The notes under the pieces were generated by a model that had not been told where the DNA came from, ran no database searches, and was given only the letters and a program-made list of their open reading frames with translations. A stretch of DNA of 63,994 nt, filler included, from Stramenopiles sp. TOSAG23-2 (Eukaryota): assembly GCA_900128395.1 (NCBI GenBank). It is 3 parts of 3 records of this genome, joined end to end, with 100 filler letters (N's around TTAATTAATTAA, not from the genome) between each part and the next. Parts side by side here need not be neighbours in the genome. Positions count along the whole stretch, not along the records: positions 1 to 31,111 come from LT649377.1; 2 more parts are not named here. One strand, given 5' to 3'. Within the stretch, counting starts at the first letter, position 1, and each line of letters starts with the position of its first letter. Of the stretch, positions 1 through 63,994 are shown piece after piece. Made by a program: the position numbers and the translations under genes.

Positions 1-1
1 T

Positions 2-271
2 TATACCAACGTTGATAAATATACCATTGACCAAAAAATAACATCATTATTACTGAAAATACTTTTTACAAATATACTCATTTCAACATCAAAAAATGGA
101 AGAAATCACTCACTAGATGCTTTAACTAACCGTCAACATACTTTAATAAAAGGATCAAACCATATTGTACATATTCGAACCTCCAAAAATAATACAAGAA
201 GATTATATTTTGTAATTAACACATTATTAGCAACGTTGACTAAAAATGGCTATATATGTGAATCAAACTAG
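2..271 (+). CDS. Possible 3' end of a gene running in from the window edge (hypothetical protein)
   Basis: Frame 2 is open from base 2 to TAG at 269-271 (90 codons) in very AT-rich DNA; no recognisable motif. Confidence 0.3.
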   Translation, partial: YTNVDKYTIDQKITSLLLKILFTNILISTSKNGRNHSLDALTNRQHTLIKGSNHIVHIRTSKNNTRRLYFVINTLLATLTKNGYICESN

Positions 272-528
272 TAAATAAAATGTACAAAATATTCACTTTT
301 GTTCTTTTGTGTATGTTTTCGTGCATTTAAATTGAGAAACCGCGTTTGTATATACGTTATATACGCACGTTACCAATTATAACGATATCTAACAAATATT
401 TATTAATATATTTATCATACACTAATAATAATAAATAACAACATTTAAACAGTAAAATAACGAATAATATTGTTAAAATTCAAAAAATTAAAATTCGAAT
501 GACCAATTTCTGAAAAACCACTTTCCGC

Positions 529-818
529 AAACGTCCGCAAGGCAATGAAGGTATTTATGTAACGTATAGGTCAAATGATGATCCCCAGCAAAGGTCAGGT
601 TATGTGGAAACGTGTGGAAATATCATTTCTAGTATGTGTGTCTATAAATTATCAAATTCAATTCTATTTAGTTAAACGTCCGCAAGGCAATGAAGGTATT
701 TATGTAACGTATAGGTCAAATGATGATCTCCAGCAAAGGTCAGGTTATAAGGAAACCTCAGGAAATATCATTTCTAGTATGTGTGTCTATAAATTATCAA
801 ATTCAATTCTATTTAGTT
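529..818. repeat. 145-nt tandem duplication with 6 substitutions (probable allelic bubble assembled in tandem)
   Basis: 529-673 and 674-818 align without gaps; the first difference (584/729) follows exactly 55 identical nt. Confidence 0.9.
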
Positions 819-1199
819 GTTTTTAATAATTTTAAAAGAAGTTCATGTTTGATTTTAATCGTGCATTTCTTTCGATCTAGTTGGTTTGCAATGCTATGCC
901 CATTGTAACAGCACCTCCCAACACTTTCCAACATAAATGACGAAAATTACAAAAATATTTACTACAAATAAGGATTAAGTATATATTTTAATAGGCACTA
1001 GACTACCGTCACGAGCATCCCGATCTCACTCTAAATGCCCTCAATATTTATCATGGTTTTGATATCAAACCATTTCATTATATCATAATTTTGATACTCG
1101 TACTTCAAATTGTTACTTTCATTAATTTCAAACACCCAATCTTTTCTCCCTTTCCCTCCTCTTTTTTTTAATTCAATTAACACGCGCACACAGCACACA

Positions 1200-1499
1200 C
1201 ACACCTCAAGCCAATTCATTACTTAAACGATGTTCTAGACCATCCACTTTTCGTTCCCCAGTTGTCCTTTCCATATGACTTTCTCTACGCTGTAAGTCCA
1301 TTGCAACTGCTCCTTTATCCATTCCCGTCCCATCAAGATCCTCCATCTCCACACCTCAAGCCAATTCATTACTTAAACGATGTTCTAGACCATCCACTTT
1401 TCGTTCCCCAGTTGTCCTTTCCATATGACTTTCTCTACGCTGTAAGTCCATTGCAACTGCTCCTTTATCCATTCCCGTCCCATCAAGATCCTCCATCTC
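1200..1499. repeat. Exact 150-nt tandem duplication (probable assembly artefact)
   Basis: 1200-1349 is identical to 1350-1499; it duplicates the MFS gene's last codons and stop. Confidence 0.9.
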
Positions 1500-2536
1500 A
1501 GACGTTTCTTTTCTCATAGGTTTATTCCGTGGATAATTATCATCTTCCATCATATCCCCAAACTCAGTCAAACACTTTACATAACAATATGGACCTAAAT
1601 GTGTTATCACTAATATTCCTACTACAAACAAATAAACCTAATCATACATATTGGGTAATTAAAGACATATGTAAAAATAAAATTTGTTAATATAAATAGG
1701 ACAAAAAATAAAAGAAGAAATGCATATATACATATTTACTTACACGTGAAAAGACCCATGCATCTGGAGTTTGAAGTGGATCCTGATCTATGGAATAGCC
1801 AAACAATGGACTAATAATGCAAAGGAAGATTGTGCTTAAAAATTTAACACCTGATTCCAAGGAACCACGTTCATTTCCTATATATCGTTTTGACATTTTT
1901 CCAATCATATAACGAGAATGACTCGAAGAGAATCCATAAAACATATGTACTACTATATGCATTACCACCCATAAAATTGGAACCACGTTCATTTCCTATA
2001 TATCGTTTTGACATTTTTCCAATCATATAACGAGAATGACTCGAAGAGAATCCATAAAACATATGTACTACTATATGCATTACCACCCATAAAATTGTTG
2101 TAAGAGAGCCCACTTGTACCCATCCAACTGCAGAGCAAATAAATATTGCAACAGTCGTGGATCTAATACAAGTTTGAATGATTTTTCGTGATTTCCACGC
2201 TGTAGGATAATTATCGCAACATTCCCCACAAAAGGTACGCATCCTTTTTGAGTTATATTGCGAAATATATGCAACAATTGCATAAAAAAAGTATACAACG
2301 CAAAGCCCAATCGAAGTAGTGGTACCATTTCTAGGAGCATTGTATTTTGTAAGGAATGGATAGATTATAATACCCGCTTGTATGAAATCTTTCATGTGGT
2401 AATGTACAGCACGAAAGACACTTATTTCAACTAATTTTCTCACCGGTAAATAAATTTCTAATGGATTTGCTTTATTATTTTTACGCATGTCATCATCATA
2501 AAAGTCATCATCGAAATCATGATCTGAATCATCATA

Positions 2537-2568
<32 letters not shown>

Positions 2569-4155
2569 AACCACGTCGGTGTCGTCGTTGTTGTTGTTGT
2601 CGTTGTCGGTTGCGTCTTCGTCCTCTTTCAACTCTTCGTTCCATATCATCGGCATCATCGTATCCCGGGGGGCAACAATTAACGATTAATTTATAACACG
2701 ATCTACAGCAGCTACAAATACCGCAAAGGCAGCGCAAACAACATTTGTAGCAAGAACATATACAATATGGTATCAGATTGAATAGCAAGCGTCCAATAGA
2801 AGAACGAAGTATTTTCCCTATCACCATGAGATCCATTCCACATGTACGTTTTTCATCCTCGAACCAAAATTTCCCTAAATCATCATACATATCACTTTTT
2901 ACTTCTTCTTTTGCAAATTTTTCACGAAAAATACGTCTATTTCGTTCCATATATTCTTTTTTGCTTTTTACCCCTTCCATCGCAGCATCGTGGCCATTAT
3001 TTGTAGCGGTTGGATTTCTTTGTTGTTGTTGTTGTTCTACATCATCACCATAACCATCTGGCTGTATGGACTTCTTTGTTTCCGAATTGAATTTATTAAT
3101 TAAAAATTTTTGTTTTGGATGAAACATTAAAAACAAAATTTTAATTAAATATACAATCGATGCAATTAAAAAAATTGCACGATGTTTTCTTCCAGATTCT
3201 ATTGCATTTAATGCATTTACAACGCCAAAGATGCTATCGTATAGATGTACATGTATGTAATATCCTAATACGACACCTAACAACGTACCAATTAATTCAT
3301 AGAAATAACGATGATTTAAAAAGTAGTTACGATACTTTGTCCCATCGATTTCTACTAACCACCATGCAACGATTGCTTGATGGGTACCATTCGATATGGA
3401 CATTGATAAACTATGTAATCCAGCACCTGCAAATACTAATGCCCAATGAACGTCATTTAAAAAGAAATAACATACACATGATAAAATATCAAATACATTA
3501 GCTATCATCAATACCAATCGTCGATCTTTAATATTTCGTTGAATAATAAAACATGCATAATCAAATATCCAATCAATAAATAATTCCGTACATAATAAAC
3601 ATCCTAATAACAAGAAACGATATTCTTGTGGTAACTGTTCATACAGTACATAAAATAGATATGGACGATACATACCATCTACTAAACCTGTTAATAAATG
3701 ATATATGCTGTATATAATAACAACTAGATTCCATTTAAAACAACATTTTTTCACTATAATAATATTATTTATTATATGTGTATATATTATAATTATTATG
3801 AATATGATATTTTTTTGTTAGTGATTATTATTATTTATTATTATCTTTCTTTATATATATATACAGTCTTACTTTATTTATACTTACTTCCATTTGAAAC
3901 TATTATTATTATGTATGTATATATATATACATTTTTGTTGTTAGTAAATATTTATATATATATATATATTAAGAACATAAGATACTTACCTTCACTACAG
4001 CTACAATCTTCATAACAACACAATTCGTCACAACATTCACTCAATACAAATACGTTTGGATCTCGATTTGCACGTTGTTGTTCTCGTCGACGTGCTTGTC
4101 TTTTATAATAATCATCATCGTCATCATCATCGTAATATCGATTTTGATATGCCAT
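1356..4155 (-). CDS. MFS-like multi-pass transporter with long Cys/Asp-rich loop; 3 exons (4155-3990, 3753-1744, 1637-1356); frame broken by a 118-nt duplication
   Basis: GTAAGT donors at 3989 and 1743 and TAG acceptors at 3754 and 1638 join in frame. Removing one 118-nt copy gives a 780-codon ORF. Two bundles of hydrophobic helices; SNGTHQAIVAWWL and MKDFIQ resemble MFS motifs. Confidence 0.65.
1861..2096. repeat. Exact 118-nt tandem duplication inside the MFS CDS (frameshifting; probable artefact)
   Basis: 1861-1978 is identical to 1979-2096. Confidence 0.9.
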
Positions 4156-4575
4156 TTTATTTGTATGTATGTATTATATATATATAGATAGCTTTTTTTT
4201 GTTGTTGTCAAAGAGTCAATAACTATATCTTTTACTATATATAATTATACAACTATAATTATAACTATATACTAAATGAGAGATAAAATATCCAAACAAA
4301 TAATAATAAATGAAAAAAAAAAATATAAAATATCCTTTCGTAAAGTAAAAAAAAAGGCCAGTACAAAAGAAAACAACAAATATATGTTAACCTACCACTG
4401 AATATTGATCTTGTTCTTCAATTTATCTTGGAAAGGTATTGTTCACAATATATTCTTCGATAGGCCATCCATCACCTTCGTTTACCCTTGTTTTCATTCA
4501 ATTTTTATTATTATTATAGGCTTTATATTTATTAATTTCCTTTTTTAGGCCTTAGGCAGCAGCAGATTTTGCCTT

Positions 4576-4833
4576 AAAAAAATCAATAACATTTCAGGAA
4601 TTTTTATCATATAAAAATAATCATCAAATAACATCCTGGAAATAGTAAATAATTATATATTATCGGATATTATTATTCCTATTCCACTCTAAATAGTCAG
4701 TTCGAAAAAAATCAATAACATTTCAGGAATTTTTATCATATAAAAATAATCATCAAATAACATCCTGGAAATAGTAAATAATTATATATTATCGGATATT
4801 ATTATTCCTATTCCACTCTAAATAGTCAGTTCG
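4576..4833. repeat. Exact 129-nt tandem duplication
   Basis: 4576-4704 is identical to 4705-4833. Confidence 0.9.
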
Positions 4834-5083
4834 GTAACTTAAATCGATTAAACCCTATACACGATAACTTTAATTTTTGTTGTGATTTTAGTGCTATGTC
4901 ATGCTAAAATCCATCACCGGCATCATTTAAAAATTTGCCGGGCATGATGCGCACTTTGCCCAGACCAATTATTTGGGATCACATCAATAGTGAATAGTGT
5001 TATTTTGGATCACATCAATATAGTGAATAGTGAATAGTGTTATTTTGGATCACACCTCGAATCACACCTCGTATCCCGATATT

Positions 5084-5263
5084 AAAATTTTCGGTACAAA
5101 TTGTGTAGTATACTTAAACACTATATTACCTATCAAACACACAAATGTTTTCAGTTTTCAACAGAGAGAGATAAATTTCGAGATTGGTGTGAGTTTTGGA
5201 TTAATTTGTGTATTTGATAGGTAATATAGTTTTAAGTATATTAAAAATTGTACCGAACATTTT
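5084..5263. mobile_element. MITE-like inverted-repeat element, ~60-nt arms
   Basis: 5084-5146 (AAAATTTTCGGTACAAATT...TATACTTAAACACTATATTACCTATCAAACACACAAAT) is the near-perfect reverse complement of 5204-5263. No clear TSD. Confidence 0.5.
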
Positions 5264-5384
5264 CTACATTGCATTAAGATATTTTTACACTATACCTTAA
5301 AATATAACTCTGCATTTTGGGATTGTAATGCTATGTTGATGCTAGCTGGCTTAAGCATAATATATAAATAGTTTTTATTTTTTT

Positions 5385-5663
5385 TTATACATATTGTGTT
5401 TTATTGCTACTACCATTCACACTATCGGATGGTACAAAACCATTCCGTGCTTGTTTTGCACGTACTTGTTGTTGCAACTTTTTAATTAAATCTAATTCGC
5501 GTTGATGGTGCTCCACCAATTTATAAAGCATCAAATCTTTCCGCGTAATCATCCCACATACTCGACCATCTCGCTCTAATACGACTAAATGTCGTAATCC
5601 TAATTTTCTAAATATACTATATGCTCTAGCTACTGTAGTATGTGGGAAGACGTACGTGCCAGT
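5385..5663 (-). pseudogene. Orphan C-terminal fragment of a CLC chloride channel/transporter (second CBS domain plus tail)
   Basis: Hand translation YVFPHTTVARAYSIFRKLGLRHLVVLERDGRVCGMITRKDLMLY...* matches the CLC CBS2 signature FRxLGLRHLxV...GxxTRKDL. In-frame TAA directly upstream, no start codon, no channel exons nearby. Confidence 0.75.
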
Positions 5664-5846
5664 TTATTAGATTGTTTGGAAACAATACCGAAATATGACA
5701 TAATGGCTTACACACTGTGGAAACAAATTGACGCTATTTAAATATTAATGGAATTTTTATATTGGTTTGGTTTCGTCTAATTTCGTATGGATGGAAGAGA
5801 AACTCTTTTGCTTCTATTTTTACATTGCCAGGATTGTGGAGTTAAG

Positions 5847-6081
5847 GTGGTTTCCTATATCACATCGTAAAACAGGTAATACCATTGCTATGATTCCACA
5901 AAATTATAACATTTCTCGTACTTATCTGTATACTATCCACCTCCCCCCCTCCGATGTTTAGAGTGGTTTTACGTTTTGTGGTTTCCTATATCACATCGTA
6001 AAACAGGTAATACCATTGCTATGATTCCACAAAATTATAACATTTCTCGTACTTATCTGTATACTATCCACCCCTCCCCCT
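5847..6081. repeat. ~100-nt direct repeat, 131-nt period, short unique spacer
   Basis: 5847-5941 is repeated from 5978. Confidence 0.85.
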
Positions 6082-6314
6082 CTTCAAAAAAAAAAAGCGA
6101 TCTTTTCTACTTAAATTACCATTATTACAAAAATATATACCAATTAAATTGTATATTATAAATATCCATAATTATTTCATTATATACTGAAATATATTAC
6201 ATATATTACATTGTTCTATAGAGTTGTACAATTTATACGTTATATACAATAATTCCAGTTACGAAATGACGTTATTCCGATATTTGCTTTTTTTAGATAA
6301 ACTATAGAATAACA

Positions 6315-6589
6315 TGTAAAGAAGACGGATGAAACTCTCCTCAAAACAGTGGGGTTCTAATAAGTACAGATTTAGTATGCTATAAATATTTGATAGGTAG
6401 ATCTCGTGGAAGATAATAAATCCATAAAATCCATAAATGACCAATGTTAATTTGGATGACAATATCTAGAATATCCGATTTTATTGATATTATTACTATA
6501 TAAATCTATATTTATAGTATACTAAAGCTGTACTAATTAGAACCCCGAGGATCTAGAGCGAGGAGAGAGTTTCATCCGTCTGATTTACA
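6315..6589. mobile_element. Degenerate MITE-like inverted-repeat element
   Basis: 6323-6389 (AGACGGATGAAACTCTC...GGGGTTCTAATAAGTACAGATTTAGTATGCTATAAATAT) pairs imperfectly with 6508-6581. Confidence 0.5.
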
Positions 6590-6672
6590 AGGTTTGGTAT
6601 ATCGTTAATTACGAAGTGGACTATACGGTATATATAGGCAATATTTTCACGTTCGTCTCATGGACCATGGAC

Positions 6673-6792
6673 GACATATTTACGAAGAAAAATAACACTA
6701 GTAACAATGGACATATTTACGACGAAAAATAACACTAATAACAATGGACATATTTACGAAGAAAAATAACACTAGTAACAATGGACATATTT
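6673..6792 (+). repeat. 37-nt minisatellite, 3+ copies
   Basis: GACATATTTACGAAGAAAAATAACACTAGTAACAATG at 6673, 6710 and 6747; partial copy at 6784. Confidence 0.9.
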
Positions 6793-7029
6793 TGTACAAA
6801 ATGCTGGAGTTGATTGGAAATGTTTTAGCAACAGCTTTTGGCCGGATAGCATGAACGTACCATTACAGGAAACGTTTTATTGCGCGAAAGAAACTAAAAT
6901 ATGACATATATATACTTTACACACATGTATAAGATGGAGAGAGAGAGAGTAGGATGATGTCTGTCGTTTAGAGATTAAAACTGTTTGAGCTGATTCACCG
7001 TGGAGAAAAGCATTTGAAATAGATCGATC

Positions 7030-7250
7030 CGAGATAGATAGATTTGTATTGTATTATATTGGTTGAGTCGAGATAGATTATATATTATATTAGTTGATCG
7101 AGATAGATTATATATATATATATATATTATATTGGTGGATTGAGATAGATTATATATATATATATACTATATTATATTGGTTGAGTCGAGAAAGATTATA
7201 TATATATTATATTGGTGGATTGGCATAAAATATATTGGTTGAGTCGAGAA
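7030..7250 (+). repeat. Degenerate minisatellite upstream of the DnaJ gene
   Basis: About six units of TTGGTTGAGTCGAGATAGATTA(TA)n and variants. Confidence 0.8.
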
Positions 7251-7290
7251 CGATCATATTGTTTCAGTGGAAAGTTTGTATATATTTAAC

Positions 7291-7850
7291 ATGATTGATC
7301 ATTATGCCGTTTTAGGATTACCAAAATTTACAGCAACACCCAATGAAATTAAAAAATCATTTAGAAAATTAGCAATTAAATGGCATCCAGATAAATGCAA
7401 AGCATCAAATGCAAATGATATTTTTTCAAATATATCAACTGCATATGAAATATTATATGATAAGGATTCTAAACGTAAATACGATCGTGAATTACGTTTA
7501 GCATCAACAATTGCATCTGTAGCATCATGTACTACTACTACGTACAACACCAATACTAGTGATTTTCCAAGACGTCACAAGGATCATCTAGAAGTAATCA
7601 TAGTAATTATACATCATCTTCCGCAGATGAGGATGATGATATGTATTATTCTTCAAGTTCATCGCAAAATTCTTCCCGTGCATCTAGTCGTGCAAGTAGC
7701 TCAAATGCTGGTGAAACTTCACGAGTTGCAAATGCATTTGCAAACGTCTTTGGTGATGGCGATTTTGAAAAAGCAGCTGATCATTGGGATAACATGATGT
7801 ATGTAAATCATCTACCCTGTCTACCTACCTACCCAAACTGTCTATCTATT

Positions 7851-7883
<33 letters not shown>

Positions 7884-8234
7884 ACAACATTATAACTAAC
7901 TTAAAAAACTATAAACAGGGATAAACTATTAGTACCGATGAAAAAACGCAATGCAATTAAAATACAACGAATTTGGCGCGGATATTTAATTCGTAAAAAA
8001 TATAATAGACATATTAAACATATAAAAAAAGTAATTGCTGCTAGAACAAAGTTAAAATTGCATTCCAAAAATAAAAAAGCAAAACACAATATAAATTCAC
8101 GTGGTAGTTCAAATAAAGGTCGGTCCCCACGTGTAAGAAACAATGGTGGTGGAAGGATGATACGAGGCAGTAATGGTGCGGGTGGAAAAAGTCTGGGACA
8201 GCAAAATTCTGCAGTAAATTGGTTTACTCAATGA
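7291..8234 (+). CDS. J-domain (DnaJ) protein with C-terminal IQ motif; intron 7799-7918; unresolved frame change near 7520-7575
   Basis: DHYAVLGL...KLAIKWHPDK...AYEILYD is a J-domain. GTATGT..CTAAC..CAG intron joins ORF 7641 to ORF 7938 in frame. AIKIQRIWRGYLIRK is an IQ motif. Confidence 0.75.
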
Positions 8235-8943
8235 ATGTTATGTACATAATAATAAATTTTAATAAATGTGATAAAAGATAGTATATAAACAGAAGTAAAT
8301 ATTTTATATAATATGTAGTGCTATTTATATGCTAATATATTAAGGAAATGTCATTTAAAACACTTAAATCTAGATTAAACTACATGAGCTCGCCATTGCC
8401 TCCTAGAACCTAGATAGAACCTTATAACTTATAACCCTTATCCACATTTGCACATAGCACACAGCGTTATTTCAGATTTACAGTTTATTATTGCACTATT
8501 ATTACAGTATTTTTACAGAATAGAGTTTATCGATCTAGCACTGGGCACAGAGCACAGAGCGTTAATTAAAAGCTTGCTATAGGTATTAATATCATATAAC
8601 GTTAAAACTACTTTTGCCTTTATTAAATACTACTATATATCCCTACTAAATAACAATATTGATATTAATAGCCTATATCATCATATCAATTATTATTATT
8701 ATCAATAATTGAAATAATGTCAATTCTCAATACTCAATAGAGTATAATAAAATAATAATAATAATAATAATAGTAATAATGTGCTATAATTACATAAATA
8801 AATTGCAATATAAATATGCAATTATTCAGCTTAGATAGTCCAATGTTGTTCCTAAACATAAAAAAATTGAATTACATCTTTTTCGCAGACAGGTGCCAAA
8901 ATTATTAAGAACCCGTCTGAGTATTATTTACAAGATACATATC

Positions 8944-11900
8944 ATGTCCAGCGCAGGCGGAAATCACTCACAAAAGACAAAGGAAATAAATGATAACAAA
9001 GTGGACTCAGATGAGGAAATTGCCATACGGAATATAGCGCAGCCTGATGAGATTACCAATAACACAAATGTATCAGAGCTAAAAAAACAAGTTATAGAAA
9101 GATTGGGTGAAGAAACATTCAACAAAACTGTTGAAAAAGAAAAAAAGGAAATGAATGAGTTAGAGGAATTTGCCATACGGATTATAGCGCAGCCTGGTGA
9201 GATTACCAATTGCATAAATATATCAGGGCTAAAAAAACAAGTTATAAAAAGATTGGGTGAAGAAACATTCAACAAAACTGTTGAAAAAGAAAAAAAGGAT
9301 ATGAAAGAGTCAGAGAAAGAATTTGCCATACGGAATATAGCGCAGCCTGATGAGATTACCAATAACACAAATATGTCAGAGCTAAAAAAACAAGTTATAA
9401 AAAGATTGGGTGAAGAAATATTCAACAAAACTGTTGAAAAAGTGAAATTTGCCATACGAAGTATAGCACAGCCTGGTGAGATTACCAATAATACAAATAT
9501 ATCAAAGCTGAAAAAACAAATTGAAGAAAGATTGGGAGGCGAAGATAAATTCAACATAGCTGTTAAAGATGAAAAAGAGAAAATAAAGAAAATGCAAGAG
9601 AATTTTGCATTTGAAAAATCCAAAATTGTAGGATGGATCAAAAAGTGGTTTCCAAATCACGACCCAAACGAAACGCTATACCCAGATCATGCTAAATACC
9701 TGATCGATCCCGATTTTTATGATTTAGTCAAAAATTTGTCTGGTAAAAGTACCTTGGAAATATTTACAATTTTGAATTCACCAACAGCATTGTCAACACA
9801 GTCAACAGAGAAGGTGAAAAAAACTCGTCTCATAGTCAAAATAATCCAAGAGTTAATTGAAAATCAAAATGAAAATACATGGGAGTTTACGGAAGAGAAA
9901 TCGAAATTAGTAAAATTAGTAAAGATTGTTCCTAATTCAACAAACACTTCAGGAAATGCGCAGGGCGACGAAAATGTAAAGGAAAAAACAGATAATACAG
10001 AAGATACAAGCACTTCTCAAGCAAATCGTTCTGGACAAGATGAAAACAACTCGAATAAGAAATTTGAACCTAATTCAACAAACATTTCAAGAAATGCACA
10101 GGACGACAAAAGTGTCGAGGAGAAAACAGATAATGCAAATGATACAAGTACCTCTCAAACAAACTGTTCTGGAAAAGATGAAAACAACTCGAATAAGAAA
10201 TTTGTCAAATTAGAAGATAGGTTTTTAACCCCAATGGAAGTATATACAAAAGAAGATATTTTTCCATTACCGCAGTATTTAGATTTAACTACGCATAGAC
10301 ATTTGCAGACACGTTATACACGCTTGTGTATTTTAGTCTCAATTTGGTTATTCATGTTTTTGCTGGGATATCTCCACATTCAATTTTCAACCGAATTATA
10401 TCGATATAAAGTACCATATGATCAAGCATTACATATAAAAACGGAAGGTTGTTCAATTAATTTTGCCGAAGAAACTCAAGATGCGTTAACGTTAGAACTC
10501 GAAGAGAACTTTTGGTATTGGTATAATATTGTTAATCCACGCAGTGAAAATAACGACAATGAAAATGGCTCATACATTGATAGATGTAGCAAAAATACAA
10601 CATTACCGTGTTTTAAGATTTTAGTAAATCACGGATCAAATCTATTGAACTCCTATTCTCGAAGATCTACGGGGAAAGGCAAATCTGCAAATGCTTACGC
10701 AAAATATGATAGGTCTAATGGTATTTTAACAGCATTTTCACCGAAACAAATGAATTTTCCGTGTCAAATCCGTTTTATGATAAACACAAAAGATCTTATT
10801 CCAGCATTTAAAGGCCTAACGATTGTTAGCACCGGAGATACAAAAATAACCAAGAAAACATTCACAGCAATATCAAAACGGCAAGTAAACGAGTTTCTTT
10901 TAAAAACTGATTTTCTACATATAAACGGCAGTACAATGGATATCAACCTGCGAAATATACAGACATCATCACTTCGAGTATTTGTAGAACGGGGCCAGGT
11001 GCAAATTCTTGGCTCTAATTTAGGATGGACTGGATTTTATGACCAACGGGCAAAACCATTGGAACATGTGGTTCGAATTGGCAAACCATTAGGAAAAATT
11101 GCTGATGTTGGACAATGGATAGAAGATAAATTAAGTCCCTCCAATTCTTGTGGGCTAACACCATGTGGTGGAAGTATAAAAGTTAGTGTTTTAAATAGCA
11201 TGGTAGTCGATTTTGAAGAGCCAGATGGTGGCGTTTGCATCACAGCACCTGTTATCGATTCATTAAATACAAAAACTTGTAGTAATATGACAAACGATCA
11301 AATAGTGTATCAAAATACAAGCAATACAAGTCATGCAATATGTGGGACAAAAGGGGAAACATTAATATGCACTCGTCAGGATACGAATTGTATAGTAAAT
11401 AACGAAACAACTAGAATAAAACTTCAAACGTTTGATGGCTCAATTTTTATATCATTGCCAGAGTATAATCAAACAGAAACAAAATATTTTAATGTACGGC
11501 GTACCATTGATGGACAAGATTGTATTTTTCCTTTTACGTACAACGGCCAGAAGTATCATGAATGTACATCGGTGCATTTTAAACAACCTTGTAAGTCAAT
11601 GTCTTTATATCATAAAACCTACTATTAAAAATCTTCTCTCTAACATACCAATTGTATTCTACGCGTGTTATAGGGTGTGTTACGTCGCCTAAAGCAATTG
11701 CAGATTCATCAAAAATTGAGGCAGGAGGGTCTGATTTTTGGAATTTTTGTGAACCATACGTAAGTTAAACTTCGATTTCCCTGAAACTAAAAGGAATAGC
11801 TTCCCTAACAACACATCACTCACTACTCCACAGATGATATTTCAAGGACAAGCTTTTTACAATAATTTTAAGGATGGAATGACATTTGATACAGTTGGAA

Positions 11901-14900
11901 CAGAGGCATTGAAATCGATAGTGCCTTTTGAAAATGAAAAACAAGGCTCTCCTGTTGTTGTGCGAATATTATCGGATGGGGTTTCTCCCATAGGACCTAC
12001 TCGTGGTGATATAACGTGGCTATACGCATCTAAAATGCCATACTTAATTATTAATATGGACATGTTGGCAATTGTTAGTTTAGATATGTTGAAACCGAGA
12101 TCAAAAATGATAGAATACTACGTAAAGCCCGGTTTTTGCCCAAAGCAAGCTTTACCAGATGCCACGCTGTCAATGGACGAAGATATGGGGAAAATATCTG
12201 ACGGGATAAAACAATTGATAAATATGTCAAAGGCATCAAATATAGTTTACCGTCATAATGAATTTTCAGGTAGTCCATATTTTTATGACTATGTCGCAAA
12301 AGCATATAGTATTGCCACTGCAACTGATATGACATATGAATTATATGATATATATCTATCTCGCGCTGCAAGGACAACCAGTTATGTTTTATATTTAAGC
12401 ATAGTCCTAGGAATATTGCTAGGGCATTTAATAGGTTATATTTTATTTCGAATGTTTCAACAATTGGAAATAGTATTAGAATTATATTTATTTGAAAGAC
12501 GAAAATTAAACAAATTAAAGTTAGCTAATAAGAAAAAACAAACTGAACAGGAAGAGGATGATGACAGTAAGGGTGGTAGTAAAAAAATATCTGTTACAAG
12601 ACTAGCTAAACAAAAGCCAAGAAGAATAAATTTGTAAGTATATTAATCTTAATCATTTCTTATTTAAAATCACAATTTTAGAACAAAACAAGTACTAACC
12701 AATTATTTAATATATTGTATCTTTAGATATGAATTGATAGACATTGCTGGGATATTTATAACTCCTACTTTAGTAGATTCTATAAGAGAATTCATGGAAG
12801 AAAAAACGGTGTATCGCGGGGGACCTCAGACGGACTTTATAGCTTCACTTCCCTTTTATAAACGATTTTATTACAAATTGAAAGTATATGCAGACAATGG
12901 AGTTTATAAATGGCGATCTTCAAAGTTATCTTATCCCGAACATCAAAACACGACATATTCTGACAAAACCGAAACATCATATGGAGATTTTAAAATTGCA
13001 TATGAAGAGTATTGTTCTGTGAGTGGTTATGAAGTTGTAGATCTGTTGTCTCCAGAAATGAAAGAGCGATTGGAAATCGAATTTGGGGTAAAAGTGAAAG
13101 AAAGTGTAAAAAGGAAAGAAATGCAAGGAGAAGGTAGAGAATGGACATTTGACAATGTAATCTTGAAAGACTTTAACAATGTCAAAGACGTAGATGACGA
13201 AGATGAGTGGGTAGAGCATGTAGGAAAGATAATCCTTCATCAAGAAGAACAAATTCGTAAAAAGAACAACGATACCGAAGAAAAGAAAGCGTGTACAGAA
13301 CTAGACATATTTCTAAAAGAGGGTAAGAAGGAAATTAAGTTTACAACGAAAGAATTGGACAACAAAACAATCAATTTGAATATCAAGAAAATGGATTTCT
13401 TTAAGAAGACATCCAATCAAGTGAAAACAAAAATAAATGCAAATATCATTAAAGCTCCTACAAAAAACGCAATGAAATGGTTAAAAAGATCAATGATTGA
13501 AATCATTATTGTATCATCACACCAATTATTCATCGTAACCGTTTCAGGAGCAATTATGTATTTAATACTTTATTTTCAAACCCGAGAATCAGAACTATAT
13601 AATACTAACCTTGCAACCGAGGACGATTTTCGATATCGGCCGGGGTTCATCGTTTATGGCGAAAAGTTCATCCATCCTTCATATTTGCCATGGTTTTTTT
13701 TCTCTATATGCTTTTTCATGTTAGGTCAAATTGATTTAATTTTTTATTATTATTATGGTGGTACACCTGCACCTTGGTCTAGATATCAAACCATTTTAAC
13801 ACTTGAAAATAAAGTTGAAAAGAACAGAATTTTGAATGTGTTAGGATGGCATGCAAATGTTAAAGAGCTTACATCAAAAAAGACTACAGAGAAAGAGGAA
13901 AAATGGTTTTGCGATAATTGTCATAATTTGCTTCATGTTGGTACATATACAGGAAGGAACATTGGAAGGAAAGATTGTAGTTTCAGGCATATGTGCCCAT
14001 CTACTATATTATGGCTTTTTTCATGTTGGTGTGATAAAATAAGCCCTGGGCAATTTTGTAGTGTAGAATGTCGTGATCAATACAGTATTTTATTTAAGAG
14101 TAAAACTGTATGTCCATGCTATCGTACACCAACGCAACTGCGATTTCATTGTTACATGCCGGAGGATAAAGAACATGACAAAAACGAGGATAACGAAAAG
14201 AAGGAAACTAAAAAAGATGACAAAAGAAATGTTTTACGTTTCTTTTGTCATCTTTGTAAAGAAAAGAAGGAAACTAAAAAAGATGACGAAAGAAACGTAA
14301 ACCGTTTTGAAATTACTGACAATAATGAAAAGAAGGAAACTGAAAAAGATGACAAAAGAAACGTAAAACGTTTTGAAATTACTGACTTCCAAAAGGAAAA
14401 AAAATACAATGAATTCAAAGACTATATGAAAAAGACAAGCAAAATAAATCAAAAAGTATCATTACAAGTTCGCCGGCATTGGTTGCGCCTATTATGGAAT
14501 GGATTTCGTACAATTCTTCGCCTACTTTTTATTTCTGCATTTTTTTGGATGATCTCAATGTTTTTATCTTACATTATTACGGTAATGTTGTGGTGGATAT
14601 TAGGTTCCGTTTTAAGCCCGGAGAGAATTTTACCGGTCACATCGTCTACAATAACGTTTGTGACATATTGTATTGCAACTTCAAAAAAATTGTGGAATTC
14701 TAGAAAAATTGTGAAGTTAAAAATATTAGAAGTTATTGATAAAAAAATTGATCAAAAGCTAGAAGAAGCTTCTCGAAAATTTAATGAAGATAACCCTCAT
14801 CTTACTTCTGGATTTGGTGAATTTCAAAGTATAGATGAAGAGGTTTTTATGAAAATTATGCTCCCAGTAATGTTGTCGTATCATAAAGAAAATGTTAAAA

Positions 14901-16144
14901 TATTATTACAAAAAAAATGGACTGAAATGTCAAGTGATGGAACCATTGTATTAAGCGACTTAATGAAAGTTACTTGGTTTGATATCGAAGTTATTGATAA
15001 AAAAATTGACCAAAAGCTAGAAGAAGCTTCTCGAAAATTTAATGAAGATAAAATAGATGAAAAGGTTTTTATGGAAATTATGCTCCCAGTAATGTTGTCG
15101 TATCATAAAGAAAATGGAAATGATAACGAAGACTGGGTTCTTAAAATATTATTACAAAAAAAATGGACTGAAATGTCAAGTGATGGAACCATTGTATTAA
15201 GCGACTTAATGAAAGTTACTTGGTTTGATATCGAAGTTATTGATAAAAAAATTGACCAAAAGCTAGAAGAAGCTTCTCGAAAATTTAATGAAGATAAAAT
15301 AGATGAAAAGGTTTTTATGGAAATTATGCTCCCAGTAATGTTGTCGTATCATAAAGAAAATGGAAATGATAACGAAGACTGGGTTCTTAAAATATTATTA
15401 CAAAAAAAATGGACTGAAATGTCAAGTGATGGAACCATTGTATTAAGCGACTTAATGAAAGTTACTTGGTTTGATATCGAAGATTTATTTGAATATAAGT
15501 TTAAAAATGCAGATCCCCCTCAAAAAAAAGAAGATCCCATAAAACCTAGTTTCAAAGCCCATAAACCCATTAAACCCACAAAACCCAGTTTCAAAGCCCG
15601 TGCCATCGTAAATAAACTACGCGATGCTTTTCAAATGAAAATGAAAAGTGAAGCAGTAGATAATATTTATCAAAGATTGTTTATCAATATATCAGGAGAT
15701 CACGATGGACATTTAGAATTTAAACATTTTAAAAAGATATTTTTAGAACATTTAGGTATTCAACTAAGCGACGAAAGGTTGTTAGATCTGTTTTCAGCAT
15801 TCGATTCGGATGGAAGTCAAAAAATTGATTATAGTGAATTTAAAGATGCAGTTAATTCTCTTCAAGTACGGATGGTTGGTATTGCACTTGAAATGGTGGG
15901 ATTATCACATGATCAATTGATTAGATTATTGGTTTTTGGTTGTATCTATTTGTTTTTCGTTTTAATATTTTTATTATTAGGTATATTTAGTTTTACAGAA
16001 GGTGACTTATTTGGTTGTACAATACAATCTATACTACCAATGGCAGCGGGGGGATTACGTTTTAAAAGTGTCAATGCGGGTGATAAATTCAAAAACATGC
16101 GCATAGAATGGTTAATCGATCAAGTGTTTAAATTAATTTCGTAA
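8944..16144 (+). CDS. ~2316-aa multi-pass membrane protein: N-terminal repeats, ectodomain with fibronectin type II domain, Cys-rich segment, EF-hand pair; 4 exons (8944-11590, 11674-11759, 11834-12633, 12727-16144)
   Basis: Three GTAAGT...CTAAC...AG introns join in frame (6951 nt = 2317 codons). Splicing yields CIFPFTYNGQKYHECTS...PWCVT...FWNFC (FN2 pattern). DSDGSQKIDYSE is an EF-hand; several hydrophobic helices. Start codon uncertain. Confidence 0.8.
9013..9590 (+). repeat. Four ~50-codon coding repeats (AIRNIAQPDEITNNTNxSELKKQVIxRLGEETFNKTVEKEK)
   Basis: Visible in DNA and protein; the copies are diverged and in frame. Confidence 0.9.
14729..15478 (+). repeat. Three in-frame coding repeats of 82-86 codons
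   Basis: Units start at 14729, 14987 and 15233. Units 2 and 3 (246 nt) look identical; unit 1 differs by in-frame indels. Confidence 0.9.
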
Positions 16145-16717
16145 AAATTGTAGTGTTCGAGACCTGGAGACCTGGGGGTAAAAAAGGTGCGCACCACTAT
16201 ATTGGTGGTTTGGTGTGTGTAAAAGGACACGAAATACGAAATATTCATTACGAACAATTTTTGACGCGGTCAAAAGTGTTTCATAGTATTATGCCAGGCA
16301 TGTATCACATATGAGTTTATATTTTTACTCAGCACGGGAAGTATTGTACGCTCCTCGTAAAAATTTATTATTTAAAAAAAAAATATTTTAAAAAAACTTT
16401 AGATTTTAACTACGATCGTATCATATTTTCTTTAAAAATTTTAATAAAAAGGAAAAAAAAGAATTAATGTACTATTATGTCCGATATTATAAATATTCGT
16501 ATATATTCGTGGCTAATTTTTTACTTTAATTCTTTTATATACTCGTACTTTTAATTTTTTAAAACACACTATTTTTGCTACGAACCTCGTATTTTTTTTT
16601 GATGCACCCAAAAATGTATTGGTTATTGAAGAATGTGATGGTGTTAAAAAATCTAAATGTCCCACTCCACCCACACCAAACAAAAATATTCAAATTACAA
16701 CCAACTCACATCACACG

Positions 16718-18655
16718 TCACGCGTTATTTGTATCATTATCATGTTTATGGTGTTCTTTTATTTCCCTTCTCGCATGCATTAACCACGTCGAGCTAAAAC
16801 TAACAAATTCCATTGTTCGCATAACTAATGTCAATGCTTCGTTTATTTCTTTCTCTTCAATATCAAAAGGTTCAGATTCTTGACGTGATAATTTTAAGGT
16901 TGGTAAGATACCATCCATTGATATCCATGGATCATTCATAATATCTTCACTAGTAAGACGTTTTGAAATATTTCTTTCCAATATTTTTTTCAAAAATTGT
17001 TGCAAACCAATTGATATGGTAGGTGCATTTTCAAAATTAAATAATATAGGTTTTGTTTTAATATTATGTTCTAATTCATCATATGTCTTCCCAGTAAATG
17101 GTGGTCGTCCCATGACAGTTAAGTACAAGGAGACACCAAATGACCATACATCACCAAGACCTTGTTGTTTTAAAAGCAAAGATGATACACGTATACGTTG
17201 TCGCGTTTTTGATCCTTGGTTATTACTACTACTATGACTACTACTACTACTATCAGTCTTGTTTTCTGTCGTATTATACGTACTACCGTTCTTTCCGTTG
17301 TTATTAGAAATCAAATCATCATCATCCTCTTCACCATCACTATCGTTGTCAGTTGTTAAATGTCCATCATTCAATTCCATATCAATATCCTTGGACGAAA
17401 CACTTAATGATCGTACCGATGCTCGCATTGATTCAGGGCTGAAACTTTCTGGTGGTCGAAATAATGGTGTTCCTACTAATGGTTCATGTACGAAACTTTC
17501 TAAATCTTCCAAATTTTCATTATCATCAGCAAATATATGTGCTACACCAAAATCAGCTAATTTTGCACCACCATGGCCAACATTAGATGTTGACATTAAG
17601 ATATTTGATGGTTTGATATCTCGATGTACAACATTATGCGTATGCATGTATAACATTGCAAGTGCAATATCACGATAAATAACACGTACAGTCTCTTCGC
17701 TTAATGGTGTTAATTTCTCATTACTTTCGCCTTCTTTCCAATCTGGTAATAATGCACCAGATGGTAAATATTCCATAACAATGTATAATTTATCTTGATC
17801 TGGGTCATCTAATACATCAATAACATTTACAATATTTTCATGCTCTAAACGTTTTAATACTGCAATTTCTTTTGCTATTTTTCCAGTTGCATATCCATAT
17901 TTACCAATCTTTCTTTTGATCTTATCATGCGTTTTTGGTGAATCTAACATTGCTTTATGACGCTTACGACGTCTTAAAATACTTTTTTTTTTTACAATTT
18001 TCATTGCATAAAAATTACATGTTGGTACTTTTGTTATTTTGTTATTGTTGTCATTATTATTATTACTACCATTTGATGATAATGATTTACCTTTGTTTTT
18101 CTTTGCTGACGTAGGATATTTTAAATTCATATATGTTTTATATTCTTCTTTAATTGCACATTTATGAACAACTGCTTGTGAACCATGTCCTAATTCTTCT
18201 AATATAACATATTTTCCAACATGTTCTAATTTAGATATTGATTGTTTTCGTTGTGGATTTGATTGTATTGATGTGTTGTTGTTGTTGTTAACGTTATTAC
18301 TATTACTGGTTGTTGAAGAATCTTTTGTCTCTTTGTTATTTGGTGTTGTTGGGATGGTAGGTGTTGTTGTCGCTACTGCTGCATTAGTATTATTATTATC
18401 ATTAATATTATTGTTATTGCTTTTCTTGTTATTTGTATTTGTTGGTAATATATTAACTGTATTTGATATTTCATCTTGCATTTTGTTGTACGATGAACTA
18501 CGTTGACGAAACGATGTTTTTGGCGATGATTTCTTGCTCTTGTTATTAGTAGTACCACCATTTCCATTACTATTACTATTATTATTATTATCATCCTCTT
18601 CTTTTAATTCTTTCATAGCTTGTGAATTATTAGTTGGACAACATACATTTCCCAT
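16718..18655 (-). CDS. Ser/Thr kinase, CAMKK-like, with N-terminal acylation motif
   Basis: LGHGSQAVV, AMK, EIAVLKRLEHENIV..VLDDPDQDKLYIVMEY, HRDIKPSN, DFG, GTPLFRPPE, DVWSFGV; starts MGNVCC. Confidence 0.9.
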   Translation of the reverse strand: MGNVCCPTNNSQAMKELKEEDDNNNNSNSNGNGGTTNNKSKKSSPKTSFRQRSSSYNKMQDEISNTVNILPTNTNNKKSNNNNINDNNNTNAAVATTTPTIPTTPNNKETKDSSTTSNSNNVNNNNNTSIQSNPQRKQSISKLEHVGKYVILEELGHGSQAVVHKCAIKEEYKTYMNLKYPTSAKKNKGKSLSSNGSNNNNDNNNKITKVPTCNFYAMKIVKKKSILRRRKRHKAMLDSPKTHDKIKRKIGKYGYATGKIAKEIAVLKRLEHENIVNVIDVLDDPDQDKLYIVMEYLPSGALLPDWKEGESNEKLTPLSEETVRVIYRDIALAMLYMHTHNVVHRDIKPSNILMSTSNVGHGGAKLADFGVAHIFADDNENLEDLESFVHEPLVGTPLFRPPESFSPESMRASVRSLSVSSKDIDMELNDGHLTTDNDSDGEEDDDDLISNNNGKNGSTYNTTENKTDSSSSSHSSSNNQGSKTRQRIRVSSLLLKQQGLGDVWSFGVSLYLTVMGRPPFTGKTYDELEHNIKTKPILFNFENAPTISIGLQQFLKKILERNISKRLTSEDIMNDPWISMDGILPTLKLSRQESEPFDIEEKEINEALTLVMRTMEFVSFSSTWLMHARREIKEHHKHDNDTNNA

Positions 18656-19380
18656 GATGATAGGAATGGATAGATAATAAAAAAATTGTAATAATATTAT
18701 TATCTTCTGTATTATATGTATGATTATATTATTATTATCTTATCGTGGTTATATATATATATATATATGTATATTTTACTACGAACATATATATATATAT
18801 ATATATATATATGAAACGTGGTGAGGTGCTAAGAAGTATATTTTGTTTTGTCCTCTCATCTATTTCCTTTCTAATATCTAATATATTTTATTAAAATGTA
18901 TGAGGAGAGTATCTTTTTTTTTTATTAATTAATTCTTCAACAACAACCTTCTTCTTCTCGCCCGTCTTCTTTGAGTCTTACTATACCATTTTACATCCTA
19001 TCTATCTATGCTGTGACGAAGTTATTGTAACATATGTGTATTGTACTTGCACAAAATAGCATAGGAATAGAATGTAAATCAAATGTAACCTTTTTTTTCT
19101 AATTTTTATCAAGTTAAAATATGGCTTCTTACTATACTATTTTCCATCCTATCTACAATCCTGTGTTAGTACTATTAAAAACCTGTTCACTGTACTTACA
19201 GTTACCCTATCCCTATCCGCAGACAACCCTATCCCGAACCCGACGAAGTGCCCAGAAAGTATAGGAGAAAATTGTTTGATAATTATGCTGAAATAGGCTT
19301 GAAAATATTTATATGATAGGACTTGTTAGAGTACGATTTGTGATGATCCACCAAATTAAGCATGGGCAAGATCTCTATAC

Positions 19381-19638
19381 GTACGCAGTGCTACCCTCTA
19401 AAACACATCATAAAACTGTACACTTCACAAATAACACTATTCACTATGGGAAATATGTAAATATCGTTTTCTAAAATTTCAATTTTATTTTTCATATATT
19501 TGGAAAAAATAGCAAATATCCGAAAATATAGAAAAAATGATGAATATTTCCCCCATAGTGAATAGTGTTAAGTGTACAGTTTTATATGATGTTTTGTACA
19601 GTTTTATGATGTTTTAGAGGACTTATAGCACTGCGTAC
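19381..19638. mobile_element. MITE-like element with ~75-nt terminal inverted repeats
   Basis: Left arm GTACGCAGTGCTA-CCCTCTAAAACACATCATAAAACTGTACACT..AACACTATTCACTATGGG mirrors right arm CCCATAGTGAATAGTGTT..AGTGTACAGTTTTAT..GATGTTTTAGAGG..TAGCACTGCGTAC. The outer 13 nt are a perfect inverted repeat. Confidence 0.65.
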
Positions 19639-20102
19639 CTCAGCAGACTCATTCTTTTAATAAAAAAAAGTAGGGGACCGATATATTTCTTATTCTTACA
19701 TAGATGACTCGAGTATCATACATTCATACGGTATATATGAATATATCAAATATACATACTCGATGCATCAAAATCAATTATCATTAAATGAAATAAAAAA
19801 GTAATTAAAAATTACAAACAAAAGAATAGGAACATTAGGACTCAAAGCTTACATATTGTATGTTTCTCGTTGTCGTAATTTTTAATAAGACTAAACTCTT
19901 TCCACCATTTTTATAGATAGATATATTTATTCTCGGTGTATAAGTTTTAGTGTGTGTGTGTGTTTGTTTGTTTCTTTTTTTGTTTTTTGGTTTGTTTTTT
20001 TTTCTTTTCTGTAAGAAATTAGCAATTATTTTTATTGGGATTATTATAAACCAATAAGAAAACATTGTAGAATATTAAAACCAACATCCTCAAAAGAAAC
20101 AG

Positions 20103-23100
20103 ATGAAAATACGCTTCGCTCCACAAACACGGGGCAGGATGACATTAAGCAAATCAAACATGATAAAATACATTATATGTATCATGGTATTATTGATAAT
20201 CAATTCACTTAATACTACATATGGACGTTCTTTTCAATCAACCACGATACAACATAATAATAAAAATGATAAATTATTATCAACAAATAGTAATAGTCGT
20301 CGTATTAATAGTCAAAAAACATTATTACGTAGTAATCAGAAAAAAATATTACAACAGCAAGAGGCCAATGCAAACAATCCAATCAGTACAATGCCAAGCG
20401 ATGCAAATGAGAACGATAACACTAAATTTAATCATGGCGTAAAAAACAATAATGTCCCTTCCAGTGTACAGGATCATACGCAAAAGAATCCAGTAACCGA
20501 ACCTCGACGTGTTTTTCCAAATAATATACGTCCTTTAAATAGTGCTGTTGAAGATACAGCAGCACCTGTCACCCCGACCAAAGATCTTCCCGTTTTTCCA
20601 CCAGAGGAAGGTCCGGTATCTTTACGTATTACACGGCGGGATAGTACTTCCATTACGTTGGCATGGGATGCACCACCTGGCAAGTTACCAACTTTGTATA
20701 ATTTATTAATGGATCGTGTCTCCGTCTATTCTGGATCACAAAAAAGTTATTCACAAACTGGGCTTACGGCGGAGAAATGCTACGTGTTTCAAGTCGCTGC
20801 CTATGTTGATGGGAGATGGACACGTTTTACCAAACCAAAATATACATCAAGTTTGGAGAACGATGTGGAAGTAGAAAAATTAGATGAGCAAAATGCCGAG
20901 TTGCGTAATATATTGGAAAAACAAGCACTTGCAAAAGTGCAAGGAAATGCATGTTTATTAGAAACAGTGACAAATGCAAATGTTATCTATGGGGATCATG
21001 CAAGTGGTGGTGGTTCCGTTGAATACAATGCCGAAGTAGCAGATACGTCTATTACGGGTGTAGAAGCATCCGTATTGAATTGTCAAGTTAGTAAATGTTT
21101 ACAAAACAATGGGTTAACGACTACTCTTATAAAACCACGGCAAGGTCATTTAAAATTACGTTTGGATGATGCATCCTATAAATTACGATTTTTAAGTATT
21201 CCGGAAAATTCGCATATATTGGAATTTAACAGCCCATACAATGCCTTTACAAAATCAACCATTAATTTACTTGGATGCCGTGCAAATGAATTGGATGAAG
21301 AAAATCAACAGCGTATTGGTAAAACGGGCGTTGCTGCAAGGAAATGTTTAATGTTAAATTGCACTAGGGAATATAAATTGTATTATTTCTGTGAACCTGG
21401 TGAAGGACCGCCAACACCAGGATATTATGGAATTGATGCATGGAGGCATGATATCAATCGTGCCTCGTATCCAAACCATCGTTTCAATCGATTTGAAGCG
21501 ACGATGAAAGCGACGATATCACCAAAATTGACACCATATTCCGTAGATGAAAAAACAAATAAACAAGTGGATTACAATATGTATTCCCATCGAGGATATC
21601 GAGAACCATTTTATCTATCATTTTTAACACGCTTAGTACGAATCGATGCAACGCCTCATTTTCCCCAATTACTTGGTACTTTCCGTTGTTTAGATTTGCC
21701 AGTAAAATTTAGAGCATCACCAAAACAAGCTAAGGAAGGATTGCAAGATGGAATTTTACCACCATTTCAAGTCACTGGCAGTACCGTATCAACTATTAGT
21801 CAAATGAAAACTGACGGCGATGCATTTTCATCCCTGTACATGGGAACAATTACGGAAGCTATATCGACTGATTTAGAAGCTTATTTAGATGGTTTTAAAG
21901 GATTTGCCATAGATAATGAATGGGTACGTGGTATAACGTTTCAATTAATTCATGGACTTGGTGTTGGTAACCACGCATATGGTTTGCACCACAATGATTT
22001 ATTAACAATGTCAAATATACGATTGAAACAATATCCACGCGAAGCGAAAGGTGTTCGTAAATATTGGTGTTATAAATTAAATGATTTAGTATTGAGTGGT
22101 GATGGTTGTGGTAATCCTACTAGTAAAGTAGATATTCCATCTTATAATGGAGATCCAAAAGAAAAAGCAACAAGTCATGAACAATCAAAAAGTAGTGGTG
22201 ATGGAAGTGGAAGTGGTGATGGCAGCGGCGAGAAAGCGAAAGGGAAAAACAATGCTGCAACTTCCTTTTTAGAAACAAGTATTTTTGAAATGCATGGTTT
22301 GAATGAACCAAATCGTATAGTCGTGGATCCTGATAAGCCACCGCCAAAATCAGCAGCAGAAATTGCCATGTTAAATATCCAACATCGATGTGTTGGTGGT
22401 GTTGTGAAGACAGTGCCGGCAGATGAATTACCATCCAATGTATGTAGTTCAGGGGATAAAGTTGATAAAGGAGATGGTAAAGTAGATCCTGATAAGAATA
22501 GGAGAAAAGGTATTGGTAGTTCTAGTGTAGCAAACACGGATCAGCAACCGCCTACTCCAGCTGAGGCACCGCAGAATAAAATGGGAGAAATTGATCCAAC
22601 CGATCCATCTGCATCTGATACTAAAATACGAACTTCATGGTGTATACCTGCAGATTCCGTAGATGGCATGCAAGTAAAATTACATAATTTTGGCACTGCC
22701 GTATTGAAAAAGAAAAACATTGAATTTTGGAAAAAAGGATATACGTTCCCAAATTTACCATGGAATGACGATTTAACGGATGTAGCAATAGTATTATGTG
22801 GATACGTAGCATCCCACATGGCAACATTTGATTTGCGTGGACGTGATTTATGTACAAAAATGAAAAATGGATATTACCAAGAAAATCCATTACATGCACT
22901 TCGACATCCATATTTTGATGATTATTTAACAAAAGAGCAAATGCCTTTAGCAGAGCGCAACAATTATATATATACACCAAAACCAGGGTGTGATTGTGAC
23001 AAAAAGAAAAAAGCACGTTATGCATTACCAGGTAATGATGCCAATAAAAAAGCGGGACGAGAACATTTTGAAGATGGTCTTAAATTGAAGATGGACAAGG

Positions 23101-23531
23101 TCATGCCATCGAAAATTGCTTCTAAAAAATCACGGCAACAATATATGGCTGCCGGTCATACACCATTACGTATTAAATTGATGAATTTAACAAAGCCTGG
23201 TGGGGAAAGTCCTTTGACACCATGGATTGTTGAAAAGCGAGGTGCAAAATTAGATGTTAGTGTTCTAGTTGAATGGAAGCCTTATAAAGGCTCTAAATAC
23301 TACAATTTATTATTAGATGGTGTATCCGTTTACTCTGGTCCTAAAACGGTATTTCAATTGAATAATTTACGAGAAACTAAATGTTATCGTATTGCAGTTG
23401 CTGCATTTGTACAAGATAAAAAGAAAGATTTAAATGGTAAAAATAAAGATGGTGGTAAAGATATAGGACATTGGACGCCACCAAGTCATAGTTTGCATAT
23501 TAACAGTTGTGGTTTGAGGAGTGATGCGTGA
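20103..23531 (+). CDS. Putative secreted FN3 / atypical (pseudo)kinase / FN3 protein
   Basis: Hydrophobic leader from Met 20160. Two FN3-like domains (SITLAWDAP..YNLLMD..VYSG..YVFQVAA; VEWKP..YNLLLD..VYSG..YRIAVAA). Kinase-like TPHFPQLLG, FQLIHGL, HHNDLLTMSNI, VKLHNFG. Confidence 0.7.
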   Translation: MKIRFAPQTRGRMTLSKSNMIKYIICIMVLLIINSLNTTYGRSFQSTTIQHNNKNDKLLSTNSNSRRINSQKTLLRSNQKKILQQQEANANNPISTMPSDANENDNTKFNHGVKNNNVPSSVQDHTQKNPVTEPRRVFPNNIRPLNSAVEDTAAPVTPTKDLPVFPPEEGPVSLRITRRDSTSITLAWDAPPGKLPTLYNLLMDRVSVYSGSQKSYSQTGLTAEKCYVFQVAAYVDGRWTRFTKPKYTSSLENDVEVEKLDEQNAELRNILEKQALAKVQGNACLLETVTNANVIYGDHASGGGSVEYNAEVADTSITGVEASVLNCQVSKCLQNNGLTTTLIKPRQGHLKLRLDDASYKLRFLSIPENSHILEFNSPYNAFTKSTINLLGCRANELDEENQQRIGKTGVAARKCLMLNCTREYKLYYFCEPGEGPPTPGYYGIDAWRHDINRASYPNHRFNRFEATMKATISPKLTPYSVDEKTNKQVDYNMYSHRGYREPFYLSFLTRLVRIDATPHFPQLLGTFRCLDLPVKFRASPKQAKEGLQDGILPPFQVTGSTVSTISQMKTDGDAFSSLYMGTITEAISTDLEAYLDGFKGFAIDNEWVRGITFQLIHGLGVGNHAYGLHHNDLLTMSNIRLKQYPREAKGVRKYWCYKLNDLVLSGDGCGNPTSKVDIPSYNGDPKEKATSHEQSKSSGDGSGSGDGSGEKAKGKNNAATSFLETSIFEMHGLNEPNRIVVDPDKPPPKSAAEIAMLNIQHRCVGGVVKTVPADELPSNVCSSGDKVDKGDGKVDPDKNRRKGIGSSSVANTDQQPPTPAEAPQNKMGEIDPTDPSASDTKIRTSWCIPADSVDGMQVKLHNFGTAVLKKKNIEFWKKGYTFPNLPWNDDLTDVAIVLCGYVASHMATFDLRGRDLCTKMKNGYYQENPLHALRHPYFDDYLTKEQMPLAERNNYIYTPKPGCDCDKKKKARYALPGNDANKKAGREHFEDGLKLKMDKVMPSKIASKKSRQQYMAAGHTPLRIKLMNLTKPGGESPLTPWIVEKRGAKLDVSVLVEWKPYKGSKYYNLLLDGVSVYSGPKTVFQLNNLRETKCYRIAVAAFVQDKKKDLNGKNKDGGKDIGHWTPPSHSLHINSCGLRSDA

Positions 23532-24381
23532 TTATCTGCACCGGTTTTTGTGGAGCGAAGCGTAATGTTTAATATATTATATGCCTTTTTTGTAATAATA
23601 ATATAATAATGTACTGTTTTTATGTATGTATGATGTATTTATTTTTGATCGCATAATGCTATGTACCTGCTATGCCCCTCACACAGCTGACGACAGCCTT
23701 TTTAATTTTAGAAACGTAAATAAACAGTATAGAAAAACGCAGCATTTTAATTTAGCAGTACATGCTATTGTGCTTGCAAGGTGTGACGGTGTGACGGTGC
23801 AAAAAAACAACAGAAGGGCAAACAGGAAGAACTTAAGAAATTTCTTATATTTGTCCAAATTCTTGAATATCCGATTTTATTAGCTAGATTGGTTATAATG
23901 CATCAATGTTTTGTAAAGTATGTTGGGTCTATTTATATAATAATACTTTTCCATATATTTTCCATTAATTGTATGATTATACTACCCAAATATGACATTT
24001 TGATTTTCTATTAAAACGTAGAAGACTTGTTATGGTTGAAAATAAAATAACACTATACTAACAAAGGAAAAAGAAGTTAGAAGCTTGTGGTAATAATAAT
24101 ATCTTAATTCTTAACCACTAACCACTATAACCCTACTACTTATTATTATATAATAATACCTAATACCAGACTACTATAGACTATATAGACTATATATATA
24201 ATATAATACTATATAATTAATAATAATAATAATAGATATGATACACACGTAACATACATACACTATAAATCAGGAATTTACACGTATATACATACAAGCA
24301 GAATAATAATTAAATATCTCTTGTATCATTGATAAAATCAATAATAATAGATAACATTTTTGAATCATACACTCTTTCAAT

Positions 24382-25979
24382 ATGGAAGGATGGTTATTAG
24401 GCGTATTGTTGACTATTGTTTCAGCTGCCGGATCGACAACGGGGTTAATATTGCAAAAAATGGCACATGTAAAAGAAGAAGAAAATCGAAATATTCAGAA
24501 TATTAGCAATGTTGACGAGGTAGTAGAAAATACAACAACGACTGAGTTGCAAGATAATAATGATAATGATGTAAAAAAATGTTTCGGTATGCCATGTAAT
24601 AAATACTTCATCGCAGGGTTCATTATGCTTGTTTTTGTACCTTTACCTTTTGATTTTATTGCTTTAGCAAATGCTGGACAAAGTATTATATTACCTGTTG
24701 GTACAGGCTGTACCGTCATTTTTGGACAGATTTTAGGTAAGTATATCTCATATATATATATATATGTTTTCATATTGAATATCGCTTTCAATTCTTTTCT
24801 TTTAATTTGAAACGACCAAAAAAAAATTAAAACAAACCTAACAATGTAAATCACTATGTACTGTACTTGCTATATACATGATCAAACGATAATTATATAT
24901 ATATTGTTATTATTATTATAGCACCGAAAGTTTTAAATGAAAGCTTGACTAGATTAGATATTGTTGCAACATTTTTGATTACCATTGGTGTTTTTATATC
25001 AACACTCACAGGTACGCATAAATCACCTGTATATACATCCAATGAATTATTACGTTTATATACGTTGCCACCAATTATCATAACAATCACTTTTATTGTC
25101 ATAACAACTACAATTTGTATATTATTTACACACTATGAAACAATAATTATAAATCAATGTATAAAACGAAATATTCAATTCCCAGAATCATTAAAAATAC
25201 CTATATTAGCATATATTCCATCAGCACTTGGTGCATTGCAAATAATGGTATTTAAAATGGTTGGTGAATTAACAAAAAATACATTTGAAGGATATGATGA
25301 AACTTATATTGAAAAAGAAACGGAAAATACAACGACAATCCAAATAACTAAAACAAGAAAAGTTCATGTAAATGAATTTGCAAATCCATTGTTATGGATA
25401 TGTTTATTATTTGTAATTACATTGGCCATCGGACAATTATCATATTTAAATCGTGGATTAGCAAAATATAATGCGATAAAGTTTTTACCAACGTATAACA
25501 CGTTGTTGTTGATGGTTGGTGTTACATGTGGTGCTATTTATTTTCAAGAATACAATGCATTTCACCCTGTATTTTTTCCTATTGGTGTATTATTTGAAAT
25601 GAGTGGTATATTAGCCTTAAGTTGGAAATCAAAAGATGACGTAGAGAAGGAGCATGAAAAAAAAAAGAGAGATAAGAATAAGACGAAGAAAGATGTTATT
25701 ACGTATGGTAGTAGTAGTAGCAGTGATGAAGATGAGGAAGAAGGAATGAAAGATGCTTCAAAGAATGCGTCATCTTCACCATTACAATCGATTAAACGTA
25801 TGATACCACGTTCACATGAAAAAATTTATCCTGCAACAACTACAGCAGATAATATTATTAATAACACCAAAAACAAGAAGAAGAAAAATGAAGATAATAA
25901 TCATTTGTTGGAAAAAGAAGAAGACGATGATGGTTATGATACAGTTATTGTGAAAAAAGAATCAAAGGAAACGATCTAG
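24382..25979 (+). CDS. NIPA-family magnesium transporter (DMT superfamily); intron 24737-24921
   Basis: GSTTGLILQKMAH, DFIALANAGQSIILPVG, QLSYLNRGLAKY, GAIYFQEY. GTAAGT..TAG splicing gives ILAPKVLNE in frame. Confidence 0.9.
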
Positions 25980-26428
25980 CTACCTGCACCATGTGTTACC
26001 TGCACCGTATTTGTGGAGCGCTCTACCTGCACCGTGTGTTACCTGCATCGTGTTTGTGGAGCGCTCTACTTGCACCGTGTTTGTGGAGTGGAGCGTATTA
26101 GTATCATGTGTTTTAAAACGATATGATACCACCATGTATATGTGATCTACTTTTATAAAAACGTAAAGTGCAAATGGTGAGAAACACGAAAAGGGTGTAT
26201 GATGTATGACGTATTTGTGGTGGGTACCTGCACCGTGTTTGTGAAGTGGGGTGTATTAGTATCATTTGTTTAGGTGCAATAAACACTCACACATTTTGAA
26301 AAATTTTAATCAAATAATTAGATCATAAAAATTCTTTTTTTTTAAAAATGTGATATGAATGATACCACCATGTATATGATCTACTTTTATAAAAACGTAA
26401 AGTGCAAATGGTGAGAAACACGAAAAGG
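25980..26428 (+). repeat. Cluster of TACCTGCACCGTGTTTGTGGAGCG-type repeats plus a diverged larger duplication
   Basis: Five CTGCACC-type units in 25980-26100 and another at 26225; 26123-26194 recurs at 26359-26428. Confidence 0.85.
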
Positions 26429-26803
26429 AAGACTTGTGTGGGGTATTAATAACGTGATTTGTAGTGGTGGTGCGGTGGTGGAGATCTTAAGTTTATAAAA
26501 GAGTTTTATTGAATTAAAAATTTTAATAAGTTAAGAAAGTATTTTATTTTACATTACAACATAATTTTACATTTTCCAGTGTGTGTATGTGTGTGTGTAG
26601 CTTTACAGGGGCTCGCTTTCAATTTTTGTTCAAAAAAAGTCGATTTTCGAAGTGGTTTTTTTTGAATGAACGAAGAAAAAACAAAATTAATAGAAATATA
26701 TATATAGAAATATAACTAAGAATAACAACAATACGAAAGGCATATCTACGATATATATATATTGAAGAAAGTGAACAATTAAACAGAAAGACGATATAAC
26801 ACG

Positions 26804-27721
26804 ATGGCATCATTAACAACCAAACCACCACATGCAAAACGACAACGTACGACGTTAAAACCAGCAACGATTGAAGGGTTAAAACAAAAACGGGCACCAC
26901 CACCTATTAAGATTGGTATATTAGTTTTACCAGCTGGATTTGAATCTGCCTGCGGGATCTTGTTAAATATATTACAATATTTGAATATTAAAACATTATG
27001 TAATGTGAAACGATCTTCTTTAATACAACAATGTAGAAAAGCATTTGGATCAGATGATTTTGAGCGTGTACGTGATATAGCATTGAGTATTGATTATGAA
27101 GGTAGAAGAAGTATAAATGAGTTGATACTAACACATCCAGCGAGAAGACTTTATTTATTAATTGAAAGATATCGAACAGAATTTCCACGTGGTACACCTA
27201 TCGTATGTGCATGTCGATACGGACGTATGAATGATGTAGAACTATTTGTTTCTCTTCATCCTTTTCACAAGTATATCACTAATCGTGATGTGAATGGCTA
27301 CAGAGATGATATGACATTGAAAGATATGGTAAATCAAGTCGGTAGAACTAGTTATGGTTATAAATATACACCTTTAATGGCAGCTGCATACGGCGAACAT
27401 TTCCAAGTAGTTAAATATTTGATTGAACAAGGTGAAGCTGATCCTAATATTGCAAATAGTTATGGATCGAATGCATTACATTATGCAGCATGGAAGAACA
27501 GAACAAATACTGATTTGATTCAATTGTTATTAACTCATATGACTCTTGATAGCATTAATAAGAAGGAGAGGGACGGGTGGACTCCCCTGGACTATGCATA
27601 TGAAAATAATCATAGTCCACTTCGCCAAGAGATCATTGCACTTTTACGTTCAAAAGGTGGAAAAGCAAATCGTTATGATGAAAATGGTAGATTAGTAGGA
27701 AGACGTAGAATAGCGATTTAA
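26804..27721 (+). CDS. Ankyrin-repeat protein
   Basis: TPLMAAAYGEHFQVVKYLIEQGEADPN, NALHYAA, GWTPLDYA. Confidence 0.9.
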   Translation: MASLTTKPPHAKRQRTTLKPATIEGLKQKRAPPPIKIGILVLPAGFESACGILLNILQYLNIKTLCNVKRSSLIQQCRKAFGSDDFERVRDIALSIDYEGRRSINELILTHPARRLYLLIERYRTEFPRGTPIVCACRYGRMNDVELFVSLHPFHKYITNRDVNGYRDDMTLKDMVNQVGRTSYGYKYTPLMAAAYGEHFQVVKYLIEQGEADPNIANSYGSNALHYAAWKNRTNTDLIQLLLTHMTLDSINKKERDGWTPLDYAYENNHSPLRQEIIALLRSKGGKANRYDENGRLVGRRRIAI

Positions 27722-27880
27722 ATATTAGTGTATTAACATAAAATTACAAATACAATATAATTTTTTTCAATAAACAAAGTAACTTTAATCTTATTACACT
27801 ACACATTTTACTTTCCTTACATCGCTACATAGATACACAATATACAATCAGCTCCTACCATTTGCATACACAATATAACA

Positions 27881-29608
<1,728 letters not shown>

Positions 29609-30747
29609 GACAATATTTTTAAACGAAACTTTTTCTCACGCGTTTCTATTGATTTATATGTACGATATATATATAGATTTTTATTTTTTACTTACCTAAA
29701 ACTTGTTTTGATTGTTGATTATTTCTACTTGTCTATCTGTCTCTACGTTTCTGTATTTCTATGTTTTATTTATATATATATATGTGTGTGTATCAGTTGC
29801 TTTTACCAATAGTGTACTGTGTTATTTTTTATTAGTGATATATTCCAATAGTGAACAGTGTTATTTTTATATGTTTGTATTTACCAAATTGAATGGATCC
29901 AATTACGATAGACACAGCATTAAAATAAGTATTTTCTGTTCTGCTATTTTCTTGTTTGCAGCCTTTATATATACTATCAAGTACATAGCACCTCAAATTC
30001 CCTATCAATCGAGACCTTATTTCCAGCGCCATTTCACGTTAGGTTTTTAATATATAAATAGCATAGGGAGTTTTGTCGATTTTTTGTCCTGATTTTTTTT
30101 TGAATCGCCAACGACTATTTTTAAGCTACTCGGCGAAAAAATCAGACGAATTTTTGTTTTTCGGGTATTTGAATCAATAATTTGAACAATTTGGAAATTG
30201 GGGAAAATAAATTTTAATCCATTATCTATGTGTCTATCACAACACACACACACAAAGATACAATTTATATTTGTAGAGCTTTTTTGGAATTTTGTCTTAA
30301 AAAAATGAAATCAGGGGAGGATTTTTTAAAAAAACTGCGAGTTAAAAACCAATTTGTACTATATTTGTTCGTCATTTCCGATTATTAACATATTAATTAA
30401 TATGTATAATAATATAAAAGTGAATTTTTTTTACTATCCAATAAATCTACAAAAAAACTCAATACTAGCAAAAAATACGTTATTACTTGCGGTCATTTTT
30501 AACGATTATTTTCATAGAGGCCGATAGTACCTGCTATCTGCCTGCTAACCCGGGCTAGACTCCAGACTTATTTCAAAAAAAGACTTATAACAACTCTATT
30601 ACTATTATTATTTCAAATTATAACACTATTCACTATTGGAAAATACAATTCAGACACAATATAGAAGTATACCTACATAAATATATATACATAAACGTAG
30701 AGACGAATAGACAAATACAAAAATAGTAACAACAAACTCAAGTTTAG

Positions 30748-31051
30748 GTAAGTAATAAATTTAAAATCATTGTATATATCTTACATATATGTGTATAAAA
30801 CGTTTGTGAAGAAGTTTCATGTCATTATCTCTTCTACTTTTTTCATGATAGTGAAAATAATTTTTTTTTATCAGCATGAAAAATTGAGACGGCTTATGTG
30901 ACTGAAACTTCCTTGACACTTACAAACATACATGTCACATACAAGTATACATACATTCCACACATATATATAAACAAAACATTACAAAACAAATACAACA
31001 CCAAAACAAAAATACTAACAATATATATATTTATATTCCACAAATCTACAG
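30748..31051 (+). other. Predicted 5'-UTR intron of beta-tubulin copy 2
   Basis: AG|GTAAGT at 30748, TACTAAC at 31013-31019, CAG ending at 31051. Confidence 0.75.
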
Positions 31052-31095
31052 TAAACAAACATAAACAAAACAAAACAAAAAACACCAAAGAAAAT

Positions 31096-31111
31096 ATGCG
31101 TGAATTAGTAC
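31096..31111 (+). CDS. TUBB: Second beta-tubulin gene, first 5 codons only (cut by contig end)
   Basis: ATGCGTGAATTAGTAC (MRELV); 31057-31111 is identical to the reverse complement of the copy 1 leader and start. Confidence 0.75.
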
Positions 31112-31211
31112 NNNNNNNNNNNNNNNNNNNNNNNNNNNNNNNNNNNNNNNNNNNNTTAATTAATTAANNNNNNNNNNNNNNNNNNNNNNNNNNNNNNNNN
31201 NNNNNNNNNNN
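31112..31211. other. Artificial contig-join spacer
   Basis: 44 N + TTAATTAATTAA (stops in all six frames) + 44 N. Confidence 0.97.
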
Positions 31212-31212
31212 T

Positions 31213-31602
31213 CAAACAATACGTGTATGGAATGTTGATACTGTTGAATGTATATTAACATTGAAAGGTCATACAGATTGTGTCAGATCAGTTGGATTTA
31301 ATCATGATGGTACAAAGATTGTATCTGGATCGAATGATAAAACAATACGTGTATGGAATGTTGATACTGGTGAATGTATATTCATTGGCAATCAATTAGA
31401 AGAAACATTACGAAATGAATTTAATAGAACATTACAAGTACCAGTAGAATATTTTAATTATGATACAAAGTCAATTATTGGTATGTCAGGTGAAGGTCAA
31501 AATACCAATCCAGAAATGTATATTGGTAAAAAACGTGGAGAAGAATTAGTATGTGTAGTAAAAGATTCACAACATGTGCATATCATGGAATATTGTTACT
31601 AA
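31213..31602 (+). CDS. WD40-repeat protein, 3' part (5' truncated at contig start)
   Basis: TIRVWNVDT twice; LKGHTDCVRSVGFNHDGTKIVSGSNDKTIRVWN. Confidence 0.85.
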   Translation, partial: QTIRVWNVDTVECILTLKGHTDCVRSVGFNHDGTKIVSGSNDKTIRVWNVDTGECIFIGNQLEETLRNEFNRTLQVPVEYFNYDTKSIIGMSGEGQNTNPEMYIGKKRGEELVCVVKDSQHVHIMEYCY

Positions 31603-31827
31603 AAGGGGAATGTGGTAAGATACAGCATTTTAACGACGATTTTATTTTAATGGTGGTTTTAAAATCTAAAAGTTAATATTTTTAAAAATATAAAATAACT
31701 AAATCAATATTTAATATAAATTTAAATATACGAAGCGTTCGTACTATATACAAAGCAAATATACAAAATAAACAGCACACGCCTACATGTGCGTATTACA
31801 ATATATTTTAAAATAATATAACCTCTT

Positions 31828-32403
31828 TTAATTCTTTTTAAACATTTTCTCTTTCTTTGCAAAAAACTCACAAATTTCTTTTTTAATTTCTGCAACTTCT
31901 TCTACATTAAATGAATTTAAACGCATCATAGTTATTTTCATGACCTCACTTTCTAATTGATCTATACCTAAATTAACTCGTATTTGTTCATCTGTTTGTA
32001 AATTATCATCTCCCGCATTTTGTACATTGGCTATAACACATTTCATGCTTTCTTGCAGTTTCATTTCATTCATTACCATAGCAAATTGCGTACGTGCTCT
32101 TATTTGTGATTCACGATCATTTGCATTAACAACATATAATATTACATTAGCATTAAAATTTTCATAAAAATAAGGCCAACAATCTTGCAACTCTTCTTTA
32201 CCACTAAGATCCCATACGTTCAATACAAAACGAAATTTTTTATATGGACATTTTATAATTTCATAATTGAACCCAGTAGTCGATTTGAAATTTTTATTAA
32301 CTTCTTGCAAACGTAAAGTATATAAAATAGTTGTTTTCCCAGCAGAAGAGGGGCCTATTAATAATACATTTAAATCGTGTGAAGTTACTATTGCGTTCCC
32401 CAT
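31828..32403 (-). CDS. ARF-like small GTPase, divergent
   Basis: MGN start, GPSSAGKT P-loop, TTGFNYE, WDLSGK, ILYVVNAND, ANVQN. Confidence 0.85.
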   Translation of the reverse strand: MGNAIVTSHDLNVLLIGPSSAGKTTILYTLRLQEVNKNFKSTTGFNYEIIKCPYKKFRFVLNVWDLSGKEELQDCWPYFYENFNANVILYVVNANDRESQIRARTQFAMVMNEMKLQESMKCVIANVQNAGDDNLQTDEQIRVNLGIDQLESEVMKITMMRLNSFNVEEVAEIKKEICEFFAKKEKMFKKN

Positions 32404-32519
32404 TGTTTGTAATATTTAATAGTATATATGTATATATATATATATATTTAGTTTATATTGATAATCAAGAAAACAAAGATAGATAGCCTTTTCAATATAT
32501 GTTTCTTTATGAGATCACT

Positions 32520-32552
<33 letters not shown>

Positions 32553-32634
32553 GTATGTATATGTGTGTGTATGTGTTTAATGTTATTGTCGATGTATGTG
32601 TGTGTATTAGTTATGCCAGAAGAATGGTTGCAAT

Positions 32635-32808
32635 CTGGCAATGCTGGAATGCCTGCCGGGCCTGGAATGCTGGAATGCCAGAATGCCTGGAATGCCAGAA
32701 TGCTGGAATGCTGGAATGCCAGTGGAATGCCTGGAATTAGAATGCTGGAATGCTGGAAGAATGCTGGAATGCTGGAATGTGCGAATGCCTGATGGAATGC
32801 TGGAATGC
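32635..32808 (+). repeat. GGAATGC(T/C) 8-mer tandem array
   Basis: About 20 degenerate units of TGCTGGAA / TGCCTGGAA / TGCCAGAA. Confidence 0.9.
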
Positions 32809-33464
32809 ACCTGTAACCAGCTAATATAGTTTTTTTGCTTTTTTTTTTGGATCTAACATCTATTAATAACCACTTGTGGCGGTACCGTATAAGTACATTT
32901 TTTAAAATCCTAGCCTATTATAATATTTAAATCCGCAAACCATCACTGCTGTGCTGCTGTGGCAGCTGGCATATTTATATACTGTATGTAGACTAGCAAG
33001 GCACACACCACACACCACACGCAACACAAAACCCGTAGAAAAAAGTCTGCTGTACATTAACATTTTGTTCGCAACTTTAACTATAATATAAATACCACCA
33101 GAAATTAAAATACCTGGTATATAATAGCACAATACAACACTTGCACACTTTACTTTTTGTGCCGAGTTTCTTTTTTTGTCTTTTCTGATCGTATCTTTGG
33201 ATGCTATTTCCATAGTAATTTGGGCTCGTATTAGTATTATATATTTTTTTTAACAACTCCGGTATATCTAGTAAAATTACTGGATTAATATAACTAAAAT
33301 GAATATTGATGAAAGATGGAGGAATACATATCATTATAAGATATATATATATATGCATAATATTTTCTCCGTGACGATATAATAATATTACCATTTATCT
33401 TCTTGCATTATTTAGTATCGGTAAACGAAAGAATCAATACTTTTTTTAAATATATTTCTCCATC

Positions 33465-34439
33465 ATGATTGTCGAAATGCGTGTACCAATGCCTATGACA
33501 CTGGACGAATTTGATAAAGGTTGGCTATATATGGCTATGAAAGCTTCAGAGGAAGCATCAGAGGAAGGTGATTCAGGGGTCGTTATATTGAAAAACGAAC
33601 CTTATGACAACACCGATGGTCATTTAGGAACGTCGGAAAAATCAGGCAATTTGATACCAAAAAACAAAGGCCAATATACGTTGAAACAATATTTTTTAGG
33701 GTCTAAATTACCAGGTTGGTTAACATATATCTTGCCACGTGATTCTATGTATTTAACTGAAGAATCTTGGAATGCTTTTCCAGAATGTTTGACTATATTA
33801 ACTAGTAATTATATGTCGCACAAAAAAACCAGAATTTTTGTTAAAACTTCTTTTCGCATGCATGATAATGGAAAATTGGATAACCCACATGGTTTGACAG
33901 CGGAGGAACTGAAGGAACGTGTTGTGCACACGCTTGATATATCTGCACAGGATAAAAACGACAAGGATTATAAGGCAAAATATGATCCTAGTTTAGTTCG
34001 TTGTGAAAAAGCTGGGCGTGGGCCATTGAAGCAAGGATGGATTGATGCTTATCAAGGTCCTCCAAAAGCTGAAACTAGTGTTGGGGTGGATGAGAAGAAG
34101 AAAAATGGGAATGATACTGATGGTAAAGGTCCAGCACCATTACCAATGATGACTGCTTATAAATTAATACGTGCAGATTTTAAAGTTTGGGGTTTACAAA
34201 CCAAAACAGAAAATACGATTATTAATAGTCAATTGAAATTATTTCTTCGTACACACGGACAAGCATTTTGTACATTGGATGATTATCAAAATTTATCCAT
34301 GGAAGACATTCGTAAATTGGAAGCGGAAGCGAAAGAAAAATTGGAAACCTTAAGAGGGATTAAAATGTCTTCAAAAAAGAAATCGAGGAAAAGTAGTAAA
34401 ATGGATCAAAATTTAGCAAAAGTCCCTGCAACAACTTAA
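33465..34439 (+). CDS. Phosphatidylinositol transfer protein (PITP, START-like)
   Basis: EMRVPMPMTLDEF, GVVILKNEPY, GQYTLKQYFLGSKLP, EESWNAFP, GRGPLKQGW, MTAYKL, FKVWGLQTK. Confidence 0.93.
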   Translation: MIVEMRVPMPMTLDEFDKGWLYMAMKASEEASEEGDSGVVILKNEPYDNTDGHLGTSEKSGNLIPKNKGQYTLKQYFLGSKLPGWLTYILPRDSMYLTEESWNAFPECLTILTSNYMSHKKTRIFVKTSFRMHDNGKLDNPHGLTAEELKERVVHTLDISAQDKNDKDYKAKYDPSLVRCEKAGRGPLKQGWIDAYQGPPKAETSVGVDEKKKNGNDTDGKGPAPLPMMTAYKLIRADFKVWGLQTKTENTIINSQLKLFLRTHGQAFCTLDDYQNLSMEDIRKLEAEAKEKLETLRGIKMSSKKKSRKSSKMDQNLAKVPATT

Positions 34440-34564
34440 AGAGAAGAAATAATATGCTGTGATGTGTGTGATATTTAAAGGGTTAAAAAAATATTTTTAC
34501 TGTACACAGAGAGAGTGTAAAAACATATTCTCTCTTATAACGCTTTTTTATTGTGTCTCTCTTT

Positions 34565-35413
34565 TTACATTTTTGCTTCACCTTTCTTTTTTTTCTGTGC
34601 AGCCATCATTAATTGTTTAATACCATCACCAAGTGTAACTGCTTCATCATCTAATACTTTATCCATCGATTCTCTTAAATGTTTATTCATGATATCTTTA
34701 ATACGAAGCATAGTATCTGGTGTAAATGCCGTCATGGCTTTTGCAAGTTCCATTGCACGTGGCATCAATTCATCTGGTTCAACCACTTCATTTACTAAAC
34801 CCATACTATGTGCATCTTCAGCAGATAACCATTCACCAAGCATCATAATACGTTTTGCACGTGGCATACCAATAATCTGTGCCATCATTAAACTACTACC
34901 AAGCTCTGGAGAAAGGCCTAATTTTGCAAATGGCCACATAAAACGTGCCTTTGTGCTTGCTAATACCATATCACCATAATTCATCAATGCAATATTTGCA
35001 CCGCCACCAACTGCTAATCCATTGATTGCCATGATAATTGGTTTTGGAAAATCCCAAAATGCTAATGTCATGGTTTTTAATGCTACATCGTTTTGTTTTG
35101 GACACATATCCTTTGCCCTATAGGCAGCAGCAACTTCTGGATCCAAATCAACTTGAGTAACACCAAAAGCAGCCCCGGATGAAAATGCACGTTGTCCAGT
35201 TGCTGTCCATATCAACACTTTGCATGCTGGATCACGCCTAGCATATTCTAACACTAAAAAGGTTTCATGTTGTTGATTTGGTGTCAATGCATGTAAATTT
35301 TTTGGCGTATTATAATATGCAACACAGATACCATCACCTTTACGTTCATATGCTAAAGAGTTTAAATTATAGTCACGTTCATCTGGATAATATGTTTTAA
35401 TATTTGTAAACAT
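34565..35413 (-). CDS. Crotonase-family enoyl-CoA isomerase/hydratase with PTS1-type C-terminus
   Basis: AFSSG, DFPKPIIMAINGLAVGGG, PFAKLGLSPELGSS, AHSMGLVNEV; ends AKM*. Confidence 0.9.
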   Translation of the reverse strand: MFTNIKTYYPDERDYNLNSLAYERKGDGICVAYYNTPKNLHALTPNQQHETFLVLEYARRDPACKVLIWTATGQRAFSSGAAFGVTQVDLDPEVAAAYRAKDMCPKQNDVALKTMTLAFWDFPKPIIMAINGLAVGGGANIALMNYGDMVLASTKARFMWPFAKLGLSPELGSSLMMAQIIGMPRAKRIMMLGEWLSAEDAHSMGLVNEVVEPDELMPRAMELAKAMTAFTPDTMLRIKDIMNKHLRESMDKVLDDEAVTLGDGIKQLMMAAQKKKKGEAKM

Positions 35414-36073
35414 GGTAGTTTTAATGTGTGTGTGTGTGTGTGTTATATTTCTTATCCAGTTAATTATTTAATAGTATTGTTACATACAATATATATAGAG
35501 AGAGTCTTTTTTTGTTTTGTCTTTAAACGCTTTCTTCTATACTTTTCTGTATCACATTAATAGTAATTGTTTCATACATATATAGTCGAAGAAGAGTATA
35601 TATATTAATTGGCAAAACTTTGATCGATTATATGTTAAGGTATTGACGACTGGGTGTGTTTTACTGAGAGTAGATATAATATAGGAATATCAACACAATG
35701 CTATGTAATCTTATAACCTCCTCTTATCAGGTAAATACTATTGATCACGATTTCCACAGAGCCGTGGCCCTTATATATTTAAATTACAATTATAAAAGGT
35801 ATATAAATATGTAGTCAATATAAATAAACGATATATTCATTGATTACCTTAATAAGAAGCATGATCCATGGCAAGCCCCACACCCCATCACACAGGTTGG
35901 ACGATAATAAATTTATTAAAACTACTTTTATATATATGCAACATATCTTCTCTTTTACCAAAAAAAAAACAAAACAAAAGGACATTTGTGACTATGCATG
36001 TGTGAAGATAGATATATATGTATTTCCCCCCTCCCCTCCCCTCCCATTTGATAACCACTATTTTTCAATCTTT

Positions 36074-36775
36074 CTATGACATTTTAGGCCATAATGTATG
36101 TAAATCCATTAAACTGGTCCAAGTACCACAAAAACCACATAACATTTCACCTAAATTTGTACCTTTTAATGGTGTTAATTGTGCAATATGAGAAAATGTT
36201 AAAATATGCAAAATGAATTTTTGCATATTACGTTTAACTAATTTTTCTTTTGCTTCACTTTCATGCTTTTTAAAATATGACTCTTCTATGTGATGTATTG
36301 CTGATACAATGCAAGCACATGTAAACAAAGAAAACGATACACGCATCCAATGAAATCGTCTTTCAAAATTTAACCATTTCACTTCAGCAAACCACCGTAC
36401 ATGATCAAAAATTTCCCACGATAAAATTAATACATTATATAATGTAAATAATAATTTTTTATGCAATTGTTTTCCCCATGCCCAACTAGTCGTTCCATTT
36501 AGTATTTCACTTAATTTTATCAAGGTCGGAAAAGCATTTAACCACCTATATGTACGACGATCTGAAATCGTACGTAAAAATACACTGTTAAATTGTTGTC
36601 CTAAACTAATTTGTCCAACTGCTGGTAAAAAACCACGTAAAAATCTCGATCCGTATTGTATCGTACGTACTACTTTGTCCCTACCAGCAAACGATTTCAT
36701 CGCCACATTGCATGCGGTCAACGATGTATCGTATTCGTTGTTTTTCTTTTCTTCTTTTGCAGTTGTTGATGCCAT
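36074..36775 (-). CDS. PEX11: Peroxin PEX11-family protein
   Basis: AGRDKVVRTIQYGSRFL signature, IFDHVRW, C-terminal GFCGTWTSLMDL..LW. Start placed at MASTT (36775). Confidence 0.8.
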   Translation of the reverse strand: MASTTAKEEKKNNEYDTSLTACNVAMKSFAGRDKVVRTIQYGSRFLRGFLPAVGQISLGQQFNSVFLRTISDRRTYRWLNAFPTLIKLSEILNGTTSWAWGKQLHKKLLFTLYNVLILSWEIFDHVRWFAEVKWLNFERRFHWMRVSFSLFTCACIVSAIHHIEESYFKKHESEAKEKLVKRNMQKFILHILTFSHIAQLTPLKGTNLGEMLCGFCGTWTSLMDLHTLWPKMS

Positions 36776-37669
36776 TGTTGTGTTGTCTTTTAAACTATAA
36801 ATGTATAAAATATTGTCTGTTTCCAATCTTTCTACTATCATCTGTTGATTCATTTGTTTATAAAAAGTAATTATAAATAAAAAAATTGGAGAAGAAGATA
36901 AATAAAGAATAAGAAGAAAGAAGAAGAAAAGAAGAAATCATTTTGATGATCTTTTAACACTACACAGTATTGATTTTATACTTGCCTGGTAGTGTCTGGG
37001 ATTATATTTGCGCAATCAAACCTGCGCGATGCCGAATTCCGTGGTCATAGAGGCCGATCGTAATCATACGAAATATTACTAAATATTAATTTAATTATGG
37101 AATTAACATATAAATAGTACTATCGATGGTCTCAATTAGTACCTGTATATCATTGTAGATGGTATAGATATCTTTTGTATTTTCTCTCACATTATATAGG
37201 TGTGGTATAATTGTATATCCATGCCGGGCATGGGGGAAACACAACTATTTAATATTTCTAGTCATCTTTCGTTCATAATTTGGCCAAGAGAGAAATGTTG
37301 CTGCGTAACTCAAAGACACAAAGACGTCGTCGCTTTCAAAAAGACGTCGCATGTTTCCACATGTAAAATTTTGGTAAAGAAAATGAAAAAAGTAAGTTCA
37401 AATACAGGGACATAGCATTAAAAATCAACAACATTCCGCAACAAATTCGGGTGAAAAACCATCCATACATCTACGTATTAGTACAACATACAACGTACAC
37501 ACGTACATTGGTAGAGAGGTACCGGAACCAAATGAAGAAACATCCAATGTATACAATACTTCGAGTTTAAGTGACAACAATACAACATATCAATAAGTTG
37601 AAAATACCTAGTATACATAACAATATTACATATATATATATTACAAAAAACAATTCACTGTTAAGAAAA

Positions 37670-38584
37670 ATGTTAAACTCTGCACATGATTTATACAATT
37701 ATTTAGTGAATTTTTCATTATCCTCAATTCTCTTCTCTAGATTCTTTCATAGAGAAGCACGTATTGGAAAATTAGTGACAAAAGAAGATCCGTACCATTT
37801 GCATAAAGGTATGGGAATTTTATCGATTTTAAGCTTCTTCTATCGTTACGGTTTGGTTTACAATGCCACTGGAACCTTAGGTTTCACTGGAAATTGGTTT
37901 GATTGGGCAACATTATTTGTTCATATGACATTAGCATTCAGTAGCAAATTATTTCGTGTACCAAAAAAACGATTAGCAAATAAACCAATGGTTATCTATG
38001 AAGAATACCGTTTACATGCAATGATTTTCACCTTTCGTTGCGTAAGTGTATATGCATGTGCTGTCTTGTGGCCTGCTGAGAATAGGCCAATTTATGCGGT
38101 AGCATTGGTTGTCGCTGCACATCATTTATTAGCTGATTACGTAACATCTATTTGGGGAAATGGAAGCACAGCTGTTAGAACAAATTCGAAAAATTTAAGT
38201 TATTTTTACAAAAAAGTTGCGCTATTTTATTCATTTTATCAATACATGGCTATTGGTTCGCATATCTTGCCAAATGTGCATTTGGCTGATTTAGCATGGA
38301 ATGCAATTATTGCTATTGCATCATCAGCATTTATGATGACATTGTATCGTAAACGTATTATACGTGGAATGACACATGTAGTAGTTTACTCGGGTTGCTT
38401 GTTATTATCAATGTTTCATATTATGAGATTAATTGGTTTAACTGCATCATTATTAATAATTGCTACGTTTTTATTACGTATTAATTTACCACGTAAATAT
38501 AGTAATAAATATGTATGCTGGACATTATTCTTTTTAAGTGCAAATTATTTTGGCTTAACAGATCCAGTTGCAATAGCAGCATAA
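37670..38584 (+). CDS. Uncharacterised polytopic membrane protein with His-containing motifs
   Basis: KLVTKEDPYHLHK, EEYRLHAMIF, AHHLLAD, AFMMTLYRK; about 7-8 hydrophobic segments. First ATG at 37670. Confidence 0.8.
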   Translation: MLNSAHDLYNYLVNFSLSSILFSRFFHREARIGKLVTKEDPYHLHKGMGILSILSFFYRYGLVYNATGTLGFTGNWFDWATLFVHMTLAFSSKLFRVPKKRLANKPMVIYEEYRLHAMIFTFRCVSVYACAVLWPAENRPIYAVALVVAAHHLLADYVTSIWGNGSTAVRTNSKNLSYFYKKVALFYSFYQYMAIGSHILPNVHLADLAWNAIIAIASSAFMMTLYRKRIIRGMTHVVVYSGCLLLSMFHIMRLIGLTASLLIIATFLLRINLPRKYSNKYVCWTLFFLSANYFGLTDPVAIAA

Positions 38585-39136
38585 GAAATTTACGGTATGT
38601 GTGTGTGTGTATATATATCAATAAAATGTATATAAAACACGAAGATTGAACCAGCAGATTTCATGAGTCGCGGGAATAATTATAAAATATATCATATCAT
38701 AGCTCTTGCATTGGAGACTACGGGGAGAAGCGTGTAATATTTTTGTTGTACCAAGTGGTCACCTTGGCTATATCTTTTTAAAAGACACTATATATTTTAA
38801 ATAATATAAATATTATTGTTGAATTTTAAATGTTTTTAAATAAATCCACAAGTTAATATCATTAAGTTGTACCACAAAATGTGCGAGTGTGGTCACCTTG
38901 GCTATCTTTAAAAAGACACTATATACTCGTAAATAAAAAAATGCAAAACAAATATTGATCACTACTATATAGAGTAAAATTTGATTTTTTAGTAAATATC
39001 CTTATTCAATTAATTTGATTTTGTTTTATTCGATATAATTGTTGGTTAATGAAGGAGAACTGAGGAGAGCCCTGGTTTGGTCTCAGATTAATGCAGCGGA
39101 AATAGAAAATACACACTGTATATACTTTGATATAGT

Positions 39137-39313
39137 AACTTTATGAAGGAGTAGCTTTTTCACCTAACTCTGAATCACAGACAGAGGTAGAATCTTTTGA
39201 ATACTAAAATAATTCACTATGTTTATATAATAAATGAGTACTTAAATCATTTTTCATTTGAGATGTTAACTTCCGGGAGTAAAAGAAATTTATATAATAT
39301 ATGTGAGTAAGAG
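39137..39313 (+). repeat. Dispersed repeat, copy 1 (copy 2 at 50501-50661)
   Basis: AACTTTATGAAGGAGTAGCT..CTAACTCTGAATCACAGACAGAGG..AATCTTTTGAATACTAA..TTTGAGATGTTAA..CGGGAGTAAAAGAAATTTATATAAT is shared by both copies. Confidence 0.9.
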
Positions 39314-39789
39314 GAAATAATATAATACTTTGAAACATTGTATATATACCTTGATACATGAATGTTTTTCTAAATTGTTTAAGGGAGGCGTGCTAAAAGT
39401 ATAGTGGCCCAAGGTGGCCAAGTTTAAGTTTACCAGTAATCCGAAAATCTATTATAATATGGACATACCATTGCCTACCGCAAATGGTGAAAATAATAAT
39501 TCCACAAAAATCAATAGTGTGTATTGTTATTTTATGATGTATTTGAGGGGGATAAACAATAAAAAAATCAGAAAATAAAAGAGATTTAAAGATACATGTA
39601 AATGGGAGAGAGAGAGGTGTCTGTGTCAGATTATTGCTTTCAAACAACTGCTACCTTTATGTGTATGTCTATGTGTGGGTGTGTAAGATTTGAATAAAAA
39701 CAAGCATCTTTTAAAACGACTACTACCTTTGTGTATTTGCGTGTGTGTGCGTGCGTGTATTTATATATATATAAATATATGTATATAAA

Positions 39790-40755
39790 ATGGACTCATC
39801 AATACCACGTTCACCGAAAGTATCAAATGTCGTCGGAATAGAATCACCGAATACAAAACGAAAACGAAAATTAATACAAATTAATGTAAATAGGCGAAAC
39901 CAAATCCTGATCAGTGTATGTGCTTTTGTATCATTGTTTTTGTTGGTTACTATATTAGGACTACTTGGATATATTGGTATAGCAGCAAAACATGTTTCAA
40001 GTTGGGGTTTTGCTGCGCATATTGTAATTATAGTATTCATGATTTTTGTTTCCCAACCTTTTGGATATGGATATTGGATTTCTTTAACCGCTTTTGGTTA
40101 TGCGTTAGGTTGGTCATGCATACCCTCAGCCTACGTAGGTTTCATCCTCGGTTCTATGGTTGCATTTTTCTTTACAAAACACGTTGCAAATGATTTTGTC
40201 AGTCGTAAAGTAGAACACATTTTGGAAACGAAAAAATTATCGATAAATCTTGTTGCTGAAACTATACGACAAAATAAAGCATCAAAATATTCCTTATATG
40301 TATCTATTCGCCATTTAATTTTTTCTACATTAGGTTTTAATAATAGTTTATTGACATTAGTTTTATTACAAGTTGATGAGAAAATTGCTTTTCGTGTATA
40401 TTGTATTGTTTCATTTGTATCTGAAATTCCATTTATTATTGCAGTCGTTAGTTTAGGCAATTCAATTGATCAAATTGAACAAGGCCAAAGTAATAGTTTA
40501 TCTGAAATTTTATTAGTTGTTCAAATTGTTTTAACACTTGCTGTTATGGGTATTATTATTTATATAAGTAAAAAAAGTTATCGAATGATAAAAGATAAAT
40601 CTGATGATTTAAATGCTGACGATATTATGGATGATGGGAATAATGATAATAATAATAATGATACGAATGACAACGAAACAAGCGAGAGTAAGATGAAGAA
40701 TCAAGAAAAAGGACAAGAACAACAATTAAAAGATGGTGATGATAGCGAGGTATGA
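39790..40755 (+). CDS. DedA/VTT-domain membrane protein (TMEM64-like)
   Basis: FVSQPFGYGY..AFGYALGW....YVGFILGSMVAFFFTK pattern; C-terminal TM helix and acidic tail. Confidence 0.65.
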   Translation: MDSSIPRSPKVSNVVGIESPNTKRKRKLIQINVNRRNQILISVCAFVSLFLLVTILGLLGYIGIAAKHVSSWGFAAHIVIIVFMIFVSQPFGYGYWISLTAFGYALGWSCIPSAYVGFILGSMVAFFFTKHVANDFVSRKVEHILETKKLSINLVAETIRQNKASKYSLYVSIRHLIFSTLGFNNSLLTLVLLQVDEKIAFRVYCIVSFVSEIPFIIAVVSLGNSIDQIEQGQSNSLSEILLVVQIVLTLAVMGIIIYISKKSYRMIKDKSDDLNADDIMDDGNNDNNNNDTNDNETSESKMKNQEKGQEQQLKDGDDSEV

Positions 40756-41348
40756 TGGTGGGGTGTATCACACAGTATGATAGCTCTATCATTTTTTTTT
40801 TCATTTGCGCTATATTATACGAGAAGCGTTCGTATTAACCACTACAGGAATCGTTCAGGAGAGAAGGGAGAGGGAGGTGCCATTGAAATCTTGACTGATA
40901 AAAAATAAAATTCATTTTACGTATAAAATAAAAAAACATAATATGTAATTTTACGGGGGGGGGACCTTTTTTTTTTCAAAATAATTTTACTTTTAGCAGC
41001 TTTATTCAAAAAAATATTTTTTTTTTTATTTTATTTATTTAAAAACTCTCTTCACATCCTTTATTGCATCTGCCCTGAACAAAATGATCCATGTTATCAT
41101 ATCATTTTAATATATATATATATTATCATTATTTATTTTGCAACATTTACTAAAATATGATACACGTATTACATAAAATTGTATACACAAAGATATTACG
41201 AAATATGTAATGTGGTGTGTGCGTGGATTTAAATCAAAAAGACATACCACAGCGCACATATCTATACACTTTTTTTACAGATATATATCATCTTCGTAAA
41301 ATATCCATGTACATATCATTGATTATGTCATACATTTAAAATATGGAT

Positions 41349-42818
41349 TTAATTTCTTTTGGATTTACCTCTTGCTGATGGTGTACTGCTACGTTTACTA
41401 CGGGTGGAGGATGATTTTGACGTTTTTGTATCATTATCTTTTTCTTTTGTTGTATTTTTTGTTGCAGATGTTTTACTTGCTTTCGTACTACTTTTTCCGC
41501 CACCTGATGTTGTTGCACCAAGAATAAGACCAATGATTGCAAAAGCTGGTACTACTAAAAATAATGGATCGGATGGAATAGCTTTTGGGCTACCCATGGC
41601 TTTGTAAACTTTATCCCATGTTGGCTGTAACATTGTACGTAATTGATCAAGTGGTGGTTCACCTTTTACATTGGAATCATCAGTTGTTGCATGAATTGCT
41701 GTTTTGCTTGCTTCTTTTGCTGCTTTTGCTGCAAGCGTTGCTTCTTTTTTCTCTGCTGCTGCTTTTGCCGCTGCTGCTTGTTCTTTTTCAGCTTGTTCTT
41801 TAATTGCAGCTGCTTCTGCATCTGCTTTTGCTTTCGCTGCTGCTGCTGCTTCTTTCGCTGCTGCTGCTTCTTTTACCTCTGCATCATTATTTGTTTCACT
41901 TGCCGTTTCAGCTGCTGCCTTTGTTGCTTGTGCCGTTGCTTGCTCCTCTTTGTTGGTTACAACACCAATTTGTGTATTCACGTAATCTAATACACGATCA
42001 TAACATCCATCGCCACCATTAAATTGTGTACATAAATTTTCTGAAAATTTAGCTGGTATATCAGTTTCATAAAATGGTGTACGTTGTATGCCATTTGCAG
42101 TTTCAAATGGTATTACTAACATAACTTTGCGTAATGGTGGATACGAGTTTTTCAATTCCTCTGGTACACGAGAACGTAACTCTTTGTTCAATTCATGCGC
42201 ATATGATGGTATATCCAACTTATGGGTATAGCAATATTCTAACGATACAACATCAGGACTTTGACCATTTAACAATTGTAATGGTGGATCAATTGTTTTT
42301 CCATCTGGACCTTGTACTTGTAAAGTTACTAATGGCATATTTTTTTGTACTTCCTCATAAATAGTTTGGCCATCATCTTCTGATAATCCATATTTCGCCT
42401 TGAACGCATCTATGGTTTTGCGTATATCCCACCCTTGGTATATTTTCAAATTGACCATGTTGCCTTCACCTAAGGATAAAGGTATAGATACTACTAGAGG
42501 TGGTAATCGTTTTTCTAATTCACCAACTAATTGTGCTGCATTAGATACATCAATTTTATGTGTTACACAAAATTCACGTGCAGCATCCTCAGGCTGTTCA
42601 TTTTCATGCAATCTGATCTCTGTTTGTGTCTCGCCAAACGAAATTGGTACTTGCAAGATGACAACTGGTGGAACACCATGATCTCTTCTTGGTGGCTCTG
42701 CTACTTCTTCGGTTGTTGTGGATGCTTCGTTGCCCTCATTTTGTGCTTGGCAATTTGATATCAATAATCCTATTACAAATACTAATCCTAATAATATTAA
42801 TAAAATATTTTTTTTCAT
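41349..42818 (-). CDS. Signal-peptide protein with four ~55-70-aa repeated modules, Ala/Lys/Glu coiled stalk and C-terminal TM
   Basis: Leader MKKNILLILLGLVFVIGLLISNCQA; repeated L..GxxPxxxxxxFCxxHxL-like module; TM LFLVVPAFAIIGLILGA. Confidence 0.8.
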   Translation of the reverse strand: MKKNILLILLGLVFVIGLLISNCQAQNEGNEASTTTEEVAEPPRRDHGVPPVVILQVPISFGETQTEIRLHENEQPEDAAREFCVTHKIDVSNAAQLVGELEKRLPPLVVSIPLSLGEGNMVNLKIYQGWDIRKTIDAFKAKYGLSEDDGQTIYEEVQKNMPLVTLQVQGPDGKTIDPPLQLLNGQSPDVVSLEYCYTHKLDIPSYAHELNKELRSRVPEELKNSYPPLRKVMLVIPFETANGIQRTPFYETDIPAKFSENLCTQFNGGDGCYDRVLDYVNTQIGVVTNKEEQATAQATKAAAETASETNNDAEVKEAAAAKEAAAAAKAKADAEAAAIKEQAEKEQAAAAKAAAEKKEATLAAKAAKEASKTAIHATTDDSNVKGEPPLDQLRTMLQPTWDKVYKAMGSPKAIPSDPLFLVVPAFAIIGLILGATTSGGGKSSTKASKTSATKNTTKEKDNDTKTSKSSSTRSKRSSTPSARGKSKRN

Positions 42819-43849
42819 GTTTCTTTTTATATTATATAATATATATGTATATATGTGTTGTGATTGGTTTAAATTATCTTCCGTGGTATAATATATTTTG
42901 TCTTTGCTCCTCGTCCCACACTATTGTATATGTTCACTTGTTTTTTTTTTGGTTCTGTTTGAATATGGATATAGAAGATATTAATATATATATATCTTTA
43001 ACCGTATGAGAACAGTATCTGGCCAATCAATTTTGAATATTTTTTTTGATGATGATGAATTTGTTTTTGTGCTCTGGGTGCTGCTTTTTGGTGGTGAAGA
43101 ATCCCAGAATGATTGACATTTGGCTTTTGCACTTTTTGTGACATTTTAATTTGGACATTTTAATTTGTGGACATTTCATTTGATGATATTCATAGGTGTA
43201 TAGAATGTATTAGTATACCGGGGAGGTGTAGATAAAAGTGGCAAGGATCAAGATTACTATAATGCTATGTGCCTGTATTGATTAAGCAATTTAAATTGAT
43301 TATCTTGTGCACGGTTGCTTGTGTTGTTTTCGTACAATTTAAATTCGGAGCTGGAAAACCAGAAAACCTTAAAACAAAGTATAAAAAAAATGCAGAGAGA
43401 ATTAAAATGCTGTGGAAACGTGCGTGGAAACCAGATATAGAGAGATCAACAGATAAGGTGTAATTCCTGCTCCTGGGTGCTCTCTGCCTGCTATAAGGCC
43501 TGGTCTGATGATAATAATTCTCTGTCGAACTTGATGAAATAAAATTCGATTTCGGTGGAAGAATAAATAATTTGAACTTTTCTCAGAAAGATGCTTGAAA
43601 GAATTTGTTGATGAACACACACTGTATATGTAGTGCAGAATGTATGCAAACAAACGAACAACATTATAGATATCATCATAGAAACAAGAAGAGTAATATA
43701 ATATAATATATTTATTTACAATTATAAATCAATAATATCATTAATTTATTTGAAGAAAATTATAAAAAATAATTTTTTAAATCAAAACTATTATCAAAAT
43801 TATTTTTAAAATTAATACAATAATTAGTACTGTTTTTTTAAAAAAAAAA

Positions 43850-45253
43850 ATGACGACACAATCAAAAGAAGCAAGGGAACATAATACTAAAAATAATAGA
43901 AAAAATGAAATAAAAACATCAGAAGAAGAAGAAGAAGACGAAGCAAAAACAACAAAACGTCTATACATGTTACGTGGATTGCATTTAATACATGCAATTG
44001 GAAGTATGTTAGTTATGAATGCATCTACAGAAACATTAATGAAGTCATTATCTGGTTTAGACTTTACTAATTTTATGGTTAATAATATGTCAATCATGTT
44101 AATTTTAAGAATGTTAACGTCGCCTGTTTTTGCTTCTTTTAGTGATGTGTATGGGCGTTTAAAAACATTAAATGTTTCATTAGGTATGTACATGTTAACA
44201 GACTTATTACAAGTTATAAGTCCAACTGTCGGTGTTTTTCAATTAGTAAATAGATATGGTGGTCCATTAACAATGGGCCCATATATGCAATTAACTAGTG
44301 TCATGGTAGCTGATATGTTTCCACATGATGCAAAACGTGTTTCCATTGAACAAGGAAAATTTGGTATTTCATTTATGACGGCAAGTTTAATTGTACCAAA
44401 ATTAAATCAATTTCTATTATCAATCGGAAATAGGGTGCCTTTCTTTTTAGCACTTGTCATACGTGTGGTTGAAACGATTGTATTTAATGGATATTTTAAA
44501 GAAACATTAGGTGATGATCAACGAAAATCATTTAATGATATTAATTTAAATGATTTTAATCCATTGAAATTTTATCAATTGTTTACAAAAGGTACAAAAT
44601 TACGTGTGTTAGCATGTGTACAAAGTTTAACATCATTAATTCGTACACAATCATTTGGTCGTATTGCTGATGTCATTCGTGTTGATCAATATCAAAACAA
44701 TTGGAGTATAGCAGAACGTTCCACGTATCAAACGTTTTTACCTATTTGCCATTTACCAGCTATACTTCTTTCTGGTTCATTATATAAAAAATATGGAGCA
44801 AGGAAAACGTTTTATACTGGAAAAACATTAGATATCATTCGTTATTATTTAACACAATTTTCCTATTTACCACTTCATGAATTTATTGCATTGCCATTTT
44901 CAACTGTTTGTATGCCAGGTGATACTGCTATAGGTGCATTATTACGTAAAGAAGCTATGAAACAAGGTATATCAAAAAGTGAATTTTCACAAATGAGTGG
45001 TAATTTATTTCAAATCAATATGTTATTATCAGGTTATTTATTAAATAGTTTATATGCAAATGCAGTTGCTAGGGGTAAACCACGTTCATTATATGGTTCT
45101 ATAATTGTATTTCCAGTATTACAAATGATTTTATTTTATATATTTAATATTGCTAGTGTGGAAGATGAGGATGAACATGGTGGTAGTGAAGAAATAAAGG
45201 GGAGGAGGAAGGGGAAGGAAGAATATAGTACGAGTAGTAAAAAGAATCAGTAA
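43850..45253 (+). CDS. MFS transporter (TetA/MFSD14-like)
   Basis: Motif A FASFSDVYGR, VMVADMF, YFKETL, NPLKF; about 12 hydrophobic segments. Confidence 0.85.
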   Translation: MTTQSKEAREHNTKNNRKNEIKTSEEEEEDEAKTTKRLYMLRGLHLIHAIGSMLVMNASTETLMKSLSGLDFTNFMVNNMSIMLILRMLTSPVFASFSDVYGRLKTLNVSLGMYMLTDLLQVISPTVGVFQLVNRYGGPLTMGPYMQLTSVMVADMFPHDAKRVSIEQGKFGISFMTASLIVPKLNQFLLSIGNRVPFFLALVIRVVETIVFNGYFKETLGDDQRKSFNDINLNDFNPLKFYQLFTKGTKLRVLACVQSLTSLIRTQSFGRIADVIRVDQYQNNWSIAERSTYQTFLPICHLPAILLSGSLYKKYGARKTFYTGKTLDIIRYYLTQFSYLPLHEFIALPFSTVCMPGDTAIGALLRKEAMKQGISKSEFSQMSGNLFQINMLLSGYLLNSLYANAVARGKPRSLYGSIIVFPVLQMILFYIFNIASVEDEDEHGGSEEIKGRRKGKEEYSTSSKKNQ

Positions 45254-45464
45254 AATATTGTAGACGGGGGGGGGGGGAGCATGAATTGAGTGTGTGTAAA
45301 AAAATATGCACTCTACGTATCATATCATACTTCGTACGAACGGGAGTTCGTATGATTTTTTATATTTTTTCATAAATTATCACTTGTTTTTCTAGAGATA
45401 TCTAAGTAATCATATCTTGACACATTTTAAATCGTTAAATCGTCAATAATCTCATCAATTAATC

Positions 45465-45792
45465 TCAATAATCATCAAACATGCCTTCATCTAATGTACC
45501 ATCTTCGTTAAAGCCATATGGTTTAGTCCCATTGTTGTTCTCGATACTGCAATCAGCTCCAGCTGCCAGTAGTAATTTTGCTAAATCAAGGCTCTCGATT
45601 GAACATGCGGCATGCAATGGTGTTTCTCCAGTATCAGTTGTAGCTTTATTAATGTCAATTGAATCGTGCTTTAATAATGTATTTACTATTTCTACATGTC
45701 CTCCTATACATGCAACATAAAGTGGCGTTTGTTACGGTAAATTGTGGTATAATTTTTTTATTACCTCTGTTTTTCGATGCACCGCCACCCAT
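45465..45792 (-). pseudogene. Frame-disrupted myristoylation-motif ankyrin gene
   Basis: ATG at 45792 encodes MGGGASKNRG. 45731-45465 encodes QTPLYVACIGGHVEIVNTLL..GETPLHAAC..LLLAAGAD..* in another frame, preceded by TAA. Confidence 0.7.
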
Positions 45793-46411
45793 TATTTCAA
45801 ATCGTTTATACAAATACACGTAAAGACTGGTTGTACATATATGTTGATATATTTTGATACAAAATAATTACAAATTCTTAAAAATGAATTGTATATATAA
45901 TATTGGGAGTAAATATACGTAGATATATATATATATTAATCTTTCCACACACCTATAGAAAAGTGTCAAAATCTTTTTTAAATTGTACTTATTTTCTTTT
46001 TATTATACTTTTCAATGTACTTTTCCCTATCAAATTCGTCCAATGTCCAACGCTAAATTTTAATTTTAAGTCAAGGAAAAGTGATAAAGGTGGTTGGAGG
46101 TGCTTTATTGTAATGCTAACTCCTCCTTATTTTGAAGTGATGGATTCGTTTGGCTAGGGGGAGTTGCTGTTTTTAATCAATGCTAAATCCTCCTTATCCA
46201 TTTTAACGGAAATCACTTCACACCTAAAACACACACCCTTAAATAATACAAAAGGAACGGTGATGAGAAGGTTCATATAAAAATGAAATTGACCAAATAA
46301 AATAACAAAATACTGTAAATACAACAAACATATACATGTGCATACACACAACCACCGCTTATAAACTCTACAACCTACTACGACTCCTTCTTGATAAACT
46401 CTATATACAAC

Positions 46412-48628
46412 TTACAACTCCTTTGGTAACGTTTGATTATCACCAGATTGAAACATTTTCATACCGCAACATTTCTTTTTACTACTATTACAACTAATAA
46501 TATATCTACGAAACAAATAAAACACAATGACAACGATAACAATAACAACACCAAAATATGCTTCGTATTCATGTATCGTTTTACTATTGAATTTATTAGA
46601 AGAAGAATCAATTTTATATTTATTGTTGTTATCACCATTATTACTATTATGTGTTTCTTGAAAATCTTTTTGTATGACAACTTTACCTTTCAAGTTTACA
46701 TCACCGTTATTTTTTTCTTTATTATTATTATTATAATTATTATTAGGATCGCCTATCGTAGGTTTATTTCGTAAAAAATTATTCGATACAGATGGTTTTG
46801 GAGCATGTTTTGTTTTTGCATTTGGATGTAATGTCGTAGTTTTTATTGTTGACGTCGTTTCTGGCTTAACTTTTTTACTTCTTTCTTTTATTTTTTCAAT
46901 TTCTTCTTGCGATGGACGATTATTCGATTTTTTTTGATGATCTCGAAGAAATTCTTCTCTAGCCTTTTCCATCATTTTTTTCTTTTCTTCATTTTTAGCA
47001 GCTAATGACATAGTCGTAGTTATTAAATCAATTTTTGTTGTAGTAGTTGGTACTTCAGTTGTTGGAGCAACTGTAGTAGTAACAATTGTCGTTAAAGGAG
47101 GTGCATTTTCCTTTCGTTTTCTTTCCGCTTCTGCCTCTTCCTCTTCTATTTCAATCTTATTAATTTCTTCATCTATTTTATCATCTTCCAAAATAGTTAA
47201 GCTACCTTGTTGATTTTGATTTAAACTTTTTTGGACATATATAACACGATTAAACTTATCTTTTGCCATATGATGCGGTAAATGTGCTATTTCAACAAGT
47301 CTTTTATTATCTTTTTTTGGTTTTGATGGATCACATGATACAATTTGACCACCATCATTTTTTGATTTAGCAACGGAGATATAAATTTCATTATTTACTT
47401 GAATTAAACTATCCACACCAAACATTCTATTACCATCTAACCCATAGCATTTTTCTTCATAATAATTACATGGTATTAAATGTGTATCTTCTTTAAATTT
47501 TTGAAATTTATGTCGTGTATTTGTCATATTCTTTGGTTTTGGGCATGGATCCATTTCAAATATTGGAGTATAAATAACAACTCCAGAATCAATAGCAACG
47601 GTTGAATATAAACCAGGATGATTGTTATTGTTATTGTTGTTGTTAGCAGCATCTTTATTATTATTAGCATTTCCTGTTCCTGCTAATAAAGCAGCACTAC
47701 CCCATATCATATCTTTAATCGGACCACGTACATTAAGCCTAACAATAACGATCCATTCATTTGATGGTTTTTTTCCAAAGTGTTTGATATCATGTATATC
47801 TGGTAATTGAATTCGTATTATAAATGCTTTTTTATCAACTTCCCAACCGCCTCCCGCACAATACAGAAATGGTGACCCAGTTCTTCCATCTTCCACACAA
47901 CTACTGATCATGGTAAATTCTTTTGGTAATGATGCGATTTCTTGAGACATTCTTTTCCCGGATGTCGAAGTTCTTTTACCTTGATTAAATGAAACATCAA
48001 ATCCATGATTTCTATCAAACCAATTTGGATGTTTATAAAAAAATATTTTCAACGTATCTTGTTGCGTATTTTGTCTTTTTCCAAAATTAATTTGATAAAT
48101 AATTAAGCCATCATGTCTATCAATATATGTTATTCCATTGATTCCTTTATTATTAAATCTACCTATTGCTGGGAAGGAACTTAACTTGCATGCTTTTTTT
48201 ACAGTAGGGCCACATTTCATATATTTCGGTTCTGGTAAATATCGTACAATACCGTGTGATGGTGCAGCTATAAATATTGAATTATCACTATCCACGACAA
48301 ACATATTTTTAGTTATAAAACCAATGTCTTTCACTAATATATCTTCCAATACACGTGATGTTCTATTTTGTTTCCTCCGTTCCCGTTCACTTAAAATATA
48401 TACCATTGTTAACCTTCCACCATCGTCATAATCCGATAATAAAAGCATTCGTGCCGTAGTACGTCCAATATCATCAAAGTAATTGTTTGTTCTATTGGCA
48501 TCATACATTGGTTTCAGATCAATAGTTCCATGGAAGAGACGATTTGACAATAAAATTTTACTATGCATTTGTGTATTAAATGGTGGTGGATGTAGTTCAT
48601 TATTGTTTGTATGATCATCGGACGCCAT
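46412..48628 (-). CDS. Single-pass membrane protein, beta-rich ectodomain with Thr-rich stalk; 5' end uncertain
   Basis: 738-codon ORF; TTIVTTTVAPTTEVPTTTT stalk; TM YFGVVIVIVVIVFYLF followed by RR. Confidence 0.75.
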   Translation of the reverse strand: MASDDHTNNNELHPPPFNTQMHSKILLSNRLFHGTIDLKPMYDANRTNNYFDDIGRTTARMLLLSDYDDGGRLTMVYILSERERRKQNRTSRVLEDILVKDIGFITKNMFVVDSDNSIFIAAPSHGIVRYLPEPKYMKCGPTVKKACKLSSFPAIGRFNNKGINGITYIDRHDGLIIYQINFGKRQNTQQDTLKIFFYKHPNWFDRNHGFDVSFNQGKRTSTSGKRMSQEIASLPKEFTMISSCVEDGRTGSPFLYCAGGGWEVDKKAFIIRIQLPDIHDIKHFGKKPSNEWIVIVRLNVRGPIKDMIWGSAALLAGTGNANNNKDAANNNNNNNNHPGLYSTVAIDSGVVIYTPIFEMDPCPKPKNMTNTRHKFQKFKEDTHLIPCNYYEEKCYGLDGNRMFGVDSLIQVNNEIYISVAKSKNDGGQIVSCDPSKPKKDNKRLVEIAHLPHHMAKDKFNRVIYVQKSLNQNQQGSLTILEDDKIDEEINKIEIEEEEAEAERKRKENAPPLTTIVTTTVAPTTEVPTTTTKIDLITTTMSLAAKNEEKKKMMEKAREEFLRDHQKKSNNRPSQEEIEKIKERSKKVKPETTSTIKTTTLHPNAKTKHAPKPSVSNNFLRNKPTIGDPNNNYNNNNKEKNNGDVNLKGKVVIQKDFQETHNSNNGDNNNKYKIDSSSNKFNSKTIHEYEAYFGVVIVIVVIVFYLFRRYIISCNSSKKKCCGMKMFQSGDNQTLPKEL

Positions 48629-49012
48629 GAAGTATTTGATTTTCAAATCTGTTTGTTGTTCTTTCTTTATATATGTATATATCGTTCAATGTTTTTAAAA
48701 TATTGTAAATGCTTTTCGACAAGAGTAATATAAAAATATATTTTGATATTTTTGATTTTGTATTTTTTTTTTATTGACTTTTTCATAACGATTTTAATTT
48801 GTTTGTTGTACTCACAATCAACAACAACAACAATGTTCATTTTTTTTAGTATAAATAAATCATTTACAGATAGATAGATAGATACAATAAGATATATACA
48901 ATATTCTTTGTAAAAGATAGTAACACGTAAATATATATCCACTAACTAACTAACCAACAACAACATACATACATATATATATTGACAAACCAAGAACAAC
49001 AACAACAACAAC

Positions 49013-50455
49013 ATGTCCTCGTTATCGTCCATGAAGACTATTAAACAAAGGCGAAAAAATGCAAAGAAAATCGTTAATCAATGCCATATGTTAATTAAAA
49101 ATATACAAAAGAAACAAAGTGAATTCCAATTTTACGATAATGATAATAATAACGATGGTTATATGCATAATAATAACAATGATGCAAACAATAATATATA
49201 CAAGAACGATGATGATGATGATATTATTAGAAAAACGATTGAACAATATTATGATACTAAGAATGATTATGATGAATATGTATCATTTATTAAAAATTTA
49301 AATCTAAATCGTACCTCAACAAATGCTATATTTAGATCAAAAGGTATTCATATCATTGAAAAAGAAAAACAAGAACCAACATCATCACCACCACCACCAC
49401 TTGAACCAACAAAACCATCAATTCCGAAAGAACAAAACAATGTAGTCTATCCATCACCAACACCTTTGCATCTTTTAAAACTATCAAAAGTAGCAAAAAT
49501 TGCATCTGATAAAGCACGTGCTAAAGCACGATTATGGGCTAAAAATCGATTGATGGAAAGAAATACTAGAAATCAAGAACCACCACCATCACCTATTGTA
49601 TTATTCAATGCAAGGAAAAAATTATTGCCAGCTGCACCACCTCCGCCGCCACCACCGCCACCACCACCATCACAATCATTAGTAGTCGTACAACGTACAG
49701 AAGAAGTGAAAATACCAACAATTGAGGAGAAGAAAAAAATAAAACGTCGTCAATCTATATTAATTGTAAAACATGCGAAAAAATTTCATGAATCAAAACG
49801 TGATAAATTACGTAGAAAAAAAAAGAATCGGCAATTATTTCATCAATTACAACATACGGTAAAGGAAAAACATCGAGCAAAACATGGTATACATCGACGC
49901 TTTTCTACTATAAATTTTCAACATGAATTAAAAGAAAGTTCAAAAGGATTTTCAATGTTTAAAAGACAAAAACAACAATTTATTAAACAACGAAAATATA
50001 GTATCCATCATGCCGTACATATTGCAAATGAACGTTTAATAAGAAAGAAAAAAGAAACAGAACGACGTGTTAGATTTAAACAATTGAAGTTAGAAGAAAG
50101 TATTAAAAAACAAGTAAAGAAAAGAGAGAGAAATAAAGTAAAAGAACGTTCGGAATATGCAAATAAAATATTGAAACAAATGAAAAAAGAAAAAGAATTG
50201 AAACATGTAGAAAAAATGGAACGTATAAAAAAAACACAAAGTATATTACATGCAACAAGAACATTATTAGGAAAAAAACAAATCGATATAGCATTCACTG
50301 ATGGTGCAATAAGTGCTGTATCTAATGAAAAAATGATTAATATTGGATATACAGATGGTTGTATTCGTAATTTAAGTCAAAATAAATATAATAAGTCAAA
50401 TGGTCAAATGGAAGAACGCCAGATGAATTTATATTTCACAGATGGAACGATTTAA
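49013..50455 (+). CDS. Hypothetical protein with poly-Pro tract and basic coiled coil
   Basis: 480-aa ORF; three short (F/Y)TDG repeats at the C-terminus. Confidence 0.7.
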   Translation: MSSLSSMKTIKQRRKNAKKIVNQCHMLIKNIQKKQSEFQFYDNDNNNDGYMHNNNNDANNNIYKNDDDDDIIRKTIEQYYDTKNDYDEYVSFIKNLNLNRTSTNAIFRSKGIHIIEKEKQEPTSSPPPPLEPTKPSIPKEQNNVVYPSPTPLHLLKLSKVAKIASDKARAKARLWAKNRLMERNTRNQEPPPSPIVLFNARKKLLPAAPPPPPPPPPPPSQSLVVVQRTEEVKIPTIEEKKKIKRRQSILIVKHAKKFHESKRDKLRRKKKNRQLFHQLQHTVKEKHRAKHGIHRRFSTINFQHELKESSKGFSMFKRQKQQFIKQRKYSIHHAVHIANERLIRKKKETERRVRFKQLKLEESIKKQVKKRERNKVKERSEYANKILKQMKKEKELKHVEKMERIKKTQSILHATRTLLGKKQIDIAFTDGAISAVSNEKMINIGYTDGCIRNLSQNKYNKSNGQMEERQMNLYFTDGTI

Positions 50456-50500
50456 ATTTATATACAAAAACATTTAGATTGATTAAACAACGTGATTTAC

Positions 50501-50661
50501 AACTTTATGAAGGAGTAGCTCTTTCGTCTAACTCTGAATCACAGACAGAGGAACAATCTTTTGAATACTAACTAATTTTTACTAAACTTTAATAAATCAT
50601 TTTTGATTTGAGATGTTAATGAACGGGAGTAAAAGAAATTTATATAATGTATGAGTAAGAG
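50501..50661 (+). repeat. Dispersed repeat, copy 2 (copy 1 at 39137-39313)
   Basis: Same orientation as copy 1, with substitutions and a central indel. Confidence 0.9.
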
Positions 50662-50809
50662 AACATTTCATATATAAGAGAGGAGTATTATCTAGATATT
50701 TGTTTTTACATTTTATTATTTTCGTATTCGAGATGTATAATAATCCATTTTGCGAGTTCGTATACTTATACATCACTTGATGGTTATAATCAAATAAAAC
50801 ATTGATATG

Positions 50810-51289
50810 TTATGGTGAAAACATATTATCTGTATCCGGCAAACGTTCCATTAATTCTCTAAGTCTTGCTTTCAAACGATCGTTTTCTTGTATTAAATCT
50901 TCACGTAAAATTTCCATGCCTTCGTCGTATTCAATTAAACGCTGTCTATTCTCGTCTATAAGTGGTCTAACTTCAGCTAGCGTTAACTTCAATTCTTTTC
51001 TTTGTTCTTTTGCTTCTTCCTGATTTTTTTCTATTTTTTTTAATCGTTCGTTGAAACTTAAATAAAATTTTTTATATTTTGCTATTTTATCAAATTCTTC
51101 GATCCACTTTTCTTGACAACTTTCACACAATACGACGCTTTTAAATTGTTCCTTGCACTTTTCACACATTTCGTTGCTTTCTTCGTCTTCTTCAATAGTA
51201 TCTTTCTTCATTTCTTCATTATCACTTTTTGTTTCATCATCATCTTTTTTTTCAAAATCAAGTGGTATCACATCTGCTAATGACGCCAT
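50810..51289 (-). CDS. Small protein with CxxC...CxxC motif and coiled coil
   Basis: CEKC....LCESC followed by a heptad-rich helix; start at MASLAD. Confidence 0.65.
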   Translation of the reverse strand: MASLADVIPLDFEKKDDDETKSDNEEMKKDTIEEDEESNEMCEKCKEQFKSVVLCESCQEKWIEEFDKIAKYKKFYLSFNERLKKIEKNQEEAKEQRKELKLTLAEVRPLIDENRQRLIEYDEGMEILREDLIQENDRLKARLRELMERLPDTDNMFSP

Positions 51290-51539
51290 TAAACAATTTA
51301 ACATATATATATATATACAATTAAAATTACCAACGCGGAATCTATACTAAACAAACAATAATTGTGACGATACAAACAAGAAGTTGTTTATAAATATGAT
51401 ATCTATACAATACATATACACTATATATATATTTCTATTTCTACCCTGCACATATATTGTATTTTCAGAAGTCGTTCAGAGGTCGTTTTTCTTTGTAAAG
51501 TTAAAAGTAAAATGTGTACATGTCTACATCCAATTTTCA

Positions 51540-51603
51540 CTCATCGATTCGCCAATCAAATGACACTAACACGTAATTTATACTTGAAAAGACATTTAGA
51601 ATA
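51540..51603 (+). promoter_or_regulatory. Upstream motif block shared with 55455-55515
   Basis: CTCATCGATT..C[AT]ATCAAATGACAC..ATTTATACTTGAAA..TTAGAATA lies upstream of both RCC1 and the DNAJC17-like gene. Confidence 0.5.
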
Positions 51604-51910
51604 CAAATAAGGTATTTTACATCAAAAAAAAAATAAAATTTTTTTTTGATTTTTGTTGTGCAAAAAATTGAATTTAAATTTAAAATTTTTGATTAAACAA
51701 ATGGTGAAAGGCATGTGTAAAACGAGATATATTATTTTCTATATATATATATATATAATACACAAGGCATTGCTTTTTTTTCATACATTTTATCATCTAC
51801 TTTGTCTGCTAAGTTTTAATTTTGGTATATATTTTCATATATCTATTATAATTTTATTTTATTTTTTGGTTCAAACAAAATTTTTTAATTTAAAAATTTT
51901 TTTTCGTAAA

Positions 51911-53431
51911 ATGAATAATAATAATGGTGTGAAAACAAAAGCATTATCGATACAAATACAATCATTAAACGATACGTTTGCGGATCATATACAACGATTA
52001 GCATCAAACCCGGACACGTTAACGGTTTCATGGAAATCAGCAGTGGAGGATTATTTAAGCTATGTTCGAATGTTGAAATATACATATAATCCAGATGAAG
52101 GTTATATTTATTCATGGGGTACTGGGGATTGTGCACAATTAGGACATGGTATGAATAAAGATGGTTTTTGGATTGAAAATACACGGCCAAAACAAATCAA
52201 AGCATTTAAAGTTCCAGACGTGGAGCGTATATCAGCTGGTGGAATTCATAATGTCGTGTTAACGTCAAAAGGTGAGGTATATACATGGGGTTGCAATGAT
52301 GATTGGGCGCTTGGTAGAGATGGAGTAGAACATTTGCCTTTCGTAGTGCCTGGCCTAAATAAAATATCTATCATACAAGTAGGTGCTGGAGATTGTCATA
52401 GTTTAGCACTTACTAGAGATGGTCGGATATATGGATGGGGTGCATTTCGAGATAAAGATGGTAAAAAATTCTGGCCAATGCAAAGTGCAGCAAAATCATT
52501 TAAATATACACAGAAAACACCAAAAGTAATGGATGATTTCTTAAAGAGCAAATCAAATAATAGTAAAAATAGTGAAAGAATAGTAGATATTATATGTGGC
52601 TCCTGTTTCAATTATGCTCGAGCATCAAGTGGACGTTTGTACTCATGGGGTCTTGGTGAAAGTGGTGAGCTAGGGCGTATTGTTGGTGATGTGAAAAACA
52701 AAGAGCAAGAATACAATAAAGATATAATATATAATGACCATTTATTGCCACAAATAGTGTTGCGAAAAGATGAAGAGACAGGTACAAATGTTCCTGTGCA
52801 AGGATGCAAAGCAGTTGGTTGTGGTGCATACCATACAATCTTCACTACATCGGAAGGTGATGGAAATACTGTATATGCAACAGGTTTGAATAATTACGGT
52901 CAACTTGGCTTAACAGAGGCAAAAGGTGTAGTAGAAAAATGGCGTAAAATACCAGAAGTGGTACCATTATTAAAACCATTTAATATTTGCCAAATACAAG
53001 CAGGTGAACATCATAGTGTAGTATTAACAGTGCAAGGGCAAGTGTATTCATTTGGCCGTGGTGACTCTGGCCAATTAGGCCGCAAAGGGCCAGATGATAG
53101 TAAAGGTCAAGTTCAAGAAGGTTATTTTGATTCAAATCCTGGACGTGTAGGTGCAGGAATGAAAGGTCATGCAATTAAACAAATTACATGTGGGAGTAAT
53201 CATACAATATGTGTCTCAACTAGATCTAAAGTTTTTGCATGGGGGTATGGTGATAATGGTAGTTTAGGGCATGGTAAAGCAGATGGTGATTTACTTTTTC
53301 CAGAAATGATACGAGAAAAAGAATTAAAAACTGCTGAAGGGTATAGTGTTGTTCAAGTAGAGGCAGGTGGTCAACATTCATGTTTGATATTAGCTAAAAA
53401 TCAAGTTGGTGGAAAGAGAAAATCGTATTGA
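51911..53431 (+). CDS. RCC1: Regulator of chromosome condensation (RanGEF) with extra N-terminal helical segment
   Basis: About seven RCC1 repeats; AGGIHNVVL, WGCNDDWALGRD and WGAFRDKDG resemble bona fide RCC1 motifs; basic C-terminus KRK. Confidence 0.85.
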   Translation: MNNNNGVKTKALSIQIQSLNDTFADHIQRLASNPDTLTVSWKSAVEDYLSYVRMLKYTYNPDEGYIYSWGTGDCAQLGHGMNKDGFWIENTRPKQIKAFKVPDVERISAGGIHNVVLTSKGEVYTWGCNDDWALGRDGVEHLPFVVPGLNKISIIQVGAGDCHSLALTRDGRIYGWGAFRDKDGKKFWPMQSAAKSFKYTQKTPKVMDDFLKSKSNNSKNSERIVDIICGSCFNYARASSGRLYSWGLGESGELGRIVGDVKNKEQEYNKDIIYNDHLLPQIVLRKDEETGTNVPVQGCKAVGCGAYHTIFTTSEGDGNTVYATGLNNYGQLGLTEAKGVVEKWRKIPEVVPLLKPFNICQIQAGEHHSVVLTVQGQVYSFGRGDSGQLGRKGPDDSKGQVQEGYFDSNPGRVGAGMKGHAIKQITCGSNHTICVSTRSKVFAWGYGDNGSLGHGKADGDLLFPEMIREKELKTAEGYSVVQVEAGGQHSCLILAKNQVGGKRKSY

Positions 53432-53646
53432 AGGAAAAAAATATTTTTAAAAAAAAAACTTCCTACATACTCAAGAGAGAGGTTATATATCATTTTTATA
53501 CGCGTGTAAATCTTTTTACGAACTGTGGGTCCGTGTATAATTTTAATTAAAATTATTTTTTTTTAAAAAAAATATGATATTTTTTAAAGATTTAGTCCTA
53601 GATAAATATTTTAAAGTTTTTCCCCGCACACTCTTCCTCTTTCTTT

Positions 53647-54741
53647 CTAACTCTTTCTTCGACTTCGTTTTTTCTTCTTGTTACCAGAATCAGCAAACTC
53701 ACCTTGTTGTGTTATACGAATTGCCATTTGTACCTCAACTGTTGGTTGAAAGCAATTAGATAATTTTTTGAAAAATGATTCTTGTGGCATTTCGCCACCA
53801 TGAACTTTCATATATTCAGCAATATAATTTGCTTTGAATACTCTTCTTCCAACTTTTGCCCATCCATCTTCCCCTAAAGTAGCTTTTTGCATATTGTCTT
53901 GTAATCGAAATGCTGGAAATAAGACAAGTGGATAACGTCTGTTCAAAATATTGAATTCATCGAAATCAATCAAACCATCATCATTTTGATCAAATTCTTC
54001 CAATGCGGTTTGGAAATTTCCTGGAAACATCGGACTCGCATCGTTAACACTTTTTGCTACTTCGAGAAATTCATCCTCATCAAGTGCTCCTGATTTATCA
54101 TCATCGAAGCTATCAAATGTAAAACGTAAAATTTGCTCTTTCGAATACATACAATATAGACACATCATACCAATAAATTCATTCTGATCAACTTCGCCAC
54201 TACCATCTTCATCGATTAGATTAAAAATATGTTGTGTAAATGGAGTTTTCTTTTCATTTATAAATTCCATAAATTCGTCCGCATCAATTTCTCCAGATTC
54301 ATCATAATCTATCATTTGAAATATCATGCATAATTTTCGTAGTTCACCTTGTTGTAATCCGATTGAATCGGCGTGTGCTTGAGCATCTTCACTTAAGGCA
54401 ATATTATCGACATCGACAGAAACACAAAGTTTTCGTTTCAATTTGCCAAAAAATGTTTGTTTTTTAACTTTTTTCTTTTCCATCCGTTTCGGTAACGCCT
54501 TGGCTTTTTTTGTACCTCCTTTTGATCTGTTGCTACCTTTATTGCTACTTGATTTTTTCTTTCTATTACTAGATCCACTCCCACCTTTCAATCTATTTGC
54601 AACTTTGCTTTGGCCTGCAGTTGGCCTTTTCTTCGATTTTCCAGGTGATGATCGTCTATTTCCACCACCGGGTCGTTGTTGTTTACTGTTTACAGCATGT
54701 TTATATCTTTCACTGGGTTGGCTTTTTTTTTTTCCTGGCAT
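53647..54741 (-). CDS. Four-EF-hand calcium sensor (calcineurin-B-like) with basic N-terminal extension
   Basis: DYDESGEIDADE, DEDGSGEVDQNE, DDDKSGALDEDE, DQNDDGLIDFDE. Confidence 0.9.
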   Translation of the reverse strand: MPGKKKSQPSERYKHAVNSKQQRPGGGNRRSSPGKSKKRPTAGQSKVANRLKGGSGSSNRKKKSSSNKGSNRSKGGTKKAKALPKRMEKKKVKKQTFFGKLKRKLCVSVDVDNIALSEDAQAHADSIGLQQGELRKLCMIFQMIDYDESGEIDADEFMEFINEKKTPFTQHIFNLIDEDGSGEVDQNEFIGMMCLYCMYSKEQILRFTFDSFDDDKSGALDEDEFLEVAKSVNDASPMFPGNFQTALEEFDQNDDGLIDFDEFNILNRRYPLVLFPAFRLQDNMQKATLGEDGWAKVGRRVFKANYIAEYMKVHGGEMPQESFFKKLSNCFQPTVEVQMAIRITQQGEFADSGNKKKKRSRRKS

Positions 54742-55454
54742 TTTCTTTTACGTTGATAAAAGATTAATTTTACCCTGTTCTAGTGGTATTGATTTATTTT
54801 TAATTACATCTTTGTTTATATTGTTGGTGTTTATATATTTATATAGATGTGTGTGTTTGGATACGACACAATAGTCTATATAACGTATTATAATATGTGC
54901 CTTTTGTGTGGTTGTTGTTGTTATTATCTCTCGTTATATAATTATAACGTATGATGATAGCATAGTGTTTGTGTGTTCTTTCATAAAGTTTCTGTCTGCC
55001 ATGTCATACAGTACTATTGCATTGCTATATTGGAAATATCAGATATACATCATGTGCAGTACAGATTTTGTTTTGTGTGTTCGTCATGGATGAAGTTGTC
55101 ATGAACAATGGTATTTCATTGCTAAATTTATAAAATTCAATAAATCATCTGATCCATAATGATATGTCAGACATGTTTCCCGGCATTCATCATCTGATCC
55201 AAGCTGATAAGTATGTTATTAATACTGTAATAAATTTTCCTTTCATATTCACACCTTTCCAGCTTTATAACCTAATAGCTTTTCGGAAAAGTCTATATCG
55301 GCCTTAACCTATATAGATTAAAACCTATATCGATATTATAAAATATATATGGTATATCAAATAATGTCACACTATAAATTTTATACTTGAAAGCCCTGGA
55401 AAGCCGGCCAGGAAAGGAATTTAAATTCCTCGTCGAACAAAAAAAACTCATCAT

Positions 55455-55515
55455 CTCATCGATTTTCACCTATCAAATGACACATTATTTATACTTGAAA
55501 GGGAAAGTTAGAATA
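55455..55515 (+). promoter_or_regulatory. Upstream motif block shared with 51540-51603
   Basis: Same ordered motifs; a partial third copy (TTTATACTTGAAA) near 55380-55392. Confidence 0.5.
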
Positions 55516-55727
55516 TATATTATACTTAAACAAATCTATGATTTTCCTTAATAAATTGATGACTTCATCACAAAAATTCACAAAAAAAAAATATTTTTTA
55601 ATTTTGATTTTTTATAAATTATAGAAAAGAGAGAGATACTAAAACATATAAACAAACAGAATCAATCCTTTGATTTTCATTCATTTCATTGTGAATATAT
55701 ATATGGATATATAGATTGAAGCAAGCA

Positions 55728-56645
55728 ATGTCGAATGAGGAAATTAATCATTACCATGTATTAACTGTGAATAATTTTGCATCGATAGATGAAATCAAAC
55801 GGGCATATAAAATACAATCATTGAAATTACACCCAGATAAAAATAGGGATAATATTGAAGAAGCTACTAAAGCATTTGATGCATTAAAAAAATCATATGA
55901 TATATTAAAAGATGATGAATTGAGGGGGAAACATAACATATCGTTACGTGCACAAATAGAATCGCAAAAACGATTTGCTGATTTGAACGAATCTAGAAAA
56001 CGTTTTCGTGATCATTTAAATGCTAATGAATCATTGACTTCAAAAATGCAACAAAATAATAATAATAATAAAAAAATTAAATTAAATAATATACGGAAAG
56101 AGAGTGAAGCAGCATTAGCAAATTTTAATTTAATACAACAACAGAAAATAATGAAGAAAATGAATAATCATGATAATAATAATAATGCTGATCATGGAAG
56201 TAGTAATAGTAACAATGATAATTCAATCTGTGGTGTAATTATTGTTAAATGGAATAAAAAGAAAATAACATATAATGAAAATCAATTGAAAGATATATTT
56301 GTACGGTTTGGTAAGATTGAATTCATACGTATTGGTAGTAAACAGAAAAGTGCTATATTGCAATTTTACAATATGTCCTCCGCAACATTAGCATATGAAC
56401 ATTTTTCATCATTAACAAATAAAGATCGTATTAAATTGACTGTAAAATTAAAAGATAATAACAAGAAGAAGAAGAATGTTGATAATAATAACAATGTAAA
56501 ACAACCATCATCAACAGGAATAGAAAAACAGGAGGACGATACGAATAATAATAATAATAATAAGACAACAACTTCATCATCTAATACATTCAATGCATTT
56601 GAAGATGATGTAATGGCACGGTTGCAAAAAGCTGCTGGTTTATAA
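55728..56645 (+). CDS. DNAJC17: J-domain + RRM protein (DNAJC17/Cwc23-like)
   Basis: SLKLHPDKN J-domain; RRM IVKWNKK..YNENQLKDIFVRFGKI..SAILQF; C-terminal FEDDVMARLQKAA. Confidence 0.75.
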   Translation: MSNEEINHYHVLTVNNFASIDEIKRAYKIQSLKLHPDKNRDNIEEATKAFDALKKSYDILKDDELRGKHNISLRAQIESQKRFADLNESRKRFRDHLNANESLTSKMQQNNNNNKKIKLNNIRKESEAALANFNLIQQQKIMKKMNNHDNNNNADHGSSNSNNDNSICGVIIVKWNKKKITYNENQLKDIFVRFGKIEFIRIGSKQKSAILQFYNMSSATLAYEHFSSLTNKDRIKLTVKLKDNNKKKKNVDNNNNVKQPSSTGIEKQEDDTNNNNNNKTTTSSSNTFNAFEDDVMARLQKAAGL

Positions 56646-56785
56646 AAAACAATTGTGTCTGAGAATGTATGTACGAATATTTTGAGTGTCATATATTAAT
56701 ATAATATATTAAAATTATTTTTAAGAACACAAAATGTTTTTTAGAGATATTATCATTCTCTCTACTATACACAACAATCTTTATC

Positions 56786-57943
56786 TCACGGTTGAAAAAT
56801 TGCAACATTAGATATATCTGAAGGGATTGGGAAAAACTCAGCTACATTATTACCATTGACTTCATTGTTAAACCAATAATCTTTATTATTTGCTCCATGC
56901 ATAGGATTAAAGGCAGCTTTTTCACTTGGTACATTTGATGCAATATTACTAAAAAATGTATTACTATCACTTTGATGTTTATTAGGTTGACCATGACCAA
57001 GACCACCAGCAGTGATTGCAGAATTGAAATTACCATCAACTAGATTACCAAAAAATACATTGTTTTTCACAGGGCCAACAACATTTGAATACACACCAAT
57101 ACCATTTTTATTACGACGACATGTATTGCTAACAATAACATTATCCTTCGCAGTTTCTTCCACAAAAATTCCTTCAGCATCATTATCTTCACATAAATTA
57201 TTCCAAGCTATCGAAGAGGATGTATATGCATCAAAATCCAAGGCATGCATACGAGAATGATGAACATGGCAATGATGGACATAACATTTTGATGTTGCCA
57301 ATGCCCATATAGCTCGACTTGCAATACGATTGCCTTCATTTCCACCTGCATCGCAATATGCAATTTCATTTTGTATACCACCATGGATACCAATAGCAGT
57401 TTGAAAGTTTGAAAGTGCTCGTGTACCACGAATAGTATTTCGATTACTATTCAAGACAGATATAGCTTGCATTTTCGTCGTAGCATGTACTGTTGCATTT
57501 ATTGTTCCACCAATAACTGCTGAATATTCTGAATTATTCAATGTAATAAGACCAGAATGTGTCATTCCATTGTATTTATTGTCACTTATATTTTGTGCAT
57601 CAACGATATATGATCCGTTTAGTTGTAATACAAACAAAGATGGTATTGTTAATGGAGAATCTGCATAATAGTTTCCTTCCAAATGAAGATATCGTAGTAC
57701 ACTGTTATTAACTAAGGAAATTTGTGATAATACTGTTGCTGGCTCAATGGCAGGATATAATGTATCAATTACATTTGCTTGTAATTGCGAAGTATATGTT
57801 CCAACAAATTTACCAGATGGTTGTAAATATCCATCTATCACTGTAAACGATAATATATTATTTCCAGCATGTATATATAAAATGTTAATCATACAATTGA
57901 TAAATATAATAATTAATACATATAAATAGTAATTTAATTTCAT
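56786..57943 (-). CDS. Secreted right-handed beta-helix (pectin-lyase-like fold) protein
   Basis: Signal peptide; repeating NNLCEDNDAEGIFVE / SNTCRRNKNGIGVY / GNLVDGN turns. Confidence 0.8.
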   Translation of the reverse strand: MKLNYYLYVLIIIFINCMINILYIHAGNNILSFTVIDGYLQPSGKFVGTYTSQLQANVIDTLYPAIEPATVLSQISLVNNSVLRYLHLEGNYYADSPLTIPSLFVLQLNGSYIVDAQNISDNKYNGMTHSGLITLNNSEYSAVIGGTINATVHATTKMQAISVLNSNRNTIRGTRALSNFQTAIGIHGGIQNEIAYCDAGGNEGNRIASRAIWALATSKCYVHHCHVHHSRMHALDFDAYTSSSIAWNNLCEDNDAEGIFVEETAKDNVIVSNTCRRNKNGIGVYSNVVGPVKNNVFFGNLVDGNFNSAITAGGLGHGQPNKHQSDSNTFFSNIASNVPSEKAAFNPMHGANNKDYWFNNEVNGNNVAEFFPIPSDISNVAIFQP

Positions 57944-58201
57944 CTCTTGCTTTTTTTTTAATATTATATATGTGTGTGTGACTTATTCTGCTATATACAT
58001 TGTATTTTCCTATATATATCTTTCTTCTATTTTTTCATGTTTTTGTTGTTGTTTCAGCGTTCACAAAAGCTCATCAAAAAAATGAATGACTCACACAAAC
58101 CATGTAGAGACTAATCAAGAGAAATAGAAATATAGTTTGGAACAAATACATACATATATATATATATATACACAACAACAATCATTTTAAATAATAATAA
58201 C

Positions 58202-59353
58202 ATGGTTAATAACAATTCGCAATGGAGAAATCCACGTGGTTTGATATATGGATTGTTATCAGTAGCACTTGGACAAATATTCATTATAATTCCATATTAT
58301 TATTTATTACGTAAAGAATATATTCAACGTCCATTTATACAAAAAAAAAATAAGAAGAAGCAAGATAAAAATGATGATAGTAATAATAATAAAACATTCT
58401 TTGAGGAAATGAAGAATCATTTGTTTCAACCCGAAGGATTCTTTTTATTAGGTACATATTTATCAGTATCATGGATATTTAATTTCATGCCTGATACATA
58501 TTATAATTTAGAAGAACCAGTTAATTTGTTACATGTATTATTACAGTTATTAGTCGTTGATTTTTTTCAAACAATAATGCATTTCGGGGAACATTACATT
58601 GCAAACTTTTATATTAAAAGTCATAAACCACATCATGTCTTCAAATCGCCGCGTCTATTTGATGCGTTTGATGGCTCGTTCATGGATACGATTTGCATGA
58701 TTTTAATTCCATTATACATAACAGCAAATATTGTACACACCAACATGTGGAGTTATGCTTTATTTGGTACAATTTATGGTAATTATTTATGTTTGATTCA
58801 TAGTGAATATTCACATATATTTGATCCCATCTTTCGTTTTATAGGAGTTGGTACTGCTGGAGATCATCATGTGCATCATAAATTATTTAAATATAATTAT
58901 GGACATTTATTTATGATATGGGATCGTTTTCTATTTCGTACATATAAATCACCATTGGAATTGAAGAAACATTTCAATGTTTCAGAATTAAAAATAAAAG
59001 AACGAGATATTTTCATTTTATTAAATTTCTTTGTTGGAATCATCTGTTTTCCAATATTAAGTATGAGAGTCTATCAAAATGCACAAAAAAGGAATGGACA
59101 TAATAATGTTTTAAACAGTGGTAGCAGCAGGAAATATACGAATTTCATGCCAAGATTAACGGATACAAAACAAGTTGCTGAACTTGGTATATTATTTGTT
59201 ATTATTATTTATTTACTTGGATTTAGTGGTATGATGGTAGCGTTTGAAGAAGAAGAAGAGAAAATGATGGAGGTAAAAGATAATAATACGAAGAAAGACT
59301 TGTTGATTCATAAGAAGAAGGAGGGCAATAATGGGAAGATGAAGAAGATTTAA
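58202..59353 (+). CDS. Fatty acid hydroxylase / sterol desaturase superfamily
   Basis: His boxes HFGEH, HKPHH, LIHSE, HHVHH, then NYGHLFMIWDRF. Confidence 0.9.
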   Translation: MVNNNSQWRNPRGLIYGLLSVALGQIFIIIPYYYLLRKEYIQRPFIQKKNKKKQDKNDDSNNNKTFFEEMKNHLFQPEGFFLLGTYLSVSWIFNFMPDTYYNLEEPVNLLHVLLQLLVVDFFQTIMHFGEHYIANFYIKSHKPHHVFKSPRLFDAFDGSFMDTICMILIPLYITANIVHTNMWSYALFGTIYGNYLCLIHSEYSHIFDPIFRFIGVGTAGDHHVHHKLFKYNYGHLFMIWDRFLFRTYKSPLELKKHFNVSELKIKERDIFILLNFFVGIICFPILSMRVYQNAQKRNGHNNVLNSGSSRKYTNFMPRLTDTKQVAELGILFVIIIYLLGFSGMMVAFEEEEEKMMEVKDNNTKKDLLIHKKKEGNNGKMKKI

Positions 59354-59500
59354 GAGAGAGAGGGTGTAGTTTGTGTGTGAGGTGTGAAAAGTTTTAACGC
59401 AGGAAAGATTTGCATAAGAGGATATAAGAATAATATTATGTAGCGCATATTGTTATTCGTATATATAACATTCTCTCTCTCTCTCTGCTGCCCCCTTTAT

Positions 59501-60732
59501 TCACTTCTTTTTACTTTGATTACTTTTCGTACTGCTTGATCGCGTCTTCTTCTTCTTCTTGATATTATTCACTTTCTCCATCATTTTATTGTTGTTGTTA
59601 TTATTATTCGACTTCTTATTATACCTTGCTCCATCATCATATGGTTTATATGTACCCATTAATACATCCCAATACATGAAATATTGTGCATAGTTATTAT
59701 ACCTTGCTCCATCATCATATGGTTTATATGTACCCATTAATACATCCCAATACATGAAATATTGTGCATAGTTTGATTTTGGATTTCGATGATGCATTTC
59801 ATGTGCAGCAACGGAATATTCAAATCCAAAACCATAAAATTTAACATCATACGGTGTATGATTTAATATCGCTAACAATGCATATATATTAAAATAGATA
59901 AACATGGAAACAATATGTATCGTTGTTACATATGAAATTAAACGAATTGCAAGAAATACACAACCTAATCCAATTAATTGTTCCAATGGATGTTCATTGC
60001 CTGCATCTAAATACCCACGTTCTGGTAATGGTTGTCGATGATGATGTTTATGTATCCATGGATATATCGGACCCCAATGCATGAAACGATGTGAGATGGC
60101 ATAAAAAAAATCATCTGCTAAAAACAATAAATAAAATGAAAGGAATGTATTTATTATATTCATTTCATCCATTGATTTAATAATATATTTATCATTTAAA
60201 ACAAAGACACATAAATGATGTACAAATATTGTTTCAACAAATGAATTAGCAAATAAAAATAAATAATCAATGATTTGCAATGCTTCCAAACCTTTTGCTC
60301 GTTTATTATTTTCCCTATATTTTAATTTCTTCGTATTCCGTATAAAACACAATACAATAGATTCTAATATACCTAAACCAATTGCTTTCATAATATATAA
60401 TCCAACCCATATATGTAGCTTTAATTGAAATGGATTAAATAAATATGGCAACGTATTTACATTAGATAATTGCAACGTTAATAACATTGCGATCGGCCAT
60501 ATTAATGCTTTGATTGGCTTGATATGATGTTTTTGTTTGGGTGGTATGTAAATTGGTAAGATATAATTTGTAATGATCATCGTATCGGCCATATTAATGC
60601 TTTGATTGGCTTGATATGATGTTTTTGTTTGGGTGGTATGTAAATTGGTAAGATATAATTTGTAATGATCATCGTACTTGCAAGTATGATACATGTTGCT
60701 GGTATATTTTTTATATTACTGGATATGTCCAT
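59501..60732 (-). CDS. Fatty acid hydroxylase / sterol desaturase superfamily; true start probably 60732 once a 92-nt duplication is removed
   Basis: His boxes HRFMH, HKHHH, LNH, HEMHH, then NYAQYFMYWD. Collapsing 60492-60675 gives MDISSNIKNIPATCIILASTMIITNY... in frame. Confidence 0.88.
59616..59771. repeat. Exact 78-nt in-frame tandem duplication
   Basis: 59616-59693 is identical to 59694-59771 (NYAQYFMYWDVLMGTYKPYDDGARYN twice). Confidence 0.9.
60492..60675. repeat. Exact 92-nt tandem duplication (frameshifting; probable artefact)
   Basis: 60492-60583 is identical to 60584-60675. Confidence 0.9.
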
Positions 60733-61748
60733 GATGTTAAAAATTGGAATATTCCAAAAATATAAAAATTATTGAATTTTACGAGGTGTTATACACAAGT
60801 ATTATGTTTTTCATTCAATACAATTCTTTCTTTATTATTTACGAGTAGTATATATATATATGGTGGATCTTTGATATATTAAAATAAATATGTTTATATA
60901 TCACACAACTATCTTTTACATTTATGTACAACATACATCTTAATCTCTATATCTCGTTTATTAAATTTTTTTTTTAAAAATGCACGTGCGCACGCGTGCC
61001 TTTGATGATTTGTTGTTGAGCTGAAATATTTTCTAATATTAGTATACTATATAATGTACTTAAAGTATTCCTAAATAAAAGAGCAAAAAAGGTTAAGGTG
61101 CTTTTGCGTTGCAGATTGTTTCAGAGAGAGTTCTCTCTGATTGTTTTAAGGGAATTTCCGTTAAATATGTGTGGCTTGAGATGATGGATCCTATGTGATT
61201 ATTAGTGTAGTAGCTATAACGAGTACAGTATACGAATAGCATAGCGGGGTTTCCTGAGTATTAGTATAGGGATCGAGATTTTGGACTTTTGTGGACCTCT
61301 AAACACCTTAACCTTGGGAATATTGGTGGTATACTCGTATTAATACTTAGAGTATATAAAGAAAAGATTTAAGATCATCACACCATAGATAGGGCCATCA
61401 CACTTTTAGTCTCTATAACTTCTCTGTTGTCCTCTCTGCTGTTGTTTATGAGTTATTTGCACTTTGCAAAAGCGGGCACAAGATTTCCTCCTGGATTTCA
61501 GTTATTTATTGGAACATTAAATTTATATTTAAATTGAATGAAGTATGAAGTACACTATCTATATATTCTTTTCTATTCCACTTAAATAATATTGATAGCA
61601 TACATATTTATAGGTGTTTATTTTAATTAACTATATTATTATTGATAAGATTTATATATATATATATATATAGAAGAAAGAGAATCGTGGAAGAAAAAAA
61701 AGAAGAAATCAGTGTGTTGTATATATTAATCTATTATAGTGTACAAAA

Positions 61749-62276
61749 ATGATGTGTTGGAAATTGATGATTATATTGGCGTTTGTGTTGTCCTGTACTT
61801 CGAGTGCAAAAGTCATACGTACAGTTGCAGCAAATGGACAAGGTATTGATAGACGTGGATGTGGTGTTGAAGGAAATATTTATTGTAATACTACACAATT
61901 TGCTATATTTGAATCAAATAATGGTGATGAAATTGTATTATTAAAAGGTATTCATACGTGTGATACTAATATTACAAGCGTACTATATGGCCGTAGTACT
62001 GGTGGTATCAGATTTGTACAACGTGATGGAACCACTGCTATTAGTGGAATATTCATACATGGTGCTAACAATACTAGAAATGATAATGTTATATTTGATT
62101 GTAAGCATACAAAACGTGCATTTGCATTTATGAGTGAAAGCGAAGGTTTGAATACTGCATTGAGTAATTTTAGTATTTCTAATGGGAGTGATTATCTTGG
62201 AGGTGGTGTATATATTGAAGCACAAGCTCAACCTATATTTAATCATGTCATTTGGATTCGTAATGTAGCACAAGGT
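61749..62276 (+). CDS. Secreted/surface protein with pectin-lyase-like / Pmp-like repeats (3' truncated)
   Basis: Signal peptide; GDEIVLLKGIH, IFDC..RAF, ISNG...GGGVYI....F...N.A; ends at the spacer. Confidence 0.75.
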
Positions 62277-62376
62277 NNNNNNNNNNNNNNNNNNNNNNNN
62301 NNNNNNNNNNNNNNNNNNNNTTAATTAATTAANNNNNNNNNNNNNNNNNNNNNNNNNNNNNNNNNNNNNNNNNNNN
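62277..62376. other. Artificial contig-join spacer
   Basis: 44 N + TTAATTAATTAA + 44 N, identical to 31112-31211. Confidence 0.97.
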
Positions 62377-62750
62377 TTTACCTATATAATATGTTATTTA
62401 TCAATATCGGCCAGAAAAGTCCTCTCTCAGAAAAACGGGGTCATATATGTGTATATATATACGACGACGGCTCGCATATTATTTTGAAGAGTAGGGGGAA
62501 TTATCATATCATATATATTTTATGTGAGTAAATTAAAAAATACGTAAAGTATTAGCAGAGGTGCATTTAGAGCTTTACTATAGTAGGATATAGAAAAATA
62601 TTATTCTTGCGATTGAGTATTGAGCATATTACTTTTAACACGAGAAGTGTAAAACTATTTATAACTTAGATTTTAACCAACCATCAATATAATTTTACTC
62701 TTGCACACTCTTCTCCAATTTTTTTTATATTTTTTGAATTTTTTAAAAAA

Positions 62751-63994
62751 TCAACTTCTTTTCACATACCACATAAACACTTCATCTTCCATATATAAAA
62801 TATTGTCTTCTAAATTATCATATATGTAATCTAATAAACGTAATTCATCATTGTTATTGTTTTTCTTTAAAAATCGAAAGACGATTAAATTTTCATTTGT
62901 ATAACGTGCATGTGATTGAAACACAGTGATTAAAGGTGTTTTTTTTCGTTCCGAATCAAAAACAAATATTTGACTTAATGATTTTGACAATGGATTAATA
63001 TTCATATAAGAACGAAATGATAAATAATCTTTTTTAGAACCATCAACAAATGCACATATGTTTAATCTATAGTTCTGCGCAAGTTTATATTTTGCATAGC
63101 GATATGCCTTTATAGCGCATCCATAGCTGCTGCGATGTGCCAATATTGTAATGTAATTCGCTTTTGATTTTTGAACTAAAATATCCCATGCAATTTTACA
63201 ACGCACGGTTTGTAAATCATCGTTGGTATGTACATAATTTTGATAATAAGTTGCACGAATAGCTCGAGCTTGTTCCTTGATTAGTTTTTCATCATAAACA
63301 TTCATTAAACTATCCATTAATTTTTCTAAACTTACAACTTCATTTCCAATAGTCATAATTCTTTCAATATCTGCAATTAATTTTTTTTTCATAGCTTTCA
63401 TTTGATATTGCAGATTTTCTTCTTCATCAACTAGACTATTATTACTGTCATTATTTTTCAATATTTTCTCCGCTTTTAAATTATCAACAGCATCAGCATC
63501 TTCTTCTGATATCTCTGGCAACATATGGTATTCTTCCGTCGTATTTAAAATAATAACACCATCACCATCTTCAATACATTGTTCTAATAGTAGAAGCATC
63601 GATCCATAACTTAAGCCACCATTTGCTATACAATTTCTAATGGACCATATACCAGGATATTTACTTAAATGCGATGGGACTATAACAATTAATCTTTCAC
63701 TTGTTTGCCAATTAGCAGAGACGTATAATGGGCTATTTAAATTATCATCCAATGTTAAATGCAATGGTGACATATTTAAACTTTCTATCATAGTTTGCAA
63801 AACTGTTTTACAAGTAAATTTTGTAACCATATCCTGAAACGATTGCTCATTTACAATATTTTCTGATGATAAATATATATGTGAAATGGATGATGCTCTA
63901 TTGTTCCTGCTATTCGATGCCACATTCGCCTTTTCCTCTTTATCATCAATAACATCCGATTTTGTAAATTTTAATAATCCACTATTGTCATAAA
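62751..63994 (-). CDS. Arb2/FAM172A-like alpha/beta-hydrolase-fold protein (5' end beyond the window)
   Basis: RLIVIVP..PGIWS.RNCI..GLSYGSM..CIEDGDGVIILN and AWDILVQ..ITILAH resemble FAM172A blocks; frame open to the window end. Confidence 0.65.
   Translation of the reverse strand, partial: YDNSGLLKFTKSDVIDDKEEKANVASNSRNNRASSISHIYLSSENIVNEQSFQDMVTKFTCKTVLQTMIESLNMSPLHLTLDDNLNSPLYVSANWQTSERLIVIVPSHLSKYPGIWSIRNCIANGGLSYGSMLLLLEQCIEDGDGVIILNTTEEYHMLPEISEEDADAVDNLKAEKILKNNDSNNSLVDEEENLQYQMKAMKKKLIADIERIMTIGNEVVSLEKLMDSLMNVYDEKLIKEQARAIRATYYQNYVHTNDDLQTVRCKIAWDILVQKSKANYITILAHRSSYGCAIKAYRYAKYKLAQNYRLNICAFVDGSKKDYLSFRSYMNINPLSKSLSQIFVFDSERKKTPLITVFQSHARYTNENLIVFRFLKKNNNNDELRLLDYIYDNLEDNILYMEDEVFMWYVKRS

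Follow-up and report, generated by a model that had tools for sequence, protein, structure and literature searches.

The present analysis identifies, in the 63,994-nucleotide stretch of Stramenopiles sp. TOSAG23-2 DNA that was studied (the window), a real, expressed marine-protist gene of four exons, the product of which is a polytopic membrane protein of 2316 aa. By sequence comparison the protein is a member of a large, widespread, uncharacterised eukaryotic family, and alignments indicate that this family is defined by an ordered set of parts: a membrane-proximal ectodomain block (block A) with TM2 and a cytosolic domain, a TM3/TM4 pair, a hairpin H1, and an EF-hand pair joined by one helix to a further hairpin, H2. 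Conservation appears to be highest in the EF-hand pair and in both polar TM hairpins, and this points to a Ca2+-regulated function within the membrane, channel- or transporter-like. As an account of the whole, a new-family Ca2+-regulated membrane protein of channel- or transporter-like kind is the best explanation and stands a little short of an even chance.

Gene structure and transcription

Three stop-free ORFs lie on the plus strand, as do all features of the gene given below (8839-11628, 11753-12637 and 12668-16144), and the earlier note had proposed that they are spliced with an unannotated 86-nt exon into one frame of about 2316 aa. A scripted join of the four exons gave 6951 nt, exactly 2316 codons and one terminal stop, and all three junctions were present as GT..AG skips in spliced contigs from public marine RNA runs, so that the ORFs are linked in RNA and the separate transcripts named in the note as the contrary outcome were not what was found. 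Exon 1 (8944..11590; residues 1-882 plus 1 base) begins at the start ATG, upstream of which the frame is interrupted by stops, and carries the cytosolic repeats, TM1 and most of the ectodomain; its donor, GTAAGT, is at 11591. It is followed by intron 1 (11591..11673; 83 nt, GT..AG, phase 1), by exon 2 (11674..11759; 86 nt, preceded by AG, with both borders spliced in run X1) and by intron 2 (11760..11833; 74 nt, GT..AG, phase 0). Exon 3 (11834..12633; residues 912-1177 plus 2 bases), with a pyrimidine tract and CAG before 11834 and a GTAAGT donor after 12633, encodes block A, TM2 and a charged linker, and after intron 3 (12634..12726; 93 nt, GT..AG, phase 2) exon 4 (12727..16144) supplies residues 1178-2316 and the stop. 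An alternative in-frame AG at 12679-12680 (acceptor 12681) showed no use in the RNA contigs.

Support per junction is a single contig from a single run: 11590>11674 and 11759>11834 each come from one contig of run X1, whose library type is a guess, and their shorter flanks measure 86 and 72 letters; 12633>12727 comes from one contig of the oligo-dT RNA run X7, its shorter flank being 55 letters long. Unspliced contigs coexist across all three introns (X7 record 25; X3 records 18 and 19). The gene was partly covered in all four runs compared, two of them oligo-dT libraries, with no contigs in those runs over 8700-9213, the 5' end with the start codon; 14 of the 31 coding differences in variant contigs were synonymous. 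As to the surroundings, Rfam returned nothing credible over 7800-17000, and the named matches of a beta-tubulin on the minus strand (28063-29466) include Phytophthora at 95-96% identity, a weak pointer to a stramenopile.

Architecture of the protein

Hydropathy places TM segments at residues 461-479, 1096-1114, 1437-1463, 1498-1516, 1777-1795 and 2246-2264, and in the AlphaFold model the fifth and sixth of these are each followed by an amphipathic partner helix; the resulting TM6 and TM8 are weakly hydrophobic and are inferred from that model. Together with the Pfam matches to fn2 and EF-hands, the hydropathy segments and modelled hairpins reproduce the domain order that had been described from the sequence, and Tandem Repeats Finder recovered the tandem repeats, with units of 150, 138, 66 and 246 nt. 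The predicted cytosolic N-terminal region (8944..10323; residues 1-460) consists of charged tandem repeats, a 150-nt unit in 2.8 copies at 9013-9442 and a 138-nt unit in 2.0 copies at 9931-10204, and has no Pfam family above cut-off. Its near-identical counterpart from another assembly (P0004) aligned as three separate segments that leave portions of this region uncovered, indicating that repeat number varies. TM1 (10324..10380; residues 461-479) has a Kyte-Doolittle 19-residue mean of 2.31.

The ectodomain (10381..12385; residues 480-1095) spans exons 1-3 and was described earlier as rich in both Cys and N-glycosylation sites. The former holds, since 16 of the protein's 38 Cys lie between TM1 and TM2; the latter does not, for 20 of the 35 N-x-S/T sequons fall within the predicted cytosolic N-terminus, and the sequons are thus no evidence for an ectodomain. 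A homologue search with the ectodomain matched only its own cluster, P0004, and a search with alignment A1 gave three matches. Family-wide conservation is seen in the membrane-proximal part, block A (about residues 921-1095), and in alignments that, like those of the cytosolic domain, rest on about 10 sequences, W973 and C1013 are nearly invariant and P1014 invariant. The AlphaFold model of exon 3 (mean pLDDT 74) shows an alpha/beta fold with no Foldseek match in the PDB at E<=0.001, fold searches returning long helices.

The fibronectin type II (FN2) domain (11521..11750) is split by intron 1, with Cys860 and Cys874 in exon 1 and Cys884 and Cys908 in exon 2. Pfam fn2 (PF00040) gave 27.4 bits, or 26.0 when the whole ORF was scored, with a cut-off of 22.2, covering only profile positions 1-19 of 42 because the intron cuts the domain; the 28 aa of exon 2 are by themselves too few to score and matched 0 Pfam families. 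The spliced translation supplies the second half, with a W before Cys884 and W-x-F before Cys908, so that the four conserved Cys of this disulfide-type module are present. The domain is an insert relative to the family in the trimmed alignment (9 relatives, 8 covering the stretch). Like the FCS-like Cys/His segment described below, it is, as far as alignments indicate, a lineage-specific insert, and while the FN2 domain of the earlier description is genuine, it does not serve as the defining feature of the system, being missing in those 8 relatives.

TM2 (12386..12442; residues 1096-1114; hydropathy 2.18) aligns with a TM of the homologues, and in the exon 3 model it falls within one long helix (176-243). 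The conserved cytosolic juxtamembrane domain (12728..13501; residues 1179-1436) has no Pfam family; in 10 homologues a matching stretch comes directly after TM2, and the alignment begins with the opening residues of exon 4. TM3 (residues 1437-1463), a short outside loop and TM4 (residues 1498-1516) follow at 13502..13741, with conserved polar positions, in an alignment of 11 sequences, at an H/Q in TM3, a D in the loop and an E/D at the end of TM4. The Cys/His-rich segment (13910..14257; residues 1573-1688), predicted to be cytosolic, has an FCS-like C-x2-C ... F-C-S-x2-C-R pattern that is common to the two closest relatives only (P0011 and P0012) and absent from the 10 distant homologues aligned. 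It scored 11.6 bits with Pfam zf-FLZ (PF04570), below the cut-off of 23.4 (E 0.19; 9 residues matched). A Lys/Glu-rich tandem repeat (66-nt unit, 3 copies) occupies 14190..14386.

The C-terminal part opens with hairpin H1 (TM5 and TM6; 14510..14704, residues about 1773-1837), modelled by AlphaFold as helices 2-70 and 72-129 (block pLDDT 79-94), the turn of which carries the family motif W-x-I-L-G-[AS]-V-L-[NS]-P-x3-L-P. Three helical repeats follow (14741..15493), each an 82-aa unit with a near-canonical EF-like loop; they gave no Pfam match and were modelled as helix, short strand, helix at pLDDT 51-76. The underlying 246-nt unit at 14895-15482 is present in 2.4 copies that are 100% identical, and one contig jumps from 15239 back to 14895, which together suggest a possible mis-assembly of copy number there. 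The EF-hand pair (15677..15862; residues 2162-2223), claimed by the note for this region, was recovered by EF-hand_7 (PF13499; 31.7-32.9 bits against a cut-off of 30) and EF-hand_1 (PF00036; 29.7-32.4 against 25.4). Loop 2 is canonical (D at positions 1 and 3, S at 5, E at 12); loop 1 is degenerate, its positions 1 and 12 being S and H instead of the usual ligands. Hairpin H2 (TM7 and TM8; 15908..16093, residues about 2239-2300) was modelled as helices 502-530 and 535-563 (pLDDT 75-90), and its family motif, G-x2-F-G-A-V-[IV]-N-S-x-L-P, reads F-G-C-T-I-Q-S-I-L-P in its core here. Hairpins and EF pair together were modelled at pLDDT 75-97. Each hairpin has basic flanks on both sides, which fits both its ends lying in the cytosol.

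Judged from the aligned rows, H1 appears to be marked by a polar Asn/Pro/acidic turn motif and H2 by a similar one, and in the rows as read there is often an acidic residue beside the N and P of the turn motifs. An internal duplication of H1 and H2 was considered; the motifs line up but not significantly (hhalign P 0.033, probability 1.5%), which is a hint only. A homo-oligomer prediction for the core (P0011 residues 250-552, 2 copies; alignment not used) scored 0.00, with the fold uncertain.

Family distribution

The exon 4 search found 453 proteins at E<=1e-3 and 97 at E<=1e-10, so that the protein is no one-off or orphan; for the family as a whole, text searches found no description. Among the 150 best of the 453, 147 were found again locally, 112 with the EF pair and H2, 25 with H1 and 21 with both; in this search and the local comparisons the EF pair with H2, then H1, are the most widely shared matches. 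Among 23 large homologues compared by BLASTP the C block was found in 22, H1 in 16 and block A in 7, always in the same order. Family members are 1000-5600 aa long with three colinear blocks in common, have 20-37% identity to this protein within blocks, and align colinearly through the exon 3/4 joint.

The homologue survey suggested in the note yielded homologues in seven named protist species of different supergroups, organism names being attached to 10 of the 30 clusters examined. These are Rhodelphis marinus (EP00736_P000306; P0021, 3628 aa), Chromosphaera perkinsii (EP01135_P000548 and P002615; P0022 and P0091), Platysulcus tardus (P0035, P0083 and P0048), Mantamonas plastica (P0160), Roombia truncata (P0028), Protocruzia adherens (P0164) and Euplotes crassus (CAI2386020.1, UniRef100_A0AAD1Y7V4, an "EF-hand domain-containing protein"; P0087), the last matched in the EF-plus-H2 block alone. 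Most named homologues resemble this protein in having block A/TM2, the juxtamembrane domain, TM3/4, H1, EF pair and H2 in the same order, but differ from it in having neither an FN2 insert at this position nor an FCS-like Cys/His segment. The cytosolic stretch from H1 to the EF pair appears from the alignments to be the part that varies widely among members: in homologues it holds helical repeats of other sequence, running up to thousands of residues, so that most of the 3000-5600 residues of other members fall there, in P0035 as short helical-looking repeats. Alignments A2 and A3, in which a short piece of the window is set against 3000-5600-aa homologues, are stretched, and only their long-row consensus was used, not for folding. 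At the other extreme are ORFs or fragments of 287-530 aa with only hairpin, EF pair and hairpin (P0067, P0086, P0116, P0126 and P0057), at least one of them being a truncated isoform of a protein of 1387 aa.

Comparison with known proteins

The earlier statement that no characterised protein has this layout is borne out by Pfam and by PDB sequence and fold searches, in which no characterised family takes the protein. In the homologues, Pfam recognised nothing but EF-hands. Channel families (Ion_trans, PKD_channel, MCU, Orai and others) gave no Pfam match at E<=0.1 in the window pieces, none at E<=0.001 in 17 homologues or at E<=0.01 in 8, and were not among the 25 most frequent Pfam families of 89 members scanned at E<=1. 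PDB sequence and fold searches returned EF-hand proteins only (for exon 3, long helices) and no known channel, transporter or receptor; the AlphaFold and Foldseek comparisons proposed in the note for the C-terminal TM/EF region and the ectodomain part in exon 3 accordingly ended in EF-hands for the former and no match for the latter. The core fold searches were filled by EF-hand matches, the four-helix TM part being very simple and the model lacking TM3/4. The ESM Atlas gave EF-hand clusters only, at 0.75-0.76, or no usable match, and titles, abstracts and motif strings searched in the literature held no description of the family. The claim of novelty rests on these Pfam, NCBIfam, PDB, fold, ESM Atlas and text comparisons.

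Several labels were tried and rejected. CcdA/DsbD, the JGI label on P0157 and P0158, had no NCBIfam model at E<=10 for P0157, P0020, P0140 or exon 4 and no Pfam match at E<=0.01 for P0157. DUF2207_C (13 of 89 members, best E 0.0043) and Phage_holin_3_6 (7 of 89 members) were below cut-off and are read as TM or Gly-rich composition.

FN2 (PF00040) proteins include fibronectin, gelatinases, the mannose-receptor family and seminal plasma proteins. The present domain shares their four-Cys module with an aromatic core; it differs in being one module of about 50 residues in a 2316-aa polytopic protein the remainder of which is unrelated, and its Cys3-Cys4 spacing is longer than what we take to be typical. 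The C-x2-C ... F-C-S-x2-C-R pattern recalls FCS-type and FCS-like zinc fingers (zf-FLZ), although the spacer between Cys pairs is much longer here and the score far under cut-off. Polycystin-2, plant TPC1 and MCU with MICU are examples of channels under Ca2+ control that have EF-hands of their own or bind EF-hand proteins. Here too an EF-hand module adjoins pore-type TM helices, and the short acidic or polar turns at the outer membrane face resemble the selectivity-filter placement of 2-TM hairpin channels; these are functional analogues only, since the present protein has eight TM segments, its parts in a different order and no Pfam or fold match.

Discussion

The patterns detected are consistent with a protein whose N-terminus would lie in the cytosol and whose FN2-bearing, Cys-rich domain would lie outside the cell or in a lumen, with the Cys/His segment, repeats and EF-hands probably cytosolic. 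The conserved polar residues of TM3, TM4, H1 and H2 could then form a membrane-embedded site, channel- or transporter-like, which Ca2+ on the EF-hand pair, directly upstream of TM7, would modulate. Ligand contact by the ectodomain, acting via block A and TM2, may also modulate the site; the FN2 insert might add binding specificity in this lineage, and the FCS-like zinc segment a cytosolic interaction site. The earlier reading of a Ca2+-coupled membrane system seems reasonable because the EF-hand pair is, to judge from its sequence, fused directly to a conserved TM hairpin; the role in adhesion or prey sensing proposed with it is conjectural.

An alternative explanation, which we consider unlikely, is a structural or adhesive anchor in which the FN2/Cys-rich ectodomain holds an extracellular partner (matrix, scale, substrate or prey surface) and is linked to cortex or cytoskeleton via the cytosolic repeats, the hairpins are merely membrane anchors and the EF-hands tune scaffold stiffness or binding with Ca2+. 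This would suit the repeats in both cytosolic stretches of this protein, the placement of most residues of other members between H1 and the EF pair (helical-looking repeats in P0035), the role of FN2 domains elsewhere as binding modules, and the failure to find a transport-type fold. It would not account for the observation that the repeats are the least conserved part, varying in number even between near-identical assemblies, while the polar-motif hairpins are the most conserved, which is not expected of pure anchors; nor is FN2 found at this position in the 8 relatives covering it in the trimmed alignment. That the protein is instead endomembrane, with its Cys-rich domain in the lumen of ER, vacuole or extrusive organelle and a role in store Ca2+ handling or organelle tethering, seems rather improbable. 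There is no cleavable signal peptide, and a 460-residue cytosolic N-terminus before TM1 fits a signal-anchor protein of any secretory-pathway membrane; the spread of the family over organisms of very different lifestyles also speaks for such a location. Against it, FN2 is typically an extracellular domain, and the proposal departs from a Ca2+-regulated membrane protein in location only, as the core mechanism could be the same.

It is most improbable that the gene is an artefact, with separate genes or an assembly chimera joined by an accidental long frame. The unspliced contigs across all three introns and the contig-supported ambiguity of the identical 246-nt copies could be cited in its favour, but three spliced GT..AG joints preserve the frame, the FN2 domain is complete only once spliced, and most named-species homologues carry the blocks in the same order in single proteins that align over the exon 3/4 joint. 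A practical lesson for annotation is that one 86-nt exon concealed a 2316-aa gene behind three ORF calls.

If the preferred reading, a Ca2+-regulated membrane protein of a new family, is true, protists, heterotrophic and others, of at least six major lineages would share a very large Ca2+-coupled membrane machine for which no Pfam model, solved relative or literature was found. A bolder extension, to which we give a small chance, is an ancient class of giant receptor-channels across several eukaryotic supergroups, in which the two related polar hairpins would make a new pore, the fused EF pair would gate it from inside and the juxtamembrane ectodomain from outside, and inserts such as FN2 would tune the sensing of prey, particles or substrate. 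At 287-530 aa, the unit of hairpin, EF pair and hairpin is of a size suited to expression, electrophysiology and cryo-EM. For marine ecology, the protein is a candidate surface sensor of an uncultured flagellate, transcribed in many ocean metatranscriptomes.

Gene structure and transcription

The present analysis follows a long spliced gene in the window, which is AT-rich (G+C about 30%) and reads as eukaryotic DNA in the standard code. Three stop-free frames on the plus strand (8839–11628, 11753–12637 and 12668–16144) are bounded by clear splice signals: exon 1 ends at 11590 with GTAAGT directly after it, an 86-nt exon at 11674–11759 lies between AG and GTAAGT, exon 3 starts at 11834 downstream of a pyrimidine tract, a CTAAC-type branch site and CAG and ends at 12633 with GTAAGT following directly, and exon 4 starts at 12727 after TACTAAC...TTTAG. 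The ATG at 8944 is the first in the exon 1 frame, and the AT-rich DNA upstream is closed in that frame. Joined by script, the four exons (8944–11590, 11674–11759, 11834–12633 and 12727–16144) give 6951 nt, i.e. 2316 codons and a single terminal stop, the length computed being equal to the figure proposed in the earlier note.

The gene stretch was present in small shares in 22 listed sequencing runs of marine or aquatic origin, which belong to 9 studies; 14 of the 22 are recorded as RNA. Splice joints were read from contigs of four runs, each from another study, and the RNA check suggested earlier bore out all three, visible as GT..AG skips with a support of one contig per joint: 11590>11674 and 11759>11834 in run X1 (shorter sides of 86 and 72 letters) and 12633>12727 in the oligo-dT run X7 (55 letters). 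For X1 the type of library was guessed, but spliced contigs in themselves point to RNA. Unspliced contigs also occurred over intron 1 (X7 record 25), intron 2 (X3 record 18) and intron 3 (X3 record 19); pre-mRNA, carried-over DNA or a related strain could account for them. Forty contig differences were tabulated, 31 of them coding (14 synonymous and 17 nonsynonymous); the synonymous share lies above the random-substitution expectation, although as evidence this is weak. A variant contig, X3 record 19, differs at 12 other places, has 21 nt inserted in frame at 12527, in the charged linker after TM2, and is probably from a related strain. Just 3′ of the stop codon, at 16153–16400, summed contig depth in X7 was 158 versus 0–5 across the gene; X7 has 108 contigs matching the window, most just 90–95% alike. 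No Rfam RNA family was found at 16153–16400; low-complexity A/T sequence or some repeated element may explain the peak.

Membrane layout and domains

The order of domains described in the earlier note holds for the spliced protein. Hydropathy gives six strong transmembrane segments, at residues 461–479, 1096–1114, 1437–1463, 1498–1516, 1777–1795 and 2246–2264. In an AlphaFold model of residues 1738–2316 (89-row alignment; mean pLDDT 74.3, pTM 0.50), the last two each form the leading arm of a tight hairpin of two helices (2–70/72–129 and 502–530/535–563 in model numbering, block pLDDT 75–94), so that with the two hairpin partners the predicted membrane helices total eight. Both hairpins, H1 (TM5/TM6) and H2 (TM7/TM8), have basic flanks on either side when read from the translation. 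The topology is self-consistent, with a disulfide-type domain outside and putative zinc-type and EF-hand modules inside.

The ectodomain between TM1 and TM2 has 616 residues and holds 16 of the 38 cysteines of the whole protein. N-glycosylation sites had been taken as a further mark of it, but 20 of the 35 N-x-S/T sequons sit instead within the cytosolic N-terminal repeats, and the sequons are therefore no evidence for an ectodomain. The fibronectin type II domain (FN2) is matched by Pfam fn2 at the end of exon 1 (27.4 bits, cut-off 22.2, profile positions 1–19 of 42), with its last two cysteines and both tryptophans contributed by the 86-nt exon; because each exon encodes part, the domain is complete only in the spliced product. 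Alignment of block A, the membrane-proximal part of the ectodomain, shows FN2 inserted between that block and a conserved G-x-I-Y/F strand. A Rhodelphis homologue has an FN2-like half motif, at another place in its ectodomain. The description of the system as FN2-coupled was thus right as to the presence of the domain but overstated it as the defining feature, FN2 being a lineage-specific insert.

On the predicted cytosolic side, a Cys/His segment 3′ of TM4 has the pattern C-x2-C ... F-C-S-x2-C-R and scored below the cut-off for the Pfam FCS-like zinc finger (11.6 versus 23.4 bits). Only P0011 and P0012, unnamed ORFs of roughly 550 aa that are the protein's nearest relatives (36–37% identity), share this segment, and it is missing from the ten distant homologues aligned. 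Between H1 and the EF-hand pair lie three helical 82-aa units, two with 100% identical DNA, each with a near-canonical EF-type loop that receives no Pfam score. The EF-hand pair itself is above Pfam cut-offs, and in the translation a degenerate first loop is followed by a canonical second one.

Two stretches of repeats may vary between sources. Within the coding sequence, 14895–15482 is a 246-nt tandem repeat (2.4 copies, 100% identical), and one X2 RNA contig joins 15239 back to 14895; copy number may be strain-variable, or collapsed or expanded in assembly. P0004, a near-identical 755-aa protein from another assembly, matches residues 1–110, 200–355 and 374–883 and is without parts of the N-terminal repeats (window 9013–10204), whose number appears to be polymorphic.

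A wide family with a conserved core

Far from being one of a kind, the protein belongs to a wide family. Searching exon 4 against 1.84 billion representatives in a full HMMER pass turned up 453 proteins at E≤1e-3, of which 97 reach E≤1e-10 and 8 reach E≤1e-30. Local comparison of the spliced protein with the 150 matches listed recovered 147. Among these, 112 cover the EF pair and the last transmembrane segment with its motif, 25 contain H1, 21 contain H1 with the C block (EF pair plus H2), and 12 are near-identical fragments of the gene itself; 21 plain multi-EF-hand proteins were left out of the family. BLASTP against 23 large homologues found the C block in 22, H1 in 16 and block A in 7, in constant order.

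Trimmed alignments showed a nearly invariant tryptophan and cysteine and an invariant proline in block A, a conserved TM2, a conserved cytosolic domain beginning at the first residues of exon 4, and conserved polar positions in TM3 (H/Q), the TM3–TM4 loop (D) and TM4 (E/D). The hairpins carry the conserved motifs W-x-I-L-G-A-V-L-N-P-x3-L-P and G-x2-F-G-A-V-[IV]-N-S-x-L-P, a likeness which suggests an old internal duplication, although the similarity between the H1 and H2 motifs is not significant. The proteins of the family span about 1000 to 5590 aa in length, with most of the variation in the stretch from H1 to the EF pair.

Organism names were on 10 of 30 clusters looked up, and named members come from Rhodelphis marinus, Chromosphaera perkinsii (two paralogues), Platysulcus tardus (three), Mantamonas plastica, Roombia truncata, Euplotes crassus and Protocruzia adherens. 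Descriptive naming went no further than "EF-hand domain-containing protein", "Ca2+-binding EF-hand superfamily protein" and "hypothetical protein", plus a "CcdA" label assigned automatically. The last, given by JGI as "cytochrome c biogenesis protein CcdA" to P0157 and P0158 (3088–3180 aa), was not reproducible: CcdA/DsbD had no match in Pfam (P0157) or NCBIfam (P0157 plus P0020, which represents the cluster), and the name is probably an error of automatic annotation.

Comparison with known proteins

Pfam returned only EF-hand-type families for 25 homologues, besides one extra sub-threshold match in one protein, and no family at all for 5 of the 17 homologues in one batch; across the alignment of 89 members, the 25 families most often matched were EF-hand-type, sub-threshold composition-type matches aside. 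Searched by profile, the full set of PDB sequences gave EF-hand proteins only. In the structural comparison proposed in the earlier note, Foldseek with the C-terminal model had nothing at E≤1e-3 and centrin and calmodulin as best matches, i.e. EF-hand proteins, and the exon 3 model (10-row alignment; pLDDT 74, alpha/beta with a long TM2 helix) found no confident match, the best being no better than E 0.1 at probability 0.09; a wide fold search matched the long helix alone. Literature text searches, at the level of listings, yielded nothing relevant to the family. The claim that no characterised counterpart exists holds within the Pfam, NCBIfam and PDB/Foldseek libraries searched, and within the reach of these searches the protein lies outside known kinds.

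Other features of the window

Convergent with the gene, a 673-aa ORF at 16718–18739 (−) has a protein kinase domain (E 9.2e-44). Four kb downstream of the gene, a 1150-aa ORF at 20079–23531 (+) encodes a fibronectin type III domain (Pfam E 5.6e-07) and is a further candidate for a surface protein. An intronless beta-tubulin at 28063–29466 (−) shares 99% identity with a JGI metagenome cluster (1419 member sequences) and, among named matches, 95–96% with Phytophthora, which hints weakly at a stramenopile source. Convergent ORFs at 58136–59353 (+) and 59501–60715 (−), each with a domain of fatty acid hydroxylase/sterol desaturase type (E 6.8e-14 and 8.7e-17), look like a paralogue pair.

Possible function

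The family matches most widely shared are the transmembrane hairpins and the EF-hand pair, which is tied by one helix to a conserved hairpin in a polytopic protein, and polar and helix-breaking residues are conserved within the membrane. Our tentative proposal, to which we give a little less than an even chance, is a Ca2+-modulated membrane conductance or transport system with ectodomain coupling and FN2 specificity. The transmembrane core would act in the membrane and cytosolic Ca2+ would modulate it via the EF pair; the conserved juxtamembrane ectodomain and TM2 could link an outside event to the core, and FN2 may add binding specificity in this lineage.

The same parts could serve other roles. 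A giant adhesive or cytoskeletal anchor would be favoured by the repeats, but these are poorly conserved relative to the hairpins, and we consider this role unlikely. An endomembrane protein with its domain facing the lumen seems slightly less probable still, and an annotation or assembly artefact is highly improbable. The observation behind the earlier note is confirmed, and its interpretation is partly supported: both the domain layout and the absence of any characterised equivalent stand, and prey sensing would be a conjectural role. The family is broad, large and Ca2+-linked, and, with a function that we infer, it is now narrowed to a small, testable core.
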